In this document: piece after piece, positions 1-40,688 of the stretch | How the letters are laid out: the number at the start of each line of letters is the position of its first letter | Numbering within the stretch: the first letter of the stretch is position 1 | Virus record (IMG/VR): IMGVR_UViG_3300037510_000203 | Source: a virus | DNA length: 40,688 bases | Reading direction: 5' to 3' (one strand) | Made by a program: the position numbers and the translations under genes | The notes under the pieces: model-generated | Told to the model about the DNA's origin: nothing | What the model saw: only the letters and a program-made list of their open reading frames with translations | The model's database searches: none

Positions 1-127
1 TTGTAGCGACGCAGCGAGGCGCTGCAGATGTCCTTCCAGTCCTCGCTGGAGAGCTTCTGGCCGTACCAATCAACCTGCTTGGCGACCTGTCCGAGCAGAG
101 ACCAGAGCATGGCATTCTGATCGCAGC
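1..127. repeat. Terminal direct repeat, copy 1 (identical to 40562-40688)
   Basis: Read directly: ttgtagcgacgcagcgaggcgctgcagatg...catggcattctgatcgcagc occurs at both window ends. Confidence 0.97.
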
Positions 128-239
128 TCCGGCGCGGCGCCCGGAACTCGACGGTTGATCCGGTCGGAGCGTTCCTGATCCACGCGGTCGCTTTCTCGCG
201 ATCGGAGGATGATTGCAGCGTGATGGCGTTGCGGCTCAT
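1..239 (-). CDS. ninB: NinB/Orf-like recombination mediator, 5' part (ATG at 239; continues across the circular junction to the stop at 40405)
   Basis: Hand translation from 239 gives MSRNAITLQSSSDRERKATAWIRNAPTGSTVEFRAPRRSCDQNA, then MLWSLLGQVAKQV..., in frame with ORF 40405..40671. The ATG overlaps the stop of the upstream micro-ORF (ATGA). Confidence 0.8.
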   Translation of the reverse strand, partial: MSRNAITLQSSSDREKATAWIRNAPTGSTVEFRAPRRSCDQNAMLWSLLGQVAKQVDWYGQKLSSEDWKDICSASLRRY

Positions 240-352
240 TGTCGTGGCTTCCCATGCCAGCAGTTCAGACAGATATCGTCATCGCCCGGTCGGTACTCTC
301 GCATCACCTGCGCTCCGCACTTGATGCAGATGAAGTGACGCAGCTTGCTCAT
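236..352 (-). CDS. 38-aa zinc-ribbon micro-protein (MSKLRHFICIKCGAQVMREYRPGDDDICLNCWHGKPRQ)
   Basis: Hand-translated; below the ORF-track size cutoff. Two CxxC pairs. ATGA overlaps with the exonuclease stop (349-352) and the ninB start (236-239). Confidence 0.55.
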   Translation of the reverse strand: MSKLRHFICIKCGAQVMREYRPGDDDICLNCWHGKPRQ

Positions 353-984
353 GCGGCCGCCTTCGTCTCATACCGATCTCGAAGCGATGAGACCTTTGCG
401 TCGAGTTCGGCAAGAAATGCGCGCGCCTCGGTTTCGAGCTCGGCGATGCGTTTGTCGTCACGGTGAACGCGCTTCACGAACAGGGCCATGGTTTCTGGCA
501 AGCGCGGATCGAACGAAACGAAGTCACACCACTTCCGGCCAGTGCAGGCCATCTGCCACTGCATCTGCGTGATGTACTTGCCGGCGATCTCGTCGCCGAG
601 CAGCGTCTCAACGTGAGAGGCGGTGTTCGGGCACTTGATCTCAATCAGACCATCTTCGCCGACCAGGCCATCGGGGCTGGCGTGCGTTCCGGCGATTGTC
701 GGATGCGGAACTATGCCAACCTGTTGGACATCGACATCGGCGCGGAACTCATAGGCAGCGCGCGCCTCGGGCTCCTTCTCCGTGCCCCACGCCATGGCTG
801 GCGACACAAAGCCCTCGGTCGGAACGTTGGTCAGGCGCTCGACCAGCAGCTCTGCCATCAGGTTGGCCCGGCTGGCGCCATATCCCTTGGCGATACGAGC
901 GACAGCATCCGCCATGCGCGACGCGCCAAGCGATCCACACCGCGCCAACTTCCATTCCTCGGTGCCCTGGATCAGATCGGTCAT
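349..984 (-). CDS. YqaJ-like (lambda Exo-type) recombination exonuclease
   Basis: 211 aa. N-terminal GTEEWKLARCG and PDDEXK-like DGLVGEDGLIEIKCP motifs typical of the YqaJ viral recombinase domain. Adjacent to the Erf gene. Confidence 0.85.
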   Translation of the reverse strand: MTDLIQGTEEWKLARCGSLGASRMADAVARIAKGYGASRANLMAELLVERLTNVPTEGFVSPAMAWGTEKEPEARAAYEFRADVDVQQVGIVPHPTIAGTHASPDGLVGEDGLIEIKCPNTASHVETLLGDEIAGKYITQMQWQMACTGRKWCDFVSFDPRLPETMALFVKRVHRDDKRIAELETEARAFLAELDAKVSSLRDRYETKAAA

Positions 985-986
985 GA

Positions 987-1697
987 TTACCCCTGACGCT
1001 TTGAATTGAGGGCGGCGACTGCTGCGGCGTAGCGGCTGGCCGGGATTGCCGCGAAGCTCTCCACCTTGAAATGCTTGCAGAAGCGCGCCTTATCGGCGCC
1101 GACGTCATCAGCGAGCGCGATCAGCTCGGCCACCTGGTCGGCTGAGATGGGTCCGCCAGTATCCATGGCTTTCCCGTCGTCATCGTCCGCAGCAGCCAAG
1201 CCAAGCATCTGGATCAGAGAGTATCGCTGCAGATATGTCAGGGTTGATCCGATGGCCTGGATAGCGTTCTTGCTGCCGCTGGCATCGGGAGGGCCGGCAA
1301 GCGTGGTTTCCTCGTAGTGGCCCGCCTTGTGCGACAGGATGCATGTCACGCTGATCCGATCACCCTGGGACGTCCGGAAGCGATACGAGAGGCCGTGCTG
1401 CGACAGGATCGGATCGATCGTCCTGGCGATCGCCGCGAAGGTCGCATAGCGCTTGCTGTTGTGGCCGGTGCCGGTGCGCTCGATCGGTCCGATATTCGCC
1501 TTGGCGGCCGAAATCGCTTCGTCGAATGCCTTGCGCGCCTGGTTCTTCTCCCAGCGCTCCTGCAGGCCCATCAGCTTCTCGACCATGTCGAGGCCGGCGC
1601 CGCTATCCACTGCACGGCTCAGCATGTCCATAGGGGTCAAAGCGCCCGATGAGGTCGGCTGCGGGAGCTGCGTCACGTTCTCTGCTGGCAAGGTCAT
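987..1697 (-). CDS. erf: ERF-family single-strand annealing protein
   Basis: KRYATFAAIARTIDPIL and AIQAIGSTLTYLQRYSLIQMLGL..DDDDG resemble P22 Erf (KYKYRSCEDIL / GATSSYARKYCLNGLFGIDD). Start taken at MTLP (1697), sharing one nt with the upstream stop; 1718 is also possible. Confidence 0.8.
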   Translation of the reverse strand: MTLPAENVTQLPQPTSSGALTPMDMLSRAVDSGAGLDMVEKLMGLQERWEKNQARKAFDEAISAAKANIGPIERTGTGHNSKRYATFAAIARTIDPILSQHGLSYRFRTSQGDRISVTCILSHKAGHYEETTLAGPPDASGSKNAIQAIGSTLTYLQRYSLIQMLGLAAADDDDGKAMDTGGPISADQVAELIALADDVGADKARFCKHFKVESFAAIPASRYAAAVAALNSKRQG

Positions 1698-1846
1698 CAC
1701 TTCTTCCTCTCGATGCACGCACGAATGGGCTTGAGTTCTGCCACCAGGCGATTGATCTCCGGATCATCGATCCGGTCTTTTGCCGCGATGCCCTGCTTGC
1801 GTAGTTCGTCCCAGCGGTCGAAGATGGATTGCTCTGTAGGGGTCAT
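1697..1846 (-). CDS. Hypothetical 49-aa protein
   Basis: MTPTEQSIFDRWDELRKQG...; the ATG at 1846 overlaps the DUF551 stop (ATGA). Confidence 0.55.
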   Translation of the reverse strand: MTPTEQSIFDRWDELRKQGIAAKDRIDDPEINRLVAELKPIRACIERKK

Positions 1847-2115
1847 TGCGGCGGCTCCGGAAGTGGCATCCAGTGGGTGGGGTGGCAAGCCGTCCCACCA
1901 TCAGCCAGAAAATTCTGGTATCCCTTCTCTCGATGCTCTTCCGAGGCGGATTGCCACCATCGCACTCGTGCAACGTCTCCATGGACAGGGTAGGCTAAGA
2001 AGCAGCAGCTATATTCGCTATTACCGAAACGACTTGTAATCGTTCTCGGCGCCGTCTCGATCGGCTGCCAGTCCGGAAATACCGGCCCTCGTAGTCCGTC
2101 TTTGCTTGCGGTCAT
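1843..2115 (-). CDS. DUF551-like phage protein
   Basis: C-terminal THWMPLPEPP signature typical of DUF551. Confidence 0.7.
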   Translation of the reverse strand: MTASKDGLRGPVFPDWQPIETAPRTITSRFGNSEYSCCFLAYPVHGDVARVRWWQSASEEHREKGYQNFLADGGTACHPTHWMPLPEPPQ

Positions 2116-2261
2116 TGTGCGTCCTCCTGAGCCATATCGATCGGGCTGCTGACGAGGTCTGTTGCAATCGCGGCCGCAAAAATCAGGACGCCGATGCAGA
2201 GGAATGTGCCGACGAAAGCTCCGACAACGGGGAGGAGGACGTGCGCGAGAAAGTCACGCAT
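2112..2261 (-). CDS. 49-aa single-pass membrane micro-protein
   Basis: Hand-translated MRDFLAHVLLPVVGAFVGTFLCIGVLIFAAAIATDLVSSPIDMAQEDAQ. Overlaps both neighbours (8 nt and ATGA). Not in the ORF track. Confidence 0.55.
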   Translation of the reverse strand: MRDFLAHVLLPVVGAFVGTFLCIGVLIFAAAIATDLVSSPIDMAQEDAQ

Positions 2262-2478
2262 TGGAGCCCTCCAGCATCTTCATGGTTTCGTCGTGGAGCT
2301 TGCGAAAGTGGGCCAGCTTGTCCGCGGCTGCTCGAGCCGCGAGGATGCGCCGGGCGTCTTCCTTCTCAGTGAAGTAGAGGAATTCGCCGGCCTGGTAGCG
2401 GCGGACCAGCTCGTCGTTATCGAACCGCGGCGGCTCGCATTCGAACTGGTGATGGTACTGCTCGCTGTTGCCGGTCAT
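2254..2478 (-). CDS. Hypothetical protein (about 74 aa)
   Basis: ORF 2254..2499. The second ATG (2478) has GGAG 8 nt upstream and avoids overlap with the upstream gene. Confidence 0.6.
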   Translation of the reverse strand: MTGNSEQYHHQFECEPPRFDNDELVRRYQAGEFLYFTEKEDARRILAARAAADKLAHFRKLHDETMKMLEGSNA

Positions 2479-2483
2479 GTCCG

Positions 2484-2678
2484 CTACTCCTGCGTCCATG
2501 TATCGAAGTCGTCGTAGGCCTCTTGCGCGGTCATGCCGTCGTCATAGCAGGACTGAAAATTGTAGATGGCGCGCGCAAGGTCGAACTCTTCCTTGTTATC
2601 GAACAGCGCGATCAACTTCAGACACCACATGGTCCAAGACTGAGTTTGGGCGGCAACTGGCTGGCAATGGGCTGACAT
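2484..2678 (-). CDS. Hypothetical protein (64 aa)
   Basis: Internal start MSAHCQ... of ORF 2484..2834, with AAGGA about 8 nt upstream. The longer N-terminus overlaps the upstream gene. Confidence 0.55.
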   Translation of the reverse strand: MSAHCQPVAAQTQSWTMWCLKLIALFDNKEEFDLARAIYNFQSCYDDGMTAQEAYDDFDTWTQE

Positions 2679-2688
2679 GGCGTGATCC

Positions 2689-2886
2689 TTAATCCAAACT
2701 GCCAGCAGCAGTGCGTGGCTCAACGGCGTTCTGGTTGAGCAGCTTCGCGACGGTCCAACGGTCGGTTTCGTCCGTGATGAACTTGCGCGGGTCTCCTGCG
2801 TCGGCGCCAAGGCGCACCAGCGCCGCAAGCGCATCTTTGTTCATGTGGAGGAGGTCTGAGATGGTCGCTTTGACATCTGGCTGCAT
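2689..2886 (-). CDS. First gene of the leftward early operon (65 aa, unknown function)
   Basis: Start MQPDVK at 2886 with GGGGA 9 nt upstream. The longer ORF start (2922) lies inside the predicted PL -10/operator. Confidence 0.55.
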   Translation of the reverse strand: MQPDVKATISDLLHMNKDALAALVRLGADAGDPRKFITDETDRWTVAKLLNQNAVEPRTAAGSLD

Positions 2887-2911
2887 TGGCGTGATCCCCG
2901 TTTCGATGATG

Positions 2912-2945
2912 CATATACGCATATGAATAAACGGGCGTCAATACG
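2912..2945 (-). promoter_or_regulatory. PL-like early leftward promoter with operator
   Basis: Minus strand reads TTGACGCCCGTTTATTCATATGCGTATATG: -35 TTGACG (2936-2941), 17-18 nt spacer, -10 GTATAT/TATATG. It is 24/27 identical to the PR cassette at 3657-3683. An AT-rich stretch lies upstream (2946-2967). Confidence 0.6.
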
Positions 2946-2996
2946 TTCGTGAATAAAATTTTTCACGGTAAGTCGGTATGCGTCACTATGCGCGAC

Positions 2997-3590
2997 TCAC
3001 TTCACGGCGATCCAGGCCACCTTGGCCGCCCATTCGACGGCTTGATCCAGTAGGGGAGGGGCGTTTGTGGAATGTAGGTCGAAGTGTCTAGGCTTCCGCC
3101 CAGGATACAGTTTTTTGACAAGAATACGGCCATCATCGAGGCCGACGACACAAAGTCGATTGAAGAAACTCTCGTCGGGCGGAACCCTGCGTCTATCGTA
3201 GTAAAGCGTCCAGCCGTCTTCAAGCATTCCGGACATGCTATCGCCGCGAACGGTCACGGCAACAAGTTCGGCAACCCCTTCAACTGGTGGCATTTCCGCC
3301 TCACCGAACGGGCCCTGGCCGTCTGAAAACGCAATCGTCCCGCCAGCCCCGACGTAACCAACAATCGGAACCGTGGATTGCTCGATGTTCGACCCAGAGT
3401 TGAGAATCCCGAGCCCTCTAGCAACGTCCTCAATTGTGTTCGAATGATGAAGTTCCGGGTCGCTGCCCGACAACCAGCGAGATATAGTCGGTTGAGAGAC
3501 GCGGAAGAGGCGAGCTAGCTCGGCCTGGTTCTTCCGGGTCTTTTGCTGGACCTGCCGAACGATCCGGCTGTAATTTTTTGCGGTAGCCAT
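2997..3590 (-). CDS. cI: CI-type repressor (N-terminal XRE HTH plus C-terminal S24/LexA-like autopeptidase)
   Basis: QAELARLFRVSQPTISRWLSG HTH; VGAGG cleavage-site-like motif; GDSM serine motif and VKKL lysine motif. Start taken at MATAKNY (3590). Confidence 0.9.
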   Translation of the reverse strand: MATAKNYSRIVRQVQQKTRKNQAELARLFRVSQPTISRWLSGSDPELHHSNTIEDVARGLGILNSGSNIEQSTVPIVGYVGAGGTIAFSDGQGPFGEAEMPPVEGVAELVAVTVRGDSMSGMLEDGWTLYYDRRRVPPDESFFNRLCVVGLDDGRILVKKLYPGRKPRHFDLHSTNAPPLLDQAVEWAAKVAWIAVK

Positions 3591-3693
3591 ATCCAAATTA
3601 TGCACTGCCGCATCGCCGAATACCACGGAACATGAACGAATATCGATGCATGGGACTTGACGCCCTCGTATTCATATGCGTATTTATGCGTCC
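3591..3693. promoter_or_regulatory. Divergent PRM/PR region with operators
   Basis: Plus strand: TTGACG (3657-3662), 17-18 nt spacer, GTATTT/TATTTA, then 7 nt to the cro ATG at 3694. Minus strand: CATAAT (3597-3602), then 6 nt to the cI ATG at 3590. TATGCGT occurs at 3675 and 3685 (10-bp spacing), flanked by TTCAT...ATGAA. Confidence 0.6.
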
Positions 3694-3921
3694 ATGAATG
3701 CGATCAAACACATCAGAACCGAGATCTTCCGGATCAAGCAGGCTCCCTTTGCGGAGCTCGCCGGGGTTAGCCAGCCGACCGTCTCAAGGTGGGAGTCGGA
3801 CGAAAGAGGCTCTGAGCCAACCCGAGAAGAGATGGACAAGATACGGCAGGCTGCTGTTGCGCGCGGTCTGCCATGGAATGATGAGTGGTTCTTCCGTCTC
3901 CCATCGGAGACCGCCGCATGA
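3694..3921 (+). CDS. cro: Cro-like HTH regulator
   Basis: FAELAGVSQPTVSRWES HTH, divergent from cI. Start MNAIKH (3694) preferred because the 3676 ATG lies inside the operator/-10; 3676 is not excluded. Confidence 0.75.
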   Translation: MNAIKHIRTEIFRIKQAPFAELAGVSQPTVSRWESDERGSEPTREEMDKIRQAAVARGLPWNDEWFFRLPSETAA

Positions 3922-3958
3922 ATCCCCTTACGTCCGAGCCCTCCCGAGCGGACGTATC

Positions 3959-3995
3959 GGCGACGCCAGTTCCCCCCTGCGCGGCTGGCGTCGCC
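3959..3995 (+). terminator. Strong GC hairpin downstream of cro (tR1-like candidate)
   Basis: GGCGACGCCAG (3959-3969) and CTGGCGTCGCC (3985-3995) form a perfect 11-bp inverted repeat with a 15-nt loop. No T-tract follows. Confidence 0.4.
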
Positions 3996-4023
3996 ACCAA
4001 TTCCAACAGCATGAGGTCGTGAG

Positions 4024-4335
4024 ATGGCCCGTAGGCATCGCAGCACAATTTACACAGAGCAGAGCGTTGATATCGAAGTCGATATTGATGAGGTCATTGA
4101 TCAGATTACTGACGAAGAGCTGATCAATGAACTGAAGCATCGAAAACTCGACGAAAAGGCGAGGGATGCGATCCGTGCTAGCGACCCCCTCGCTCTTCTT
4201 GATGAGGTCGTAGATTGGCTCCGCGATGGTGATATTCGCGAGGCAATGCTCGTTCTTGATCGCATTCTGCATCCGAAATTCTCTTCCTTAGAACTCTGTG
4301 CGAAAGAGTTTGAGGCAAGGAAGTCAACATCATGA
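4024..4335 (+). CDS. Highly acidic 103-aa protein, unknown function
   Basis: About 25 D/E against about 16 K/R by eye; EQSVDIEVDIDEVIDQITDEELINEL. Confidence 0.6.
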   Translation: MARRHRSTIYTEQSVDIEVDIDEVIDQITDEELINELKHRKLDEKARDAIRASDPLALLDEVVDWLRDGDIREAMLVLDRILHPKFSSLELCAKEFEARKSTS

Positions 4336-4580
4336 GCCGCCGGCAGGAAGTCGGGGGCAACCATCCTGCCGGCGCTCTACTCGCGCTGCGGGGCCAGCAC
4401 GAATTACGTTATCCTCTTCCTTCGCGTTCGCTCACCTTTAGCGAGTCGCTCGAACCTATCCGCCTCTCTGACGCGCCACTCAATGTAAGCGTCATGCTCC
4501 GAAACCTTCTTTTGATGCTCGTCCTCTCCGCTTGTTTCATCGGGGGCGCATTCGTTCTGTCTGTCTTCGATCTTCTGTAG
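4332..4580 (+). CDS. Possible 82-aa protein with C-terminal TM helix (competes with the antisense ORF 4404-4649)
   Basis: ATGA overlap with the upstream gene; C-terminal VMLRNLLLMLVLSACFIGGAFVLSVF. The N-terminal half looks non-protein-like. Confidence 0.3.
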   Translation: MSRRQEVGGNHPAGALLALRGQHELRYPLPSRSLTFSESLEPIRLSDAPLNVSVMLRNLLLMLVLSACFIGGAFVLSVFDLL

Positions 4581-4649
4581 CAGTCGCGCTGTCGCCAAAC
4601 CGAGCGTCTGCCAAGTGTCGTTATCGTTGTCGTGTGTAGCTGCCTTCAT
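4404..4649 (-). CDS. Possible 81-aa charged helical protein, antisense within the rightward operon
   Basis: MKAATHDNDNDTWQTLGLATARLLQKIEDRQ...; third-position GC is similar to the competing plus-frame ORF, so this is unresolved. Confidence 0.35.
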   Translation of the reverse strand: MKAATHDNDNDTWQTLGLATARLLQKIEDRQNECAPDETSGEDEHQKKVSEHDAYIEWRVREADRFERLAKGERTRRKRIT

Positions 4650-4683
4650 GTCATCGAGACAACAGCATGAAGGTATCCAGTTC

Positions 4684-5058
4684 ATGAGGAACTTCGGGAA
4701 ATTTCGGATGAGTGCCGCAAGTCTGACGAATGCAACAAGAAGCGCCCTTAGTGCGCTCATAGAACGCGAGGAGCGTCGAGCGGGATCGAAGGAAGTGGCG
4801 CTTGAGATCGTCGCGAGGACGGTCGGCACCTCGAGCTCGTGGCTCCGCAAATTCCTTTCCCCGCAATCGTCAGTCGCCGAGCCGCGCATCACGCTGTTTC
4901 TGAACATCCGGCAAGCCTACGAAAATCTCTGTAACCGCGTCGAACAAGAACACCGGCTAGAGGAAGTGCGGATAGCCGCGCTCAAGGAAGTGCTGGATGA
5001 GGCTACTAACGGCTTTGTGGAAATGGTGGCGAGCGCGTCGAGCAAGACGACGGCTTGA
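4684..5058 (+). CDS. CII-position HTH-like regulator (putative)
   Basis: ALEIVARTVGTSSSWLRKFL resembles an HTH. It sits to the right of cro, as cII does in lambda. Start uncertain (4684 or 4708). Confidence 0.45.
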   Translation: MRNFGKFRMSAASLTNATRSALSALIEREERRAGSKEVALEIVARTVGTSSSWLRKFLSPQSSVAEPRITLFLNIRQAYENLCNRVEQEHRLEEVRIAALKEVLDEATNGFVEMVASASSKTTA

Positions 5059-5081
5059 GGCAGTACTGAGGAGGGTGAAGA

Positions 5082-5732
5082 GTGACAATAACGACGTTTG
5101 AACCGACACCGACGCAGCTTAGAGCACTCGAGCGTCGTCGCGCATTCCGAGAATCAATTGAGGTCAAGGCGGCTTCGCAAAAGCCCGCGGTCGAGCGGTC
5201 GAGCGGCATCAAGGGCTACCAGGTAGCCGCAGTTCCTAAGGAGGCCGTGGCTACCAACCCGTTCCAGAAATTTGTTGCCGCGATGGTTTGGCCGGCGATT
5301 CCTCTTGCCGGAGCCGACCCGACAATTGCGCAGATCCAGAAGGAGGTCGTGGCGCGCTACGGCCTCAAGCTCTCGGACATGCATAGCCGGCGGCAGAATT
5401 GGGAGATTGCTCGACCGCGCCAGGTTGCGATGTATCTGGCAAAGACCATGACTAAGCATTCGCTTCCGGAGATTGGGCGTCGGTTCGGAGGACGTGACCA
5501 TACGACGGTGCTGCATGGTGTACGGAGGGTCGCGAAGCTCATGCAGACCGATCCGAAGATCGCAAACGACATCGAATCCATTCTCATCAAGCTGACCGCG
5601 GCGAGCCATGTCGGAAGCCCTTATATCCATCGTGATGCACTTGTGGCGGAAGAAAATGGATACGCATCAGATACACAAGAAGACGCGCATCAGCGAGGAC
5701 CTGATCCATCGAGCTCTGATCATCGGCCGTGA
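5082..5732 (+). CDS. DnaA domain-IV (Bac_DnaA_C)-containing DNA-binding protein
   Basis: ARPRQVAMYLAKTMTKHSLPEIGRRFGGRDHTTVLHGVRRV matches the DnaA C-terminal signature. No AAA+ domain. GTG start with GAGGAGGG upstream. Confidence 0.8.
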   Translation: MTITTFEPTPTQLRALERRRAFRESIEVKAASQKPAVERSSGIKGYQVAAVPKEAVATNPFQKFVAAMVWPAIPLAGADPTIAQIQKEVVARYGLKLSDMHSRRQNWEIARPRQVAMYLAKTMTKHSLPEIGRRFGGRDHTTVLHGVRRVAKLMQTDPKIANDIESILIKLTAASHVGSPYIHRDALVAEENGYASDTQEDAHQRGPDPSSSDHRP

Positions 5733-5740
5733 GCGCGAAC

Positions 5741-5884
5741 ATGACCATTCCCAAAAAGATCGTTCCTGACTCTGATGTGAAAAAGTGGACCGATGTCGGA
5801 TGGGTATTCTCTGGACCGGCCTTCACGCGGGGTCATTCAGTTCTGGTCTGGCTTGGTGACGACAAGCCCAGGCAGCCGGCATGA
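5741..5884 (+). CDS. 47-aa micro-ORF
   Basis: Hand-translated MTIPKKIVPDSDVKKWTDVGWVFSGPAFTRGHSVLVWLGDDKPRQPA; ATGA overlap with the next gene. Confidence 0.4.
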   Translation: MTIPKKIVPDSDVKKWTDVGWVFSGPAFTRGHSVLVWLGDDKPRQPA

Positions 5885-6105
5885 AATACGTTGCTTGGAC
5901 GAACAAGCAGATTCTACGGCTCCGTGAATGCTGGCCGACAATGCCACGGGAAGACCTATTGATCGAGTTCGCTCCGCACTCTTGGTACTCGATCAAGGGA
6001 ACGGCGCGGAGGCTCGGAATACTGCGGCGCGGCAAGGCCCGGGATTGGAAGGCCATCTGCAAGGCGCACGTAATGCAAACAGGCATGTTTGAGGTGCCGC
6101 AATGA
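5881..6105 (+). CDS. Hypothetical 74-aa protein (Myb/SANT-like W-rich helix pattern)
   Basis: ORF track; chained to its neighbours by ATGA overlaps. Confidence 0.6.
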   Translation: MKYVAWTNKQILRLRECWPTMPREDLLIEFAPHSWYSIKGTARRLGILRRGKARDWKAICKAHVMQTGMFEVPQ

Positions 6106-6254
6106 AGCTCAAGCTGAATGAGAAGTTCGACCAGACTCAGCGCTCGTACCGGCACGCAAAGCCGAGATCGTCACGAAGCACGGTGTTGTACCGAGAGTTG
6201 GTGAAGATCAAGCAACAGATCATCAATCGAGAACTGAAGGGGAAGGCGAAATGA
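6102..6254 (+). CDS. 50-aa basic micro-ORF
   Basis: Hand-translated MKLKLNEKFDQTQRSYRHAKPRSSRSTVLYRELVKIKQQIINRELKGKAK; ATGA overlaps at both ends. Confidence 0.45.
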   Translation: MKLKLNEKFDQTQRSYRHAKPRSSRSTVLYRELVKIKQQIINRELKGKAK

Positions 6255-6514
6255 GCGAGACACCAGAGCAGGGACACAACGCGAATGGGCAGCTGAAGAG
6301 CATCGTTGAGCGGATCGAGAGCGTCGAGACCACCATCAAGGAACACCAGGAGGAGCGGGCCGACATCTATACTGAGGCCAAGAGTAATGGCTTCGACGTA
6401 CCAGCCTTAAGGGCCATCATCCGGGCTCGACGCGATACCGCGGAGCAAAAAGCCAAGCGCCACGCGCGCGAGGAGAACGAGGAGCTTTACCGCGGAGCGC
6501 TGGGGATCAGCTGA
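6251..6514 (+). CDS. GapR/DUF2312-family nucleoid-associated protein homolog
   Basis: QLKSIVERIESVE...IYTEAKSNGFDVPALRAIIRARR matches the DUF2312/GapR consensus as recalled (alphaproteobacteria and their phages). Confidence 0.8.
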   Translation: MSETPEQGHNANGQLKSIVERIESVETTIKEHQEERADIYTEAKSNGFDVPALRAIIRARRDTAEQKAKRHAREENEELYRGALGIS

Positions 6515-7056
6515 TGGCGCGCTCACCTCTTTCCAAAAAGACCCGCTTTGAGGTGTTCAAACGGGACCAGTTCCAGTGTTCCTATTGCGGAGCTCACCCG
6601 TCTGAGACGGTTATGCTTGAGGTGGATCATGTCATTCCGGTCGCGGAAGGTGGGACGAACGACATCGAGAACTTGGTAACAGCCTGCTGGGATTGCAATC
6701 GCGGCAAGGGCGCCGTCCCGCTGACATCCATTCCGCAATCTCTTGAGTTGAAGGCAGAACTAGTAGCGGAGCGCGAGGCGCAGATACGGGCCTATTATCA
6801 GATCCTCGAGTTTCGTAAGGAGCGCCAAGATGAGGAAATGTGGTCCGTTGCCGACATATTCATGGAGCGGTTTGGCGAGGAATCCATCCGGCGCGATTAC
6901 GTCGTAAGCATTCGAATGTTTTTGGATCGCCTCAATGTTTTTGAGGTCCGAGAAGCTATGGAAATTGCTTGTGCCAGGAAATACAGCCAAACGCCGGCAT
7001 GGAAATATTTCTGCGGAGTTTGCTGGAACAAAATCAAAGCGAATGGTGGTTCTTAA
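6514..7056 (+). CDS. HNH endonuclease
   Basis: CSYCG...DHVIPVAEGGTNDIENLVTACWDCNRGK. Confidence 0.9.
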   Translation: MARSPLSKKTRFEVFKRDQFQCSYCGAHPSETVMLEVDHVIPVAEGGTNDIENLVTACWDCNRGKGAVPLTSIPQSLELKAELVAEREAQIRAYYQILEFRKERQDEEMWSVADIFMERFGEESIRRDYVVSIRMFLDRLNVFEVREAMEIACARKYSQTPAWKYFCGVCWNKIKANGGS

Positions 7057-7901
7057 TGGGCCGCATCCGCACGATCAAGCCAGAATTTCCTCAATCTGAG
7101 AGCATTGGAAATCTCTCGCGAGATGCCCGACTGCTCTACATTCAGCTCTGGACGGTTGCCGACGATGCGGGGAGAACTCGCGCGGCCTCGCGAATGCTCG
7201 CGAGCCTTCTATATCCGTATGATGACGATGCCAGGACGCTCATTGATAGCTGGCTTGAGGAACTGGCGAGCGGCGGACACATAAGGCGATACGAGGTCGA
7301 CGGCTCTCAATACCTCGAAATCGTTAAGTGGTTGGAACATCAGAAGATTGATAAGCCATCTGCGTCGCGGCTTCCGGCTTTCGACGTTGGCTCGCCGATC
7401 GTTCGCGAGGCTTCGACTACGGACCTAGGACCTGGACCTAGGACCATAGACCCGGACCAAGGATCACATACGGCGGCTTCGCCGCATGCGTGTTCGCGCT
7501 TCGATGAGTTTTGGAAGGAATACCCCAAGCGAGACGGTGACAATCCGAGAAAACCGGCCGAGAAGAAATTCAATGCTCTGGTGAAAACCGGAGTGGACCC
7601 GGACGTCATCATTGCAGGCGCTCGGCAGGCCTCTGCTGCGTTCAGGTCTCGCAACGAGTACGGGACTAGGTTCGTGCCTCAGGCGATCACGTGGCTCAAC
7701 CAGCAGCGCTTCGTGGATTTTGCGGCGGCGGCCTTCGAACCACCGGAAGATCTGGATTGGCGATCGGTGTGTGAGACATTTAAGAAAATCGGTCACTGGT
7801 CGAAACATGCTGGCAATGACCCAAGTTCGCCAGGCTGCCGCTGTCCGCCAGAGATCCTTGCAGAATTTGGCTTACTTCAGCAACAGGAGACGATCCAATG
7901 A
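7056..7901 (+). CDS. Conserved phage protein, putative replication/origin-binding function
   Basis: Start MGRIRTIKPEF (TAATG overlap with the HNH stop). N-terminal RIRTIKPEF...LYIQLWTVADDAGR module recalled from prophage replication regions. C-terminal FDEFWKEYPKR motif. Function not established. Confidence 0.4.
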   Translation: MGRIRTIKPEFPQSESIGNLSRDARLLYIQLWTVADDAGRTRAASRMLASLLYPYDDDARTLIDSWLEELASGGHIRRYEVDGSQYLEIVKWLEHQKIDKPSASRLPAFDVGSPIVREASTTDLGPGPRTIDPDQGSHTAASPHACSRFDEFWKEYPKRDGDNPRKPAEKKFNALVKTGVDPDVIIAGARQASAAFRSRNEYGTRFVPQAITWLNQQRFVDFAAAAFEPPEDLDWRSVCETFKKIGHWSKHAGNDPSSPGCRCPPEILAEFGLLQQQETIQ

Positions 7902-8044
7902 CCAAGCAGAGCAGGAAGCGGACGGCAACGAAGCGCAAGATCAAATGGAAGACGATTCGAGTGTGCGATCTCTTGCCACGGTTCAAGCCCAACTTCAGCT
8001 GGCCGTTCGACAACGTGAACGCGATCATTCTGAAGGATCGGTGA
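7898..8044 (+). CDS. 48-aa basic micro-ORF
   Basis: Hand-translated MTKQSRKRTATKRKIKWKTIRVCDLLPRFKPNFSWPFDNVNAIILKDR; ATGA overlap with the upstream stop. Confidence 0.4.
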   Translation: MTKQSRKRTATKRKIKWKTIRVCDLLPRFKPNFSWPFDNVNAIILKDR

Positions 8045-8045
8045 G

Positions 8046-8219
8046 ATGGCCGTAGACATCGCCTCGCTCGTCCGCCACCTACGCAATGCCCCGCAGGAAG
8101 TTGGCACGTTCGGTCGAGGCGATCCCAATCCTCTCGATGAATACCGGGCGTTGCTGACCAATGAGGAACGCGAGTGGCTGATCCAACGGTTGAAGGACAT
8201 GGAGGAGCAGGGGCTATGA
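8046..8219 (+). CDS. 57-aa micro-ORF
   Basis: Hand-translated MAVDIASLVRHLRNAPQEVGTFGRGDPNPLDEYRALLTNEEREWLIQRLKDMEEQGL. Confidence 0.45.
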   Translation: MAVDIASLVRHLRNAPQEVGTFGRGDPNPLDEYRALLTNEEREWLIQRLKDMEEQGL

Positions 8220-8353
8220 GCGATAGCGCCCGCATTAGCTTGGCGGTCCTCGCTGGCTTCATGCTCGGAGCCTTCTTGTTTCTTGGCATAGACCACCGCA
8301 AGCCGTGCCAGATGCATCTATCGAACGTCACAATGGGGGACCAGCAGCAGTGA
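8216..8353 (+). CDS. 45-aa membrane micro-ORF
   Basis: Hand-translated MSDSARISLAVLAGFMLGAFLFLGIDHRKPCQMHLSNVTMGDQQQ; ATGA overlap upstream. Confidence 0.4.
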   Translation: MSDSARISLAVLAGFMLGAFLFLGIDHRKPCQMHLSNVTMGDQQQ

Positions 8354-8487
8354 GCAGCGAGAGCAATGTGATCAACATGAAGAGAGCTTCTCAACTGATC
8401 GAAGAGGCAAGGGAAGCCAGGGCAAAGCGTCAAGCAGAGCGTCAGGAAGACCTTATCAAGCGAGAGAAGGACGCGGAGGGGAAATGA
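8350..8487 (+). CDS. Small charged protein (about 45 aa)
   Basis: GTG at 8350 overlaps the upstream stop (GTGA); an alternative ATG is at 8377; same frame as ORF 8305..8487. Confidence 0.45.
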   Translation: MSSESNVINMKRASQLIEEAREARAKRQAERQEDLIKREKDAEGK

Positions 8488-8996
8488 AAATCCACGACAG
8501 GCGGGCGAAGGACCTTCTCAAGGCCGGAGACTATGCGGCGATCGAGGTAGACGACCCTTACGAGGCTGGCGGCAAGATCGTCACGACCCGCCAACTCCGC
8601 GGCGATCCCTTGGCTCGGCTCCACGCTCATCGGCAGATCGACGAAGCGCAGTATCATGCCGGCCGGGCTTATCAGCGCGATTGGGAAGTGGCAGAGAGGG
8701 GCGCCCAGGCGATCGATCCAACCAAAGAGGCGGTTGACGGCGGCCGCATGCCTGAACCGCTCACAGACCGCCAGGCCGGCGCCAGGAAGCGTCTGAACAG
8801 CATCCGATCCCATCTCGGCACCAGGCTCTACGGCGTGGCCCATGCCGTCCTGATCGAGGGCAGCAGCCGGGAGCAATTGGCCGGGTCTGACTCTCAGGCC
8901 ATTCTCAAGCTGCAAGGTGCGCTATTCCGAACTGCGCTCGACGAGCTCGCCGCGTTCTACCACCTCGCCGATCGACCAAAAATGTGCAGAGCCTGA
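8484..8996 (+). CDS. Putative late-gene regulator (resembles the alphaproteobacterial DUF6456-type protein, from memory)
   Basis: Last gene before the late-operon leader/terminator. GDPLARLHAHRQIDEAQYHAGRAYQRDWEVAE pattern. Function inferred from position only. Confidence 0.3.
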   Translation: MKIHDRRAKDLLKAGDYAAIEVDDPYEAGGKIVTTRQLRGDPLARLHAHRQIDEAQYHAGRAYQRDWEVAERGAQAIDPTKEAVDGGRMPEPLTDRQAGARKRLNSIRSHLGTRLYGVAHAVLIEGSSREQLAGSDSQAILKLQGALFRTALDELAAFYHLADRPKMCRA

Positions 8997-9091
8997 AAAT
9001 AGTCCTCGCGGTACCGCAAATCACCAATTATCAGTACAATTGTCCGGTCATGGCGACTTGGCACTCTCTCGATGTTTCCTCCCAAGACTTA

Positions 9092-9126
9092 GGCCGTCCT
9101 GCCACGTGTAGGGCGGCCGTTTTGTT
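9092..9126 (+). terminator. Rho-independent terminator between the early region and the late operon
   Basis: GGCCGTCC...GGGCGGCC stem (one G-U pair) followed by GTTTTGTT. Confidence 0.65.
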
Positions 9127-9194
9127 GGTGCAATCATGAGCGATGCGACCGTTTACCAACGCCTCAACTTCGGTCCGGAGCTGCCGTAACCAAT

Positions 9195-9695
9195 ATGCCA
9201 GAAATCGTCACCATTCGAGCAGCTGAGGCCGCTGGCCTGAAGCATTACTATACCGGGAAGCCGTGCCGTAATGGGCATGTTGCCCCGAGATATGTCTCCA
9301 CATGGCGCTGCGTCACGTGCACGGTTGATCGCGTCATAAACTGGCAGATCAAAAACCCTGGCAAGAAGAAGGCGAAACAAGCCCGGTATGAAGCCAAGAA
9401 GCCGGCGTCGCGTAAGCTCGAGGAATCCAGGCGCGACCATATGACGGAGCGCCAGCGTCGCGAAAAGCGGCTCGCTGAAATTGCGGGCCGGCCACGACCT
9501 TTAGTGTGCGATATCTGTAAGGACCCGAACTCTCGGCGCGGTGATGTCATTGCCTTCGATCACTGCCATAAGCACGGTCATTTCCGTGGATGGCTTTGCG
9601 ACCGCTGCAATACTACGCTTGGCGCGGTCGGAGATAATCCAGAACTGCTCAGGAACATGGCCGATTATCTCGAAAAAACGATGCTGAAACAATGA
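9195..9695 (+). CDS. Endonuclease VII-family (HNH-type) nuclease next to the terminase genes
   Basis: CDICKD...IAFDHCHKHGHFRGWLCDRCNTTLGAVGDNPELLRNMADYL matches the Endonuclease_7 pattern. Confidence 0.85.
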   Translation: MPEIVTIRAAEAAGLKHYYTGKPCRNGHVAPRYVSTWRCVTCTVDRVINWQIKNPGKKKAKQARYEAKKPASRKLEESRRDHMTERQRREKRLAEIAGRPRPLVCDICKDPNSRRGDVIAFDHCHKHGHFRGWLCDRCNTTLGAVGDNPELLRNMADYLEKTMLKQ

Positions 9696-10006
9696 CGGTG
9701 AAGCGGGGAAGATTACCAGGGTTTGTGATGTCGTCCGAACATCGGACTAAAATCGGAAACTCCCAAATCCTCAAATGTTTGATTGAGCACGCCGAGGGCA
9801 AGCGTGACATGTCGGCAACGCAGGTTTCAGCGGGGCTTGGGCTTCTGCGGAAGATACTTCCTGACCTCGCTGCGGCGGCCGATGTTGGCGAGTCCGGCGA
9901 ACTCAAGCCAGTGAGCAAGATGTCCGATGATGAGCTTGAAGCCATCGCGGCAGGCCGCGGCAATGGAGCTTCTGCGCCGCCGTCGAGCGCGCGCCAACTT
10001 AATTGA
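9692..10006 (+). CDS. terS: Putative terminase small subunit
   Basis: Position immediately upstream of and overlapping terL; 104 aa. No diagnostic motif seen. Confidence 0.45.
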   Translation: MTVKRGRLPGFVMSSEHRTKIGNSQILKCLIEHAEGKRDMSATQVSAGLGLLRKILPDLAAAADVGESGELKPVSKMSDDELEAIAAGRGNGASAPPSSARQLN

Positions 10007-11483
10007 TTACGCCCGCTATATCGAGGTGCCTGGTGCGCCTCTGACCGAGCTTGAGGATGAGGAGAACTTCAAGCCGGTCGAGACTGTTATCGCCCAACAC
10101 CATGAGCTGATCCTCGCCGCAACACAGCGATGCATCAAGCGCAAGAGCGGCCGGTCTATGCTGTTCTTGCCACCTGGAAGCGCAAAATCGACCTATGCGA
10201 CCGTTGTCGCACCGACATGGGCGATGGGCGAAACGCCAGAGTTCAAGGTGATAGGCGTCAGTTATGGCTCGGATTTGGCGCGTAAGTTCGGCCGGCGCAT
10301 GCGCTCAATCGTGCGGCAGCGGGCCTATTCAGCTCTATTCAATACCGCGTTGAGTTCGGAAAGCAGCGCGGCTGATGAATGGGCGCTGGAGAACGGGTCG
10401 GAATATATGGGCGGCGGCATATTGTCGGGTATTACTGGCAATCGTGCTGATTTCATCCCGATCGATGATCCGATCAAAGGACGGCAGGAAGCGGATTCGG
10501 AAGTAACTCGAAAGCGCACTTATGAGGCCTATCAGGATGATGTGCTGACCCGATTGAAGCCGGGCGGCTCGGTGATGTTGACGCAAACTCGATGGCAAGA
10601 AGACGATCTTGCCGGCTCGATTCTGCCATCTGGCTACGCAGGTCAGAGCGGCATGATTGAGTGTCGAGATGGCGAAACATGGGAGGTGATTTGCATCCCG
10701 GCTCAAGCAGAGCGCGCAGACGATCCACTAGGGCGTCCGATTGGCGGCTATCTGTGGCCCGAATGGTTCCCAGAGGAGCATTGGAAGCCGTTTAAGCGAG
10801 TGCCCCGAACATGGTCGGCGCTGTACCAACAAAGACCGTCACCCGAGGAAGGAGACTTCTTCAAGGCTGACTGGCTTCGTCCATATGAGAAGGTGCCAGC
10901 AAGAGACACTCTTCGGGTCTATGGCGGAAGCGATTACGCGGTCAGTTCAGGAATGGGCGATTACACCGTTCATGCCGTGGTTGGCCTCGATCCGGAAGGG
11001 CGGATGTATCTGCTGGATCTTTGGCGCAAGCAGGCCGCCTCAGACGTATGGGTTGAGGCCTTCTGCGACCTCGTCAAGCAATGGAAGCCGATTGGCTGGG
11101 CTGAGGAGCAGGGTCAGATCAGGGCAGGCATCGGGCCCTATCTCGATCGCCGGCAGCGCGAACGACAGGCCTATGTGGTGCGGGACATGTTCCCGACGCG
11201 GGGCGACAAGGCGGTTCGGGCTCAGTCAATCCGGGGGCGTATGGCGCTTGATGGGCTTTATGTTCCGATTCATGCGCCGTGGATGGCTGATTTGCGTTCA
11301 GAGTTGCTGAGCTTCCCAGCTGGCAAGCATGATGACCAGGTTGATGCGCTAGGCCTTATTGGTCAGTTGCTGGACAAGATGATCAAGGGCGCTCAACCGC
11401 TCAAACAGGACGCTAAGCTACCGAGTAGCGGATACCGCAGTGTAGGCGAGCACGTGACAGGCGCCGATCCGCTGACGATCTAA
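9927..11483 (+). CDS. terL: Terminase large subunit
   Basis: Walker A-like LPPGSAKST; C-terminal nuclease region ending HDDQVDALGL. Start 9927 or 9963; either way it overlaps terS by 44-80 nt. Confidence 0.9.
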   Translation: MMSLKPSRQAAAMELLRRRRARANLIDYARYIEVPGAPLTELEDEENFKPVETVIAQHHELILAATQRCIKRKSGRSMLFLPPGSAKSTYATVVAPTWAMGETPEFKVIGVSYGSDLARKFGRRMRSIVRQRAYSALFNTALSSESSAADEWALENGSEYMGGGILSGITGNRADFIPIDDPIKGRQEADSEVTRKRTYEAYQDDVLTRLKPGGSVMLTQTRWQEDDLAGSILPSGYAGQSGMIECRDGETWEVICIPAQAERADDPLGRPIGGYLWPEWFPEEHWKPFKRVPRTWSALYQQRPSPEEGDFFKADWLRPYEKVPARDTLRVYGGSDYAVSSGMGDYTVHAVVGLDPEGRMYLLDLWRKQAASDVWVEAFCDLVKQWKPIGWAEEQGQIRAGIGPYLDRRQRERQAYVVRDMFPTRGDKAVRAQSIRGRMALDGLYVPIHAPWMADLRSELLSFPAGKHDDQVDALGLIGQLLDKMIKGAQPLKQDAKLPSSGYRSVGEHVTGADPLTI

Positions 11484-11492
11484 AAGGATAAC

Positions 11493-13466
11493 ATGGCCGT
11501 TTCACCCGACCTCGACCAGCAAGCCCAGATCGTGGCGGCCGAAGGTGGGTCTCCGGCTGAGCCCGTCTTGAGCGAGCCTGATGTTGCAAAGCTCCGGGCG
11601 CAGTTTGAGAGCTACGCGACGGCGAAGGCTGACGAGATCGAGGAGCAGCGGCTTTCCTGGCGGTATTATTACGCGATCCAGTTCACGGAAAAGCAGCTCA
11701 AGGTTTACGAGAAGCGCGGGCAGCCAGCTATCACGTTCGATCGGGTCGGGCGAAAGATTGACGGGCTAGTTGGCGTTGTCCGGAAGCTGCGAACCGACCC
11801 GAAGGCATTTCCCCGCACGCAGAACCAGGATGAGGGCGCCGAGGTTGCAACCCAGACCATTCGGACCATCATTGACGGTGCCAAGTTCGAGGACATCGAA
11901 TCCGAGCAGGCGCTGAATGCCGCGGTGCACGGAATTGCGGTTGCGGCGCAGACGCTGATAGCGGGCGATCACGGCGATCCTGATGTGAGTTGGGAAGGAC
12001 AGGACCCGAGGACGTTTTTCTATCAGCCTCGGTCAGTCAAACCGGACTTCAGCGATGCGCGCTTCATGGGAACCTATAAATGGGCCGATGAGGATGAAAT
12101 CTTGGAGATCGCGCCTGGTGCGAAGGACAAGCTGAGCGGCGCCGACGACGGCAGCATTTATACCGCGTTCGACAATGACCGCGAAATCCTGTGGCGTGAC
12201 GAGCAGAAGCGCTATCGGCTGGTCGATCATTGGTGGATCGAGAACGGAACGTGGCGCTGGTGCCTGCATGTCGGCAATATCGTGCTGCAGCATGGCGAAA
12301 CACCGTTCTTCAACGATCGTAAGCAGCCCTTGTGCAAATACAAGGCGTTTGCCTGCTTCATTGACCAGGATGGTATTCATATCGGCTTCATCCGGCGGCT
12401 GAAAGGCCCGCAGGACGCTATGAACCAGCATCGCTCCAAGGCGCTGCACATCATGAACACGCGTCAGTTGAAGATCCGCAAGGGCGTTGCGGACGAGATG
12501 GGCGGCATGGAGCGGGTCAGGAAGGAAGCAGCGCGGCCGGATGGCGTGCTGGAGTATCCCAACTCTCCGGAAGATATCGAGATCATCCAGCCGCAGCAGG
12601 AGTTCCTGCAGCAGACGCAGTATTACGAGGATGCGAAGCAGGAGATCGAGACGTTCGGCCCGAACCAGGCTTTGCTTGGCGATCTCGGGCAGGGTGCATC
12701 AGGCCGCGCCTATGCCATGGCGCAGCAGGCAGGTTTGGCCGAGCTCGGGCCATTCCTGAAGAACCTGAGGATGTGGAAGCTGTCGATCTATGAGGCTTCG
12801 TGGTGGGCGGCTCAGAAGTATTGGACGGCCGAGCGCTTCATCAGGGTGACGGATGACCAGGGCCTGGCGCAGTTCATGCAGGTAAATGGTCTCACCCTTC
12901 ATCCTCAGACACTGCAGCCGACGCTGGTGAACGCGCTCGGCTCGATCAATGTGGATATCCTGATCGACGAGGGTCCGCATACCGAGACGGTGATGGGTGA
13001 CGTCTACGACACGCTGATGGCATTGGCGCAGAACAAGGTGCCGATCCCGCCGGCTGTGATCATCGAGACGTCCAGCCTGCCTGGCAGCACGAAGAAGAAG
13101 CTGACCAGCATGCTCAACCAGCCCGATCCGGCCAAGGAAGCGGCTCAGAAGCTCGAACTCGAAGGCAAGGACGCCGAGAACAAGAAGACGCAGTCCGAGA
13201 CGATCAAGAACCTTGCCGACGCGCGCGCCAGCGGCATGCCGGATCAGCAGCAGCCACAGGGCGGCGAGCAAGAAGTTCCGATGGCCGTGCAGGTCGAGGA
13301 AAAGCTTGCCGGGATCCGGGACAAGAATGCCGCGGCGGCGCACAAGATCGCTCAGGCTAAGAAGGTCGAGGTCGAGACGGCCATGGCGCCGGTGCAGTTC
13401 ATGCACGATGTGATTTCGAGCCAACGGGACCGGGCAGCGCAAGCCGCTCGGCCGCCGGCTCAATAG
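11493..13466 (+). CDS. Portal protein
   Basis: 657 aa, directly after terL, with an acidic/basic C-terminal tail; gene order. Confidence 0.85.
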   Translation: MAVSPDLDQQAQIVAAEGGSPAEPVLSEPDVAKLRAQFESYATAKADEIEEQRLSWRYYYAIQFTEKQLKVYEKRGQPAITFDRVGRKIDGLVGVVRKLRTDPKAFPRTQNQDEGAEVATQTIRTIIDGAKFEDIESEQALNAAVHGIAVAAQTLIAGDHGDPDVSWEGQDPRTFFYQPRSVKPDFSDARFMGTYKWADEDEILEIAPGAKDKLSGADDGSIYTAFDNDREILWRDEQKRYRLVDHWWIENGTWRWCLHVGNIVLQHGETPFFNDRKQPLCKYKAFACFIDQDGIHIGFIRRLKGPQDAMNQHRSKALHIMNTRQLKIRKGVADEMGGMERVRKEAARPDGVLEYPNSPEDIEIIQPQQEFLQQTQYYEDAKQEIETFGPNQALLGDLGQGASGRAYAMAQQAGLAELGPFLKNLRMWKLSIYEASWWAAQKYWTAERFIRVTDDQGLAQFMQVNGLTLHPQTLQPTLVNALGSINVDILIDEGPHTETVMGDVYDTLMALAQNKVPIPPAVIIETSSLPGSTKKKLTSMLNQPDPAKEAAQKLELEGKDAENKKTQSETIKNLADARASGMPDQQQPQGGEQEVPMAVQVEEKLAGIRDKNAAAAHKIAQAKKVEVETAMAPVQFMHDVISSQRDRAAQAARPPAQ

Positions 13467-13592
13467 CTCGTCCGCTCCACGATACGGGGCAAGGGCTGCT
13501 CTGGCCTTGATAGAGCCCGTTTGCTTCTGACGACACAGAAGCCACGCACGCTTGCCGCGATAGGCGAGTCACGCATGCGAACGCGATAGTTC

Positions 13593-14423
13593 GTGGAGAC
13601 GAAAATGAGCGATATGGATAACGACGCCCTCGCGGGCGCCGACGACGCGACGCTGTTCAATGACGCTGTTTCTGGTCCGGCTGTTGTTCCGGAGCCGGAA
13701 GTCATCGCGCCTGTTGCTCCGGTTGAGCCGCAGACGCCTCCAACCCAGCAGACCGAGCCGGCAATCCCGCCGGGCGTGCTGCGTGAGGAGAAGGAGGCGA
13801 GACGCGCCGCAGAACGTCGTGCGCAGGAGCTGGAAGCGCGGCTTGACGCGTTCATGCGTCAGCAGCAGCCAAAGCAAGAGCCGCGTCAGAAGCCTGACAT
13901 GTTCGAAAATCCCTCTGCATTCGTGCAGGAGGAGGTTTCGCCTCATCTGAGCCAACTCCAGGCCGAGCTTGTCCGAACCAGGGAAACCTATTCCCAACTG
14001 TTCGCCGAGCAGAAGCATGGAGCCGAGAAGGTCCAAGCTGCGTTCAACTGGATCAAGGACGGACTCGCCCAGCGGGATCCTGAGATCATCCAGACCTACC
14101 AGCGCGCCATGCAGACCGCCAACCCGTATGACGTGATCACGCGGGCGCATCTGCAGCGGCAGACCATCTCAGAGATCGGCGACGATCTACCGGGCTACCG
14201 GAATCGCGTCCTTGAGGAGGCGATGAAGGACCCGGCATTTCAGGCCAAGGTGATCGAAGCCACGCGTCAGCAGGCCCAGCAATCGGGCCAGACCATCGCT
14301 CGTCCAGTTTCCTCTCTGCCATCCATCACCAAGGTCGGCGCCGCCGCACTGCCTTCAGGGCAGGAAGCGGAAATGTCGGATGCCGAGCTTTTCGCCGCAG
14401 CTACTCGCCGAAAACGTGGATAG
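13593..14423 (+). CDS. Putative scaffolding protein
   Basis: Lies between portal and major capsid; helical, E/Q/R-rich. Start may be 13605 (MSDMDND). Confidence 0.6.
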   Translation: METKMSDMDNDALAGADDATLFNDAVSGPAVVPEPEVIAPVAPVEPQTPPTQQTEPAIPPGVLREEKEARRAAERRAQELEARLDAFMRQQQPKQEPRQKPDMFENPSAFVQEEVSPHLSQLQAELVRTRETYSQLFAEQKHGAEKVQAAFNWIKDGLAQRDPEIIQTYQRAMQTANPYDVITRAHLQRQTISEIGDDLPGYRNRVLEEAMKDPAFQAKVIEATRQQAQQSGQTIARPVSSLPSITKVGAAALPSGQEAEMSDAELFAAATRRKRG

Positions 14424-14448
14424 ACCGTTTCGGCCGGAGGATTGAGCT

Positions 14449-15657
14449 ATGCTCACGACCAATCACGTCAATAACGAAATCATCAAATTCCGCAAGCAAG
14501 TCATCTATGACTTCCTGCGCTCTACCCGTCTCGATCCTTTCATGGGCGACTCCTCGACCATGCCGATCGTCCGGCTGTCCGACCTCGCGGCGGATGGCAA
14601 GCAGATCAACGTTCCTCTCGTTACCCAGCTCAGCGGTGCTGGCGTTGGTGCTGGCCAGCTGGTCGGCAATGAAGAGCAGATCGACAGCTACGGCTACCCG
14701 CTGTGGGCTGATTGGGCTCGCAACGCGGTTGCCAACAACCGTGCGGTGAACAAGGAATCGAGCTTTTCGGTTCGCTCGACGGCACGCGAGTTGCTTCGCG
14801 GCTGGTCCAAGCGCATCGTGCGGGATGATCTGGTCGATGCGCTGCTCTCGATCCCGACCGCCTCGATCCAGTCCGGCCGCCTCGGCACGCCTGGCAACCG
14901 GGTGAACGGCATCAAGTGGGCCAACGCGACCGCAGGCCAGAAGAACTCCTGGCTGGCTGCGAACTATGACCGCGTCGTGTTCGGCTCTGTCCTTGCCAAC
15001 GGCGTCAGCAACGTGTTTGCGACCGCAGCGCTGCTGGTCGACTCGACCAACGACAAGATGACCGCGGCTGTCGGCTCGCTGATGAAGGCGCAGGCGATGC
15101 AGTCCGGCGTCGACCCGAACAACCCAGGTTCATACAACGGCCGTCCGAAGATCAGCCCGTGGATGATCCAGGACAGCGAGTATGCCAACGATCAGGAATG
15201 GTATCTCTGCCTGTGCGGCAGCCGTGCCTTCCGCGATCTGAAGGCTGACCCGGTCATGTACCAGGCCAACCGCGACGCGCGCGAGCGTGAGAGCAATCCG
15301 ACGAAGAATAACCCCATCTTCACCGGTGGCGGCATGATCTTTGACGGCATCTACTACCTGGAGATTCCGGAAATCACCCAGCGCCTGCTGCTCAAGGGCA
15401 TCGGCACTGCCGGTATCGACGTCGAGCCGGTGTTCCTGCTCGGTCAGGCAGCGTTGGCCTACGTTATGGGCCAGATGCCGCGCCCGACTCAGCGCAAGGA
15501 AGACGACTACGACTTCATCACCGGTCTCGGCATCGAGGCTCAGTATGGCGTTGGTAAGCTCGCCAAGGCCCCGCTGACCACCTCCGGCGCCACCGTGGGC
15601 GATCTCGTCGACTTCGGCATGGTGACCGGCTTCGTTTCCGGCGTCGCGAACGCCTAA
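14449..15657 (+). CDS. Major capsid protein (N4-gp56/DUF4043-like, as recalled)
   Basis: 402 aa. N-terminal GKQINVPLVTQLSGAGVGAGQLVGNEEQIDSYGYPLWADWARNAV pattern; position after the scaffold gene. Confidence 0.8.
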   Translation: MLTTNHVNNEIIKFRKQVIYDFLRSTRLDPFMGDSSTMPIVRLSDLAADGKQINVPLVTQLSGAGVGAGQLVGNEEQIDSYGYPLWADWARNAVANNRAVNKESSFSVRSTARELLRGWSKRIVRDDLVDALLSIPTASIQSGRLGTPGNRVNGIKWANATAGQKNSWLAANYDRVVFGSVLANGVSNVFATAALLVDSTNDKMTAAVGSLMKAQAMQSGVDPNNPGSYNGRPKISPWMIQDSEYANDQEWYLCLCGSRAFRDLKADPVMYQANRDARERESNPTKNNPIFTGGGMIFDGIYYLEIPEITQRLLLKGIGTAGIDVEPVFLLGQAALAYVMGQMPRPTQRKEDDYDFITGLGIEAQYGVGKLAKAPLTTSGATVGDLVDFGMVTGFVSGVANA

Positions 15658-15678
15658 CCCCAATAAGGAGAAAACAAA

Positions 15679-16095
15679 ATGGCTTATCGTAAGGATTGGG
15701 GCCAGCCTCAGGCTGGTGGGTACGGCGGCGCGCGCGCCATGAAAACCATGGGTCGCACCACGACCATTACGGTCGCAGACAACGTTACCGCCAATACGAT
15801 CGGTGCCTTCATGGTGCCGGCCGGCTTCACGGTGACGAGCATTCTCGGGTCTGCAACCGATATGGACAGCGGCGCGGCGATGGCGATCACGATCGGCGAT
15901 GCGGCAAGCGCCAATAGGCTTGTCGCAAGCTTCACCACGCAGGCTGCCGTCACATCCCTGACGCTGGCTGCGACCGGCCTTCTCTATCAGTACCCGGCCG
16001 ATACGGAAATCCTGATCACGATTGGCACGCAGGCCGCGACGCCAGTCGCCGGCACCGTGACGATCTTCCTCATCGGCTTCATGCAGACCCCGTAA
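15679..16095 (+). CDS. Head-associated protein (possible decoration protein)
   Basis: 138 aa, beta-rich; follows the capsid gene with a good RBS (AAGGAGAA). Confidence 0.5.
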   Translation: MAYRKDWGQPQAGGYGGARAMKTMGRTTTITVADNVTANTIGAFMVPAGFTVTSILGSATDMDSGAAMAITIGDAASANRLVASFTTQAAVTSLTLAATGLLYQYPADTEILITIGTQAATPVAGTVTIFLIGFMQTP

Positions 16096-16106
16096 GGAGC
16101 ACGCAC

Positions 16107-16511
16107 ATGCGCAAAGCAACCATCACGTATCACGCCCCTCCGGGCGACGCAAAATTCGTCGAGATGGGCAATGGTGTCCGCCTCGTCGACGGCGAGTCCA
16201 CGGAGATCAGGTCGGATGAAAATCCGCACCTGTTCAAAAAGTTCGAGGCCATCGCCAATGGCCCACCGAGCCAGATGTTCGACGTCGAGGTCGGCGACGA
16301 AGAGAAGGCGCCGGACAAGCCCAAGAATAAGGGCGGCCGGCCGAGCAATGCCGATCTTGCCGAGCGGGCAGAAGCCGAACGCGCCAGGGCTGATGCCGAG
16401 CGGAAAGCTCAGGCCGAGAAGGACAAGGGCAAGGACCCGACTCCGGACAAGGGCCAGGGCGAACAGAACCCGATCGGCTTCACCGGCAGTTCTCCTAAAT
16501 CAGGCGAATAG
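16107..16511 (+). CDS. Virion-module hypothetical protein with K/E/A-rich tail
   Basis: ORF track; RBS AAGGAGCA. Confidence 0.6.
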   Translation: MRKATITYHAPPGDAKFVEMGNGVRLVDGESTEIRSDENPHLFKKFEAIANGPPSQMFDVEVGDEEKAPDKPKNKGGRPSNADLAERAEAERARADAERKAQAEKDKGKDPTPDKGQGEQNPIGFTGSSPKSGE

Positions 16512-16513
16512 TC

Positions 16514-16855
16514 ATGACCGAGTTCAGGACCGCGAACGATCTCGTCTATGAGGTCGCCGGCATCTTAGGCAAGGCGGTTGCAGGCGAAAGCTTGGACCCT
16601 GTTGCCTATGACACGATCGATAGCGCAATCGATCCGGTTCTGGCCGAGGTTTCTGACATCGTCGTCTTTGGCGATCGCGACGAACTTCCAACACGATATT
16701 TCCAGACCTTGGCGCGGCTTGTCGCAGTGCACGCCGCGTCCAAGTTCTCGAATGTCCCGGTGGATCTGAACGCGGTGGACCAGCACGAGAACAGGTTACG
16801 CTTTCTCGCGGCGCAGGCTCCATCCTATGAGCCTCTCAGGGCCGAGTATTACTGA
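16514..16855 (+). CDS. Putative head-completion/adaptor protein (P22 gp4 position)
   Basis: Gene order, directly before the gp10-like gene. Confidence 0.4.
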   Translation: MTEFRTANDLVYEVAGILGKAVAGESLDPVAYDTIDSAIDPVLAEVSDIVVFGDRDELPTRYFQTLARLVAVHAASKFSNVPVDLNAVDQHENRLRFLAAQAPSYEPLRAEYY

Positions 16856-18271
16856 ATGACTGCGGTTCCGCTGCCGCTGCTCTCCGCGCCGGGACGACAT
16901 CCCCAAGCGGCTGGCGGGCGGCTCCTCAACGTTATCGTGGAGCAATTGGCGGACACTGCAGGCTCGAAATACGTCTACTGGCGGGCGCCTGGCCTGTCAT
17001 CGTTCGGAACGACCCAAAACGCCGTTCCTCGCGGTCAATTGGCAGTCGGAAACACGCTCTATACCGTGGTCGGAACCAAGGTCTTCACATCGACCGCGGC
17101 GGGAGGCGCTGCAACGACGCTCGGCGGGACGCTTCCGGGAACGACCGGCGTGTTCATGGCCCGCAACAATGCGGCGACGCCCGATGTGGTCATTGTTGCA
17201 CCTGGCGATGGTGCATTCATCATCTCGGGTGGAGCGGTCGTCAACTATCCGGATGCCGATGTCGGCCAGCCAAATTCGGTCGTGTTCCTGGGTGGATATT
17301 TCGTGTTCACCTATGGCGACGGTAAGACCCGCACGTCAGGCATCAACTCGACGAGCGTCAATCCAACCGATGTGGCGACGGCCGAACAGAAGCCGGACAC
17401 GCTTTACCGCCCGATCCCGCTCGGCAATGGTCAGTTGTTGCTTTGCGGGTCAACGAGCATCGAGGTCTGGGGCGGTCTCAACACGACGGGTTACCCGTTC
17501 AGCTACATTGCGACCATCCCGCGCGGTATTGTCGGGCCCTACGCTATCGCAGGCCATGAGGACGGATTCGGCCGCGGCATCTTCCTGGTCGGAGACGATT
17601 TCGGGGTGTCGACGCTTAACGGTTACGCCACGGTCAAGATATCATCTCCTGATGTCGACAGGGCTATCGAAGGGACTGCGGACAAGACGTCAATTCGCTG
17701 CTCGGTCTTCATTGCTGGTGGCCATTCCTACGTTGCGGTGCAGGCCCCATTATGGTGCTGGGTTTACGACGTCGGCATGCAGACATGGCATGAGCGGCAG
17801 AGCTATCTGCAGCAGTTCTGGCGCGTCGCCTACCCGGTGAAGGCGTTCGAGAAGTGGCTGTGCACCGATCTTCTGACCGGAAATATCGGCCAGATCGTTG
17901 CCTCGGTGCAGGACGAGTTCAGCACGCCGGTTCGGATGCGGATTGAAACCGGACCGTTCGGGGCATTCCCGGCGCCGATCAGGATCAACACGATCGAGCT
18001 CTATCTGACCAAGGGCGTCGGTATCGCATCAGGCGTGGATCCGGTGCAGACCGATCCGGACATTGAGGTCTCGGTATCGCGCGACGGCGGACAGACCTGG
18101 AGCAACCCAAGAGTGCTGAAGGTGGGCAAGCAGGCCATTACTGACGGCCGGGTTAGGTCGCACATCTGGGGACAGGCCGACGTGCAGGGCGTGCGATGGC
18201 GGTTTGACTGTTCGAGCAACGTTCCCTTGGGCTTCATGAGCGCGGACATGAAAGCGGATGGGCTGAGGTAA
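16856..18271 (+). CDS. P22 gp10-like packaged-DNA stabilization / tail hub protein
   Basis: 471 aa (P22 gp10 is about 472). Colinear resemblance by eye: LLNV...YWRAPGL, LYTVVG.K, CGSTSIEVWGG, C-terminal VRWRF. Confidence 0.6.
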   Translation: MTAVPLPLLSAPGRHPQAAGGRLLNVIVEQLADTAGSKYVYWRAPGLSSFGTTQNAVPRGQLAVGNTLYTVVGTKVFTSTAAGGAATTLGGTLPGTTGVFMARNNAATPDVVIVAPGDGAFIISGGAVVNYPDADVGQPNSVVFLGGYFVFTYGDGKTRTSGINSTSVNPTDVATAEQKPDTLYRPIPLGNGQLLLCGSTSIEVWGGLNTTGYPFSYIATIPRGIVGPYAIAGHEDGFGRGIFLVGDDFGVSTLNGYATVKISSPDVDRAIEGTADKTSIRCSVFIAGGHSYVAVQAPLWCWVYDVGMQTWHERQSYLQQFWRVAYPVKAFEKWLCTDLLTGNIGQIVASVQDEFSTPVRMRIETGPFGAFPAPIRINTIELYLTKGVGIASGVDPVQTDPDIEVSVSRDGGQTWSNPRVLKVGKQAITDGRVRSHIWGQADVQGVRWRFDCSSNVPLGFMSADMKADGLR

Positions 18272-18549
18272 TGCCAAAGGTCACGCTGCCAGGCCAAAAC
18301 GAGCCGCTCGTCCTCGAGGGCGGCCTGATCAATCCTGTCTGGTACGAAAAGCTGATCGCGCTCGCCAAGGTCGTGAACAGCGGTTTGATGGGCGCCATTG
18401 ACGTCGAGCTTACGGGCCCCGCGCAGCAAGGTCAGTTTCTGGTCTACCGCTCGGCCAACGGCAAGTTTGTGCTTGAGCCGCCCGTTTCCCCGACGGTCGG
18501 CCAAACTCTCGTGTGGGACGCCGCCAATCAACAATGGACCGCGGTATAA
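18271..18549 (+). CDS. Virion-module hypothetical protein (92 aa)
   Basis: ORF track; ATG overlaps the upstream stop. Confidence 0.6.
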   Translation: MPKVTLPGQNEPLVLEGGLINPVWYEKLIALAKVVNSGLMGAIDVELTGPAQQGQFLVYRSANGKFVLEPPVSPTVGQTLVWDAANQQWTAV

Positions 18550-18551
18550 GC

Positions 18552-18965
18552 ATGGCCCCATATCCTCCATTCAAGCCTGGAAATACACTCGACACGCCAC
18601 TTTCTCAGCTTGGGGAAATGGCGTTCAGAAATTGGGTCCAGCAAAACAGAGTCCCATTTGATCCAAATACTCCAGGCCCAACTGACTATGACATGCGGGG
18701 ATATTATCAGGGATTACAGCAGGGTAATCCGATGGCTCGCCCTACCGAGGTGAACCCCAACGATAGCCAACTGCACTATCCGGATTATTACAAAACTCCG
18801 CTGCATTCTTCGTTCTCAAGTGAGAGCCAGTGGGCCGGACCTAACGCGCCATCATGGATCAATGATAGCCAACTCGTTGCGCCGAACGGCCGCATCATGT
18901 TTGACGAACAGAACCAGCCGGCTCCAAACAGCTTAGCCGCGCTAGCTCGAAGCTTCACGAGGTAA
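18552..18965 (+). CDS. Virion-module hypothetical protein (137 aa)
   Basis: Start MAPYPPFKPG, immediately after the upstream stop. Confidence 0.6.
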   Translation: MAPYPPFKPGNTLDTPLSQLGEMAFRNWVQQNRVPFDPNTPGPTDYDMRGYYQGLQQGNPMARPTEVNPNDSQLHYPDYYKTPLHSSFSSESQWAGPNAPSWINDSQLVAPNGRIMFDEQNQPAPNSLAALARSFTR

Positions 18966-18968
18966 TAC

Positions 18969-19760
18969 ATGGCAGGCTTTTTCGATACCCTGTTCGGCGG
19001 CGGTGCCGAGAAGGAAGCAGCGGATAAAAACCGCGCGCTCTACTCCCAATATGGCACCCTTGGCTCTGGCTATCTCGATAAGGGATTTGCCGGCTCCAAA
19101 GATGCCCTCGGCCAGGCCAAAAGCGAATACGACGCGCTCAACCCCACCTATACCGGCGCGCTCACCATGCTGGGCAACGCCTACGGGCTGAACGGGGCAG
19201 CTGGCACGCAGGCTGCGCAGTCCTCGTTCACGTCATCTCCCTACGCTGGCTTGGGAGAGCAGGCCGGCCTGGATGCGATCAGCCGCCAGCGGGCCGCAAC
19301 GGGCATGCTGGATAGCGGAAACGCCAACATCGACTATCTCAACTTCGCGCAGAAGAACACGAACGATCAATACAACAACTGGCTGCAGGGCCTCACGGGC
19401 TTGAGCAACAACGCGTTGACCGTGGCCGGCGCGAAATCCGGCGTGGATACCGGGCTTGCCAATCTCTATCAGACCGACGCGACCAATCGTGTTGGTCTGC
19501 AGGGCAACGTGACGTCGGGTGACGCCAATGCGAACGTGCTGCAGGCACAGGGCGAGGCAGCCGGCGCGAAGAACCTGCTCGGTGCCGGGTTATCTCTGGC
19601 TTCACTGGCAGCTGGCGGCGGTTTGGGCGGCCTCGGAGGCGGCTTGGGCTCTATGCTCGGCGGCGCTGGTGGGATGGGCTCTGCTCTCGGCGGCATGGGG
19701 GTGACCTATGGGATGCCAGGCACGAAGGGCAGCAATCTGTTTGGTCCGACGGCACCTTGA
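18969..19760 (+). CDS. Gly-rich internal virion/ejection-type protein (putative)
   Basis: C-terminal GGGLGGLGGGLGSMLGGAGGMGSALGGMG; position matches the P22 ejection-protein block. Confidence 0.5.
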   Translation: MAGFFDTLFGGGAEKEAADKNRALYSQYGTLGSGYLDKGFAGSKDALGQAKSEYDALNPTYTGALTMLGNAYGLNGAAGTQAAQSSFTSSPYAGLGEQAGLDAISRQRAATGMLDSGNANIDYLNFAQKNTNDQYNNWLQGLTGLSNNALTVAGAKSGVDTGLANLYQTDATNRVGLQGNVTSGDANANVLQAQGEAAGAKNLLGAGLSLASLAAGGGLGGLGGGLGSMLGGAGGMGSALGGMGVTYGMPGTKGSNLFGPTAP

Positions 19761-19773
19761 TGGATAAAAAATA

Positions 19774-21090
19774 ATGGTCGCTCAGCTTCAGCTTCCGTCG
19801 TCTCAGGCTCTCACACCCTCTGTCGACTGGACGCCGCTTGCCCAGCTCGGGCAGGTCTATCAGAAGGCTCAGGCGGAAAGCGCGGTCAAGGACGCGCTCA
19901 GCCAGGGCTTCGACGCGAACAACCCGCAGAGCCTCGCTTCGCTGGCGACCAAGGTGCTGCCCTACAACAACACGATGGGCTTGTCTCTTTCGCAGCTTGC
20001 GAGCACAGCGGCCAACACGCAGTATCAGCACGGGCGCGACACGATTGCCGACCAGTGGCGCGCGCAGGAAGCGGCGAGGGCACAACAGAACGCAGATCGC
20101 TCCTATGGATTGCAGGAGAAGGGTTTCAGCCTTCAGCAGCGTGCCGCGGATCGAGCCGATCAGACGCCGGAAGAAAAAGCGGCCGAGCGTGCCAAGGCTG
20201 CGCAGGCTTATGGGATTGATCCGAACTCGCCGGAAGGCAAGCAATTCGTGCTGACCGGTGCGTTGCCGACCAGCACGCCAGAACAGACTGCTACGCAGCG
20301 CGCCGCCGTTGCCAGACAATACGGCGTCGACCCGACTACACCAGAAGGAAAGCAGTTCATCCTGACCGGTGCCCTGCCTGATCGTGAGAAGTCGCTCACC
20401 AGCGTCATTGAGCAGCGCAAGGCCGCTGCCACGGCAAACGGGCTCGACCCGAACTCGCCCGGCTATCAGAGCTTCGTGCTGACCGGGAAGATGCCGCGCG
20501 AGGATGCTCAGCCGCTCACGGCGACAGACAAGAAAGCCGTGCTCGAGGCGGACGAAAAGGTGCAGGGCGGCCAGCAGGTCATTCAGAACCTGCAAAAAGC
20601 AAAGCTGCTTTCGAAACAGTCATTCTCGGGCCCCGCGGCGGGAACCCGTGGCTATGCCGCAAGCTTCCTCGGCGAGTCCAGCGATCTTGGCAAGGCCGGT
20701 ATCGCAACGACCGATATGAACAACCTGGTGACATCAAACGCGCTGCAGCAACTGAAGACGATCTTTGGCGGCAACCCGACAGAAGGCGAGCGGGCCATTC
20801 TACTTGATATCCAGGGGTCAGCCAGCCAGCCCGACGCCGTGCGGCAGAAAATCTTTGATCGCGCTATCGATGCCGCAAACAAGCGGCTCCAGTTCGAGCA
20901 GCAGCGCGCCGACGAGCTCCGCGGCGGCACCTTCTACAAGAAGGATGGCGGCACCTCAAAGGCCACGACCCAGCCAACTAGCGCAAACGGCGTTCCGGCG
21001 CCGCCGGCCATTGGCGAGGTCCGCAGCGGTTACAGGTTCAAGGGCGGTAATCCCGGCGACCCGACGAGCTGGGTGCAGGTGACCGAGTAA
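19774..21090 (+). CDS. Internal virion protein with a triplicated repeat of roughly 29-30 aa (putative)
   Basis: Three copies of G(I/V/L)DP..P....F(V/I)LTG..P between aa 137 and 241. Confidence 0.55.
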   Translation: MVAQLQLPSSQALTPSVDWTPLAQLGQVYQKAQAESAVKDALSQGFDANNPQSLASLATKVLPYNNTMGLSLSQLASTAANTQYQHGRDTIADQWRAQEAARAQQNADRSYGLQEKGFSLQQRAADRADQTPEEKAAERAKAAQAYGIDPNSPEGKQFVLTGALPTSTPEQTATQRAAVARQYGVDPTTPEGKQFILTGALPDREKSLTSVIEQRKAAATANGLDPNSPGYQSFVLTGKMPREDAQPLTATDKKAVLEADEKVQGGQQVIQNLQKAKLLSKQSFSGPAAGTRGYAASFLGESSDLGKAGIATTDMNNLVTSNALQQLKTIFGGNPTEGERAILLDIQGSASQPDAVRQKIFDRAIDAANKRLQFEQQRADELRGGTFYKKDGGTSKATTQPTSANGVPAPPAIGEVRSGYRFKGGNPGDPTSWVQVTE

Positions 21091-23192
21091 TGGCAGGACC
21101 TTGGGAGGCGTTCCAATCCGGATCCAGCCCATCTCCGGTAACGGAGGGGCCGTGGTCGTCCTATCGGCCAGTTGCGCCTGCAGAGGCCACGCCGGCCGAT
21201 ACACGCCCGGATCGCGGTGCACTGGATGCGGCCGCTCGCGGTGCGGCGCAAGGCTTCACGGCGAATTTCAGCGACGAAATGCGCGGCCTGGTCGAGGCCG
21301 GCGGCGCCAATCCAGACGATCCGGCCAGCCTGTCAAAGCTGTTGACCGGTGCGCTCAAATACTGGACCGGAGATCAGGACGCCAAGAAGCGATATGACGA
21401 GGCAGTCAAGCGCGAGCGCGAGCTGAACAAGACCGCAGAGGATCAGCATGGGGTCGCCTCGACTGTCGGCGCGCTCGGCGGTGCCTTGGCCCTACCGATC
21501 GGTGTAGGCGCACAGGCCGCGACATTACCAGGACGCATGGCGGCTGGAGCGGCTACCGGTGCCGCCTTCGGAGGCGTGGCCGGAGTCGGATCGGGTGAAG
21601 GTGCGGCTGATAGCTTGGCGCGGGGCGCTATTGGCGCGGCCGGCGGTGGCATTCTGGGCGCCGCGGCGCCAGCCGTGATTGAAGGTGCCATCCAGGGCGG
21701 ACGAGCCATTGCAACCCCTGTCGCCAACGCCGTTCGTGGCATCCGCGATCCCGAGGGCGAGGCCGCCAGGCGCGTCGCTGTGGCGCTGGAACGGGACACG
21801 GCGGCCGATCCCGGCGCTGTCTCTCGCCTGACCCCTGCCGAGCTTGCGGCCAGCAACCAGTCCGGCGGCCCGGCTATGGTGATGGATCTCGGTGGCGAAA
21901 CTACCCGAGGGCTAGCCCGCTCTGCTGCGAATACCTCACCAGAGGGCAGGGGCGTTCTCAACCGAGCTATTGACGATCGCTTTGAGGGTCAAACCGATCG
22001 CGTCAATACATGGCTGCGCGACACCTTTCACTATCCAGATGCCGACGCACAGCAACAGGCGATCGAGCAGGTTTCTAAAAACATCAACCGGCCGGCTTAT
22101 GCGAAGGCATATCAGGATGGTAATCGGGAAATCATGACGCCGGGCATGCAGGATTTGCTCGGCTCGCCGGCTGTTGTGGATGCCATGCAGAAGGCGGCCC
22201 GGAGCGGTAAGGACCGCGCTATCACGCAGGGTTATGGAGCGTTCAATCCCGGCGTGACAGTCGAAAACGGCGTTGTGAACTTTCGTAAGGGGCAAAGCGG
22301 CGCTCCGACCTATCCCAACCTCGCATTCTGGGATGCGACAAAACGAGAGTTGGATGATGCAGCAAAGGCCGCAGCTCGGCGTGGAGAAACTGGCCAAGCT
22401 GGTGTCCTCGGCGATCTCGCCAAAAAGCTTCGAGGAGAGCTCGACACTGAGGTTTCCAGCTATGCAGGCGCTCGCGCTGGCGCAGCTCAGTTCTTCGGGG
22501 CCGAAAATGCATTAGAGGCAGGGCAAAAGTTCGTCACGCAGAACTTTGCGGCAAGCGAAACGCGCCGCGCGCTATCAAAAATGTCTCCGCAGGAGCGGCA
22601 GCTATTCCAGGACGGCTTTGTATCTCGCTTTATCGACACGCTCAATCAGGTCGGTGATCGGCGTACCATCGTCAATAAAATTGCGGAATCGCCTGCGGCT
22701 AGAGAAAAGCTACGGATCGCGCTTGGGCCTCAGAAGGCTGACCAGCTTGAGGCCGGTCTCCGGGTCGAGGGCATCATGGATCTCGCCCGCAGCGCCGTGC
22801 AGGGCAATTCGACGACCGCGCGCCAGCTCGCCGAGCTTGGGCTGGCCGGAGGTGCTGGAGCTCTCGGCAACGGCCTCGATTTCAATACCGTGCATCCATC
22901 GGCCTTGATGACCGCGGCTCTGGTCTATGGCGCCGCTCGAGGCAAAGGCCGGATCAATGAGAACGTGGCGCGGCAGGTTGCGAACCTGCTGACGTCTCGA
23001 GATCCTGCCGTCGTATCCCGCGGCATGCGGATGGTCGCTAACAACCAGACGCTGCTCGGATCGCTGAGGGCGGCTGATCAGGGTCTCGCCAGGATCGGAA
23101 GTTCCGAAGCTCCATCCCTCCCGTTCGTGCCGGCGATGAATCCAAGCCGCGCCGACAATCAACCAGACGCCAATCGGCCATCCGGCCAGTGA
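21090..23192 (+). CDS. Large Gly/Ala-rich internal virion/ejection protein (putative)
   Basis: 700 aa; ATG overlaps the upstream stop. No enzymatic motif seen. Confidence 0.55.
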   Translation: MAGPWEAFQSGSSPSPVTEGPWSSYRPVAPAEATPADTRPDRGALDAAARGAAQGFTANFSDEMRGLVEAGGANPDDPASLSKLLTGALKYWTGDQDAKKRYDEAVKRERELNKTAEDQHGVASTVGALGGALALPIGVGAQAATLPGRMAAGAATGAAFGGVAGVGSGEGAADSLARGAIGAAGGGILGAAAPAVIEGAIQGGRAIATPVANAVRGIRDPEGEAARRVAVALERDTAADPGAVSRLTPAELAASNQSGGPAMVMDLGGETTRGLARSAANTSPEGRGVLNRAIDDRFEGQTDRVNTWLRDTFHYPDADAQQQAIEQVSKNINRPAYAKAYQDGNREIMTPGMQDLLGSPAVVDAMQKAARSGKDRAITQGYGAFNPGVTVENGVVNFRKGQSGAPTYPNLAFWDATKRELDDAAKAAARRGETGQAGVLGDLAKKLRGELDTEVSSYAGARAGAAQFFGAENALEAGQKFVTQNFAASETRRALSKMSPQERQLFQDGFVSRFIDTLNQVGDRRTIVNKIAESPAAREKLRIALGPQKADQLEAGLRVEGIMDLARSAVQGNSTTARQLAELGLAGGAGALGNGLDFNTVHPSALMTAALVYGAARGKGRINENVARQVANLLTSRDPAVVSRGMRMVANNQTLLGSLRAADQGLARIGSSEAPSLPFVPAMNPSRADNQPDANRPSGQ

Positions 23193-23217
23193 GATAGCAG
23201 CAACACACCAGACCAAC

Positions 23218-23246
23218 AGGGCCGCCGGGTAGGGCGGCCTTTTTTG
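23218..23246 (+). terminator. Rho-independent terminator immediately upstream of the tail-fibre gene
   Basis: GGCCGCC (23220-23226) / GGCGGCC (23233-23239) stem, then TTTTTT. Eleven nt later is the ATG at 23257. Confidence 0.7.
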
Positions 23247-23256
23247 TGGGGAATCG

Positions 23257-24315
23257 ATGATCAAGCGAATTATCCTAGGCTTTGCGGCCTTTACCTTTGC
23301 CACGATAGCACATGCCGCAGGCACCATTCCAGGGTTCTCCCTGACGCCGCAGTTCGACAATTTCGGCAAGGTGATGCCGGGATGCAAGCTTTTTGTCATC
23401 CAGGCGGGCACAACGGCAACGCCGCAAAATGCCTATCAGGACAGCGCGCTCACCATCCCTCTGCCGAATCCCTTAACCTGTGATGCATCAGGCCGTCTGC
23501 CGCAGTTCTTCCTTGCCGATGGACTGATCAAGATTCGCCTGACCAATGCGGCCGGCACACAGCAGTTGGCGTCGGACAATCTGCTCGTTATCGGTCCAAG
23601 CACGGGTGGCGGTGGTGGCGGCGGTGGCACCGTCGATCCAACTACGATCTTCACCACCGGCGACATCAAGACGGCCTATGGCACCGGGACGATTACCGGC
23701 TGGGTTCGTGCCAATGGGCGGTCGATCGGCTCGGCAATATCAGGCGCGTCAGAGCGCGCAAATGCGGATACGCAAGCGCTTTTTGTGTGGCTATGGAATA
23801 ACGATTCCACCCTGATTGTTAACAATGGAGGACGCGGCGCGAGTGCCGCCGCAGATTGGGCCGCGAACAAGGTTATCAACCTGCCCGATTATCGGGGCCG
23901 TACCGAAGCCGGCGTTGACGATATGGGCGGCGGGGATGCCGCCAGGCTCGGTGGTGGTTCTCTGGCGGGATGCCGTTTCTCCCTTGGCTGTGCTGGCGGC
24001 GAGAGCACGCATACGCTGCTCGCGAGTGAAATCCCTCAGATTACGTCGGCAAATGGCTCTCAGGCCCTCTCGCTGTCGCCACCGGCGGGTCAGAGCTTTG
24101 CGGCTATCTCCAGCGGTTTTACGATTTCATCGATTCAAGTTGGTGCCGCTGGCGCAGGAACGAATTGGGCTCCCATTACGGGAGGCAACGTCTGGGGCGC
24201 GCAGAATGTCGTCTCCGGTAGTAACTCGATTTCAGTGACGTCCAACAACACTGGAGGGTCGACTCACAACAACATGCAGCCGACCATTCTCGTTACCAAG
24301 TATATAAAATTGTGA
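23257..24315 (+). CDS. Tail fibre protein with phage tail-collar domain
   Basis: FVIQAGTTATPQNAYQDSALT fibre N-domain pattern, G8 linker, collar motif GWVRANGRSI...INLPDYRGRT. The N-terminus looks like a Sec signal peptide. Confidence 0.8.
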   Translation: MIKRIILGFAAFTFATIAHAAGTIPGFSLTPQFDNFGKVMPGCKLFVIQAGTTATPQNAYQDSALTIPLPNPLTCDASGRLPQFFLADGLIKIRLTNAAGTQQLASDNLLVIGPSTGGGGGGGGTVDPTTIFTTGDIKTAYGTGTITGWVRANGRSIGSAISGASERANADTQALFVWLWNNDSTLIVNNGGRGASAAADWAANKVINLPDYRGRTEAGVDDMGGGDAARLGGGSLAGCRFSLGCAGGESTHTLLASEIPQITSANGSQALSLSPPAGQSFAAISSGFTISSIQVGAAGAGTNWAPITGGNVWGAQNVVSGSNSISVTSNNTGGSTHNNMQPTILVTKYIKL

Positions 24316-24346
24316 AAATCAGGATCATCCCTGCGAGGGCAAAATA

Positions 24347-24718
24347 ATGTACAGGGGTCAAATCGCAGAAATCTCCAATCGCTCCGATTGGATCGCACCG
24401 TTTTTTGTCCAGTTGGTGGACGATGCCGACGGCTCGATCATCGACATTCTTGACCCTGATATCGCCTTCGATTGCGTCGTCGAGATCGCGGATAATGACT
24501 GTGGCTGGTGGCGGCCGGTCCTGTCTGCCTCGATCGCGAATGGCACTGTCATTGCGGAGGCGGGCGATACGGGGCCGGGATTTCAGTGGAGCTTCCTGGA
24601 AGAGCAGTTGAGATGCCTCTGTCCCGGAACATACAAGTTCGGGATCAAGACCACAACGAACGGTGAGGTCAACGATATCATGGTCGGCACAATTGTCGTG
24701 ATCGGGGGCAACTGGTGA
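24347..24718 (+). CDS. Tail-module hypothetical protein (123 aa)
   Basis: ORF track. Confidence 0.6.
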   Translation: MYRGQIAEISNRSDWIAPFFVQLVDDADGSIIDILDPDIAFDCVVEIADNDCGWWRPVLSASIANGTVIAEAGDTGPGFQWSFLEEQLRCLCPGTYKFGIKTTTNGEVNDIMVGTIVVIGGNW

Positions 24719-25242
24719 GCGCACCAATTCTCAAACTTCGGGTTACCCCGAAATTCAAGGCCGCACTGTTCGACGGCACCGGCACGAAAGCCAGGAAAGA
24801 CGGGCTTGCGAGCTATGTCGATCTCGACTTTTCGGCCTTGACGCATCTCGGATCATATGATCCATCCACCCAGCTTTTGATCGCTCAATCTACCATTGAT
24901 GGAACGTTCGGTACAGTGACTATTGCACAGGTGATATCAGGTGCTCAGACCGAGCAGGACATCATCGCTGGTGCCGTTGTGAACGTGGCTGTCAATGATG
25001 GTATGATCAAGATTGCGAAGACGGTTGGATCGGCCACTCAGGTTATTCTACCGCCGGCCTCGACGAAAGTCGGTCCGGTCACGATCAGCGATTTCAAGGG
25101 CGACGCTGGTACGAACAATATCACGGTAACGCTGTCGGGGTCTGACAAATTCCCCGGCAATCTCACTTCATGGGTCATAGCAGGCGATGGCGCCTCGATC
25201 ACTGCAAAGCCTCTCAAAGATGGGTCTGGATATGCGATTTGA
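24715..25242 (+). CDS. Tail-module hypothetical protein (175 aa)
   Basis: ORF track; start overlaps the upstream stop. Confidence 0.6.
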   Translation: MSAPILKLRVTPKFKAALFDGTGTKARKDGLASYVDLDFSALTHLGSYDPSTQLLIAQSTIDGTFGTVTIAQVISGAQTEQDIIAGAVVNVAVNDGMIKIAKTVGSATQVILPPASTKVGPVTISDFKGDAGTNNITVTLSGSDKFPGNLTSWVIAGDGASITAKPLKDGSGYAI

Positions 25243-25243
25243 A

Positions 25244-27175
25244 ATGAAGCGCCTCATAGCGGCATTCGCCGCGCTTCTGATCTCCGGTGCTGCACATGCG
25301 CAGTCTGGCACGGTAACGAGCTTCGCATTTGCAGTCGGAAAAGGCCCGGGAACGACGGGCTTCTCGTCGGTGCTCTGCGGTCTAGCGCAAATCCCGATCG
25401 GGCAGACCTCGGCTAATCCTGCTTGCGCGGCGCTGACTGGCGACGTGACGATGACCGCCGGTGGCGTCACCGCGATTGGCGCCAGCAAGGTCACAGCGGC
25501 GATGCTTGCCAGCATGACGTCCGCTCAGCTCCGCACCATCCTCTCGGATGAAGTCGGCACAGGTGCGGCGTATTTCGTTGGTGGCGCGCTCGGAACGCCG
25601 GCATCAGCCACGTTGACGAATGCCACGGGGCTTCCCATTAGCGGCCTTGCGGCGATCGCCACCAATACGATCCCAGGAAACGCTACGGCCGGCTCGGCAT
25701 CGCCGACTGCGCTCGCGGTGCCATCTTGCAGCACGGCCAGCAGCGCCCTAACGTGGACTACCAATACCGGATTTGGCTGCAATTCGATTGCAGGTGGCGG
25801 CTCCGGAGCATGGTCGAACACGCGGCTTGCCAAGACGGCCGCTTATGCTGCTGTCACTGGCGACTGCGGAGCAACGATAGCCCTTGGTGGAACGGCCGGC
25901 TATGGCGTCACCTTCAACGCGCCTAGCGGCTACGCGGCGAACTGCGCCTTTCTTGTTCGGAATGAAGATAGGGCGCGCGGTAAATTCATCTATCCGCAGT
26001 TCGCGTCTAGTTCTACGAGCCTCGCGGTTGGCATGGGAGCTAAGGTCTTTACGACGTCTGCCGGTCTGACTGTCTCTACGACCGAGCGCTACCGGGTATA
26101 TTCGCTCGCAAATCCATCCAACTTCATGGCTGGGACGGCCAGCTATTCCGGAACGACATTCACGCTCACGACGGACATAACGGGCGGCGGTGGCACGTTC
26201 ACCGACTGGCAGATTGCGCCAGAAGTTCGGATGGCACCTGGGACAGAGCGCTGGGTCTATAATCAAAACAATGTCTGGCTGCTCGATCCTCGCAAGAGGT
26301 GGCTGACTCCTGGCCGTGGGAACGTCTATGAGCTGTGCGTTCGGCAGGATGGAAATGACAGCGCTGACGGCTTCGGAGATGGTACGGTCGCTGCGGATTG
26401 TCTGGCCGGCATACAGACGGCAGTCAACATCATCGGCACCGAGTGGGATGGCAGCGGCTATAACTCGTGCGCTGTGGGCCTCTATGCTGGCGGAACTTCT
26501 ACGCTTGCCTCTGCAGCTACCCAAACTGGAGAAAGCATCGGCTGCTATCTCACTTACAACGTTCGTGGTGCAGTCAAGATCAATGGAGCTGGATCCTGCT
26601 TCAATAATGGCGACGGTGCCATTAGCATCTGGAACTGGAATCTTGGGTTTGTCCCGACCTTCGCATGCAATACGGGAAACGTTCTCACCTTCGCCGTGTT
26701 CAAGGGTCATCAAACCAGCGTCTATGACTTCAATGGCGGCACGGCAATCTGGATTCCAGGCGGGGTAACAGGTCTTGGGACCGGCGGCACCAAGGGCACG
26801 AACGACAGGTTTCTTGATCTCGATCTGCAGGGAAGCCTGACGTTCAATGCAACTGTGAACGTCGGAAATGGCGTCGATACCTTCAACCCGAATACCTTCG
26901 CGGCCTGCGAGGCTCATTGCAGTAAGATGACGTTGAGCGGAAGCGTCGCCTCGAGCGCCAATGTCAACTTTGCCGTAGCCTTGGCCCTTAGCTCTGGATC
27001 TGTGATCGTGTCAAGCCTGACTTGGCCTGGTAGCACTGCGACAAATCCAACGACACCCACAGGCTTCTCCGTCTTCATCAAGAACGGTACGACAATTCCA
27101 GGAGGCGTCTTACCGGCCTCAGGGTTTCCCGCTCAGAATTCCTTCTTCGGCCTCGTCACAGATACGGCTCTATAG
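25244..27175 (+). CDS. Second tail fibre/tailspike-like protein
   Basis: GDVTMTAGGVTAIGASKVTAAMLA fibre-repeat pattern; Gly/Thr/Ser-rich beta protein. Start MKRLIAAF (25244) or 25232. N-terminus is signal-peptide-like. Confidence 0.7.
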   Translation: MKRLIAAFAALLISGAAHAQSGTVTSFAFAVGKGPGTTGFSSVLCGLAQIPIGQTSANPACAALTGDVTMTAGGVTAIGASKVTAAMLASMTSAQLRTILSDEVGTGAAYFVGGALGTPASATLTNATGLPISGLAAIATNTIPGNATAGSASPTALAVPSCSTASSALTWTTNTGFGCNSIAGGGSGAWSNTRLAKTAAYAAVTGDCGATIALGGTAGYGVTFNAPSGYAANCAFLVRNEDRARGKFIYPQFASSSTSLAVGMGAKVFTTSAGLTVSTTERYRVYSLANPSNFMAGTASYSGTTFTLTTDITGGGGTFTDWQIAPEVRMAPGTERWVYNQNNVWLLDPRKRWLTPGRGNVYELCVRQDGNDSADGFGDGTVAADCLAGIQTAVNIIGTEWDGSGYNSCAVGLYAGGTSTLASAATQTGESIGCYLTYNVRGAVKINGAGSCFNNGDGAISIWNWNLGFVPTFACNTGNVLTFAVFKGHQTSVYDFNGGTAIWIPGGVTGLGTGGTKGTNDRFLDLDLQGSLTFNATVNVGNGVDTFNPNTFAACEAHCSKMTLSGSVASSANVNFAVALALSSGSVIVSSLTWPGSTATNPTTPTGFSVFIKNGTTIPGGVLPASGFPAQNSFFGLVTDTAL

Positions 27176-27184
27176 GGACTTACT

Positions 27185-27373
27185 ATGCCTAGCATCTGGA
27201 TTCTCGTTCTCACCACGCTTGTTCAAGATGTCGGTTATGTCACCACCCGCACTGAATATGCTCCAGGCAACAACAAGAGCGGGCTTGAAAACTGCCTCGA
27301 CGCCCAGAAGATGAAAACCATGCAGGCGGGTGACCGTATGAGGCACGCCCACTGCGAAGAGAAGAAGGACTAG
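27185..27373 (+). CDS. Small protein with hydrophobic N-terminus (62 aa)
   Basis: AGGGA RBS 8 nt upstream; MPSIWILVLTTLVQDVGYV. Confidence 0.45.
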   Translation: MPSIWILVLTTLVQDVGYVTTRTEYAPGNNKSGLENCLDAQKMKTMQAGDRMRHAHCEEKKD

Positions 27374-27384
27374 GCGACAGCTCG

Positions 27385-27651
27385 TTATGCGGGCTTATCG
27401 GGATAGTGCCAATATCGAAATAGACGGCCTGTGCGTGCATGCTCTACGGCATCGACGCATGGCTGTCCGTTATGACCGCTCGGCCAGTAATCGCAGGTCG
27501 GGTAAAGCACGCCTGGTGACTCGTTCGCGCCCATGCTGCCGTTGATTGGACCGCCGTCCTTCTTGGCGTAATGCAGATACACGTGGCCAAGCGCTAGGAT
27601 GCTGAAGCCGATCGAAGCGGCCGCAATATCCTTCCAAGTAAAATGTCCCAT
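27385..27651 (-). CDS. Reverse-oriented membrane-anchored protein (88 aa) embedded in the late operon
   Basis: TM segment AAASIGFSILALGHVYL, then a Cys/His/Trp-containing domain; convergent with 27185-27373. Confidence 0.5.
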   Translation of the reverse strand: MGHFTWKDIAAASIGFSILALGHVYLHYAKKDGGPINGSMGANESPGVLYPTCDYWPSGHNGQPCVDAVEHARTGRLFRYWHYPDKPA

Positions 27652-27710
27652 CTGAGTACGCCTTAAGGGATTTAAGACCCGGAACCTACCACCACAACCA
27701 GAGACTGATC

Positions 27711-27735
27711 AACCGCCCTCAGGGGCGGTTTTTTA
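27711..27735 (+). terminator. Rho-independent terminator immediately upstream of the endolysin gene
   Basis: CCGCCC TCAG GGGCGG followed by TTTTTT. Twelve nt later is the ATG at 27747. Confidence 0.7.
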
Positions 27736-27746
27736 TTGGGGAATCC

Positions 27747-28712
27747 ATGGCCAATCTTGCTGCATTGACGGCCGCCAATACGAAGCGCTGGGCGGCCGCA
27801 AATCTTACGCGCGGCCCCGAGTTCACTCGGCCGGCGAAAATCGCTTTTGCGAACAAGTCTCGATATATATCGATCGCAAAGCGGGCTGGCATGCCTGAGA
27901 TTGCCTGGCTCTTTATTGCGGTCAGTCACTACCGGGAATCAACGCAGAATTTTGCCGCCAGCTTGGCTCAGGGCGACCCCTTGGCCGATAAAAACGGCCA
28001 GCCGATCAAGTCGGTGCATGTCCCGGCTGACCGAGGCCCGTTCTACCCTCCGAACGCATTCGAGGATGCGGCCGTTGACGCCTTGGTCAAGTGTGCACCG
28101 AAAGCGGCTTTCCTGACGGATTGGACGATCGGCGGTATGCTGACCAATCTGGAGCGGTTCAACGGGCTGGGCTACGCCAACAAAGGCATTCCGTCTCCTT
28201 ACATCTGGTCTGGCACCGACCAATACACGGTTGGAAAATATGTCGCCGATGGGGTCTTCGACCCGAACAAGGTGGACAAGCAGCTCGGTTGCGCCGGCTT
28301 GATCCTAGCAATCATGGGGCTGGATCCGTCCATCAAGCTCGACGGACCCGCGGCACATATCCCAGCTCTACCGCCCGCACCGGAAGCACCGGCCAGGGAT
28401 GGAGAGTGGCTGCAGACCTCCCTGAATACGCTCGGTGCGGATCCTCAGCTCGTTGTCGACGGCATCGTAGGTCCTGCGACACGAAACGCCGTCCGCGCGT
28501 TCCAGCTCAGTAAGAACCTGGTTGTGGATGGGCTGGTAGGCCCGGCCACGTTCGGCGCGCTCGATGCGGCGCTCGCCGCCGGCAAACCCGTTCCTCAGCT
28601 GCCGGTTCAGCCTGAGATCGTTCTTCCGCCCTCCGTCACCAACCCTTCCAAGGGCTCGATCGGCGACATGATCGCCTCCTTCCTCAAAGCCATCTTCAGC
28701 AGAAAGGCATAA
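27747..28712 (+). CDS. Endolysin: lysozyme-family (COG5526-like) domain plus C-terminal PG_binding_1 domain
   Basis: HYRESTQNF...GDPL...NLERFNGLGY...PSPYIWSGT..YTVGKYVADG pattern; C-terminal LVVDGIVGPATRNAVRAFQ...LVVDGLVGPATFGAL. Confidence 0.8.
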   Translation: MANLAALTAANTKRWAAANLTRGPEFTRPAKIAFANKSRYISIAKRAGMPEIAWLFIAVSHYRESTQNFAASLAQGDPLADKNGQPIKSVHVPADRGPFYPPNAFEDAAVDALVKCAPKAAFLTDWTIGGMLTNLERFNGLGYANKGIPSPYIWSGTDQYTVGKYVADGVFDPNKVDKQLGCAGLILAIMGLDPSIKLDGPAAHIPALPPAPEAPARDGEWLQTSLNTLGADPQLVVDGIVGPATRNAVRAFQLSKNLVVDGLVGPATFGALDAALAAGKPVPQLPVQPEIVLPPSVTNPSKGSIGDMIASFLKAIFSRKA

Positions 28713-28715
28713 CCC

Positions 28716-29201
28716 GTGTCTCTCCTCATCGGCATCACCCTCATCATCGTCGGCCTGATCCTGGCCTATGCGCTCGCCATCCGGCCTTGGCTGAAAACCC
28801 AGGCTTGGGCCGTCCGGTTCTTCGCCTGGGTCGAGCCGTTCGAGCGCAACGTGTTCAAGAAATCGGAAACTGTGCTGGTCGGCCGGCTTGTGTGGTTGGG
28901 CGGCGCGATCGTCACGCTCTATGATGGATTCCTGGCGTATTTCAGTTCTCTGAACGTCGAACCACTCACCACCCGGGTGATGGACTTCCTGCATATCCCC
29001 CAGGATCTCCGGGGGCTGACGCTGAGCGCTGCGGTCACAGCGATCGGCCTTGCCATGGTCCGTCTCCGAAAGACCACCACCAAGCCGCTGGAGGTCGTGG
29101 CCGCCCCTCAAAATCTCTCGCCGACCGCAACAGCCGCGGTGCAACGGGCCGAGACCGCCAACCAAAGGGCTGTTGAGGCTGTTGCAGAGGTGAAAAGCTG
29201 A
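28716..29201 (+). CDS. Multi-pass membrane protein (holin candidate)
   Basis: LLIGITLIIVGLILAYALAI plus further hydrophobic segments; follows the endolysin. Confidence 0.55.
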   Translation: MSLLIGITLIIVGLILAYALAIRPWLKTQAWAVRFFAWVEPFERNVFKKSETVLVGRLVWLGGAIVTLYDGFLAYFSSLNVEPLTTRVMDFLHIPQDLRGLTLSAAVTAIGLAMVRLRKTTTKPLEVVAAPQNLSPTATAAVQRAETANQRAVEAVAEVKS

Positions 29202-29683
29202 TGGAGTTCCTCGCAAGCCTATTCACTGGCGGTCTCAGCGCGCTCTTCGGCGTCTTCGGAAAGACCATCACCGATCTGCATGCCGACAGCACCACCCGCT
29301 ACAAGAACGAGAATGACGCCGGCAACACGCTGGCGACGACCACAGCAGATGCCGCGGTTAAAAGTGCCCAGATCCGCGCCGACGTTCAGAAGTCGCAGGG
29401 CACATGGGGACCATTCGGGCTTGCGGGCTTCCTGATCTCCATGGCATTCGCGTTCCATGTTCTGATGATCGTGGCGGACTCGACGAGCTGGCATCTCGTG
29501 CCGATGCTGAAATGGTACTTCATCCCCTGGCTGCAGTGGCAAGAGCACGTTGTCGGATCGTGGCGCATCGCAACATTGCCGGGCAAGTTTGAAGACACAG
29601 AGCATGCTATTCTGCAGGCCCTGTTCTATGTCGGCCCCCCGAGTGCCGCACTCGTAATCGCGTCCAAAGCATTCAGGCGGTAA
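29201..29683 (+). CDS. Membrane protein of the lysis cassette (holin/antiholin/spanin-like, unresolved)
   Basis: Hydrophobic segments FGLAGFLISMAFAFHVLMIV and ALFYVGPPSAALVIA; ATG overlaps the upstream stop. Confidence 0.5.
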   Translation: MEFLASLFTGGLSALFGVFGKTITDLHADSTTRYKNENDAGNTLATTTADAAVKSAQIRADVQKSQGTWGPFGLAGFLISMAFAFHVLMIVADSTSWHLVPMLKWYFIPWLQWQEHVVGSWRIATLPGKFEDTEHAILQALFYVGPPSAALVIASKAFRR

Positions 29684-29785
29684 CAAGCGGGCCGAACCGG
29701 CGCTCGAACGTCGGCCCGACCCTACCGCCGCAAGACCGGCGGGCCCCGCGACGGGTGCAGTAATAGTATCCATCAGCCATTAATA

Positions 29786-29807
29786 GAATGTGTCGAATGT
29801 GTCACAT
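29786..29807. promoter_or_regulatory. Tandem 9-mer GAATGTGTC x2 overlapping the palindrome ATGTG-T-CACAT, in an AT-rich spacer
   Basis: Read directly at 29786-29803 and 29797-29807. Preceded by two TAATAG repeats (29761, 29781). Lies 45 nt upstream of the next gene. Confidence 0.4.
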
Positions 29808-29854
29808 ATCGCGAAATAACCTAGCGCCGACGGCGGCCGGAGCCTGGAGTGGAA

Positions 29855-30286
29855 ATGGGACTTTATCAATGGCTTATGCTTGGGCTGGGAGTTTTCGGCT
29901 TCATCGGGACGTGGATCATAGGCGCATTCACGCTCGGCCGCGCCGTCGAGCAGATGAAGGCCGCGCTCAAACTTGAGATCGAGAAAGAGCGAGACGGGAT
30001 TGTAGTTCGTATCGAGGCGATGGAGAGTCGGTTCGAAGACCAGCAAAAAGACCAGGACCATAATTTCGGCGAGGTGGGAGCAGCTATGCGCCAGTACATC
30101 GCCGATGTGGAGAAGAAGCTTCGTGAGGTCGAGATCTACGGCCGCGACAACTATGTTAAAATTCCCGACTTCGAAAAGGCGATGGATCGCTTAAGCGGTG
30201 ATCTCAAGTCATTCGCTGCTGAGATCAAGAAGGACTTCAAGGACAGCATCAACGATCTGAAGGCGGGTTTTGCTGGCCGCCCCTAA
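29855..30286 (+). CDS. N-terminally anchored coiled-coil membrane protein (about 143 aa)
   Basis: LYQWLMLGLGVFGFIGTWIIGAF TM, then charged heptad-like sequence. ATG at 29855 has GGAG 5 nt upstream (the track start is a GTG at 29849). Confidence 0.6.
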   Translation: MGLYQWLMLGLGVFGFIGTWIIGAFTLGRAVEQMKAALKLEIEKERDGIVVRIEAMESRFEDQQKDQDHNFGEVGAAMRQYIADVEKKLREVEIYGRDNYVKIPDFEKAMDRLSGDLKSFAAEIKKDFKDSINDLKAGFAGRP

Positions 30287-30298
30287 TAGGAGGCGTCA

Positions 30299-30490
30299 TT
30301 GCAATGGGTCCCAACAATCCTTACTGCTAGTGCCATCTTTTTTTGGCTTGGCTTCAGACACAAGCCGCGAAGCTGCGAAGATTGGAGGATCACATACAAC
30401 GTTGCTGGTATCGTGCTCGGAAACGTGTGTGTTGCCGTCTCGCTTCTGATCATGATTAACTATTTTTGTGATCTATGGTTACCACAATGA
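30299..30490 (+). CDS. Two-TM small membrane protein (63 aa)
   Basis: TTG start with AGGAGG 5 nt upstream; PTILTASAIFFWLGF and VAGIVLGNVCVAVSLLIMINYF. Confidence 0.5.
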   Translation: MQWVPTILTASAIFFWLGFRHKPRSCEDWRITYNVAGIVLGNVCVAVSLLIMINYFCDLWLPQ

Positions 30491-30864
30491 AGGACCCAGA
30501 TCATAATCCGGACGGCTGGACGTTCGCGACGCTGTATAAGCACGTTTCCCTGCTTTCCGACGCGGCAAAGGAGGCTGTGACCGCCGCAATTGCTGCAGCC
30601 CAGAAGGCGGTCGACAAGGCAGAGAGCGCACAGCAACTTCGCAATGAAGCACAGAATGAATGGCGCGCTGCCATGAAGGACCAGCAGGCCACATTTGCCG
30701 ACAAGGAACAGACCGAGAGACGGCTGAAGTCGATTGAAGAAGCGTTAGCGACACGTGCCGGCGCCGAGCGCGGGCTAGGCTTGGTGGGCTCTCTGATCAT
30801 AGGCGCCTGCGTGATCATTTCGGTCATCGTGGCCGCCGCTGGGTTGGCACTGCGGCATTCATGA
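30487..30864 (+). CDS. Coiled-coil protein with C-terminal TM anchor (125 aa)
   Basis: Start MKDPD (ATGA overlap with the upstream stop); C-terminal LGLVGSLIIGACVIISVIVAAAGLAL. Confidence 0.6.
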   Translation: MKDPDHNPDGWTFATLYKHVSLLSDAAKEAVTAAIAAAQKAVDKAESAQQLRNEAQNEWRAAMKDQQATFADKEQTERRLKSIEEALATRAGAERGLGLVGSLIIGACVIISVIVAAAGLALRHS

Positions 30865-31121
30865 TCCAACTCAATCCACCGTGGAAGGTCGCAACCCCGA
30901 TCGGGGATGCCGAGGCCCGCATTCTAGATCCCGGCAGTCCTGATGACATGTCACGGTTCCTCTGTGTGATCGAGGCGACGGGCGAAACATGGTGGATGTC
31001 ACAGCGCGATATCCGGGTGAACACGAATATCACCGATGGCCGCACCAAACTTACCCCATTCTCTACCGAGGCCATGAAGCGGTTCGAGCCGATGCGAAGG
31101 GTGGCGGAGAAATTGAGGTAA
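30861..31121 (+). CDS. Hypothetical 86-aa protein
   Basis: ATGA overlap with the upstream gene. Confidence 0.6.
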   Translation: MIQLNPPWKVATPIGDAEARILDPGSPDDMSRFLCVIEATGETWWMSQRDIRVNTNITDGRTKLTPFSTEAMKRFEPMRRVAEKLR

Positions 31122-31122
31122 A

Positions 31123-31148
31123 ATCTCGAGCCTAGCTAGATTCGAGAT
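31123..31148. terminator. Hairpin at a convergent gene junction (bidirectional terminator candidate)
   Basis: ATCTCGA (31123-31129) / TCGAGAT (31142-31148), 12-nt loop; no clear T-tract. Confidence 0.3.
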
Positions 31149-31344
31149 GCTCCCGCATCTCCATGAACATCTTCCGCACGTCGTCAAGCCGTAGCTTTCC
31201 GTTCCAGTGATCCTGGAGCAGCCGTAGCTGCAGCACGGCGATGGCATCCTGCTTGATGAGGTCAGACTCGGCGAAATAAGCCTTCATGTTCTGGATGAAG
31301 GCGCGGGCGACCTCGGGTGGCAGGTCTGGCTGCCTGGCCATCAC
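31132..31344 (-). CDS. Hypothetical 70-aa protein
   Basis: ATGA overlap with the upstream Cys-rich gene. Confidence 0.6.
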   Translation of the reverse strand: MMARQPDLPPEVARAFIQNMKAYFAESDLIKQDAIAVLQLRLLQDHWNGKLRLDDVRKMFMEMREHLESS

Positions 31345-31535
31345 AGATCGCGCTTGGCAATGGTGATGAAGCCCTCCGGCATTTCGGGGACATCGCCGTC
31401 CTCGACCTGATTACAGAGCGGGCAGGGCTTGCCGGCCGCGCCGCATGGGCAGGCACGGGGACCATCCTCCCACGGTAAATCCGGATGGGCCTCGCATACG
31501 AACCTGGCATTGTCGCAACGCAAACAGAGCTTCAT
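31341..31535 (-). CDS. Cys-rich zinc-ribbon-like small protein (64 aa)
   Basis: MKLCLRCDNARFVCEAHPDLPWEDGPRACPCGAAGKPCPLCN (7 Cys). Confidence 0.65.
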   Translation of the reverse strand: MKLCLRCDNARFVCEAHPDLPWEDGPRACPCGAAGKPCPLCNQVEDGDVPEMPEGFITIAKRDL

Positions 31536-31568
31536 GCCGACTCGATTCTTTCGAGCAGGATTGGTTCC

Positions 31569-31886
31569 TCAGCCCCAGCGTTTTGCCGCGTCGGCAGTCT
31601 TATGCCAATGCGCGATGTCGTCTGGTGTGAGGGACGCGTAAAACCGCTCCCATGCGGCTCTGAAATCCGCCTTTGCATCCTCAAAGGTCGCGGCCGCTCC
31701 GGTTGCCCACGACGGTACCGGGAGCGGAGGATTGACGAACCATTGCCACTCGTCGATATGCTCAACGTGGTTTGCCGCAAGCCTGATGCGGCCTATCGAT
31801 CGTCCGTCGCGATAGACGCAAAAGTCGTTCTCGAGGCGATCACCGCCGATCACGGTCCTTCGCAGCGTCAGATCCTGTCCTGGCAT
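31569..31886 (-). CDS. Hypothetical protein (105 aa from MPGQDL; up to 129 aa if the TTG at 31958 is used)
   Basis: ORF 31569..31958. The shorter start avoids overlapping the micro-peptide ORF 31918-32007. Confidence 0.55.
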   Translation of the reverse strand: MPGQDLTLRRTVIGGDRLENDFCVYRDGRSIGRIRLAANHVEHIDEWQWFVNPPLPVPSWATGAAATFEDAKADFRAAWERFYASLTPDDIAHWHKTADAAKRWG

Positions 31887-31917
31887 GCAGGGATGATTCC
31901 GCACACGGGCAGCCCGG

Positions 31918-32007
31918 TCAAGGATGCAGCCATGACCAGACGGCATATGCCAGCCCAATGATCGGCATCAGGAACACGCCGAGGACAAAAATACGAGGAG
32001 GAAGCAT
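31918..32007 (-). CDS. 29-aa hydrophobic micro-peptide (MLPPRIFVLGVFLMPIIGLAYAVWSWLHP)
   Basis: Hand-translated. ATG lies 3 nt after the HTH gene stop, with AGGA 7 nt upstream. Not in the ORF track. Confidence 0.35.
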   Translation of the reverse strand: MLPPRIFVLGVFLMPIIGLAYAVWSWLHP

Positions 32008-32010
32008 CGT

Positions 32011-32199
32011 CTAATCCTGGATGTCTTCGGGTCGGAGCCGATGTTTCAGCATCAGCTTGAGCAACATGGCGACGGCCTTGGGAGGCCCGTCAGCGGCGTA
32101 GCGTTGGCCTGTCCGGGGTGACAGGCCCAGCCATTCGCCGGCGCGCTCCTGGCTCAAGCCGAGCTCCTCTAGGGCCGCTTTATATTGCTTCGGGGTCAT
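32011..32199 (-). CDS. Small HTH (Cro/XRE-like) DNA-binding protein
   Basis: LGLSQERAGEWLGLSPRTGQRY helix-turn-helix pattern; first full-size gene of a leftward operon. Confidence 0.65.
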   Translation of the reverse strand: MTPKQYKAALEELGLSQERAGEWLGLSPRTGQRYAADGPPKAVAMLLKLMLKHRLRPEDIQD

Positions 32200-32274
32200 T
32201 GAACCTTAATCCGTCCGATATTATAGTCCCCGGAGTGGAAGGCGCCGCGTCCACGGCGCCCCCCGGCTTACGGT

Positions 32275-32355
32275 TTAGGTCAGGTAGAGGGCGAGGCTGA
32301 TACTCAGTTCTCGCCCTTTCCATTTCCACCGTAGAGCCAGAACGATGATGGGCAT
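32275..32355 (-). CDS. 26-codon leader ORF (MPIIVLALRWKWKGRELSISLALYLT), speculative
   Basis: Hand-translated; GGAG 8 nt upstream. Contains the 8-bp hairpin 32288-32317. Confidence 0.2.
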   Translation of the reverse strand: MPIIVLALRWKWKGRELSISLALYLT

Positions 32356-32424
32356 CGCTCTACTCCAGGGTTGGGTTCATCTTCGCCTGAACCTGTGGCG
32401 CTGTTGGCGTCAACCAACAAACGC

Positions 32425-32457
32425 AATGTACGCCATTATGGCGTATGCGTCAATACG
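32425..32457 (-). promoter_or_regulatory. Third CI-type promoter/operator (leftward)
   Basis: Minus strand reads TTGACG (32448-32453), 17 nt, TACATT (32425-32430). The spacer holds the perfect palindrome ACGCCAT-N-ATGGCGT (32430-32444). The 11-mer GCGTCAATACG is shared with PL (2935-2945), TATGCGTC with OR, and AATATCGAT upstream as at PR. Confidence 0.5.
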
Positions 32458-32601
32458 GCGTATCGATATTTTTTGAGAAATTGTTGTCAGCAGCGCAGGA
32501 CAGAAGCCTGTGCGTAACCGATCTTTTCCTCTGAACGGAGTTCCTAAAGGTTGTATCTGTTAGCCTTGATCCGTTGAGGCTGCGATTGCAGGAGGTCGGC
32601 T

Positions 32602-32985
32602 ATGAAAGTCGGAGTAAGTGGGACTTCGCTGCCCGGAGTGTTCGATAGCGGGGACTTGACGTCCTTCCAAGCTCTCGATGCGAAAGGTACAGCGTGGAAC
32701 GATGCAGCCCATCTACCAGTAAATGGCAACAGAACGGTTGCTGTCGTCAAATGGATCGATGCTGCCAATCACGCTGTTCGTATCGAACCGCAATCCATTT
32801 TCCAACTAATGCCAGCCGCCGTAGTTGAGATTTTTGCAGATGGGGGAGACATCACTGTCATGCCTCCGAGCTCGGCCAACGTTCTGCCGGGAGTCTTTTT
32901 CGGCGGGTCCGGTTCGATTGCGATCCCAGCAGGATCGGGTAGAAGGTTTATCTGTTTGATCGAGAAGTGGGCAGTCATCAGTTGA
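32602..32985 (+). CDS. Orphan 127-aa beta-rich protein, visibly lower GC
   Basis: Strong RBS GCAGGAGG 6 nt upstream; no recognisable motif. Confidence 0.6.
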   Translation: MKVGVSGTSLPGVFDSGDLTSFQALDAKGTAWNDAAHLPVNGNRTVAVVKWIDAANHAVRIEPQSIFQLMPAAVVEIFADGGDITVMPPSSANVLPGVFFGGSGSIAIPAGSGRRFICLIEKWAVIS

Positions 32986-33081
32986 TGACCGGCGGCTAGC
33001 CATTAGATCTAGCACCATAGCTGCGATCGGCACGAGCGCCAGTCCAAGGACAAAGAGGGGGGGAGGCTTCATGGCGATCAT
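32806..33081 (-). CDS. Doubtful ORF: N-terminal TM segment, remainder antisense to 32602-32985
   Basis: ATGA overlap with the HNH stop favours it; the low-complexity R/S/D-rich tail argues against. Confidence 0.2.
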   Translation of the reverse strand: MIAMKPPPLFVLGLALVPIAAMVLDLMASRRSSTDDCPLLDQTDKPSTRSCWDRNRTGPAEKDSRQNVGRARRHDSDVSPICKNLNYGGWH

Positions 33082-33620
33082 TCGCGCTCAGCGCTGGATA
33101 CCCAAGCCTTATAGGCTTTCTTGCCATGCTTCAGAATGTACCGCGTATGCTCAATGGGCAGGGCGAGAGTCGCTCCACGCGGCAATGAGATGGGTTCTCC
33201 GTGTGCGATCATCGAGGCCATGGTTGCTCCTGGAACGCGGGAGGCTTCCTTTGACGCCTGCATGCGGATGCGGTCGCGTTCTTTGGCCCGCTGCCGACCT
33301 GCTGCGCTATTGATTGCCTCCATCTCGGAAATTGGAGCTTTGCCAAGTCGCGCCCGCTGACGATTCTGCTCATACAGGGCTCCGAGAGCATGGTTACAGC
33401 GACCATGAGCAAGCCGAACGTTGCCGGCGGTATTCACGCCGCCGTCTCGACGCGGTACCAAATGCTCAATAGTGGCCGCTTCCTGGTCCGTCGTGTGCTG
33501 GCGGCTATATGGCTTCATCGGGTGGTGGCATAGGCAGCACCGACCGCCTTGTTGTGCCCACCAATAGTCAACGACCATCAGCTTTTCATCTCGCGTACGC
33601 CATGCGAAATCAGGGCTCAT
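33078..33620 (-). CDS. HNH endonuclease
   Basis: CCLCHH...ATIEHLVPRRDGGVNTAGNVRLAHGRCNHALG. Confidence 0.75.
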   Translation of the reverse strand: MSPDFAWRTRDEKLMVVDYWWAQQGGRCCLCHHPMKPYSRQHTTDQEAATIEHLVPRRDGGVNTAGNVRLAHGRCNHALGALYEQNRQRARLGKAPISEMEAINSAAGRQRAKERDRIRMQASKEASRVPGATMASMIAHGEPISLPRGATLALPIEHTRYILKHGKKAYKAWVSSAERE

Positions 33621-33650
33621 CGTTCCTCTCGCTCATTGGCCAAGAGTGTT

Positions 33651-33737
33651 TGGCGCGAGGGCCAGGAATCGAACCTGGCGTAGCCATCCGGGAATCGAAC
33701 CCGGCAGTGGATATCTCCACCCGCACCAGCGCCTCGC
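33651..33737 (-). other. tRNA-derived block: two tandem T-arm/acceptor-like segments, the 3' one ending CCCTCGCGCCA (att-site or tRNA-remnant candidate)
   Basis: Minus strand reads CCGGGTTCGATTCCCGG (33688-33704) and CCAGGTTCGATTCCTGG (33662-33678), followed by a 7-nt acceptor strand, G, then CCA. The 5' GCGAGG can pair with the 3' CCTCGC. No D or anticodon arm is foldable. Confidence 0.5.
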
Positions 33738-33756
33738 GTTGTTCGCTTGGGATCGA

Positions 33757-33981
33757 TCAGGATAGAGCTTCTTTGGCGATCTTCCCAACGCCTTCGACCA
33801 CATGCCGCATGCAATAGGCGCTGACCGAGTCCAGCGTGATCCCGCCGGCTTCCAGCAATGCGCGGGCCTTCTTAAGATCGGGCTCGGGGAAGATATCCAA
33901 CGGATAGGCTTCGCTCCATTGGGCGATCTTGTGAAGAGCCTCCTCGAGTTCTTCAATACGGTCCTGCTGCGGTATGGTCAT
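33757..33981 (-). CDS. Hypothetical 74-aa protein
   Basis: ORF track. Confidence 0.6.
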   Translation of the reverse strand: MTIPQQDRIEELEEALHKIAQWSEAYPLDIFPEPDLKKARALLEAGGITLDSVSAYCMRHVVEGVGKIAKEALS

Positions 33982-33994
33982 CGTCGCTCCCTGC

Positions 33995-34273
33995 TCAACA
34001 TTGCGGTAGCGTACCGCGCCTCACAATTACTGCAGCGTCAACATCTGCCATCAGATCTACCATGGCGTGAGCGGCCTTTCTCCACGATTCAATGCGGTTC
34101 ATAGTAAGGCTCTCCAAGTAGTATTGGCGTAGGCCGTCAAGCATCAAATCTGCTGCATGAACTGGCCGTTCCAGAGACAACATCGTTTCAGGTACATAAT
34201 GACCTTGAACACGCATCCAGTCGAACCGACGCCGATGGTGCTCGTCTCGAATCTGCTGCAGTTCACCCTTCAT
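33995..34273 (-). CDS. Hypothetical 92-aa protein
   Basis: ORF track. Confidence 0.6.
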   Translation of the reverse strand: MKGELQQIRDEHHRRRFDWMRVQGHYVPETMLSLERPVHAADLMLDGLRQYYLESLTMNRIESWRKAAHAMVDLMADVDAAVIVRRGTLPQC

Positions 34274-34291
34274 GTCATCCTCGCTGTTCGG

Positions 34292-34537
34292 TCAGCAGTG
34301 GCGCGCGTGCCAGCGCTCAGTAGCGCCTCGGCGTGCCTCGTCTAGATCTTCGGCATTGTATCCAACCTGAGCCGAGCATTTCGTGCATGCAACAACAGAT
34401 CGGTAAATTCCGGTCTCATCGTTGATTTTGTTTATTGTGGCCGGAGTCCCGCCACAAAACGGGCAACCCTTCAGGACTCCGAACAATACCGAATTGATGT
34501 CCGTATCGTCAGGCGGCAAGTATCGCATCTCACCCAT
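34292..34537 (-). CDS. Lar-family restriction-alleviation-like protein
   Basis: GCPFCGG...VVACTKCSAQVG...EARRGATERWHAR fits the Lar-family pattern as recalled (CPFCG...C..C...eA..aWN.R). Start MGEMRYL. Confidence 0.6.
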   Translation of the reverse strand: MGEMRYLPPDDTDINSVLFGVLKGCPFCGGTPATINKINDETGIYRSVVACTKCSAQVGYNAEDLDEARRGATERWHARHC

Positions 34538-34697
34538 CGCATCGCTCCCCATTCGTAAGCGGGCGCTTGAAGAAGAATTCGACGTCGTCGACAATCTGAA
34601 CGAGCTCCCAGCCGATTTTCCCGAGTTCATCGAGCTTACCAGCGCGGTCTTCATCGCGCTTTGCAATGCGGAGGATGAGGTATTCCCATCGTTTCAT
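34530..34697 (-). CDS. DUF4177-like micro-protein (55 aa)
   Basis: Hand-translated MKRWEYLILRIAKRDEDRAGKLDELGKIGWELVQIVDDVEFFFKRPLTNGERCDG. Not in the ORF track. 8-nt overlap with the Lar-like start. Confidence 0.5.
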   Translation of the reverse strand: MKRWEYLILRIAKRDEDRAGKLDELGKIGWELVQIVDDVEFFFKRPLTNGERCDG

Positions 34698-34708
34698 CGT
34701 CTCGCTCC

Positions 34709-34897
34709 CTACTGATGAACGCCAGAAAGCGCATTCCGCCCAGCTTCGGTCAGATAGAAGGCTCGAACCGTTTCGTACACTAAGCCCATCTTTTGCAGCA
34801 CCTCGAACGTTGGCATCCTGTTATCGATAAGGCGATATCCGAAAGATTGCCCCGCTTTTTTAAGGCAATCCAGTTGCTCTGCAGTAAGGTTAGCCAT
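34709..34897 (-). CDS. Hypothetical 62-aa protein
   Basis: ORF track. Confidence 0.55.
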   Translation of the reverse strand: MANLTAEQLDCLKKAGQSFGYRLIDNRMPTFEVLQKMGLVYETVRAFYLTEAGRNALSGVHQ

Positions 34898-34936
34898 TGT
34901 TCTTATCCTCTCCCGCGATGAATCATTCAGCGCAGA

Positions 34937-35137
34937 TTATTGAGCAGCGCGCTTGAGTGCACGGATGCGGTCTTGAACGCCACGCAAAAGCGCTTCGGTT
35001 TCACGAGCCGGCAGGTCTCCGACCTTGTCCGGGCCGGTCAATAATGGGTCGCACCAGTTGGCTGGCACGCACCTGGCGCACTCGTCGATTATAGCGTTTC
35101 GAATGACGTCGATCGCTGGCTTGGCCTTCTTGCTCAT
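34937..35137 (-). CDS. Hypothetical 66-aa protein
   Basis: ORF track. Confidence 0.55.
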   Translation of the reverse strand: MSKKAKPAIDVIRNAIIDECARCVPANWCDPLLTGPDKVGDLPARETEALLRGVQDRIRALKRAAQ

Positions 35138-35152
35138 GTTCGCTCCTCTGCA

Positions 35153-36181
35153 TCAATTGCTGACGGGACGATTGCGAAACTGCAGGCGCTTTGCTTGCAC
35201 CTGAGCGATCTTCGCATTCGTGTTTCGGCTATATCTCTGGGTCTGGGCTATATCCGAGTGAGTGGCGGCGTGCTTCACATGCTCGATCTCGGCGCCGGCC
35301 TCGGTGGCCTCGGTGATGCCGCCGGCGCGGGAGTCCTGATTGCGAACGTCCTTCGGGATGCCAGCCTGGTCAGCCACGATCCGCCACTTTCGCCGGAATT
35401 CACTCGTGGTCCACGGCCATCCAGTGGTATCGCTGACGACCATCGCCCCGTCAGCCGGGCGATACGGATTGTGCTGAAGTTCCTCAAGGACCATCGGAGC
35501 TGATTTCAGGTCGACTTCGATCAGCTTCTGACGCTTGCTGGTGACGTGCCGTAGGATCCAGTTGTCGTCGATTTCGGACCAGCGGAGACCGCGGAGCCAC
35601 TTCATGCCGTTGAACCGGATGGAACTTTCGCCGGGCTCAGTCTCCGGCACCCACTCGCCGATCACATCCTTTTGACGAAGCAAAAGCTCGAACTGAATAG
35701 CCTGCGCGAGAGCGATCGAATGCCAGCCGAAATGGTTGCGTGCCGTTTCTCGAATCGCCACCGCATGGTCGGCCGTCAGGAAATTGACGCGAGCCTGGGT
35801 CTGGGCAAACTTCATTTTGCTCATGACCACGCTCAGGCGCTCGCACTCCCGGTCCTCGAGCATGAGCAGGCCGAAGCTGAATAGGGTCCGGAGCTGGGCA
35901 ACGAAAGCGTGCCCCATGGATAGCTTCCCGCCGGCCGACCAGCCATCGTACCATATTTGAATGGTGCTCGCTCGGATGCTGGACAGGGCTTCTTGGCCGT
36001 GCTCCTCCTCCAGCCTGCAAAGCAGACGATTGTAGTTGAGCCGGACCTGATAGCGAAGTTTGTGATAGGCTGATGCTCGGTGGGTCCGGTACTCTGTGAT
36101 CAGCCCGCCGAACGTCAGCGGCACAGTTTCGGAACAGATTGAGCCTGATGTTCCTGCATCGTTCATGATTTTTAGCCCCAT
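35153..36181 (-). CDS. Tyrosine recombinase/integrase B
   Basis: Catalytic-type residues by eye: LLLRQKD (Arg I), NQDSRAGG (Arg II; N in place of His I), HATHSD...QRYSR (His, Tyr). Confidence 0.8.
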   Translation of the reverse strand: MGLKIMNDAGTSGSICSETVPLTFGGLITEYRTHRASAYHKLRYQVRLNYNRLLCRLEEEHGQEALSSIRASTIQIWYDGWSAGGKLSMGHAFVAQLRTLFSFGLLMLEDRECERLSVVMSKMKFAQTQARVNFLTADHAVAIRETARNHFGWHSIALAQAIQFELLLRQKDVIGEWVPETEPGESSIRFNGMKWLRGLRWSEIDDNWILRHVTSKRQKLIEVDLKSAPMVLEELQHNPYRPADGAMVVSDTTGWPWTTSEFRRKWRIVADQAGIPKDVRNQDSRAGGITEATEAGAEIEHVKHAATHSDIAQTQRYSRNTNAKIAQVQAKRLQFRNRPVSN

Positions 36182-36211
36182 AAACCAACGTTAAGTGGTT
36201 GATATTTATAG

Positions 36212-36287
36212 AGGCTAAGTCGTTTACACCGAGAGGGTCGGCGGTTCGAATCCGTCACCGCCTACCACGATTTCAACGACTTAGCCT
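36212..36287. repeat. Perfect 13-bp inverted repeat bracketing the tRNA-like fragment
   Basis: AGGCTAAGTCGTT (36212-36224) and AACGACTTAGCCT (36275-36287), 50-nt spacer. Confidence 0.9.
36219..36267 (+). other. tRNA-Val(TAC)-like 3' fragment: probable attP core
   Basis: TCG TTTACAC CGAGA GGGTC GGCGG TTCGAAT CCGTC ACCGCCT A CCA, i.e. anticodon loop, variable loop, T-arm, acceptor 3' strand and CCA. No 5' half. T-arm/acceptor closely resemble E. coli tRNA-Val(UAC) as recalled. Confidence 0.6.
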
Positions 36288-36325
36288 AACTCACTCGATA
36301 CAACGGATCAGCTTCGGATCAGTTA

Positions 36326-37315
36326 TCATACCTCGGCGGCCCTGGATTGGAAGTCCGGAGAATGCTTTCCGTAGACTTTTGTCAGGATGCTCACAGACAT
36401 TCCGAGCGCGCCGGCGGCCTCCCAGATGTCGATTCCTGCCTGCATCAGCCACGTCGCGCGCGTGTGGCGCAGCGTGTGCGGGCTGACGTCCTCAAGCTTG
36501 GCTTCCTTGCAGGCGGCCGCCCATGATCTCCGGAGCTTCTGGACGGGCTTGCCGTCGTAATGGACCACCCACGGGATCTTGCCGTCCTTGGCCTTCCAGC
36601 GCTTCATTAGGCGCACGACCGATCGGCCGAGCCGCACAGGTGGCTTGCGCTTGTTGGCGGCTTCCGTCTCGCCGGCGCTTTTTCGGTTCATGACGCCGCG
36701 GGCTAGGTCGATCTGATCCCAGCGGAGATTGAGCAGAACTCCGGATCTCGATCCGGTTTTGAGGCCAAGGATCACGAAACGGTAAAGGTGCTGGTACTTC
36801 ATCGCAGCTTGGCGCAGCCGCTTTGCCTCTGCCTGGGTCAGCCACCGTTCGCGCGGCTGCGACTTCTCAGGCAGGACAACGACCGGCGCGCGCGCCAAGG
36901 CGGCCTTATGCTTGTGCCAGTAGAGCAGGGAGGCCCGCAGCACCTCGAGGTCGCGCCTGGCCGCGGCGGCCGGCCGATCTAAAGCGTAGGCGGTGCAGTT
37001 GTCCGAGTTCACGTCGTCTGCTCTCTTCTTGCCCCAGAAGGGCGTCAGGTTCGAAATGTTGTGTGCGGCCTTGCCAGGGGTCCGCGTCTTCGGCAATCGC
37101 TCGGTGGCATAGACGAGAAGAACATCGGCGATCAGCGGCGATGCCACAGCCGCCGGCTTGTATTTTGCGGCTATGTATTCCGCGAGCTTCTTTTCAGCTC
37201 TCTCGTTTTCTGACTCAGCGCAACCAATGCGGACGAACTTTGATCCGTCTCGGATAACGATCTCTTTTCGCGCTCGATCTCGGTAGAGGCGCGGCCCTTT
37301 GGATTTTCTCGGCAT
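36326..37315 (-). CDS. int: Tyrosine integrase A
   Basis: TGSRSG (Arg I), HTLRHT (His-x-x-Arg), KVYGKHSP (Tyr). N-terminal MPRKSKGPRLY...IRDG typical of alphaproteobacterial phage integrases as recalled. Xis-like gene upstream. Confidence 0.9.
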   Translation of the reverse strand: MPRKSKGPRLYRDRARKEIVIRDGSKFVRIGCAESENERAEKKLAEYIAAKYKPAAVASPLIADVLLVYATERLPKTRTPGKAAHNISNLTPFWGKKRADDVNSDNCTAYALDRPAAAARRDLEVLRASLLYWHKHKAALARAPVVVLPEKSQPRERWLTQAEAKRLRQAAMKYQHLYRFVILGLKTGSRSGVLLNLRWDQIDLARGVMNRKSAGETEAANKRKPPVRLGRSVVRLMKRWKAKDGKIPWVVHYDGKPVQKLRRSWAAACKEAKLEDVSPHTLRHTRATWLMQAGIDIWEAAGALGMSVSILTKVYGKHSPDFQSRAAEV

Positions 37316-37491
37316 TTGTCTCTCATGTCGCGCACGCTGCGGAGCGTGGTGAACTGGCGGCGGCCGACCTTGAAGATCTCAAGGCGCCCGCGGGTGGCCT
37401 CGAGCCGCAGAGTAGAGACTTTGACAGCGCCTCGGAAGACGATATCGCACGCCTCTTGGAGCGTCACCGGATCGTCTTCCGCTGGCATCAT
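37171..37491 (-). CDS. xis: Excisionase/AlpA-like HTH protein
   Basis: VTLQEACDIVFRGAVKVSTLRLEATRGRLEIFKVGRRQFTTLRSV. Start MMPAEDD overlaps the upstream stop (ATGA). The 3' 145 nt overlap the int start in another frame. Confidence 0.6.
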   Translation of the reverse strand: MMPAEDDPVTLQEACDIVFRGAVKVSTLRLEATRGRLEIFKVGRRQFTTLRSVRDMRDKCRENPKGRASTEIEREKRSLSETDQSSSALVALSQKTRELKRSSRNT

Positions 37492-37700
37492 GGGTCTGCT
37501 CGCTGGGCTTGAGGCAGCGCGCGGTACTGCCACCATCGATCCGCGCCGCCGAATAGAAAATCTTTCCTCTGGATTCGCCGCCGCCAAACGAACCGGAGCC
37601 ACCTGGTGCCCAAGTCAAACGTATCTACGGGGAGCCACACGAACTTGCGGTGCCATGGGCCGACCGGATATCCAAACTGAGGCATTGCATCGTCAGTCAT
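37488..37700 (-). CDS. Hypothetical 70-aa Trp-rich protein
   Basis: ATGA overlaps at both ends. Confidence 0.55.
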   Translation of the reverse strand: MTDDAMPQFGYPVGPWHRKFVWLPVDTFDLGTRWLRFVWRRRIQRKDFLFGGADRWWQYRALPQAQRADP

Positions 37701-37891
37701 TTCGCTGTTCCCACACGAGCGCGAGCATCGGCCGCACGACGCGACGCGATATCAGCGACGGCATCCCATATGATCGCACGGAATTCAGCTGGCCACGCCG
37801 CGATAGTCCTATCAATGCTCCGGAGTCCGTCTTCTGCCAACGAAACAACCTGATCGGCGATTGATGCAGCCTTTTTTGCATGATCAGTCAT
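37697..37891 (-). CDS. Hypothetical 64-aa protein
   Basis: Start MTDHAKK, 8-nt overlap with the upstream gene. Confidence 0.55.
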   Translation of the reverse strand: MTDHAKKAASIADQVVSLAEDGLRSIDRTIAAWPAEFRAIIWDAVADIASRRAADARARVGTAK

Positions 37892-38567
37892 TGGCGTTGT
37901 CCTGGGGAGAGTGTGCCTCGTCTGCTCGCAGTGGGCGCGTGAGCGCTGCCTCAAGATGCAGTCTCGCATTATGTCCTGGCGATCTTGCTTGCGATCCATA
38001 CGTGCGCTCGGCGAGAAGATCGCACGCGTAATCGATGGCGGCCCTCAACCGCGCCACTTCATCCGTTGTCGTGACGCTACCCGCCTGACATTGAACAGGC
38101 GCCGCGGCCTTCGTCGCCCATCCGTGGTGCCACATGAAAGCGCAATAGGCGGCGACATCTCGCGGGTCGCCTTTGGCAAGATGCCGAAGCAATCCAGCAT
38201 GGCAATGCTCCTCCCAGTCATCGAGCTGCCAGCCAGATCTACCATTCGCGCGCGCCAGCTTCAGTTTGGCGAGCAACGCCTTGGAGAAGCGTGCTACCAA
38301 ATCTTCCAGATCGTCATGCGGCGCTATCTGCGGTTCAGTGAACACCGGGTCGTCGGGGCTCCAACCGCATTGTTCGCCACACGGCTTGCTGTTCCATGTC
38401 ATGCACATGCCGCAACGACGTAGCTTCTGCACGCTCTCGGCAGAGCAGCGAGCCGCAGCAACAGCGTCTCGAGCTGCCTTGGCCCACAAGGGCTTATCAG
38501 CTTCAATGAAACGGGCCGCGTCAAGCAGCATCTGATGAGGATCTAGCGTCTTCTGCTTCTCGCTCAT
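37884..38567 (-). CDS. Hypothetical 227-aa protein with a Cys cluster
   Basis: Start MSEKQK (ATGA overlap); CGMCMTWNSKPCGEQCGW. Confidence 0.6.
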   Translation of the reverse strand: MSEKQKTLDPHQMLLDAARFIEADKPLWAKAARDAVAAARCSAESVQKLRRCGMCMTWNSKPCGEQCGWSPDDPVFTEPQIAPHDDLEDLVARFSKALLAKLKLARANGRSGWQLDDWEEHCHAGLLRHLAKGDPRDVAAYCAFMWHHGWATKAAAPVQCQAGSVTTTDEVARLRAAIDYACDLLAERTYGSQARSPGHNARLHLEAALTRPLRADEAHSPQDNAND

Positions 38568-38884
38568 GATCCTGATCCCGTTGATGGGTCCTTGGGGAGG
38601 GCGGCGGCAAGCATGGCTCGCCACCTCACTTCGGCCTTTTCCTTTTCCGGAATGCGATACCCCTTAGATGGGCGCGGCTTTCCCCATCGCCCTTCTCTTT
38701 CATCGGCCGATACGCTCGTGATGTGGTTCCGAAGTGCACTGCTGTAGGCATCGAACATGGCCGGGCTGAACTGCTCCAGCGCCTTCCTCGACTCCGCCAA
38801 CTGCGCTTCCAGCGCTTCGATGCGGGACGTCAGATATTTCCAATCGTGTTTCTGGAGTCGCTCTTTCAGGTCGTCACTCATCAT
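38564..38884 (-). CDS. Hypothetical coiled-coil protein (106 aa)
   Basis: Start MMSDDLKER. Confidence 0.55.
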   Translation of the reverse strand: MMSDDLKERLQKHDWKYLTSRIEALEAQLAESRKALEQFSPAMFDAYSSALRNHITSVSADEREGRWGKPRPSKGYRIPEKEKAEVRWRAMLAAALPKDPSTGSGS

Positions 38885-38891
38885 GATCCCC

Positions 38892-39077
38892 TCACACTGC
38901 AAACATCATGATCGCGAGCGCGGCTCCAATCGCTCCGATCGGGACAAAGAAAATCAGAGCCGCGAGCTCGGGCGATGCAAAGGCCGTCACAGCTACAATC
39001 GCCAGCCAGATCAAGATTGTGACCTTGGCCGCCCACTCGTACCCGAAGAGCTTGATCATTCGTTCGTCGAAGTTCAT
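38892..39077 (-). CDS. Two-TM small membrane protein (61 aa)
   Basis: Start MNFDERM; VTILIWLAIVAVTAF and LAALIFFVPIGAIGAALAIMMF. Confidence 0.55.
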   Translation of the reverse strand: MNFDERMIKLFGYEWAAKVTILIWLAIVAVTAFASPELAALIFFVPIGAIGAALAIMMFAV

Positions 39078-39322
39078 GGCTGATCCTCGTTGCGATGGGT
39101 CGATGACAGTGAACATGGATCAAGCCGCAGGGCCTTCATGACAATCGGTTCAATCATCCCGCCGCCTTGTTTCCAATTGCGCCATTCCGTGCGACGTGCT
39201 GCGAGCGCCGACGTCAGGAGCATCAAGGCAGCGTACATTTCTCGCTCGCGGGGCGTTGCGCAGTCAGGGTAATCTTCGTCTGGCGCTGATGAGCAAGAGC
39301 GATGCCGCGTATCCTCATCCAT
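39074..39322 (-). CDS. Hypothetical protein (start uncertain: 39322 or 39238)
   Basis: ATGA overlap with the downstream gene; its 5' end overlaps the 3' end of 39223-39813. Confidence 0.45.
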   Translation of the reverse strand: MDEDTRHRSCSSAPDEDYPDCATPREREMYAALMLLTSALAARRTEWRNWKQGGGMIEPIVMKALRLDPCSLSSTHRNEDQP

Positions 39323-39813
39323 TCGCGGTCAACGATCGCGCAGTCTTCGGGATCAAGTTCGCCGTAGATGTTGCTGATCAGGCCACCAAGCGTCTTTGGC
39401 AAGGATGCCTCTATAGCGCGCAGGCGCTCGATCTCGGCTTCCATCTCTTCGATGCGCATGCGTGCTGAGGTGACTTGCTCCGCCAACGCATCCGCCCGTG
39501 CAGCAGCCCATGAATAGCGCGTGGCTATAGTCGTAGCGCTGTCGGAGAGGTCGGCGTAGGGCTCAGAACGTTTCTCAACCATATTCCTCACTGCCTCATC
39601 GATCATTGCAGACCATTTACCTTTTTGGGTCTTAGCAAACCCGCTTGCCATCAGCATTTCTCGTGTCGGATCGCGCGGCACCACGACGTATCCGGCCTCC
39701 TCAATCGCGGTGAGTGCGGCTCCACAAAGATCGACATTGACTAAGATAACCCCGGCTTTGTCCAACTCGGCAGTTAATGCTAAACTGATCCTTTCTTTCA
39801 GGTCGTCGCTCAT
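39223..39813 (-). CDS. Hypothetical 196-aa protein
   Basis: Start MSDDLKERISL (ATGA overlap with the upstream gene). Confidence 0.6.
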   Translation of the reverse strand: MSDDLKERISLALTAELDKAGVILVNVDLCGAALTAIEEAGYVVVPRDPTREMLMASGFAKTQKGKWSAMIDEAVRNMVEKRSEPYADLSDSATTIATRYSWAAARADALAEQVTSARMRIEEMEAEIERLRAIEASLPKTLGGLISNIYGELDPEDCAIVDREWMRIRGIALAHQRQTKITLTAQRPASEKCTLP

Positions 39814-40070
39814 TTCGTTCTCCCAATCGAGGTGAGGACGGCGGCGATCTTGTCCATCGTGTCGGGCGGCAGGTTGCCGATCCGCTTCATGTCGAACTGG
39901 ACCCACTCCAGCGCCTCGATCAGCGCCGGCACCGCCGCGATCAGCTTGCGGTCGTCGTTCCAGTGTCCGCCTTCCAGCTCTGGCAGAAGCGGCTCGCGAC
40001 AAACCACTTTGTCATTGGCATCGAAGACGTAGGAGACACCTTCGGACCACGGAAATGGAGAATGGGTCAC
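39810..40070 (-). CDS. Hypothetical 86-aa protein
   Basis: ORF track; ATGA overlaps at both ends. Confidence 0.6.
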   Translation of the reverse strand: MTHSPFPWSEGVSYVFDANDKVVCREPLLPELEGGHWNDDRKLIAAVPALIEALEWVQFDMKRIGNLPPDTMDKIAAVLTSIGRTK

Positions 40071-40408
40071 CGGAGCACCACCGATCCGTTTATCTTGCGT
40101 TTGAACTTGCTGTCTCGTGAGCAGGCGAAGGTGCTTGGCTTGCGGATGCCGCGCTGGCGATCCTCAATCCGCTTGGCCTTCGCGATCGCCGGCACGTCAC
40201 GCTTGCGCGTCTTCTCGCTATGGCAGGCCATGCACAGGACCGCGCAGTTGTCCAAGCTCGGCTCACCACCGAGGCCATCCGGAATGACGTGGTCGTAATG
40301 AAACTTGCCGAGCGTCAGCCTGGCGCCGCAATTCTCGCCCTCGCATTTGCCATTGGCGCGCAAGAACGCATCGCGCTTGGTCTGCTTGCTGAACTCGCGC
40401 CGGCTCAT
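40067..40408 (-). CDS. HNH endonuclease
   Basis: CEGENCG...HYDHVIPDGLGGEPSLDNCAVLCMACHSEKT. Confidence 0.85.
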   Translation of the reverse strand: MSRREFSKQTKRDAFLRANGKCEGENCGARLTLGKFHYDHVIPDGLGGEPSLDNCAVLCMACHSEKTRKRDVPAIAKAKRIEDRQRGIRKPSTFACSRDSKFKRKINGSVVLR

Positions 40409-40688
40409 GCCACTTCCTCCGCAAATTCACGGAACTTCACGCCACGTTCTGTTCCAAAAGCCACAATCAGCTCAATGAGAGCTGTCATCTCGGCCTTGGT
40501 CATCTGGCTGGTGCGCATGCCGAGCGGGACGAATGTTCCCGCGTCAATGCCCGGCACCACGTTGTAGCGACGCAGCGAGGCGCTGCAGATGTCCTTCCAG
40601 TCCTCGCTGGAGAGCTTCTGGCCGTACCAATCAACCTGCTTGGCGACCTGTCCGAGCAGAGACCAGAGCATGGCATTCTGATCGCAGC
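40405..40688 (-). CDS. ninB: NinB/Orf-like recombination mediator, 3' part (the 5' end lies at 1-239 across the junction)
   Basis: LWSLLGQVAKQVDWYGQKLSSEDWKDICSASL..VVPGIDAGTFVPLGMRTSQMTKAEMTALIELIVAFGTERGVKF parallels lambda NinB (LWACLGDVSRQVEWHGRWLDAESWK...LIQAFGTERGVKW) as recalled. Confidence 0.8.
   Translation of the reverse strand, partial: CDQNAMLWSLLGQVAKQVDWYGQKLSSEDWKDICSASLRRYNVVPGIDAGTFVPLGMRTSQMTKAEMTALIELIVAFGTERGVKFREFAEEVA
40562..40688. repeat. Terminal direct repeat, copy 2 (identical to 1-127)
   Basis: Same 127 nt as the window start. Confidence 0.97.

What the first reader, a model, noticed from the sequence alone, without database searches (positions are those of the whole stretch)
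32200..32470. Third copy of the immunity-type promoter/operator about 11 kb around the circle from cI, feeding a structured 220-nt leader
The longest non-coding stretch (32200-32601) carries a leftward promoter: TTGACG (32448-32453), 17 nt, TACATT (32425-32430).

Its context copies the immunity region in three ways:
- The 11-mer GCGTCAATACG is shared exactly with PL (2935-2945).
- The 8-mer TATGCGTC is shared with OR (3685-3692).
- AATATCGAT lies 8-9 nt upstream of the -35, as at PR.

The spacer holds a perfect palindrome, ACGCCAT-N-ATGGCGT (32430-32444), and GGCGTAT recurs at 32440 and 32457.

Between the predicted start (about 32418) and the first gene (ATG 32199) lie:
- a 26-codon ORF (32355-32275) that encloses an 8-bp hairpin (AGGGCGAG/CTCGCCCT, 32288-32317);
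- a 7-bp GC hairpin (GGCGCCG/CGGCGCC, 32240-32259);
- a TATAAT box (32220-32225).

This looks like a CI/Cro-controlled satellite regulatory locus, conceptually like P22 immI, with attenuator-like leader structure. I could not match it to a described system.
Basis: partly seen in the sequence, partly recalled or inferred. Interest (0 to 1): 0.7.

Follow-up and report, generated by a model that had tools for sequence, protein, structure and literature searches.

The report
Self-repressed Aca-like phage operon promoter
The site is most likely the self-repressed promoter of a small accessory operon, controlled by the 62-residue DNA-binding protein it encodes rather than by the phage's main repressor, and it transcribes an unusually stable folded RNA where related phages carry small unknown genes.

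Summary
The interpretation needs correcting.

**Promoter and operators.** The leftward promoter (TTGACG-17-TACATT, 32453..32425) lies inside two abutting 17-bp inverted repeats, 32446-32462 and 32429-32445. The same layout occurs in dozens of viral contigs. A search using only the DNA pattern returned 52 loci, and 36 of them carry a homolog of the window's 62-aa helix-turn-helix (HTH) gene (32199-32011), usually 200-700 nt downstream.

**Who binds.** Residue 33 of the recognition helix tracks operator half-site bases 5-6: Asn with AA, Gly with CG/CA, Arg with CC. This points to the HTH protein as the binder, although binding itself was not tested. The immunity operator (ATACG-N4-TGAATA) is absent here, so CI/Cro control is not supported.

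**Closest known system.** The HTH protein most resembles Aca1, MqsA and HigA2. The layout (promoter with two inverted repeats, then variable small genes, then a conserved HTH gene) matches anti-CRISPR acr-aca operons. No anti-defence function is shown.

**Leader.** The 220-nt leader is the most stable RNA fold in the genome. Its core (32370-32228) forms a four-way junction with no unpaired junction bases (z = -8). It has no homolog and no terminator, so its function is unknown.

The parts
32463..32477 (-). A/T-rich tract (minus strand CTCAAAAAATATCGA) directly upstream of site A. It may act as an UP-like element.
   Evidence: Sequence. Relatives L066 and L086 have similar A/T-rich flanks (AAATAATCGA and AAAATAATTTAA) at the same place. 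The function is inferred.
32446..32462 (-). Operator site A, the distal and imperfect 17-mer. Minus strand TACGCCGTATTGACGCA. It contains the -35 hexamer.
   Evidence: It occupies the same position and has the same length as site A in 10 promoter copies of the TTGACG sub-family and about 35 loci of the major sub-family.
32429..32445 (-). Operator site B, the proximal 17-bp perfect palindrome TACGCCAT(A/T)ATGGCGTA. It fills the promoter spacer, and its last TA forms the first two bases of the -10.
   Evidence: unique in the window; 0.08 expected by chance. The family layout is shown.
32448..32453 (-). -35 hexamer TTGACG
   Evidence: 9 of 12 consensus positions matched, 17-nt spacer.
32425..32430 (-). 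-10 hexamer TACATT
   Evidence: Relatives have TATATA, TATATT, TATGTT or TATAGT at the same offset from site B.
32402..32419 (-). First leader hairpin, UGUUGG-UUGACG-CCAACA, at the predicted transcription start (about 32418). It contains ACGCCA, which resembles an operator half-site.
   Evidence: Fold. The first ~15 nt resemble the 5'UTR start of relative L047. The start site is inferred from the -10 position.
32374..32393 (-). Second leader hairpin, GGUUCA-GGCGAAGA-UGAACC
32228..32370 (-). Core of the leader, a four-way junction RNA with no unpaired junction nucleotides. P1 is 32370-32362 paired with 32236-32228 (9 bp). P2 is 32361-32353 paired with 32347-32339 (9 bp).
   Evidence: -84.5 kcal/mol, z = -8.0, and the MFE structure makes up 8.8% of the ensemble. 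Five G.U pairs favour the minus strand; the plus strand gives -76.8 kcal/mol and z = -5.5. No homolog was found.
32275..32355 (-). 26-codon ORF (MPIIVLALRWKWKGRELSISLALYLT). A GGAG lies 7 nt upstream of its AUG. Both the GGAG and the AUG are paired in P1/P2. Probably not expressed, or a remnant.
   Evidence: There is no comparative support. The overlapping 49-aa ORF has no homolog.
32011..32199 (-). Gene for a 62-aa helix-turn-helix protein, the proposed repressor of sites A and B. It is Aca1/MqsA/HigA2-like. The recognition helix spans residues 28-37 and the specificity residue is Arg33.
   Evidence: Xre-like HTH, MqsA family, all below curated cut-offs. (AF2 model, pLDDT 91.9). (closest structures and sequences). 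(covariation with the operator). (589 clusters at 50% identity).
31132..31958 (-). Co-directional downstream genes, probably in the same operon: 129 aa (31958-31569), 64 aa Cys-rich (31535-31341) and 70 aa (31344-31132).
   Evidence: The 129-aa protein hits phrog_12188 (unknown function) and has a 48%-identical homolog downstream of the HTH gene in L036 and L037. There are no Pfam, PADLOC or NCBIfam hits.

Best explanation
Positions 32425-32462 are the promoter-operator cassette of an autonomous, self-repressed operon.

Two abutting 17-bp inverted repeats cover the promoter. Site A contains the -35. Site B fills the spacer and overlaps the first two bases of the -10. They are the cognate operators of the 62-aa HTH protein encoded 220 nt downstream. 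That protein is a distant relative of the anti-CRISPR-associated regulator Aca1.

Proposed mechanism: RNA polymerase fires leftward from about 32418. As the HTH protein accumulates, its dimers occupy site B, with or without site A, and occlude the promoter. Expression therefore comes as a burst followed by shut-off. CI and Cro play no part.

The cassette is modular. In relatives, the same promoter and 5'UTR are fused to one or two small, mutually unrelated genes of unknown function that lie ahead of the HTH gene. This is the acr-aca (anti-defence operon) layout. In this phage that slot holds no credible gene. It holds a 148-nt four-way-junction RNA inside a 220-nt leader. That RNA is most likely either a cis-acting 5'UTR element affecting stability or translation of the operon mRNA, or a non-coding cargo.

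Shown: the sequence layout, family-wide conservation, co-occurrence with the HTH gene, protein-operator covariation, the protein fold, and the exceptional RNA stability.

Inferred: binding, repression, the start site, any anti-defence role, and any RNA function.
For: 1. Layout conserved in relatives. Six loci found through the protein alone (L002, L003, L006, L034, L035, L036) carry TACG-N8-GCGTA 17-mers only in the gap upstream of the small operon that holds the HTH homolog. Five carry two abutting sites and L035 one. That is 11 sites, plus one one-mismatch hit elsewhere (L035 4942), against about 0.3 expected by chance in about 38 kb (my estimate).

2. Reverse test. A DNA-only scan of viral contigs for the double site returned 52 loci. 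Of these, 36 encode a homolog of the 62-aa protein. In all 29 G- and N-class loci of that scan it lies 203-690 nt downstream on the promoter strand.

3. The window matches the 'TTGACG' sub-family position for position. The pattern is TACGCC-nnn-TTGACGnA | TACGCC-nnnnn-GGCGTA | TA...

4. Covariation.
- Residue 33 is Asn: site A left half is TACGAA in 13 of 13.
- Residue 33 is Gly: TACGCG or TACGCA in 20 of 22.
- Residue 33 is Arg: TACGCC in 9 of 10, including the window.
- The window protein is 61-69% identical to Asn-class proteins but only 42-50% identical to the other Arg-class proteins. It nonetheless has Arg33 and CC operators, so the link is not only shared descent.
- Bradyrhizobium phage ppBeUSDA76-2 has the helix RTARRW and operators TAGGGC..GCCCTA on the same scaffold.

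5. Protein fold. Residue 33 sits in the predicted recognition helix (H3, residues 28-37; AF2 pLDDT 91.9). The best structural matches are MqsA C-terminal domain, HigA2, Aca1 and Aca2 (TM 0.67-0.74, probability 0.98-1.0). The top PDB sequence hit of the family profile is Aca1 (E = 0.026). The Aca1 operator IR2, TAGGCAC-AAT-GTGCCTA, is also a 17-bp palindrome with TA at both ends, and Aca1 Arg47, which contacts a G, aligns with family position 32 (PMC8633003).

6. Variable cargo. The 40 upstream proteins are unrelated to one another (mean column identity 9%). Only two have a Pfam hit. They match 13 different PHROGs, one member each, all of unknown function.

7. Multiple cassette copies per element occur in L038, L041 and L057. 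This parallels published Aca regulation of neighbouring operons (PMC13551039).

8. The immunity operator motif is absent from P3.
Against: - No binding, transcript or expression data exist for this phage or any relative.
- Homology to Aca1 is marginal by sequence (E = 0.026), and Foldseek E-values are 0.08-0.3.
- No known acr or anti-defence gene is in the operon. In the window nothing protein-coding precedes the HTH gene.
- In L066 the HTH gene lies just upstream of the cassette rather than downstream. The closest protein relative (P0002, 79% identity; loci L004 and L005) has no such sites in the short contigs available.
- Covariation classes are partly clades, so the counts overstate the number of independent events.
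- The leader is a singleton, so its structure has no comparative support.
- PL does share CGTATTGACGC with P3, so a common origin of the -35 regions is not excluded.
Confidence: 0.7

Rival explanations
1. P3 is a satellite promoter carrying immunity-type operators. The phage CI repressor and/or Cro repress it, so the operon is coupled to the lysis-lysogeny switch.
For: - The 11-mer CGTATTGACGC is shared exactly with PL.
- TATGCGT occurs 6 times in the genome, and 5 of these lie in the three regulatory regions.
- AATATCGAT lies upstream of the -35 at both PR and P3.
- PL, PR and P3 all use TTGACGC as the -35.
Against: - The repeated immunity operator ATACG-N4-TGAATA (three exact and three degenerate copies at OL and OR) has no match in 32200-32600 with up to 2 mismatches.
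- Similarity to PL stops at the 11-mer, and that 11-mer is only marginally beyond chance.
- The P3 palindromes are explained fully by a different cassette family that co-varies with the downstream HTH protein.
- The 62-aa protein is unrelated in sequence to CI or Cro.
Confidence: 0.07
2. The locus is a type II toxin-antitoxin-like module. The HTH protein would be an MqsA/HigA2-type antitoxin that autoregulates through palindromes, and a neighbouring gene would be the toxin.
For: - The best structural matches include MqsA and HigA2 C-terminal domains.
- There are weak hits to PF20432 (Xre-like antitoxin HTH) and TIGR03830 (MqsA family).
- In mqsRA and higBA the toxin gene precedes the antitoxin gene, as the variable genes do in the relatives.
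Against: - The genes upstream of the HTH in relatives are mutually unrelated. None hits a toxin family, and only 2 of 40 have any Pfam hit.
- The window has no upstream gene at all.
- The downstream genes have no Pfam or PADLOC hit.
- The HTH protein lacks the MqsA zinc-binding N-terminal domain, and all family hits fall below the curated cut-offs.
Confidence: 0.07
3. The 220-nt 'leader' has no function of its own. It would be the decayed remnant of a former cargo gene or an inserted palindromic element, and the operon works like its relatives apart from an inert spacer.
For: - Relatives have a gene in this slot and 5'UTRs of only about 25-40 nt.
- The first ~15 nt of the leader resemble the 5'UTR start of relative L047, and a GGAG-7nt-AUG resembling the relatives' translation start survives at 32366-32353.
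- L047 also has a gap of about 215 nt, and that gap is not structured (z = -0.5).
- The window leader has no homolog anywhere.
Against: - Decay does not produce the most stable fold in the genome.
- The core is a four-way junction with zero unpaired junction nucleotides, z = -8.0, and a dominant MFE structure.
- G.U pairs make the transcribed strand 7.7 kcal/mol more stable than its complement.
- No frame of the leader matches any protein.
Confidence: 0.2
4. The leader is a transcription attenuator or riboswitch that gates read-through into the HTH gene.
For: It is a long, highly structured 5' leader with a small ORF.
Against: - No hairpin inside the leader is followed by a U-run on the minus strand. 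P4 is followed by UUCCACUCC, and the scan's only minus-strand hit in this stretch is operator site B (32445-32429), upstream of the predicted start.
- No Rfam family matches at E up to 10.
- The single dominant fold leaves no obvious alternative pairing.
- The small ORF's Shine-Dalgarno sequence and AUG are both buried in helices.
Confidence: 0.05

Closest known systems
acrIF1-aca1 operon promoter of Pseudomonas phage JBD30 (Aca1 with inverted repeats IR1 and IR2)
   Same: - A small (62-79 aa) HTH protein with a recognition helix alpha3.
- Two inverted repeats in the promoter of its own operon.
- A 17-bp operator with TA at both ends in a 7+3+7 arrangement: TAGGCAC-AAT-GTGCCTA compared with TACGCCA-TAA-TGGCGTA.
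- Variable small genes between the promoter and the conserved HTH gene.
- Aca1 is the best PDB sequence hit of the family profile and among the best structural hits.
   Different: - Sequence relationship is marginal (E = 0.026; about 30% identity over 55 residues).
- Half-sites differ.
- The hosts are probably Alphaproteobacteria (Bradyrhizobium-type), which are not among the Aca1 clusters described in PMC13551039.
- No validated acr gene is present.
- In this window the acr slot holds a structured RNA and the other genes lie downstream of the HTH gene.
Aca2 (phage ZF40) and Aca1 5'UTR RNA motifs, giving dual DNA and RNA binding
   Same: - A hairpin-forming inverted repeat lies directly downstream of the predicted start site. 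In the window it is 32419-32402 and contains ACGCCA, which resembles an operator half-site.
- The published motif is an inverted repeat of about 20 nt just after the start site (PMC13551039).
   Different: - The published motifs are single short hairpins ending about 20 nt before the start codon.
- Here the leader is 220 nt with a 148-nt four-way junction.
- RNA binding is untested, and the hairpin is not demonstrably conserved among relatives.
Phage P22 immI (Mnt, Arc, ant, sar)
   Same: A second regulatory locus far from the main immunity region, with its own small repressor whose operators overlap the promoter. A promoter-like site on the opposite strand (32199-32227) could in principle give an antisense RNA.
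   Different: - The repressor is an HTH protein, not ribbon-helix-helix.
- No antirepressor domain was detected.
- There is no evidence of any link to CI.
- The antisense transcript is only a consensus match.
The OL/OR immunity operators of this same phage
   Same: Both use TTGACGC as the -35, both place the operator in the spacer and -10 region, and both have an ATACG/TACG element.
   Different: The immunity operators are ATACG-N4-TGAATA and non-palindromic. P3 has 17-bp TACGCC..GGCGTA palindromes and no TGAATA half.
MqsA and HigA2 antitoxins, and restriction-modification controller (C) proteins with C-boxes
   Same: The same HTH fold class and autoregulation through paired palindromic operators upstream of their own gene.
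   Different: No toxin or restriction enzyme partner is detectable. The genes upstream of the HTH vary between relatives, whereas a toxin or restriction-enzyme partner would be expected to be conserved. MqsA's zinc domain is absent.

Membership tests
Aca-type autoregulator / acr-aca operon | A small HTH protein that reads DNA through a recognition helix | tested here: met
   The AF2 model has four helices, with the HTH formed by H2 (17-24) and H3 (28-37), and pLDDT 91.9. Foldseek gives Aca1 and Aca2 at TM 0.66-0.74.
Aca-type autoregulator / acr-aca operon | Sequence homology to a named Aca family (Aca1) | tested here: inconclusive
   Aca1 is the top PDB hit of the family profile, but only at E = 0.026 and 17.8 bits. 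Identity is 30-32% over 53-56 aligned residues.
Aca-type autoregulator / acr-aca operon | Inverted-repeat operator(s) overlapping the promoter of the operon that encodes the regulator | tested here: met
   Sites A and B cover the -35, the spacer and the start of the -10. The layout is conserved in about 45 related loci.
Aca-type autoregulator / acr-aca operon | The regulator binds those repeats and represses transcription | not testable with these tools
   Support is indirect only: co-occurrence in 36 of 52 loci found by DNA pattern alone, and covariation between residue 33 and the half-site.
Aca-type autoregulator / acr-aca operon | A validated anti-CRISPR or anti-defence gene in the same operon | tested here: not met
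   - The window has no protein gene between the promoter and the HTH gene.
- The operon proteins have no Pfam, PADLOC or NCBIfam hit.
- Two of the 40 cargo proteins in relatives have a Pfam hit, neither an anti-defence family, and their PHROG matches are all of unknown function.
- An Acb5 gene lies about 0.6 kb upstream of the cassette gap in the contig that carries P0004.
- No dedicated Acr library was available.
Aca-type autoregulator / acr-aca operon | Variable, unrelated small genes directly upstream of the conserved regulator gene | tested here: met
   This holds for relatives. In the window the slot is non-coding.
CI/Cro-controlled (immunity-type) promoter | Carries the operator motif repeated at OL and OR of the same phage | tested here: not met
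   ATACG-N4-TGAATA gives 6 of its 10 matches (up to 2 mismatches) in the immunity region and none in 32200-32600.
CI/Cro-controlled (immunity-type) promoter | Extended sequence similarity to PL or PR | tested here: not met
   Only an 11-mer is shared, and no ungapped match of at least 17 of 24 positions to PL or PR exists.
P22 immI-type second immunity region | An antirepressor gene under the control of the local repressor(s) | tested here: not met
   None of the operon proteins has an Ant, KilAC or Bro-type hit.
Type II toxin-antitoxin module (MqsA/HigA2 type) | An adjacent gene from a toxin family | tested here: not met
   No toxin family hit appears in the window operon or in the 40 cargo proteins of relatives.
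Transcription attenuator / riboswitch leader | An intrinsic terminator within the leader and/or a match to a curated RNA family | tested here: not met
   No leader hairpin is followed by a U-tract on the minus strand; the scan's only minus-strand site in this stretch is operator site B, upstream of the predicted start. Rfam returns nothing relevant at E up to 10.

The most novel reading that the evidence does not exclude
The 148-nt four-way-junction RNA (32370-32228) may be a functional non-coding cargo of an Aca-type operon. It sits exactly where relatives place small genes of unknown function, possibly anti-defence, and it would be produced in a burst from the same self-limiting promoter.

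It could be an RNA-based anti-defence or host-takeover factor, by analogy with RNA anti-CRISPRs that colocalise with acr genes (PMC10651486). Alternatively it could be a large RNA target of the HTH protein that extends the known Aca-5'UTR interaction.
Probability: 0.15. Interest if true: 0.8.

Novelty: new variant of a known kind. Interest (0 to 1): 0.55.

Why it matters
**A large, apparently undescribed regulator-operator family.** Self-repressed HTH operons of the acr-aca type are well described in phages of Pseudomonas, Pectobacterium and some other hosts. This work adds a family probably from Alphaproteobacteria-type phages, with 589 protein clusters at 50% identity. I found no description of it in the papers I read.

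**A readable recognition code.** Recognition-helix residue 33 tracks operator bases 5-6: Asn with AA, Arg with CC, Gly with CG or CA. This can be tested directly by swap experiments and used to predict regulons.

**A source of candidate genes.** The diverse small genes behind the cassette are candidates for new anti-defence or host-takeover functions, found by guilt by association.

**An unusual instance.** In this phage the cargo slot holds an exceptionally stable four-way-junction RNA. If functional, it would be a new kind of non-coding element in such operons.

**A methodological caution.** Short k-mer sharing with PL and PR suggested immunity control, and comparative data overturned that reading.

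Tried and rejected
**Searches for relatives of this phage**
- Known phages: megablast and blastn against INPHARED gave no match. Only a weak protein hit to Bradyrhizobium phage ppBeUSDA76-2 appeared.
- Close relatives by protein: the 62-aa and 129-aa proteins gave none in viral contigs. The exact 62-aa protein occurs only on this phage's own contigs. The 127-aa neighbour is an ORFan.

**Pattern scans that returned only chance or known hits**
- The genome-contig scan with TTGACGC-N3-CGCCAT-N-ATGGCG gave 26 hits, all chance matches inside coding sequence.
- The metagenome scan with the window-type double site recovered only the L038 and L041 lineages.

**Searches for a leader homolog**
- blastn-short against all fetched loci found only 11-16-nt matches at chance level (E >= 0.13).
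- The 20-mer of the P4 hairpin hit two viral contigs, both coding coincidences.
- Rfam at gathering and E-value thresholds found nothing.
- tRNA/tmRNA search found nothing.

**Leader as a decayed gene**
- tblastn of the relatives' first genes against the window gave nothing.
- The 49-aa leader ORF has no homolog.

**Comparisons with relatives that have long upstream gaps**
- The upstream gap of the closest relative (L004) is neither similar nor structured.
- L047 has a leader of about 215 nt, but it is not structured (z = -0.5) and not alignable beyond about 15 nt.

**Other ideas considered and dropped**
- attP, ori or cos at this site: rejected. The tRNA-like att core lies at about 33.65-33.71 kb, the terminase genes lie at about 9-11 kb (by ORF size and position, not scanned against any library), and the fold is strand-biased towards the RNA sense strand.
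- Type I toxin reading of the 26-aa ORF: rejected, because it has no continuous hydrophobic span.
Full report
**Context**

The window is a circular temperate phage genome with an exact 127-nt terminal repeat. It has no close relative among deposited phages.

cI (2997-3626, minus strand; S24 peptidase plus HTH) and cro (3676/3694-3921, plus strand) flank a lambda-like immunity region. The finding lies in the longest non-coding gap, 32200-32601. This gap separates a leftward 62-aa HTH gene (32199-32011) from a rightward 127-aa ORFan (32602-32985). It lies in the accessory region between the lysis genes and a tRNA-like att core at about 33.65-33.71 kb.

**Checking the observation**

It is unique in the genome, with 0.08 copies expected by chance. 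A second, imperfect 17-mer abuts it at 32446-32462. TTGACG-17-TACATT is one of only eight consensus-like promoters in the genome.

The leader is exceptionally structured:
- Folded as RNA, the minus strand of 32190-32418 gives -103.6 kcal/mol with z = -6.3.
- Among 4,046 windows of 229 nt on both strands, the leader ranks first after GC correction (z = -4.8; the next independent locus scores -3.0).

The claimed kinship with the immunity region is weak. The 11-mer is only marginally beyond chance, and no similarity extends past it.

**What the operators belong to**

Homologs of the 62-aa protein (60-79% identity) were traced to their contigs. In every phage-like contig with enough upstream sequence (L002, L003, L006, L034, L035, L036), 17-mers of the form TACG-N8-GCGTA occur in the intergenic gap ahead of a short operon that contains the homolog. 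Five loci carry two abutting sites and L035 one. Only one one-mismatch hit lies anywhere else in these loci.

The layout is the same as in the window:
- The -35 lies inside site A.
- Site B fills the spacer.
- The -10 begins with the last TA of site B.

I then reversed the test. A scan of viral contigs for the double site alone returned 52 loci. Of these, 36 encode a homolog of the 62-aa protein. In all 29 G- and N-class loci of that scan it lies 203-690 nt downstream on the promoter strand.

Two sub-families are visible:
- The major one reads cTGTAACAwTwCGTGAT | TACGCGGGACTTGCGTA | TACGCAGAATTAGCGTA | TGTTG...
- A 'TTGACG' sub-family reads TACGCC-nnn-TTGACGTA | TACGCC-nnnnn-GGCGTA | TAtat. 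The window matches this one position for position.

**Who binds**

The AF2 model of the protein (pLDDT 91.9) has four helices. The HTH is H2 (17-24) plus H3 (28-37).

Residue 33, in the recognition helix, tracks positions 5-6 of the operator half-site:

| Residue 33 | Site A left half | Count |
|---|---|---|
| Asn | TACGAA | 13 of 13 |
| Gly | TACGCG or TACGCA | 20 of 22 |
| Arg | TACGCC | 9 of 10, including the window |
| Ser | TACGCG | 1 of 1 |

The window protein is 61-69% identical to Asn-class proteins and only 42-50% identical to the other Arg-class proteins. It still carries Arg33 together with CC operators. The association is therefore not simply inherited as a block.

Bradyrhizobium phage ppBeUSDA76-2 keeps the scaffold (TTGTAACATTTCGTGAT, then two 17-mers). 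Its helix reads RTARRW and its operators read TAGGGC..GCCCTA.

These patterns fit the familiar Asn-adenine and Arg-guanine contacts. That reading is my inference from general knowledge of protein-DNA recognition. Binding itself remains untested.

**Not CI/Cro**

The motif repeated in the immunity region is ATACG-N4-TGAATA. It is exact at 2915, 2941 and 3669(rc), and PL and PR form a 27-bp inverted duplicate. With up to two mismatches it occurs six times in the immunity region and never in 32200-32600.

The shared 11-mer is the -35 plus flank. In PL its ATACG opens OL2. In P3 the same letters lie inside site A. The 62-aa protein shows no sequence similarity to CI or Cro.

**Comparison with known systems**

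Foldseek places the model nearest the MqsA C-terminal domain, HigA2, Aca1 (phage JBD30), Aca2 (phage ZF40) and restriction-modification controller proteins. The best PDB sequence hit of the family profile is Aca1, though only at E = 0.026.

Aca1 represses the acrIF1-aca1 promoter through two inverted repeats. Its IR2, TAGGCAC-AAT-GTGCCTA, is also a 17-bp palindrome with TA at both ends. Its Arg47 contacts a guanine and aligns with family position 32 (PMC8633003; alignment).

The genes between the cassette and the HTH gene in relatives are small and mutually unrelated (mean column identity 9%). Two of 40 have a Pfam hit, neither to an anti-defence family. They match 13 different PHROGs of unknown function, one member each. 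This is the signature used to find acr genes next to aca genes.

Some elements carry two or three cassette copies (L038, L041, L057). This matches the published prediction that Aca proteins also regulate neighbouring operons (PMC13551039).

No anti-defence function has been shown for any gene here. The paper does not mention alphaproteobacterial hosts. The family is large, with 589 clusters at 50% identity.

**The leader**

Relatives have 5'UTRs of about 25-40 nt. In the major sub-family a conserved ...CATCAACAACGGAGCAAGCAAATGACC joins the cassette to whichever gene comes first.

The window instead has 220 nt without a credible gene. The first ~15 nt resemble the 5'UTR start of relative L047, and they form a hairpin at the predicted start (32419-32402).

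The core, 32370-32228, folds into a four-way junction with no unpaired junction nucleotides. P1 has 9 bp, P2 9 bp, P3 27 bp (interrupted) and P4 12 bp. The fold has -84.5 kcal/mol and z = -8.0, and the MFE structure makes up 8.8% of the ensemble.

Five G.U pairs make the transcribed strand 7.7 kcal/mol more stable than its complement. This favours an RNA-level structure read from P3.

None of the leader hairpins is followed by a U-tract. The scan's only minus-strand terminator-like site in this stretch is operator site B itself, upstream of the predicted start. No Rfam family matches. No homolog of the leader was found in any collection.

A second relative with a long gap, L047, is neither structured nor alignable. 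The leader's structure is therefore real but a singleton, and its function is open.

**Verdict**

Its central claim, a third immunity-type operator under CI/Cro control, is wrong.

The best-supported model is an Aca1-like, self-repressed accessory operon. It is a new alphaproteobacterial-type variant of a known kind.

Two features add value:
- a clean residue-to-base covariation that can be tested by swap experiments;
- a four-way-junction RNA occupying the slot where relatives carry variable small genes.

Noticed in passing
window 33640-33715 (minus strand): Two tandem pieces that look like tRNA 3' ends (GGGTTCGATTCCCGGATGGCTACGCCA, then GGTTCGATTCCTGGCCCTCGCGCCA) lie in the gap between the HNH gene and the 33757-33981 gene. 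This is probably the attP core, possibly for two different tRNA targets. ARAGORN finds no complete tRNA.
   Followed up: partly
window 35153-36181 (-) and 36326-37315 (-): Two adjacent tyrosine-recombinase genes. The second is 39% identical to the integrases next to the HTH operons in L002 and L003. Together with the double tRNA-like core, this suggests dual integration specificity or a captured second integrase.
   Followed up: no
window 2915-2957 and 3657-3700: The immunity operators are non-palindromic ATACG-N4-TGAATA 15-mers (OL1 at 2915, OL2 at 2941, OR1 at 3669 on the reverse strand). PL and PR are a 27-bp inverted duplicate. TATGCGT recurs at 10-bp spacing at 2977/2987 and 3675/3685. 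cI may be leaderless, since CATAAT lies 7 nt before an in-frame ATG at about 3591 (read from the sequence).
   Followed up: partly
window 32199-32227 (+): A promoter-like site, TTGAAC-17-TATAGT, points rightward. It overlaps the HTH start codon and is antisense to the leader. On the plus strand the 32288-32317 stem is followed by UUUCCAUUUCC, and the operator region (32445-32463) by a T-run. An antisense RNA is possible but has no other support.
   Followed up: no
loci L002-L089 (relatives): In the major sub-family the promoter, the 5'UTR and the first codons (…CATCAACAACGGAGCAAGCAAATGACC…) are conserved in front of unrelated cargo genes, many of which start with Met-Thr. This suggests a recombination-ready expression cassette.
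   Followed up: partly
L038 (10,997-nt viral contig): A small element with three copies of the window-type cassette all firing the same way, a capsid-protease fusion gene and a Zeta-toxin gene. It may be a satellite-like element regulated globally by its HTH protein.
   Followed up: no
contig carrying P0004 and L042 7410-8480: An Acb5 (PF26761) gene lies about 0.6 kb upstream of the cassette gap (about 0.8 kb upstream of the HTH gene) in one relative. An Acyl_transf_3 gene (O-antigen acyltransferase type) lies downstream of the HTH operon in another. Both fit an anti-defence or lysogenic-conversion neighbourhood.
   Followed up: no
protein P0016: A 1,399-aa protein with 11 separate stretches matching the 62-aa HTH is the top hit in the representative library. 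It could be a tandem-repeat HTH protein or a gene-calling or assembly artefact.
   Followed up: no
window 32602-32985 (+): The divergent 127-aa gene has a strong Shine-Dalgarno sequence (AGGAGG) but no homolog in 5.8 billion proteins and no recognisable promoter. Sites A and B lie about 140 nt upstream of it, so bidirectional control cannot be excluded.
   Followed up: partly
window 1-127 and 40562-40688: An exact 127-nt terminal direct repeat, which is an artefact of assembling a circular genome. The unique genome length is 40,561 bp.
   Followed up: yes

Follow-up and report, generated by a model that had tools for sequence, protein, structure and literature searches.

The window, i.e. the whole analysed stretch of 40,688 nucleotides, has identical ends (1-127 = 40562-40688), thus the genome is circular with a size of ~40,561 bp (~40.56 kb). 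It is a complete phage genome with genes for terminase, portal, major head protein, Erf, exonuclease and a CI-like repressor, the latter flanked by a duplicated promoter-like repeat. No similarity on the DNA level to GenBank phages was found. The phage is temperate and its likely hosts are soil bacteria of the Afipia/Bradyrhizobium type. The Erf and exonuclease genes are located upstream of xis and intA on the same strand. A preliminary description had reported two tyrosine recombinase genes on the minus strand, separated by a spacer of 144 bp (36182-36325), and this arrangement was confirmed. The features of the locus are:

1-127, no strand: terminal assembly overlap, identical to 40562-40688
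35153-36181, minus strand: IntB, tyrosine recombinase with core-binding and catalytic domains only (ORF of 342 aa; PF00589; fold model)
36116-36330, no strand, limits approximate: predicted attP of IntA, consisting of P arm, 48-bp core and P' arm and bounded by the arm motifs
36120-36132, minus strand: P'-arm motif CCGAAACTGTGCC, within the first ~20 codons of IntB
36212-36231, plus strand: left arm of an inverted repeat, 20 nt (12 nt perfect, GGCTAAGTCGTT), overlapping the start of the core
36220-36267, plus strand: attP core, the 3' 48 nt of a tRNA-Val(TAC), identified by exact genome matches
36268-36287, plus strand: right arm of the inverted repeat, directly 3' of CCA
36305-36317, minus strand: P-arm motif CCGAAGCTGATCC, candidate arm-type site of IntA, directly after the IntA stop codon
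36326-37315, minus strand: IntA, 16-3-type tyrosine integrase of 329 aa (PF00589, homology to 16-3 Int, tRNA-Val borders)
37171-37602, minus strand: Xis-like gene with homology to 16-3 Xis, its 3' end overlapping the IntA start by 145 nt

Both proteins are members of the tyrosine recombinase superfamily, and the sequence motifs quoted for them in the preliminary description are present and coincide with catalytic positions of the family alignments. IntA matched Pfam family PF00589 with 64.1 bits and, in addition, a PHROG integrase family. Among the 24 members of its family R190, K222, H280-x-x-R283 and Y315 are invariant. Also invariant is M306 at the position where most recombinases carry a third His or Trp; the functional Int of phage 16-3 has the same exchange. 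By inspection of the sequence, the N-terminus of IntA appears to follow an arm-binding-domain-like pattern. A dN/dS ratio of 0.07 was obtained in comparison to L001, a locus that has only the block xis'-IntA-attP-IntB in common with the window. The gene preceding IntA had been considered AlpA/Xis-like. Its product shows 33 % identity to the excisionase of rhizobiophage 16-3 (108 aa, E 3e-13), which supports the Xis part of this assignment, but no Pfam family, including those of the AlpA type, and no PHROG family was matched.

The spacer contains the 3' part of a tRNA-Val(TAC) gene, from the last 3 nt of the 5' anticodon-stem strand to the CCA end. Its earlier assignment to 36219-36267 was one base too long; the segment 36220-36267 has exact matches in 54 of 185,579 species genomes, belonging to Afipia, Tardiphaga, Rhodopseudomonas and Bradyrhizobium. 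In 53 of these genomes the core is contained, as the 3' part, in an intact gene (GGGCGGTTAGCTCAGCTGGTTAGAGCATC / TCGTTTACAC...CCA), identified as tRNA-Val(TAC) by ARAGORN in the five genes checked. The identity between hosts and window breaks off within 0-3 nt of either end of the 48-nt core. Such a match to host tRNA genes is far beyond chance. A 5' half is missing from the window, as described before: ARAGORN found no complete tRNA, and the Rfam tRNA model aligns with the 3' half only, at a sub-threshold score of 18 bits. A complete tRNA within the spacer was ruled out on the same grounds. A 3' copy identical to the host gene through CCA and devoid of the 5' part is the structure of an attP that regenerates the 3' end of a tRNA gene, and this earlier interpretation gained support from the exact 48-nt host match and from relatives of IntA located beside intact tRNA-Val genes. 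Neither the core nor the spacer sequence occurs a second time in the genome as a trace of an inserted element or a site for IntB. With a single core copy and no second att site, a captured integrative element, one of the explanations initially offered, is unlikely.

The inverted repeat around the core has only two copies in the window, against an expectation of 0.08. In several relatives, sequences similar to GCTAAGTnnTTG were present on the side of IntA. The 12-bp perfect repeat was considered as an RNA hairpin or a site for IntB and rejected: it is not conserved in the lineage of L011, an integrated IntB homologue, and in L001 one arm has a mismatch that is uncompensated. A scan of the spacer for promoters and terminators found none, and no promoter was detected for IntB; the promoter consensus was of the E. 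coli type.

In Bradyrhizobium elkanii, Bradyrhizobium sp. 87 and one metagenome contig, prophage borders carry homologues of IntA with 73-84 % identity, their ends 58 bp away from an intact tRNA-Val(TAC) gene; attL-type junctions were present in two Bradyrhizobium genomes. More distant relatives of IntA adjoin tRNA-Pro(CGG). Far prophage ends were seen in one relative only, a reduced element of 11.5 kb on the 13.5-kb contig Ga0494380_0005009. Its order is host genes, displaced 48-nt fragment (L011, ~1877-1924), IntB homologue, ~9 kb, IntA homologue, 58 bp, intact tRNA-Val (L147, 11049-11125) and host DNA. This relative, not the window phage itself, thus shows the attL and attR junctions predicted for an integrated copy: an intact tRNA borders the element at one end and the displaced 3' fragment at the other, and each end carries one of the two recombinase genes. 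Both genes are intact in the reduced element, and an acyltransferase gene lies next to the IntB homologue. None of the 54 host tRNA-Val loci had a close IntA or IntB gene beside it; only an integrase of 33 % identity (L033) and a remnant (L030) were found there. On the basis of sequence anatomy and relatives, we regard IntA as the tRNA-Val(TAC) integrase of this phage.

The arms of the attP follow IntA rather than IntB. A motif directly after the IntA stop codon is repeated directly in the P' arm. The P-arm motif is located at -43 to -65 relative to the T-loop in 10 of the 11 IntA-type attP or attL sites with a located T-loop (-65 in the window), and its P'-arm counterpart at +120 in all eight free IntA-type attP examined, regardless of the gene that follows. 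The motifs at -65 and +120 are also kept in phages that carry only IntA, which is why we assign the attP to IntA. Its predicted size of ~215 bp is similar to the functional attP of 260 bp annotated in the 16-3 record. The closest relative, L279, belongs to the same phage lineage, has an IntA of 98 % identity and the same attP, and lacks IntB; its homology to the window stops at 36120, exactly at the end of the P'-arm motif. Six other IntA phages (L150-L155) have the same attP and leader codons, again with no IntB. In all seven, unrelated genes replace IntB after codon ~17-20; the first gene slot after the attP is hypervariable among IntA phages. The codons of IntB up to ~36120, the first ~16-21, lie in the P' arm of the attP of IntA. 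The true start of IntB is probably the ATG at 36166 (MNDAG..., 337 aa), since this codon is conserved in relatives. Since the IntA-only relatives have the same attP, a requirement for both proteins as in XerC/XerD is disfavoured.

IntB matched PF00589 with 30.7 bits, just above the cut-off of 27.1, and a PHROG integrase family; 1872 homologues were collected. Short and long forms of the family have R169 (LLLRQKD), K216/K219, R285 (NQDSRAGG), H308 and Y317 as invariant residues. The first His of the HxxR motif is Q, M or C throughout the family, including long forms that resemble working integrases. The AlphaFold model of IntB (pLDDT 84.7) has disordered residues 1-18 and core-binding helices from residue 24 on, with residues 75-356 of lambda Int as best PDB match (TM 0.74). 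The N-terminal beta-beta-beta-alpha domain predicted for the long forms is missing, and by this model IntB falls outside the arm-binding (heterobivalent) integrases, which carry an N-terminal arm-binding domain besides the core-binding and catalytic ones. Between the window and L001, IntB has a dN/dS of 0.036 at a dS of ~1.5, which indicates a long persistence under constraint. IntB is under strong purifying selection.

Among 119 classified, distinct loci of the family, 97 have an additional N-terminal domain. In the long forms this domain comprises ~75 aa with a predicted three-stranded sheet and a helix, and the predicted structures of long forms align to full-length lambda Int. The domain matched no Pfam family and is modelled as arm-binding. 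IntB had been described as a complete integrase. The core-binding and catalytic domains are indeed complete, but the protein differs from ordinary phage integrases: it is shortened and lacks the N-terminal domain that the models suggest to be arm-binding. Upstream of the long forms inspected, a small gene of the wHTH or Xis-like type was present, and long forms were located at prophage ends; they look like ordinary solo phage integrases. A long form in Bradyrhizobium phage ppBjS10J-1 was considered as a tRNA-Val integrase and rejected: the prophage end has no tRNA fragment, and the left end of the record is host DNA. No tRNA fragment preceded the IntB relatives in 80 viral loci, thus the family is not generally tRNA-targeting.

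A second complete integrase is encoded directly upstream in 11 of 19 short-form loci, counted as loci not seen as integrated, and in 0 of 97 long-form loci (p ~1e-10). Eight short forms have no neighbouring integrase. The partners belong to at least three different integrase families with different cores, namely tRNA-Val, other tRNA-like 3' ends and one non-tRNA site. Two integrases around one att site are therefore less unusual than initially assumed. An integrated counterpart of the pair L067/L068 is L010, with the junction between the two genes; a search with the type-B partner integrase gave, among the matches examined, no usable case of a cultured genome with both ends of the prophage. 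The type of partner does not track the relatedness of IntB. The short forms grouped together in 0 of 200 bootstrapped trees, which are poorly resolved at 50-65 % identity. The IntB of L011, in the same slot, has 64 % identity to long forms and 57 % to the nearest short form. The N-terminal domain was apparently shed more than once in the family.

Dual-site integration, raised in the preliminary description, would make IntB an independent second integrase, acting on a separate attP in the phage and a separate attB in the host. The intact catalytic residues and the long-form relatives, with the appearance of solo integrases, their small upstream wHTH or Xis-like gene and their position at prophage ends, fit such a role. 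However, the modelled arm-binding domain is missing from IntB, and mobile-element integrases are reported to require such a domain (PMC8138268). A second attP is not apparent: the region upstream, to 36120, is the attP of IntA and common to phages without IntB, and the spacer sequence is not repeated elsewhere in the genome. One long-form prophage end examined has its att downstream of the integrase gene. A conserved site at this position is not present in the window, as the IntB stop codon is only 15 bp from the next ORF and the homology to L001 does not reach the stop. In other loci, IntB showed no linkage with the genes downstream of it. Dual-site integration thus gained no support and is very improbable. 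A re-purposed IntB, the third of the explanations initially offered, may apply. For a DNA inversion by IntB a suitable segment was sought: the only strong inverted pair in the window (2915-2941 / 3657-3683) surrounds the repressor gene and was interpreted as a duplicated promoter/operator, and this candidate was rejected.

The association of short forms with a full integrase across the attP would fit another role, in which IntB would be a helpful, non-essential partner of IntA at the same att site and occupy core half-sites in the intasome like XerC/XerD. It could perform one pair of strand exchanges, increase the efficiency or confer a directional bias. Besides the 11 of 19 versus 0 of 97 loci, this is favoured by the transfer of the IntA-attP-IntB block as one unit between different phages, by the two intact genes in the reduced 11.5-kb element, by the IntB start embedded in the P' arm of IntA, and by the residue variants, the third usual His missing in IntA and the second in IntB. 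Yet each variant is family-wide and found in solo members as well, IntA-only phages use the same attP, and eight short forms have no integrase beside them. The core specificity of IntB would have to be retuned repeatedly for at least three unrelated partner families with different cores, and the partner type is independent of IntB relatedness. We consider a partner function rather unlikely.

No change of DNA specificity is needed if IntB acts against other temperate phages. As a stolen, arm-less integrase it would be a decoy or interference protein that occupies or cleaves the core sites of long-form phages, blocking or poisoning the integration of rivals into the lysogen or their excision from it. 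The lack of a cluster of short forms in the trees and the proximity of the L011 protein to long forms suggest a repeated capture from long-form lineages; again, the trees are poorly resolved at 50-65 % identity. Genes for exclusion and conversion are typical of the accessory slot at prophage ends. IntB is located in such a slot, in L011 next to the acyltransferase gene, and it is maintained by purifying selection although no att site of its own is visible. The literature offered nothing relevant on two integrases flanking an attP or on arm-less decoy integrases, and no precedent was found; PADLOC defence models matched neither IntB nor the six genes downstream of it, and the argument proceeds by inference throughout. 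An interference protein is an unlikely explanation.

A functionless by-product of module shuffling, a chance in-frame join of P' arm and integrase that has not yet decayed, would explain the breakpoint exactly at the end of the P'-arm motif, the hypervariable slot and the lack of IntB in close relatives. Against it stand the long constraint (dN/dS 0.036 at dS ~1.5), the conservation of every catalytic residue and the recurrence of the same type of fusion with several partner families, and this reading is highly improbable. A catalytically dead IntB or its absence from close relatives would have counted against the initial interpretation; IntB is absent, e.g., from the relative with 98 % identity in IntA, while the conserved residues argue against a dead enzyme.

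Our preferred reading, held with a probability of about 60 %, is that a 16-3-type module of Xis, IntA and attP integrates the phage and that IntB is a dispensable shortened recombinase in an accessory slot. From the anatomy of the site and the relatives, IntA would recombine the 48-bp core with the corresponding 3' segment of tRNA-Val(TAC) in the host, and the crossover would most likely lie at that end of the identity block which belongs to the anticodon stem-loop. In the rebuilt tRNA gene, the 5' part would come from the host and the 3' part from the phage. After integration the xis and intA genes would lie beside it and IntB at the far end beside the displaced fragment, the layout of opposite ends seen in the integrated relative. 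IntB would take no necessary part in this recombination, as L279 and the six other IntA phages have the same attP with unrelated genes in its place. It is fused in frame to a short leader encoded by the P' arm of IntA and occupies the hypervariable first gene slot after the attP. Most likely IntB still binds and cleaves core-type DNA sites, a prediction from the complete set of catalytic residues and the strong purifying selection. The tRNA-Val core is a less likely target than a site of the ancestral long-form type or another site. As long as the genome is circular, IntB immediately follows xis-intA in the leftward early operon, and no terminator is predicted between them. Integration would cut it off from this operon, thus its expression probably depends on the state of the attP. 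As a counterpoint, the pairing of short forms with integrases, the retention in the 11.5-kb element and the shared IntA-attP-IntB block could tie IntB to recombination at the adjacent att site. Tentatively, and with considerable doubt, arm-less recombinases of the IntB type may be a recurrent, selected accessory class at the attP boundary that acts on the recombination machinery of other elements, either by blocking or poisoning competing phages with IntB-type integrases or by modulating the neighbouring intasome in trans. An att-site interference or immunity of this kind would be new for temperate phages.

The tRNA-Val match provides a likely host range for an uncultured phage, comprising Afipia, Tardiphaga, Rhodopseudomonas and Bradyrhizobium. 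Mobile-element integrases depend on the arm-binding domain, as surveyed (PMC8138268), and the IntB family has shed what is modelled as this domain, with the short form kept under strong constraint directly behind the attP of another integrase. If short forms act on att sites in trans, they would represent a new layer of lysogeny control or conflict; if they are simple stand-alone recombinases, they are possibly compact enzymes independent of arm sites, with new site specificities. Any gene that lands beside an attP can have its promoter-proximal leader encoded by the attP arm, which matters for the annotation of prophage ends.

The closest characterized system is Rhizobium phage 16-3. Its Int shares 35 % identity with IntA over the full length, including the LGM motif that replaces the third His; as in the window, its xis (33 % identity of the products) overlaps int and its attP begins at the int stop codon. 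IntA, Xis and attP form an ordinary integration module, a previously undescribed tRNA-Val member of the 16-3 type, and with 33-35 % identity only a distant one. The target of 16-3 is tRNA-Pro(CGG), that of the window phage tRNA-Val(TAC), and 16-3 has no recombinase gene after the attP, the next annotated gene being ~500 bp away. Phage lambda has the order leftward early operon, recombination genes, xis, int, attP and accessory genes, and the window phage shows the same order. The slot of IntB corresponds to the b region of lambda, where no second recombinase is found beyond the attP. The predicted fold of IntB matches lambda Int 75-356 at a sequence identity of only 14-17 %, with Gln at the position of lambda His308. 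The long forms, e.g. the 425-aa protein of Bradyrhizobium phage ppBjS10J-1 (OP596615) with the 3' end of its gene at the prophage end, are 49-58 % identical to IntB over the two common domains (core-binding and catalytic) and agree with it in the invariant residues R, K, R, H and Y and in the non-His second position. They differ from IntB in the N-terminal domain of ~75 aa, and none of the 97 has another integrase gene in the vicinity. The presence of two adjacent genes of one recombinase superfamily at a single recombination site is reminiscent of XerC/XerD, and TnpA and TnpB of Tn554 are two tyrosine recombinases acting together. In contrast to these systems, IntA works alone in close relatives, IntA and IntB are not close paralogues, and the family of the partner varies. 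A phage protein with a tyrosine recombinase fold serves as repressor in SPbeta (MrpR/YopR, PMC10516654), by its description a precedent for a recombinase fold kept for a task other than integration. In contrast to MrpR/YopR, IntB retains the full catalytic set of its family, thus a loss of catalysis is not indicated.

The preliminary description had placed two integrases on either side of a tRNA-Val 3' fragment, which was confirmed almost to the base for the open reading frames, the spacer and a 48-nt match at 36220-36267. The products of both genes matched PHROG integrase families and Pfam PF00589, with 64.1 bits for IntA and 30.7 bits for IntB. That both integrases are complete held for IntA, which is of the type of rhizobiophage 16-3; IntB is an arm-less recombinase fused to the attP of IntA. 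The features concerned are:

36326-37315, minus strand, IntA, 329 aa
35153-36181, minus strand, IntB, 342 aa
144 bp, spacer between IntA and IntB
36305-36317 (-65) and 36120-36132 (+120), copies of the motif CCGAAnCTGnnCC
34292-34666, minus strand, Lar-like restriction-alleviation homologue, among the genes after IntB
33078-33620, minus strand, HNH endonuclease, among the genes after IntB
2997-3626, minus strand, CI-like repressor gene

The window holds the complete genome, ~40.56 kb, of a temperate phage. The assembly is circular, positions 1-127 being duplicated at 40562-40688, and codes for terminase, portal, major head protein, Erf, exonuclease and the CI-like repressor. A 27-nt inverted repeat (2915-2941 / 3657-3683, 89 % complementary, TTGACGCCC...TATTCATATGCGTAT) on both sides of the repressor gene is interpreted as a divergent early promoter/operator that has been duplicated, cf. 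lambda PL/PR; a role as recombination site is improbable. The minus-strand genes beyond IntB (33078-35137) are small and mostly of unknown type; for none of them was a linkage to IntB found in other loci.

No complete tRNA was found in the window. The 48 nt were matched exactly in 54 species genomes, including Afipia birgiae, A. massiliensis, other Afipia, Tardiphaga, Rhodopseudomonas rhenobacensis and Bradyrhizobium MAGs. In 53 of them the 48 nt form the 3' portion of an intact gene, called tRNA-Val(TAC) in all five checked, and identity between window and host genes ends 0-3 nt from either end of the 48 nt. Relative to the T-loop, CCGAAnCTGnnCC stands at ~-65 and exactly +120 in nearly all IntA-type attP regions compared; of the two copies, only that at -65 remains beside IntA in lysogens. 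These copies are likely arm-type sites. In a Tardiphaga MAG (L056 4109-4130), AAACGACTTAGGG after tRNA-Val resembles the IntA-side arm sequence of the window phage, and no IntA was found within 8 kb of this tRNA; is it a remnant? An Afipia MAG (L033 1963-3219) has an integrase 33 % identical to IntA beside a tRNA-Val 3' fragment without 5' half.

An integrated relative was present on JGI contig Ga0494380_0005009 (loci L011 and L147). At one end, host M20 peptidase and methyltransferase genes are followed by the displaced 48-nt tRNA-Val fragment, an IntB homologue (53 % identical) and ~9 kb of small genes; at the other end, an IntA homologue (84 % identical) is followed by 58 bp, an intact tRNA-Val(TAC) and host DNA. 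This layout is exactly the product of integration via an attP between the two genes, indicates that the site between the homologues is used and, with the 48-nt identity to tRNA-Val(TAC), supports the earlier assignment of the spacer as attP. At prophage borders, Bradyrhizobium elkanii and Bradyrhizobium sp. 87 carry IntA homologues (73-74 % identical) with 58 bp between their 3' end and an intact convergent tRNA-Val(TAC), beyond which lie host lon, clpX, clpP and tig. On free viral contigs, a tRNA-Val fragment of the same kind comes next to the IntA homologues (73-81 % identical). IntA with Xis would recombine the 48-bp core with tRNA-Val(TAC), and the phage-supplied 3' part would rebuild the tRNA; from what is generally known of tRNA-targeting integrases, the crossover is probably close to the end of the identity block at which the anticodon stem-loop lies. 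To the extent that sequence allows, the integration mechanism may be considered settled. The element between the tRNA-Val repeats of this contig (L011 1877-13041 and L147) has only ~11.5 kb, with genes for both recombinases, acyltransferase_3, acetyltransferase, HNH and D123. No structural genes were found in it; it may be a prophage in decay or else a satellite-like element.

The first gene slot after attP is variable; in the window phage it is occupied by IntB, an arm-less recombinase that is dispensable and is maintained by selection. The closest relative of the window phage, L279 (IntA protein 98 %, early-region DNA 91 % identical), has a 79-aa gene in this slot; its homology to the window extends from 37531 to 36120 and stops on the final base of the P' arm motif. 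Six more IntA phages (L150-L155) have attP and the first ~17 codons (MNDsGTSGSICAETVP) in common with the window and continue with unrelated small proteins. IntB would thus not be needed for the reaction of IntA, attP and tRNA-Val, and a function assisting IntA at the same att site is rather unlikely. Because the L279 homology ends at the P' arm motif and the leader codons are common to L150-L155, the first ~16-21 codons of IntB are attP sequence, to which the recombinase body is joined in frame. The conserved IntB start is the ATG at 36166, and residues 1-18 are disordered in the AlphaFold model. On the circular genome IntB follows xis-intA in the leftward early operon, and no terminator is predicted in between. 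Integration would take IntB out of this operon, so a state-dependent expression of IntB is plausible.

IntB has 1872 homologues, and the family consists mostly of long forms of ~400-470 aa. R169, K216/K219, R285, H308 and Y317 are invariant in short and long members, and in the whole family Q, M or C stands in place of the His of HxxR (IntB residue 282, window ~35336-35338). A high-confidence prediction folds the additional N-terminal ~75 residues of the long forms into three beta strands and a helix, as in lambda-type arm-binding domains; no Pfam family was recognised for this domain. A whole long-form model matched full-length lambda Int, whereas the IntB model (pLDDT 84.7) aligned with residues 75-356, the core-binding and catalytic domains only. 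A truncated decoy interfering with competing IntB-type phages is an unlikely role for IntB; no defence-system match was obtained. A small wHTH or Xis-like gene precedes the long forms inspected. In Bradyrhizobium phage ppBjS10J-1, the prophage record ends at the 3' end of the long form. In this record (OP596615.1, L197, GenBank 'complete genome'), positions 1-1934 with a partial tRNA-Asp and the genes for HU and peptidase T resemble a host flank, so its coordinates appear to be those of a prophage with loosely set boundaries.

Between the window and L001, dN/dS was 0.036 for IntB and 0.074 for IntA; that IntB is a relic is very improbable. The dS values (35153-37315 vs L001 2244-4403) were 1.49 for IntB and 0.47 for IntA, a threefold difference across attP; the two sides of attP therefore have different histories, and the IntA-attP side may have been exchanged more recently. 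The two genomes have only the block xis'-IntA-attP-IntB in common (37491-35169, 86 % identical), nothing on either side. No att site of IntB's own was found in the window genome or in this block, nor was an invertible segment for IntB, and the provision of a second integration site by IntB is quite improbable.

The pairing recurs. Among 165 classified IntB-family loci from viral and metagenome contigs, none of the 97 distinct long-form loci had a second integrase within 4-5 kb flanks (66 with >1.5 kb upstream sequence). Eleven of the 22 distinct short-form loci had a complete same-strand integrase ending 10-360 bp upstream, three were integrated with host DNA immediately upstream, and eight had other neighbours (upstream integrase in 11 of the 19 short-form loci not seen as integrated vs 0 of 97 long-form loci: Fisher p ~1e-10). 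The partner integrases belong to at least three families, one 16-3-like, a second with 1277 homologues and a third, and the spacer cores differ: tRNA-Val, other tRNA-like 3' ends or a non-tRNA site. The integrated L010, of the second partner family, has sequence in common with the free L067 and L068 only in the part that begins ~95 bp before the IntB homologue; this pair likewise appears split by integration. Several TGCCTAAC repeats flank the inferred crossover in the second-family spacer (L067 3828-3960, L068 3800-3990, L010 9900-10040), some of them inside the first codons of the IntB homologue; they are likely arm sites that again extend into the downstream gene. Further partner-IntB spacers contain tRNA-like 3' ends (L092 ~3860-3900, L095 ~3800-3830, L198 ~3330-3370, L111 ~3640-3680); the reverse complement of ATGGTGGGAGAGGTAG is ...CTCTCCCACCA, and L111 has GGTCGTCAGTTCAATCCTGACCGGCAGCACCA, oriented as the int genes. 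The short forms were one group in 0 of 200 bootstrap NJ trees, with weak resolution at such divergence, and the IntB of L011 is 64 % identical to long forms vs 57 % to the nearest short form.

The 16-3 integrase is 35 % identical to IntA over the full length. An open reading frame upstream of IntA (37171-37602) shares 33 % identity with 16-3 Xis and, as in 16-3, overlaps the int start; in the 16-3 record a functional attP of 260 bp is annotated, starting at the int stop codon. IntA residue 306 (window ~36398-36400) is Met at the third His/Trp position family-wide, as in 16-3 Int; in each of the two families, IntA and IntB, one position of the RKHRH/Y consensus is altered family-wide. IntA, Xis and attP would work together as a 16-3-type module, a further member of a type already known. 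For integrase, attP and arm-less integrase, no description of the architecture was found in the searchable literature; their recurrent pairing is a new arrangement that merits experiment.
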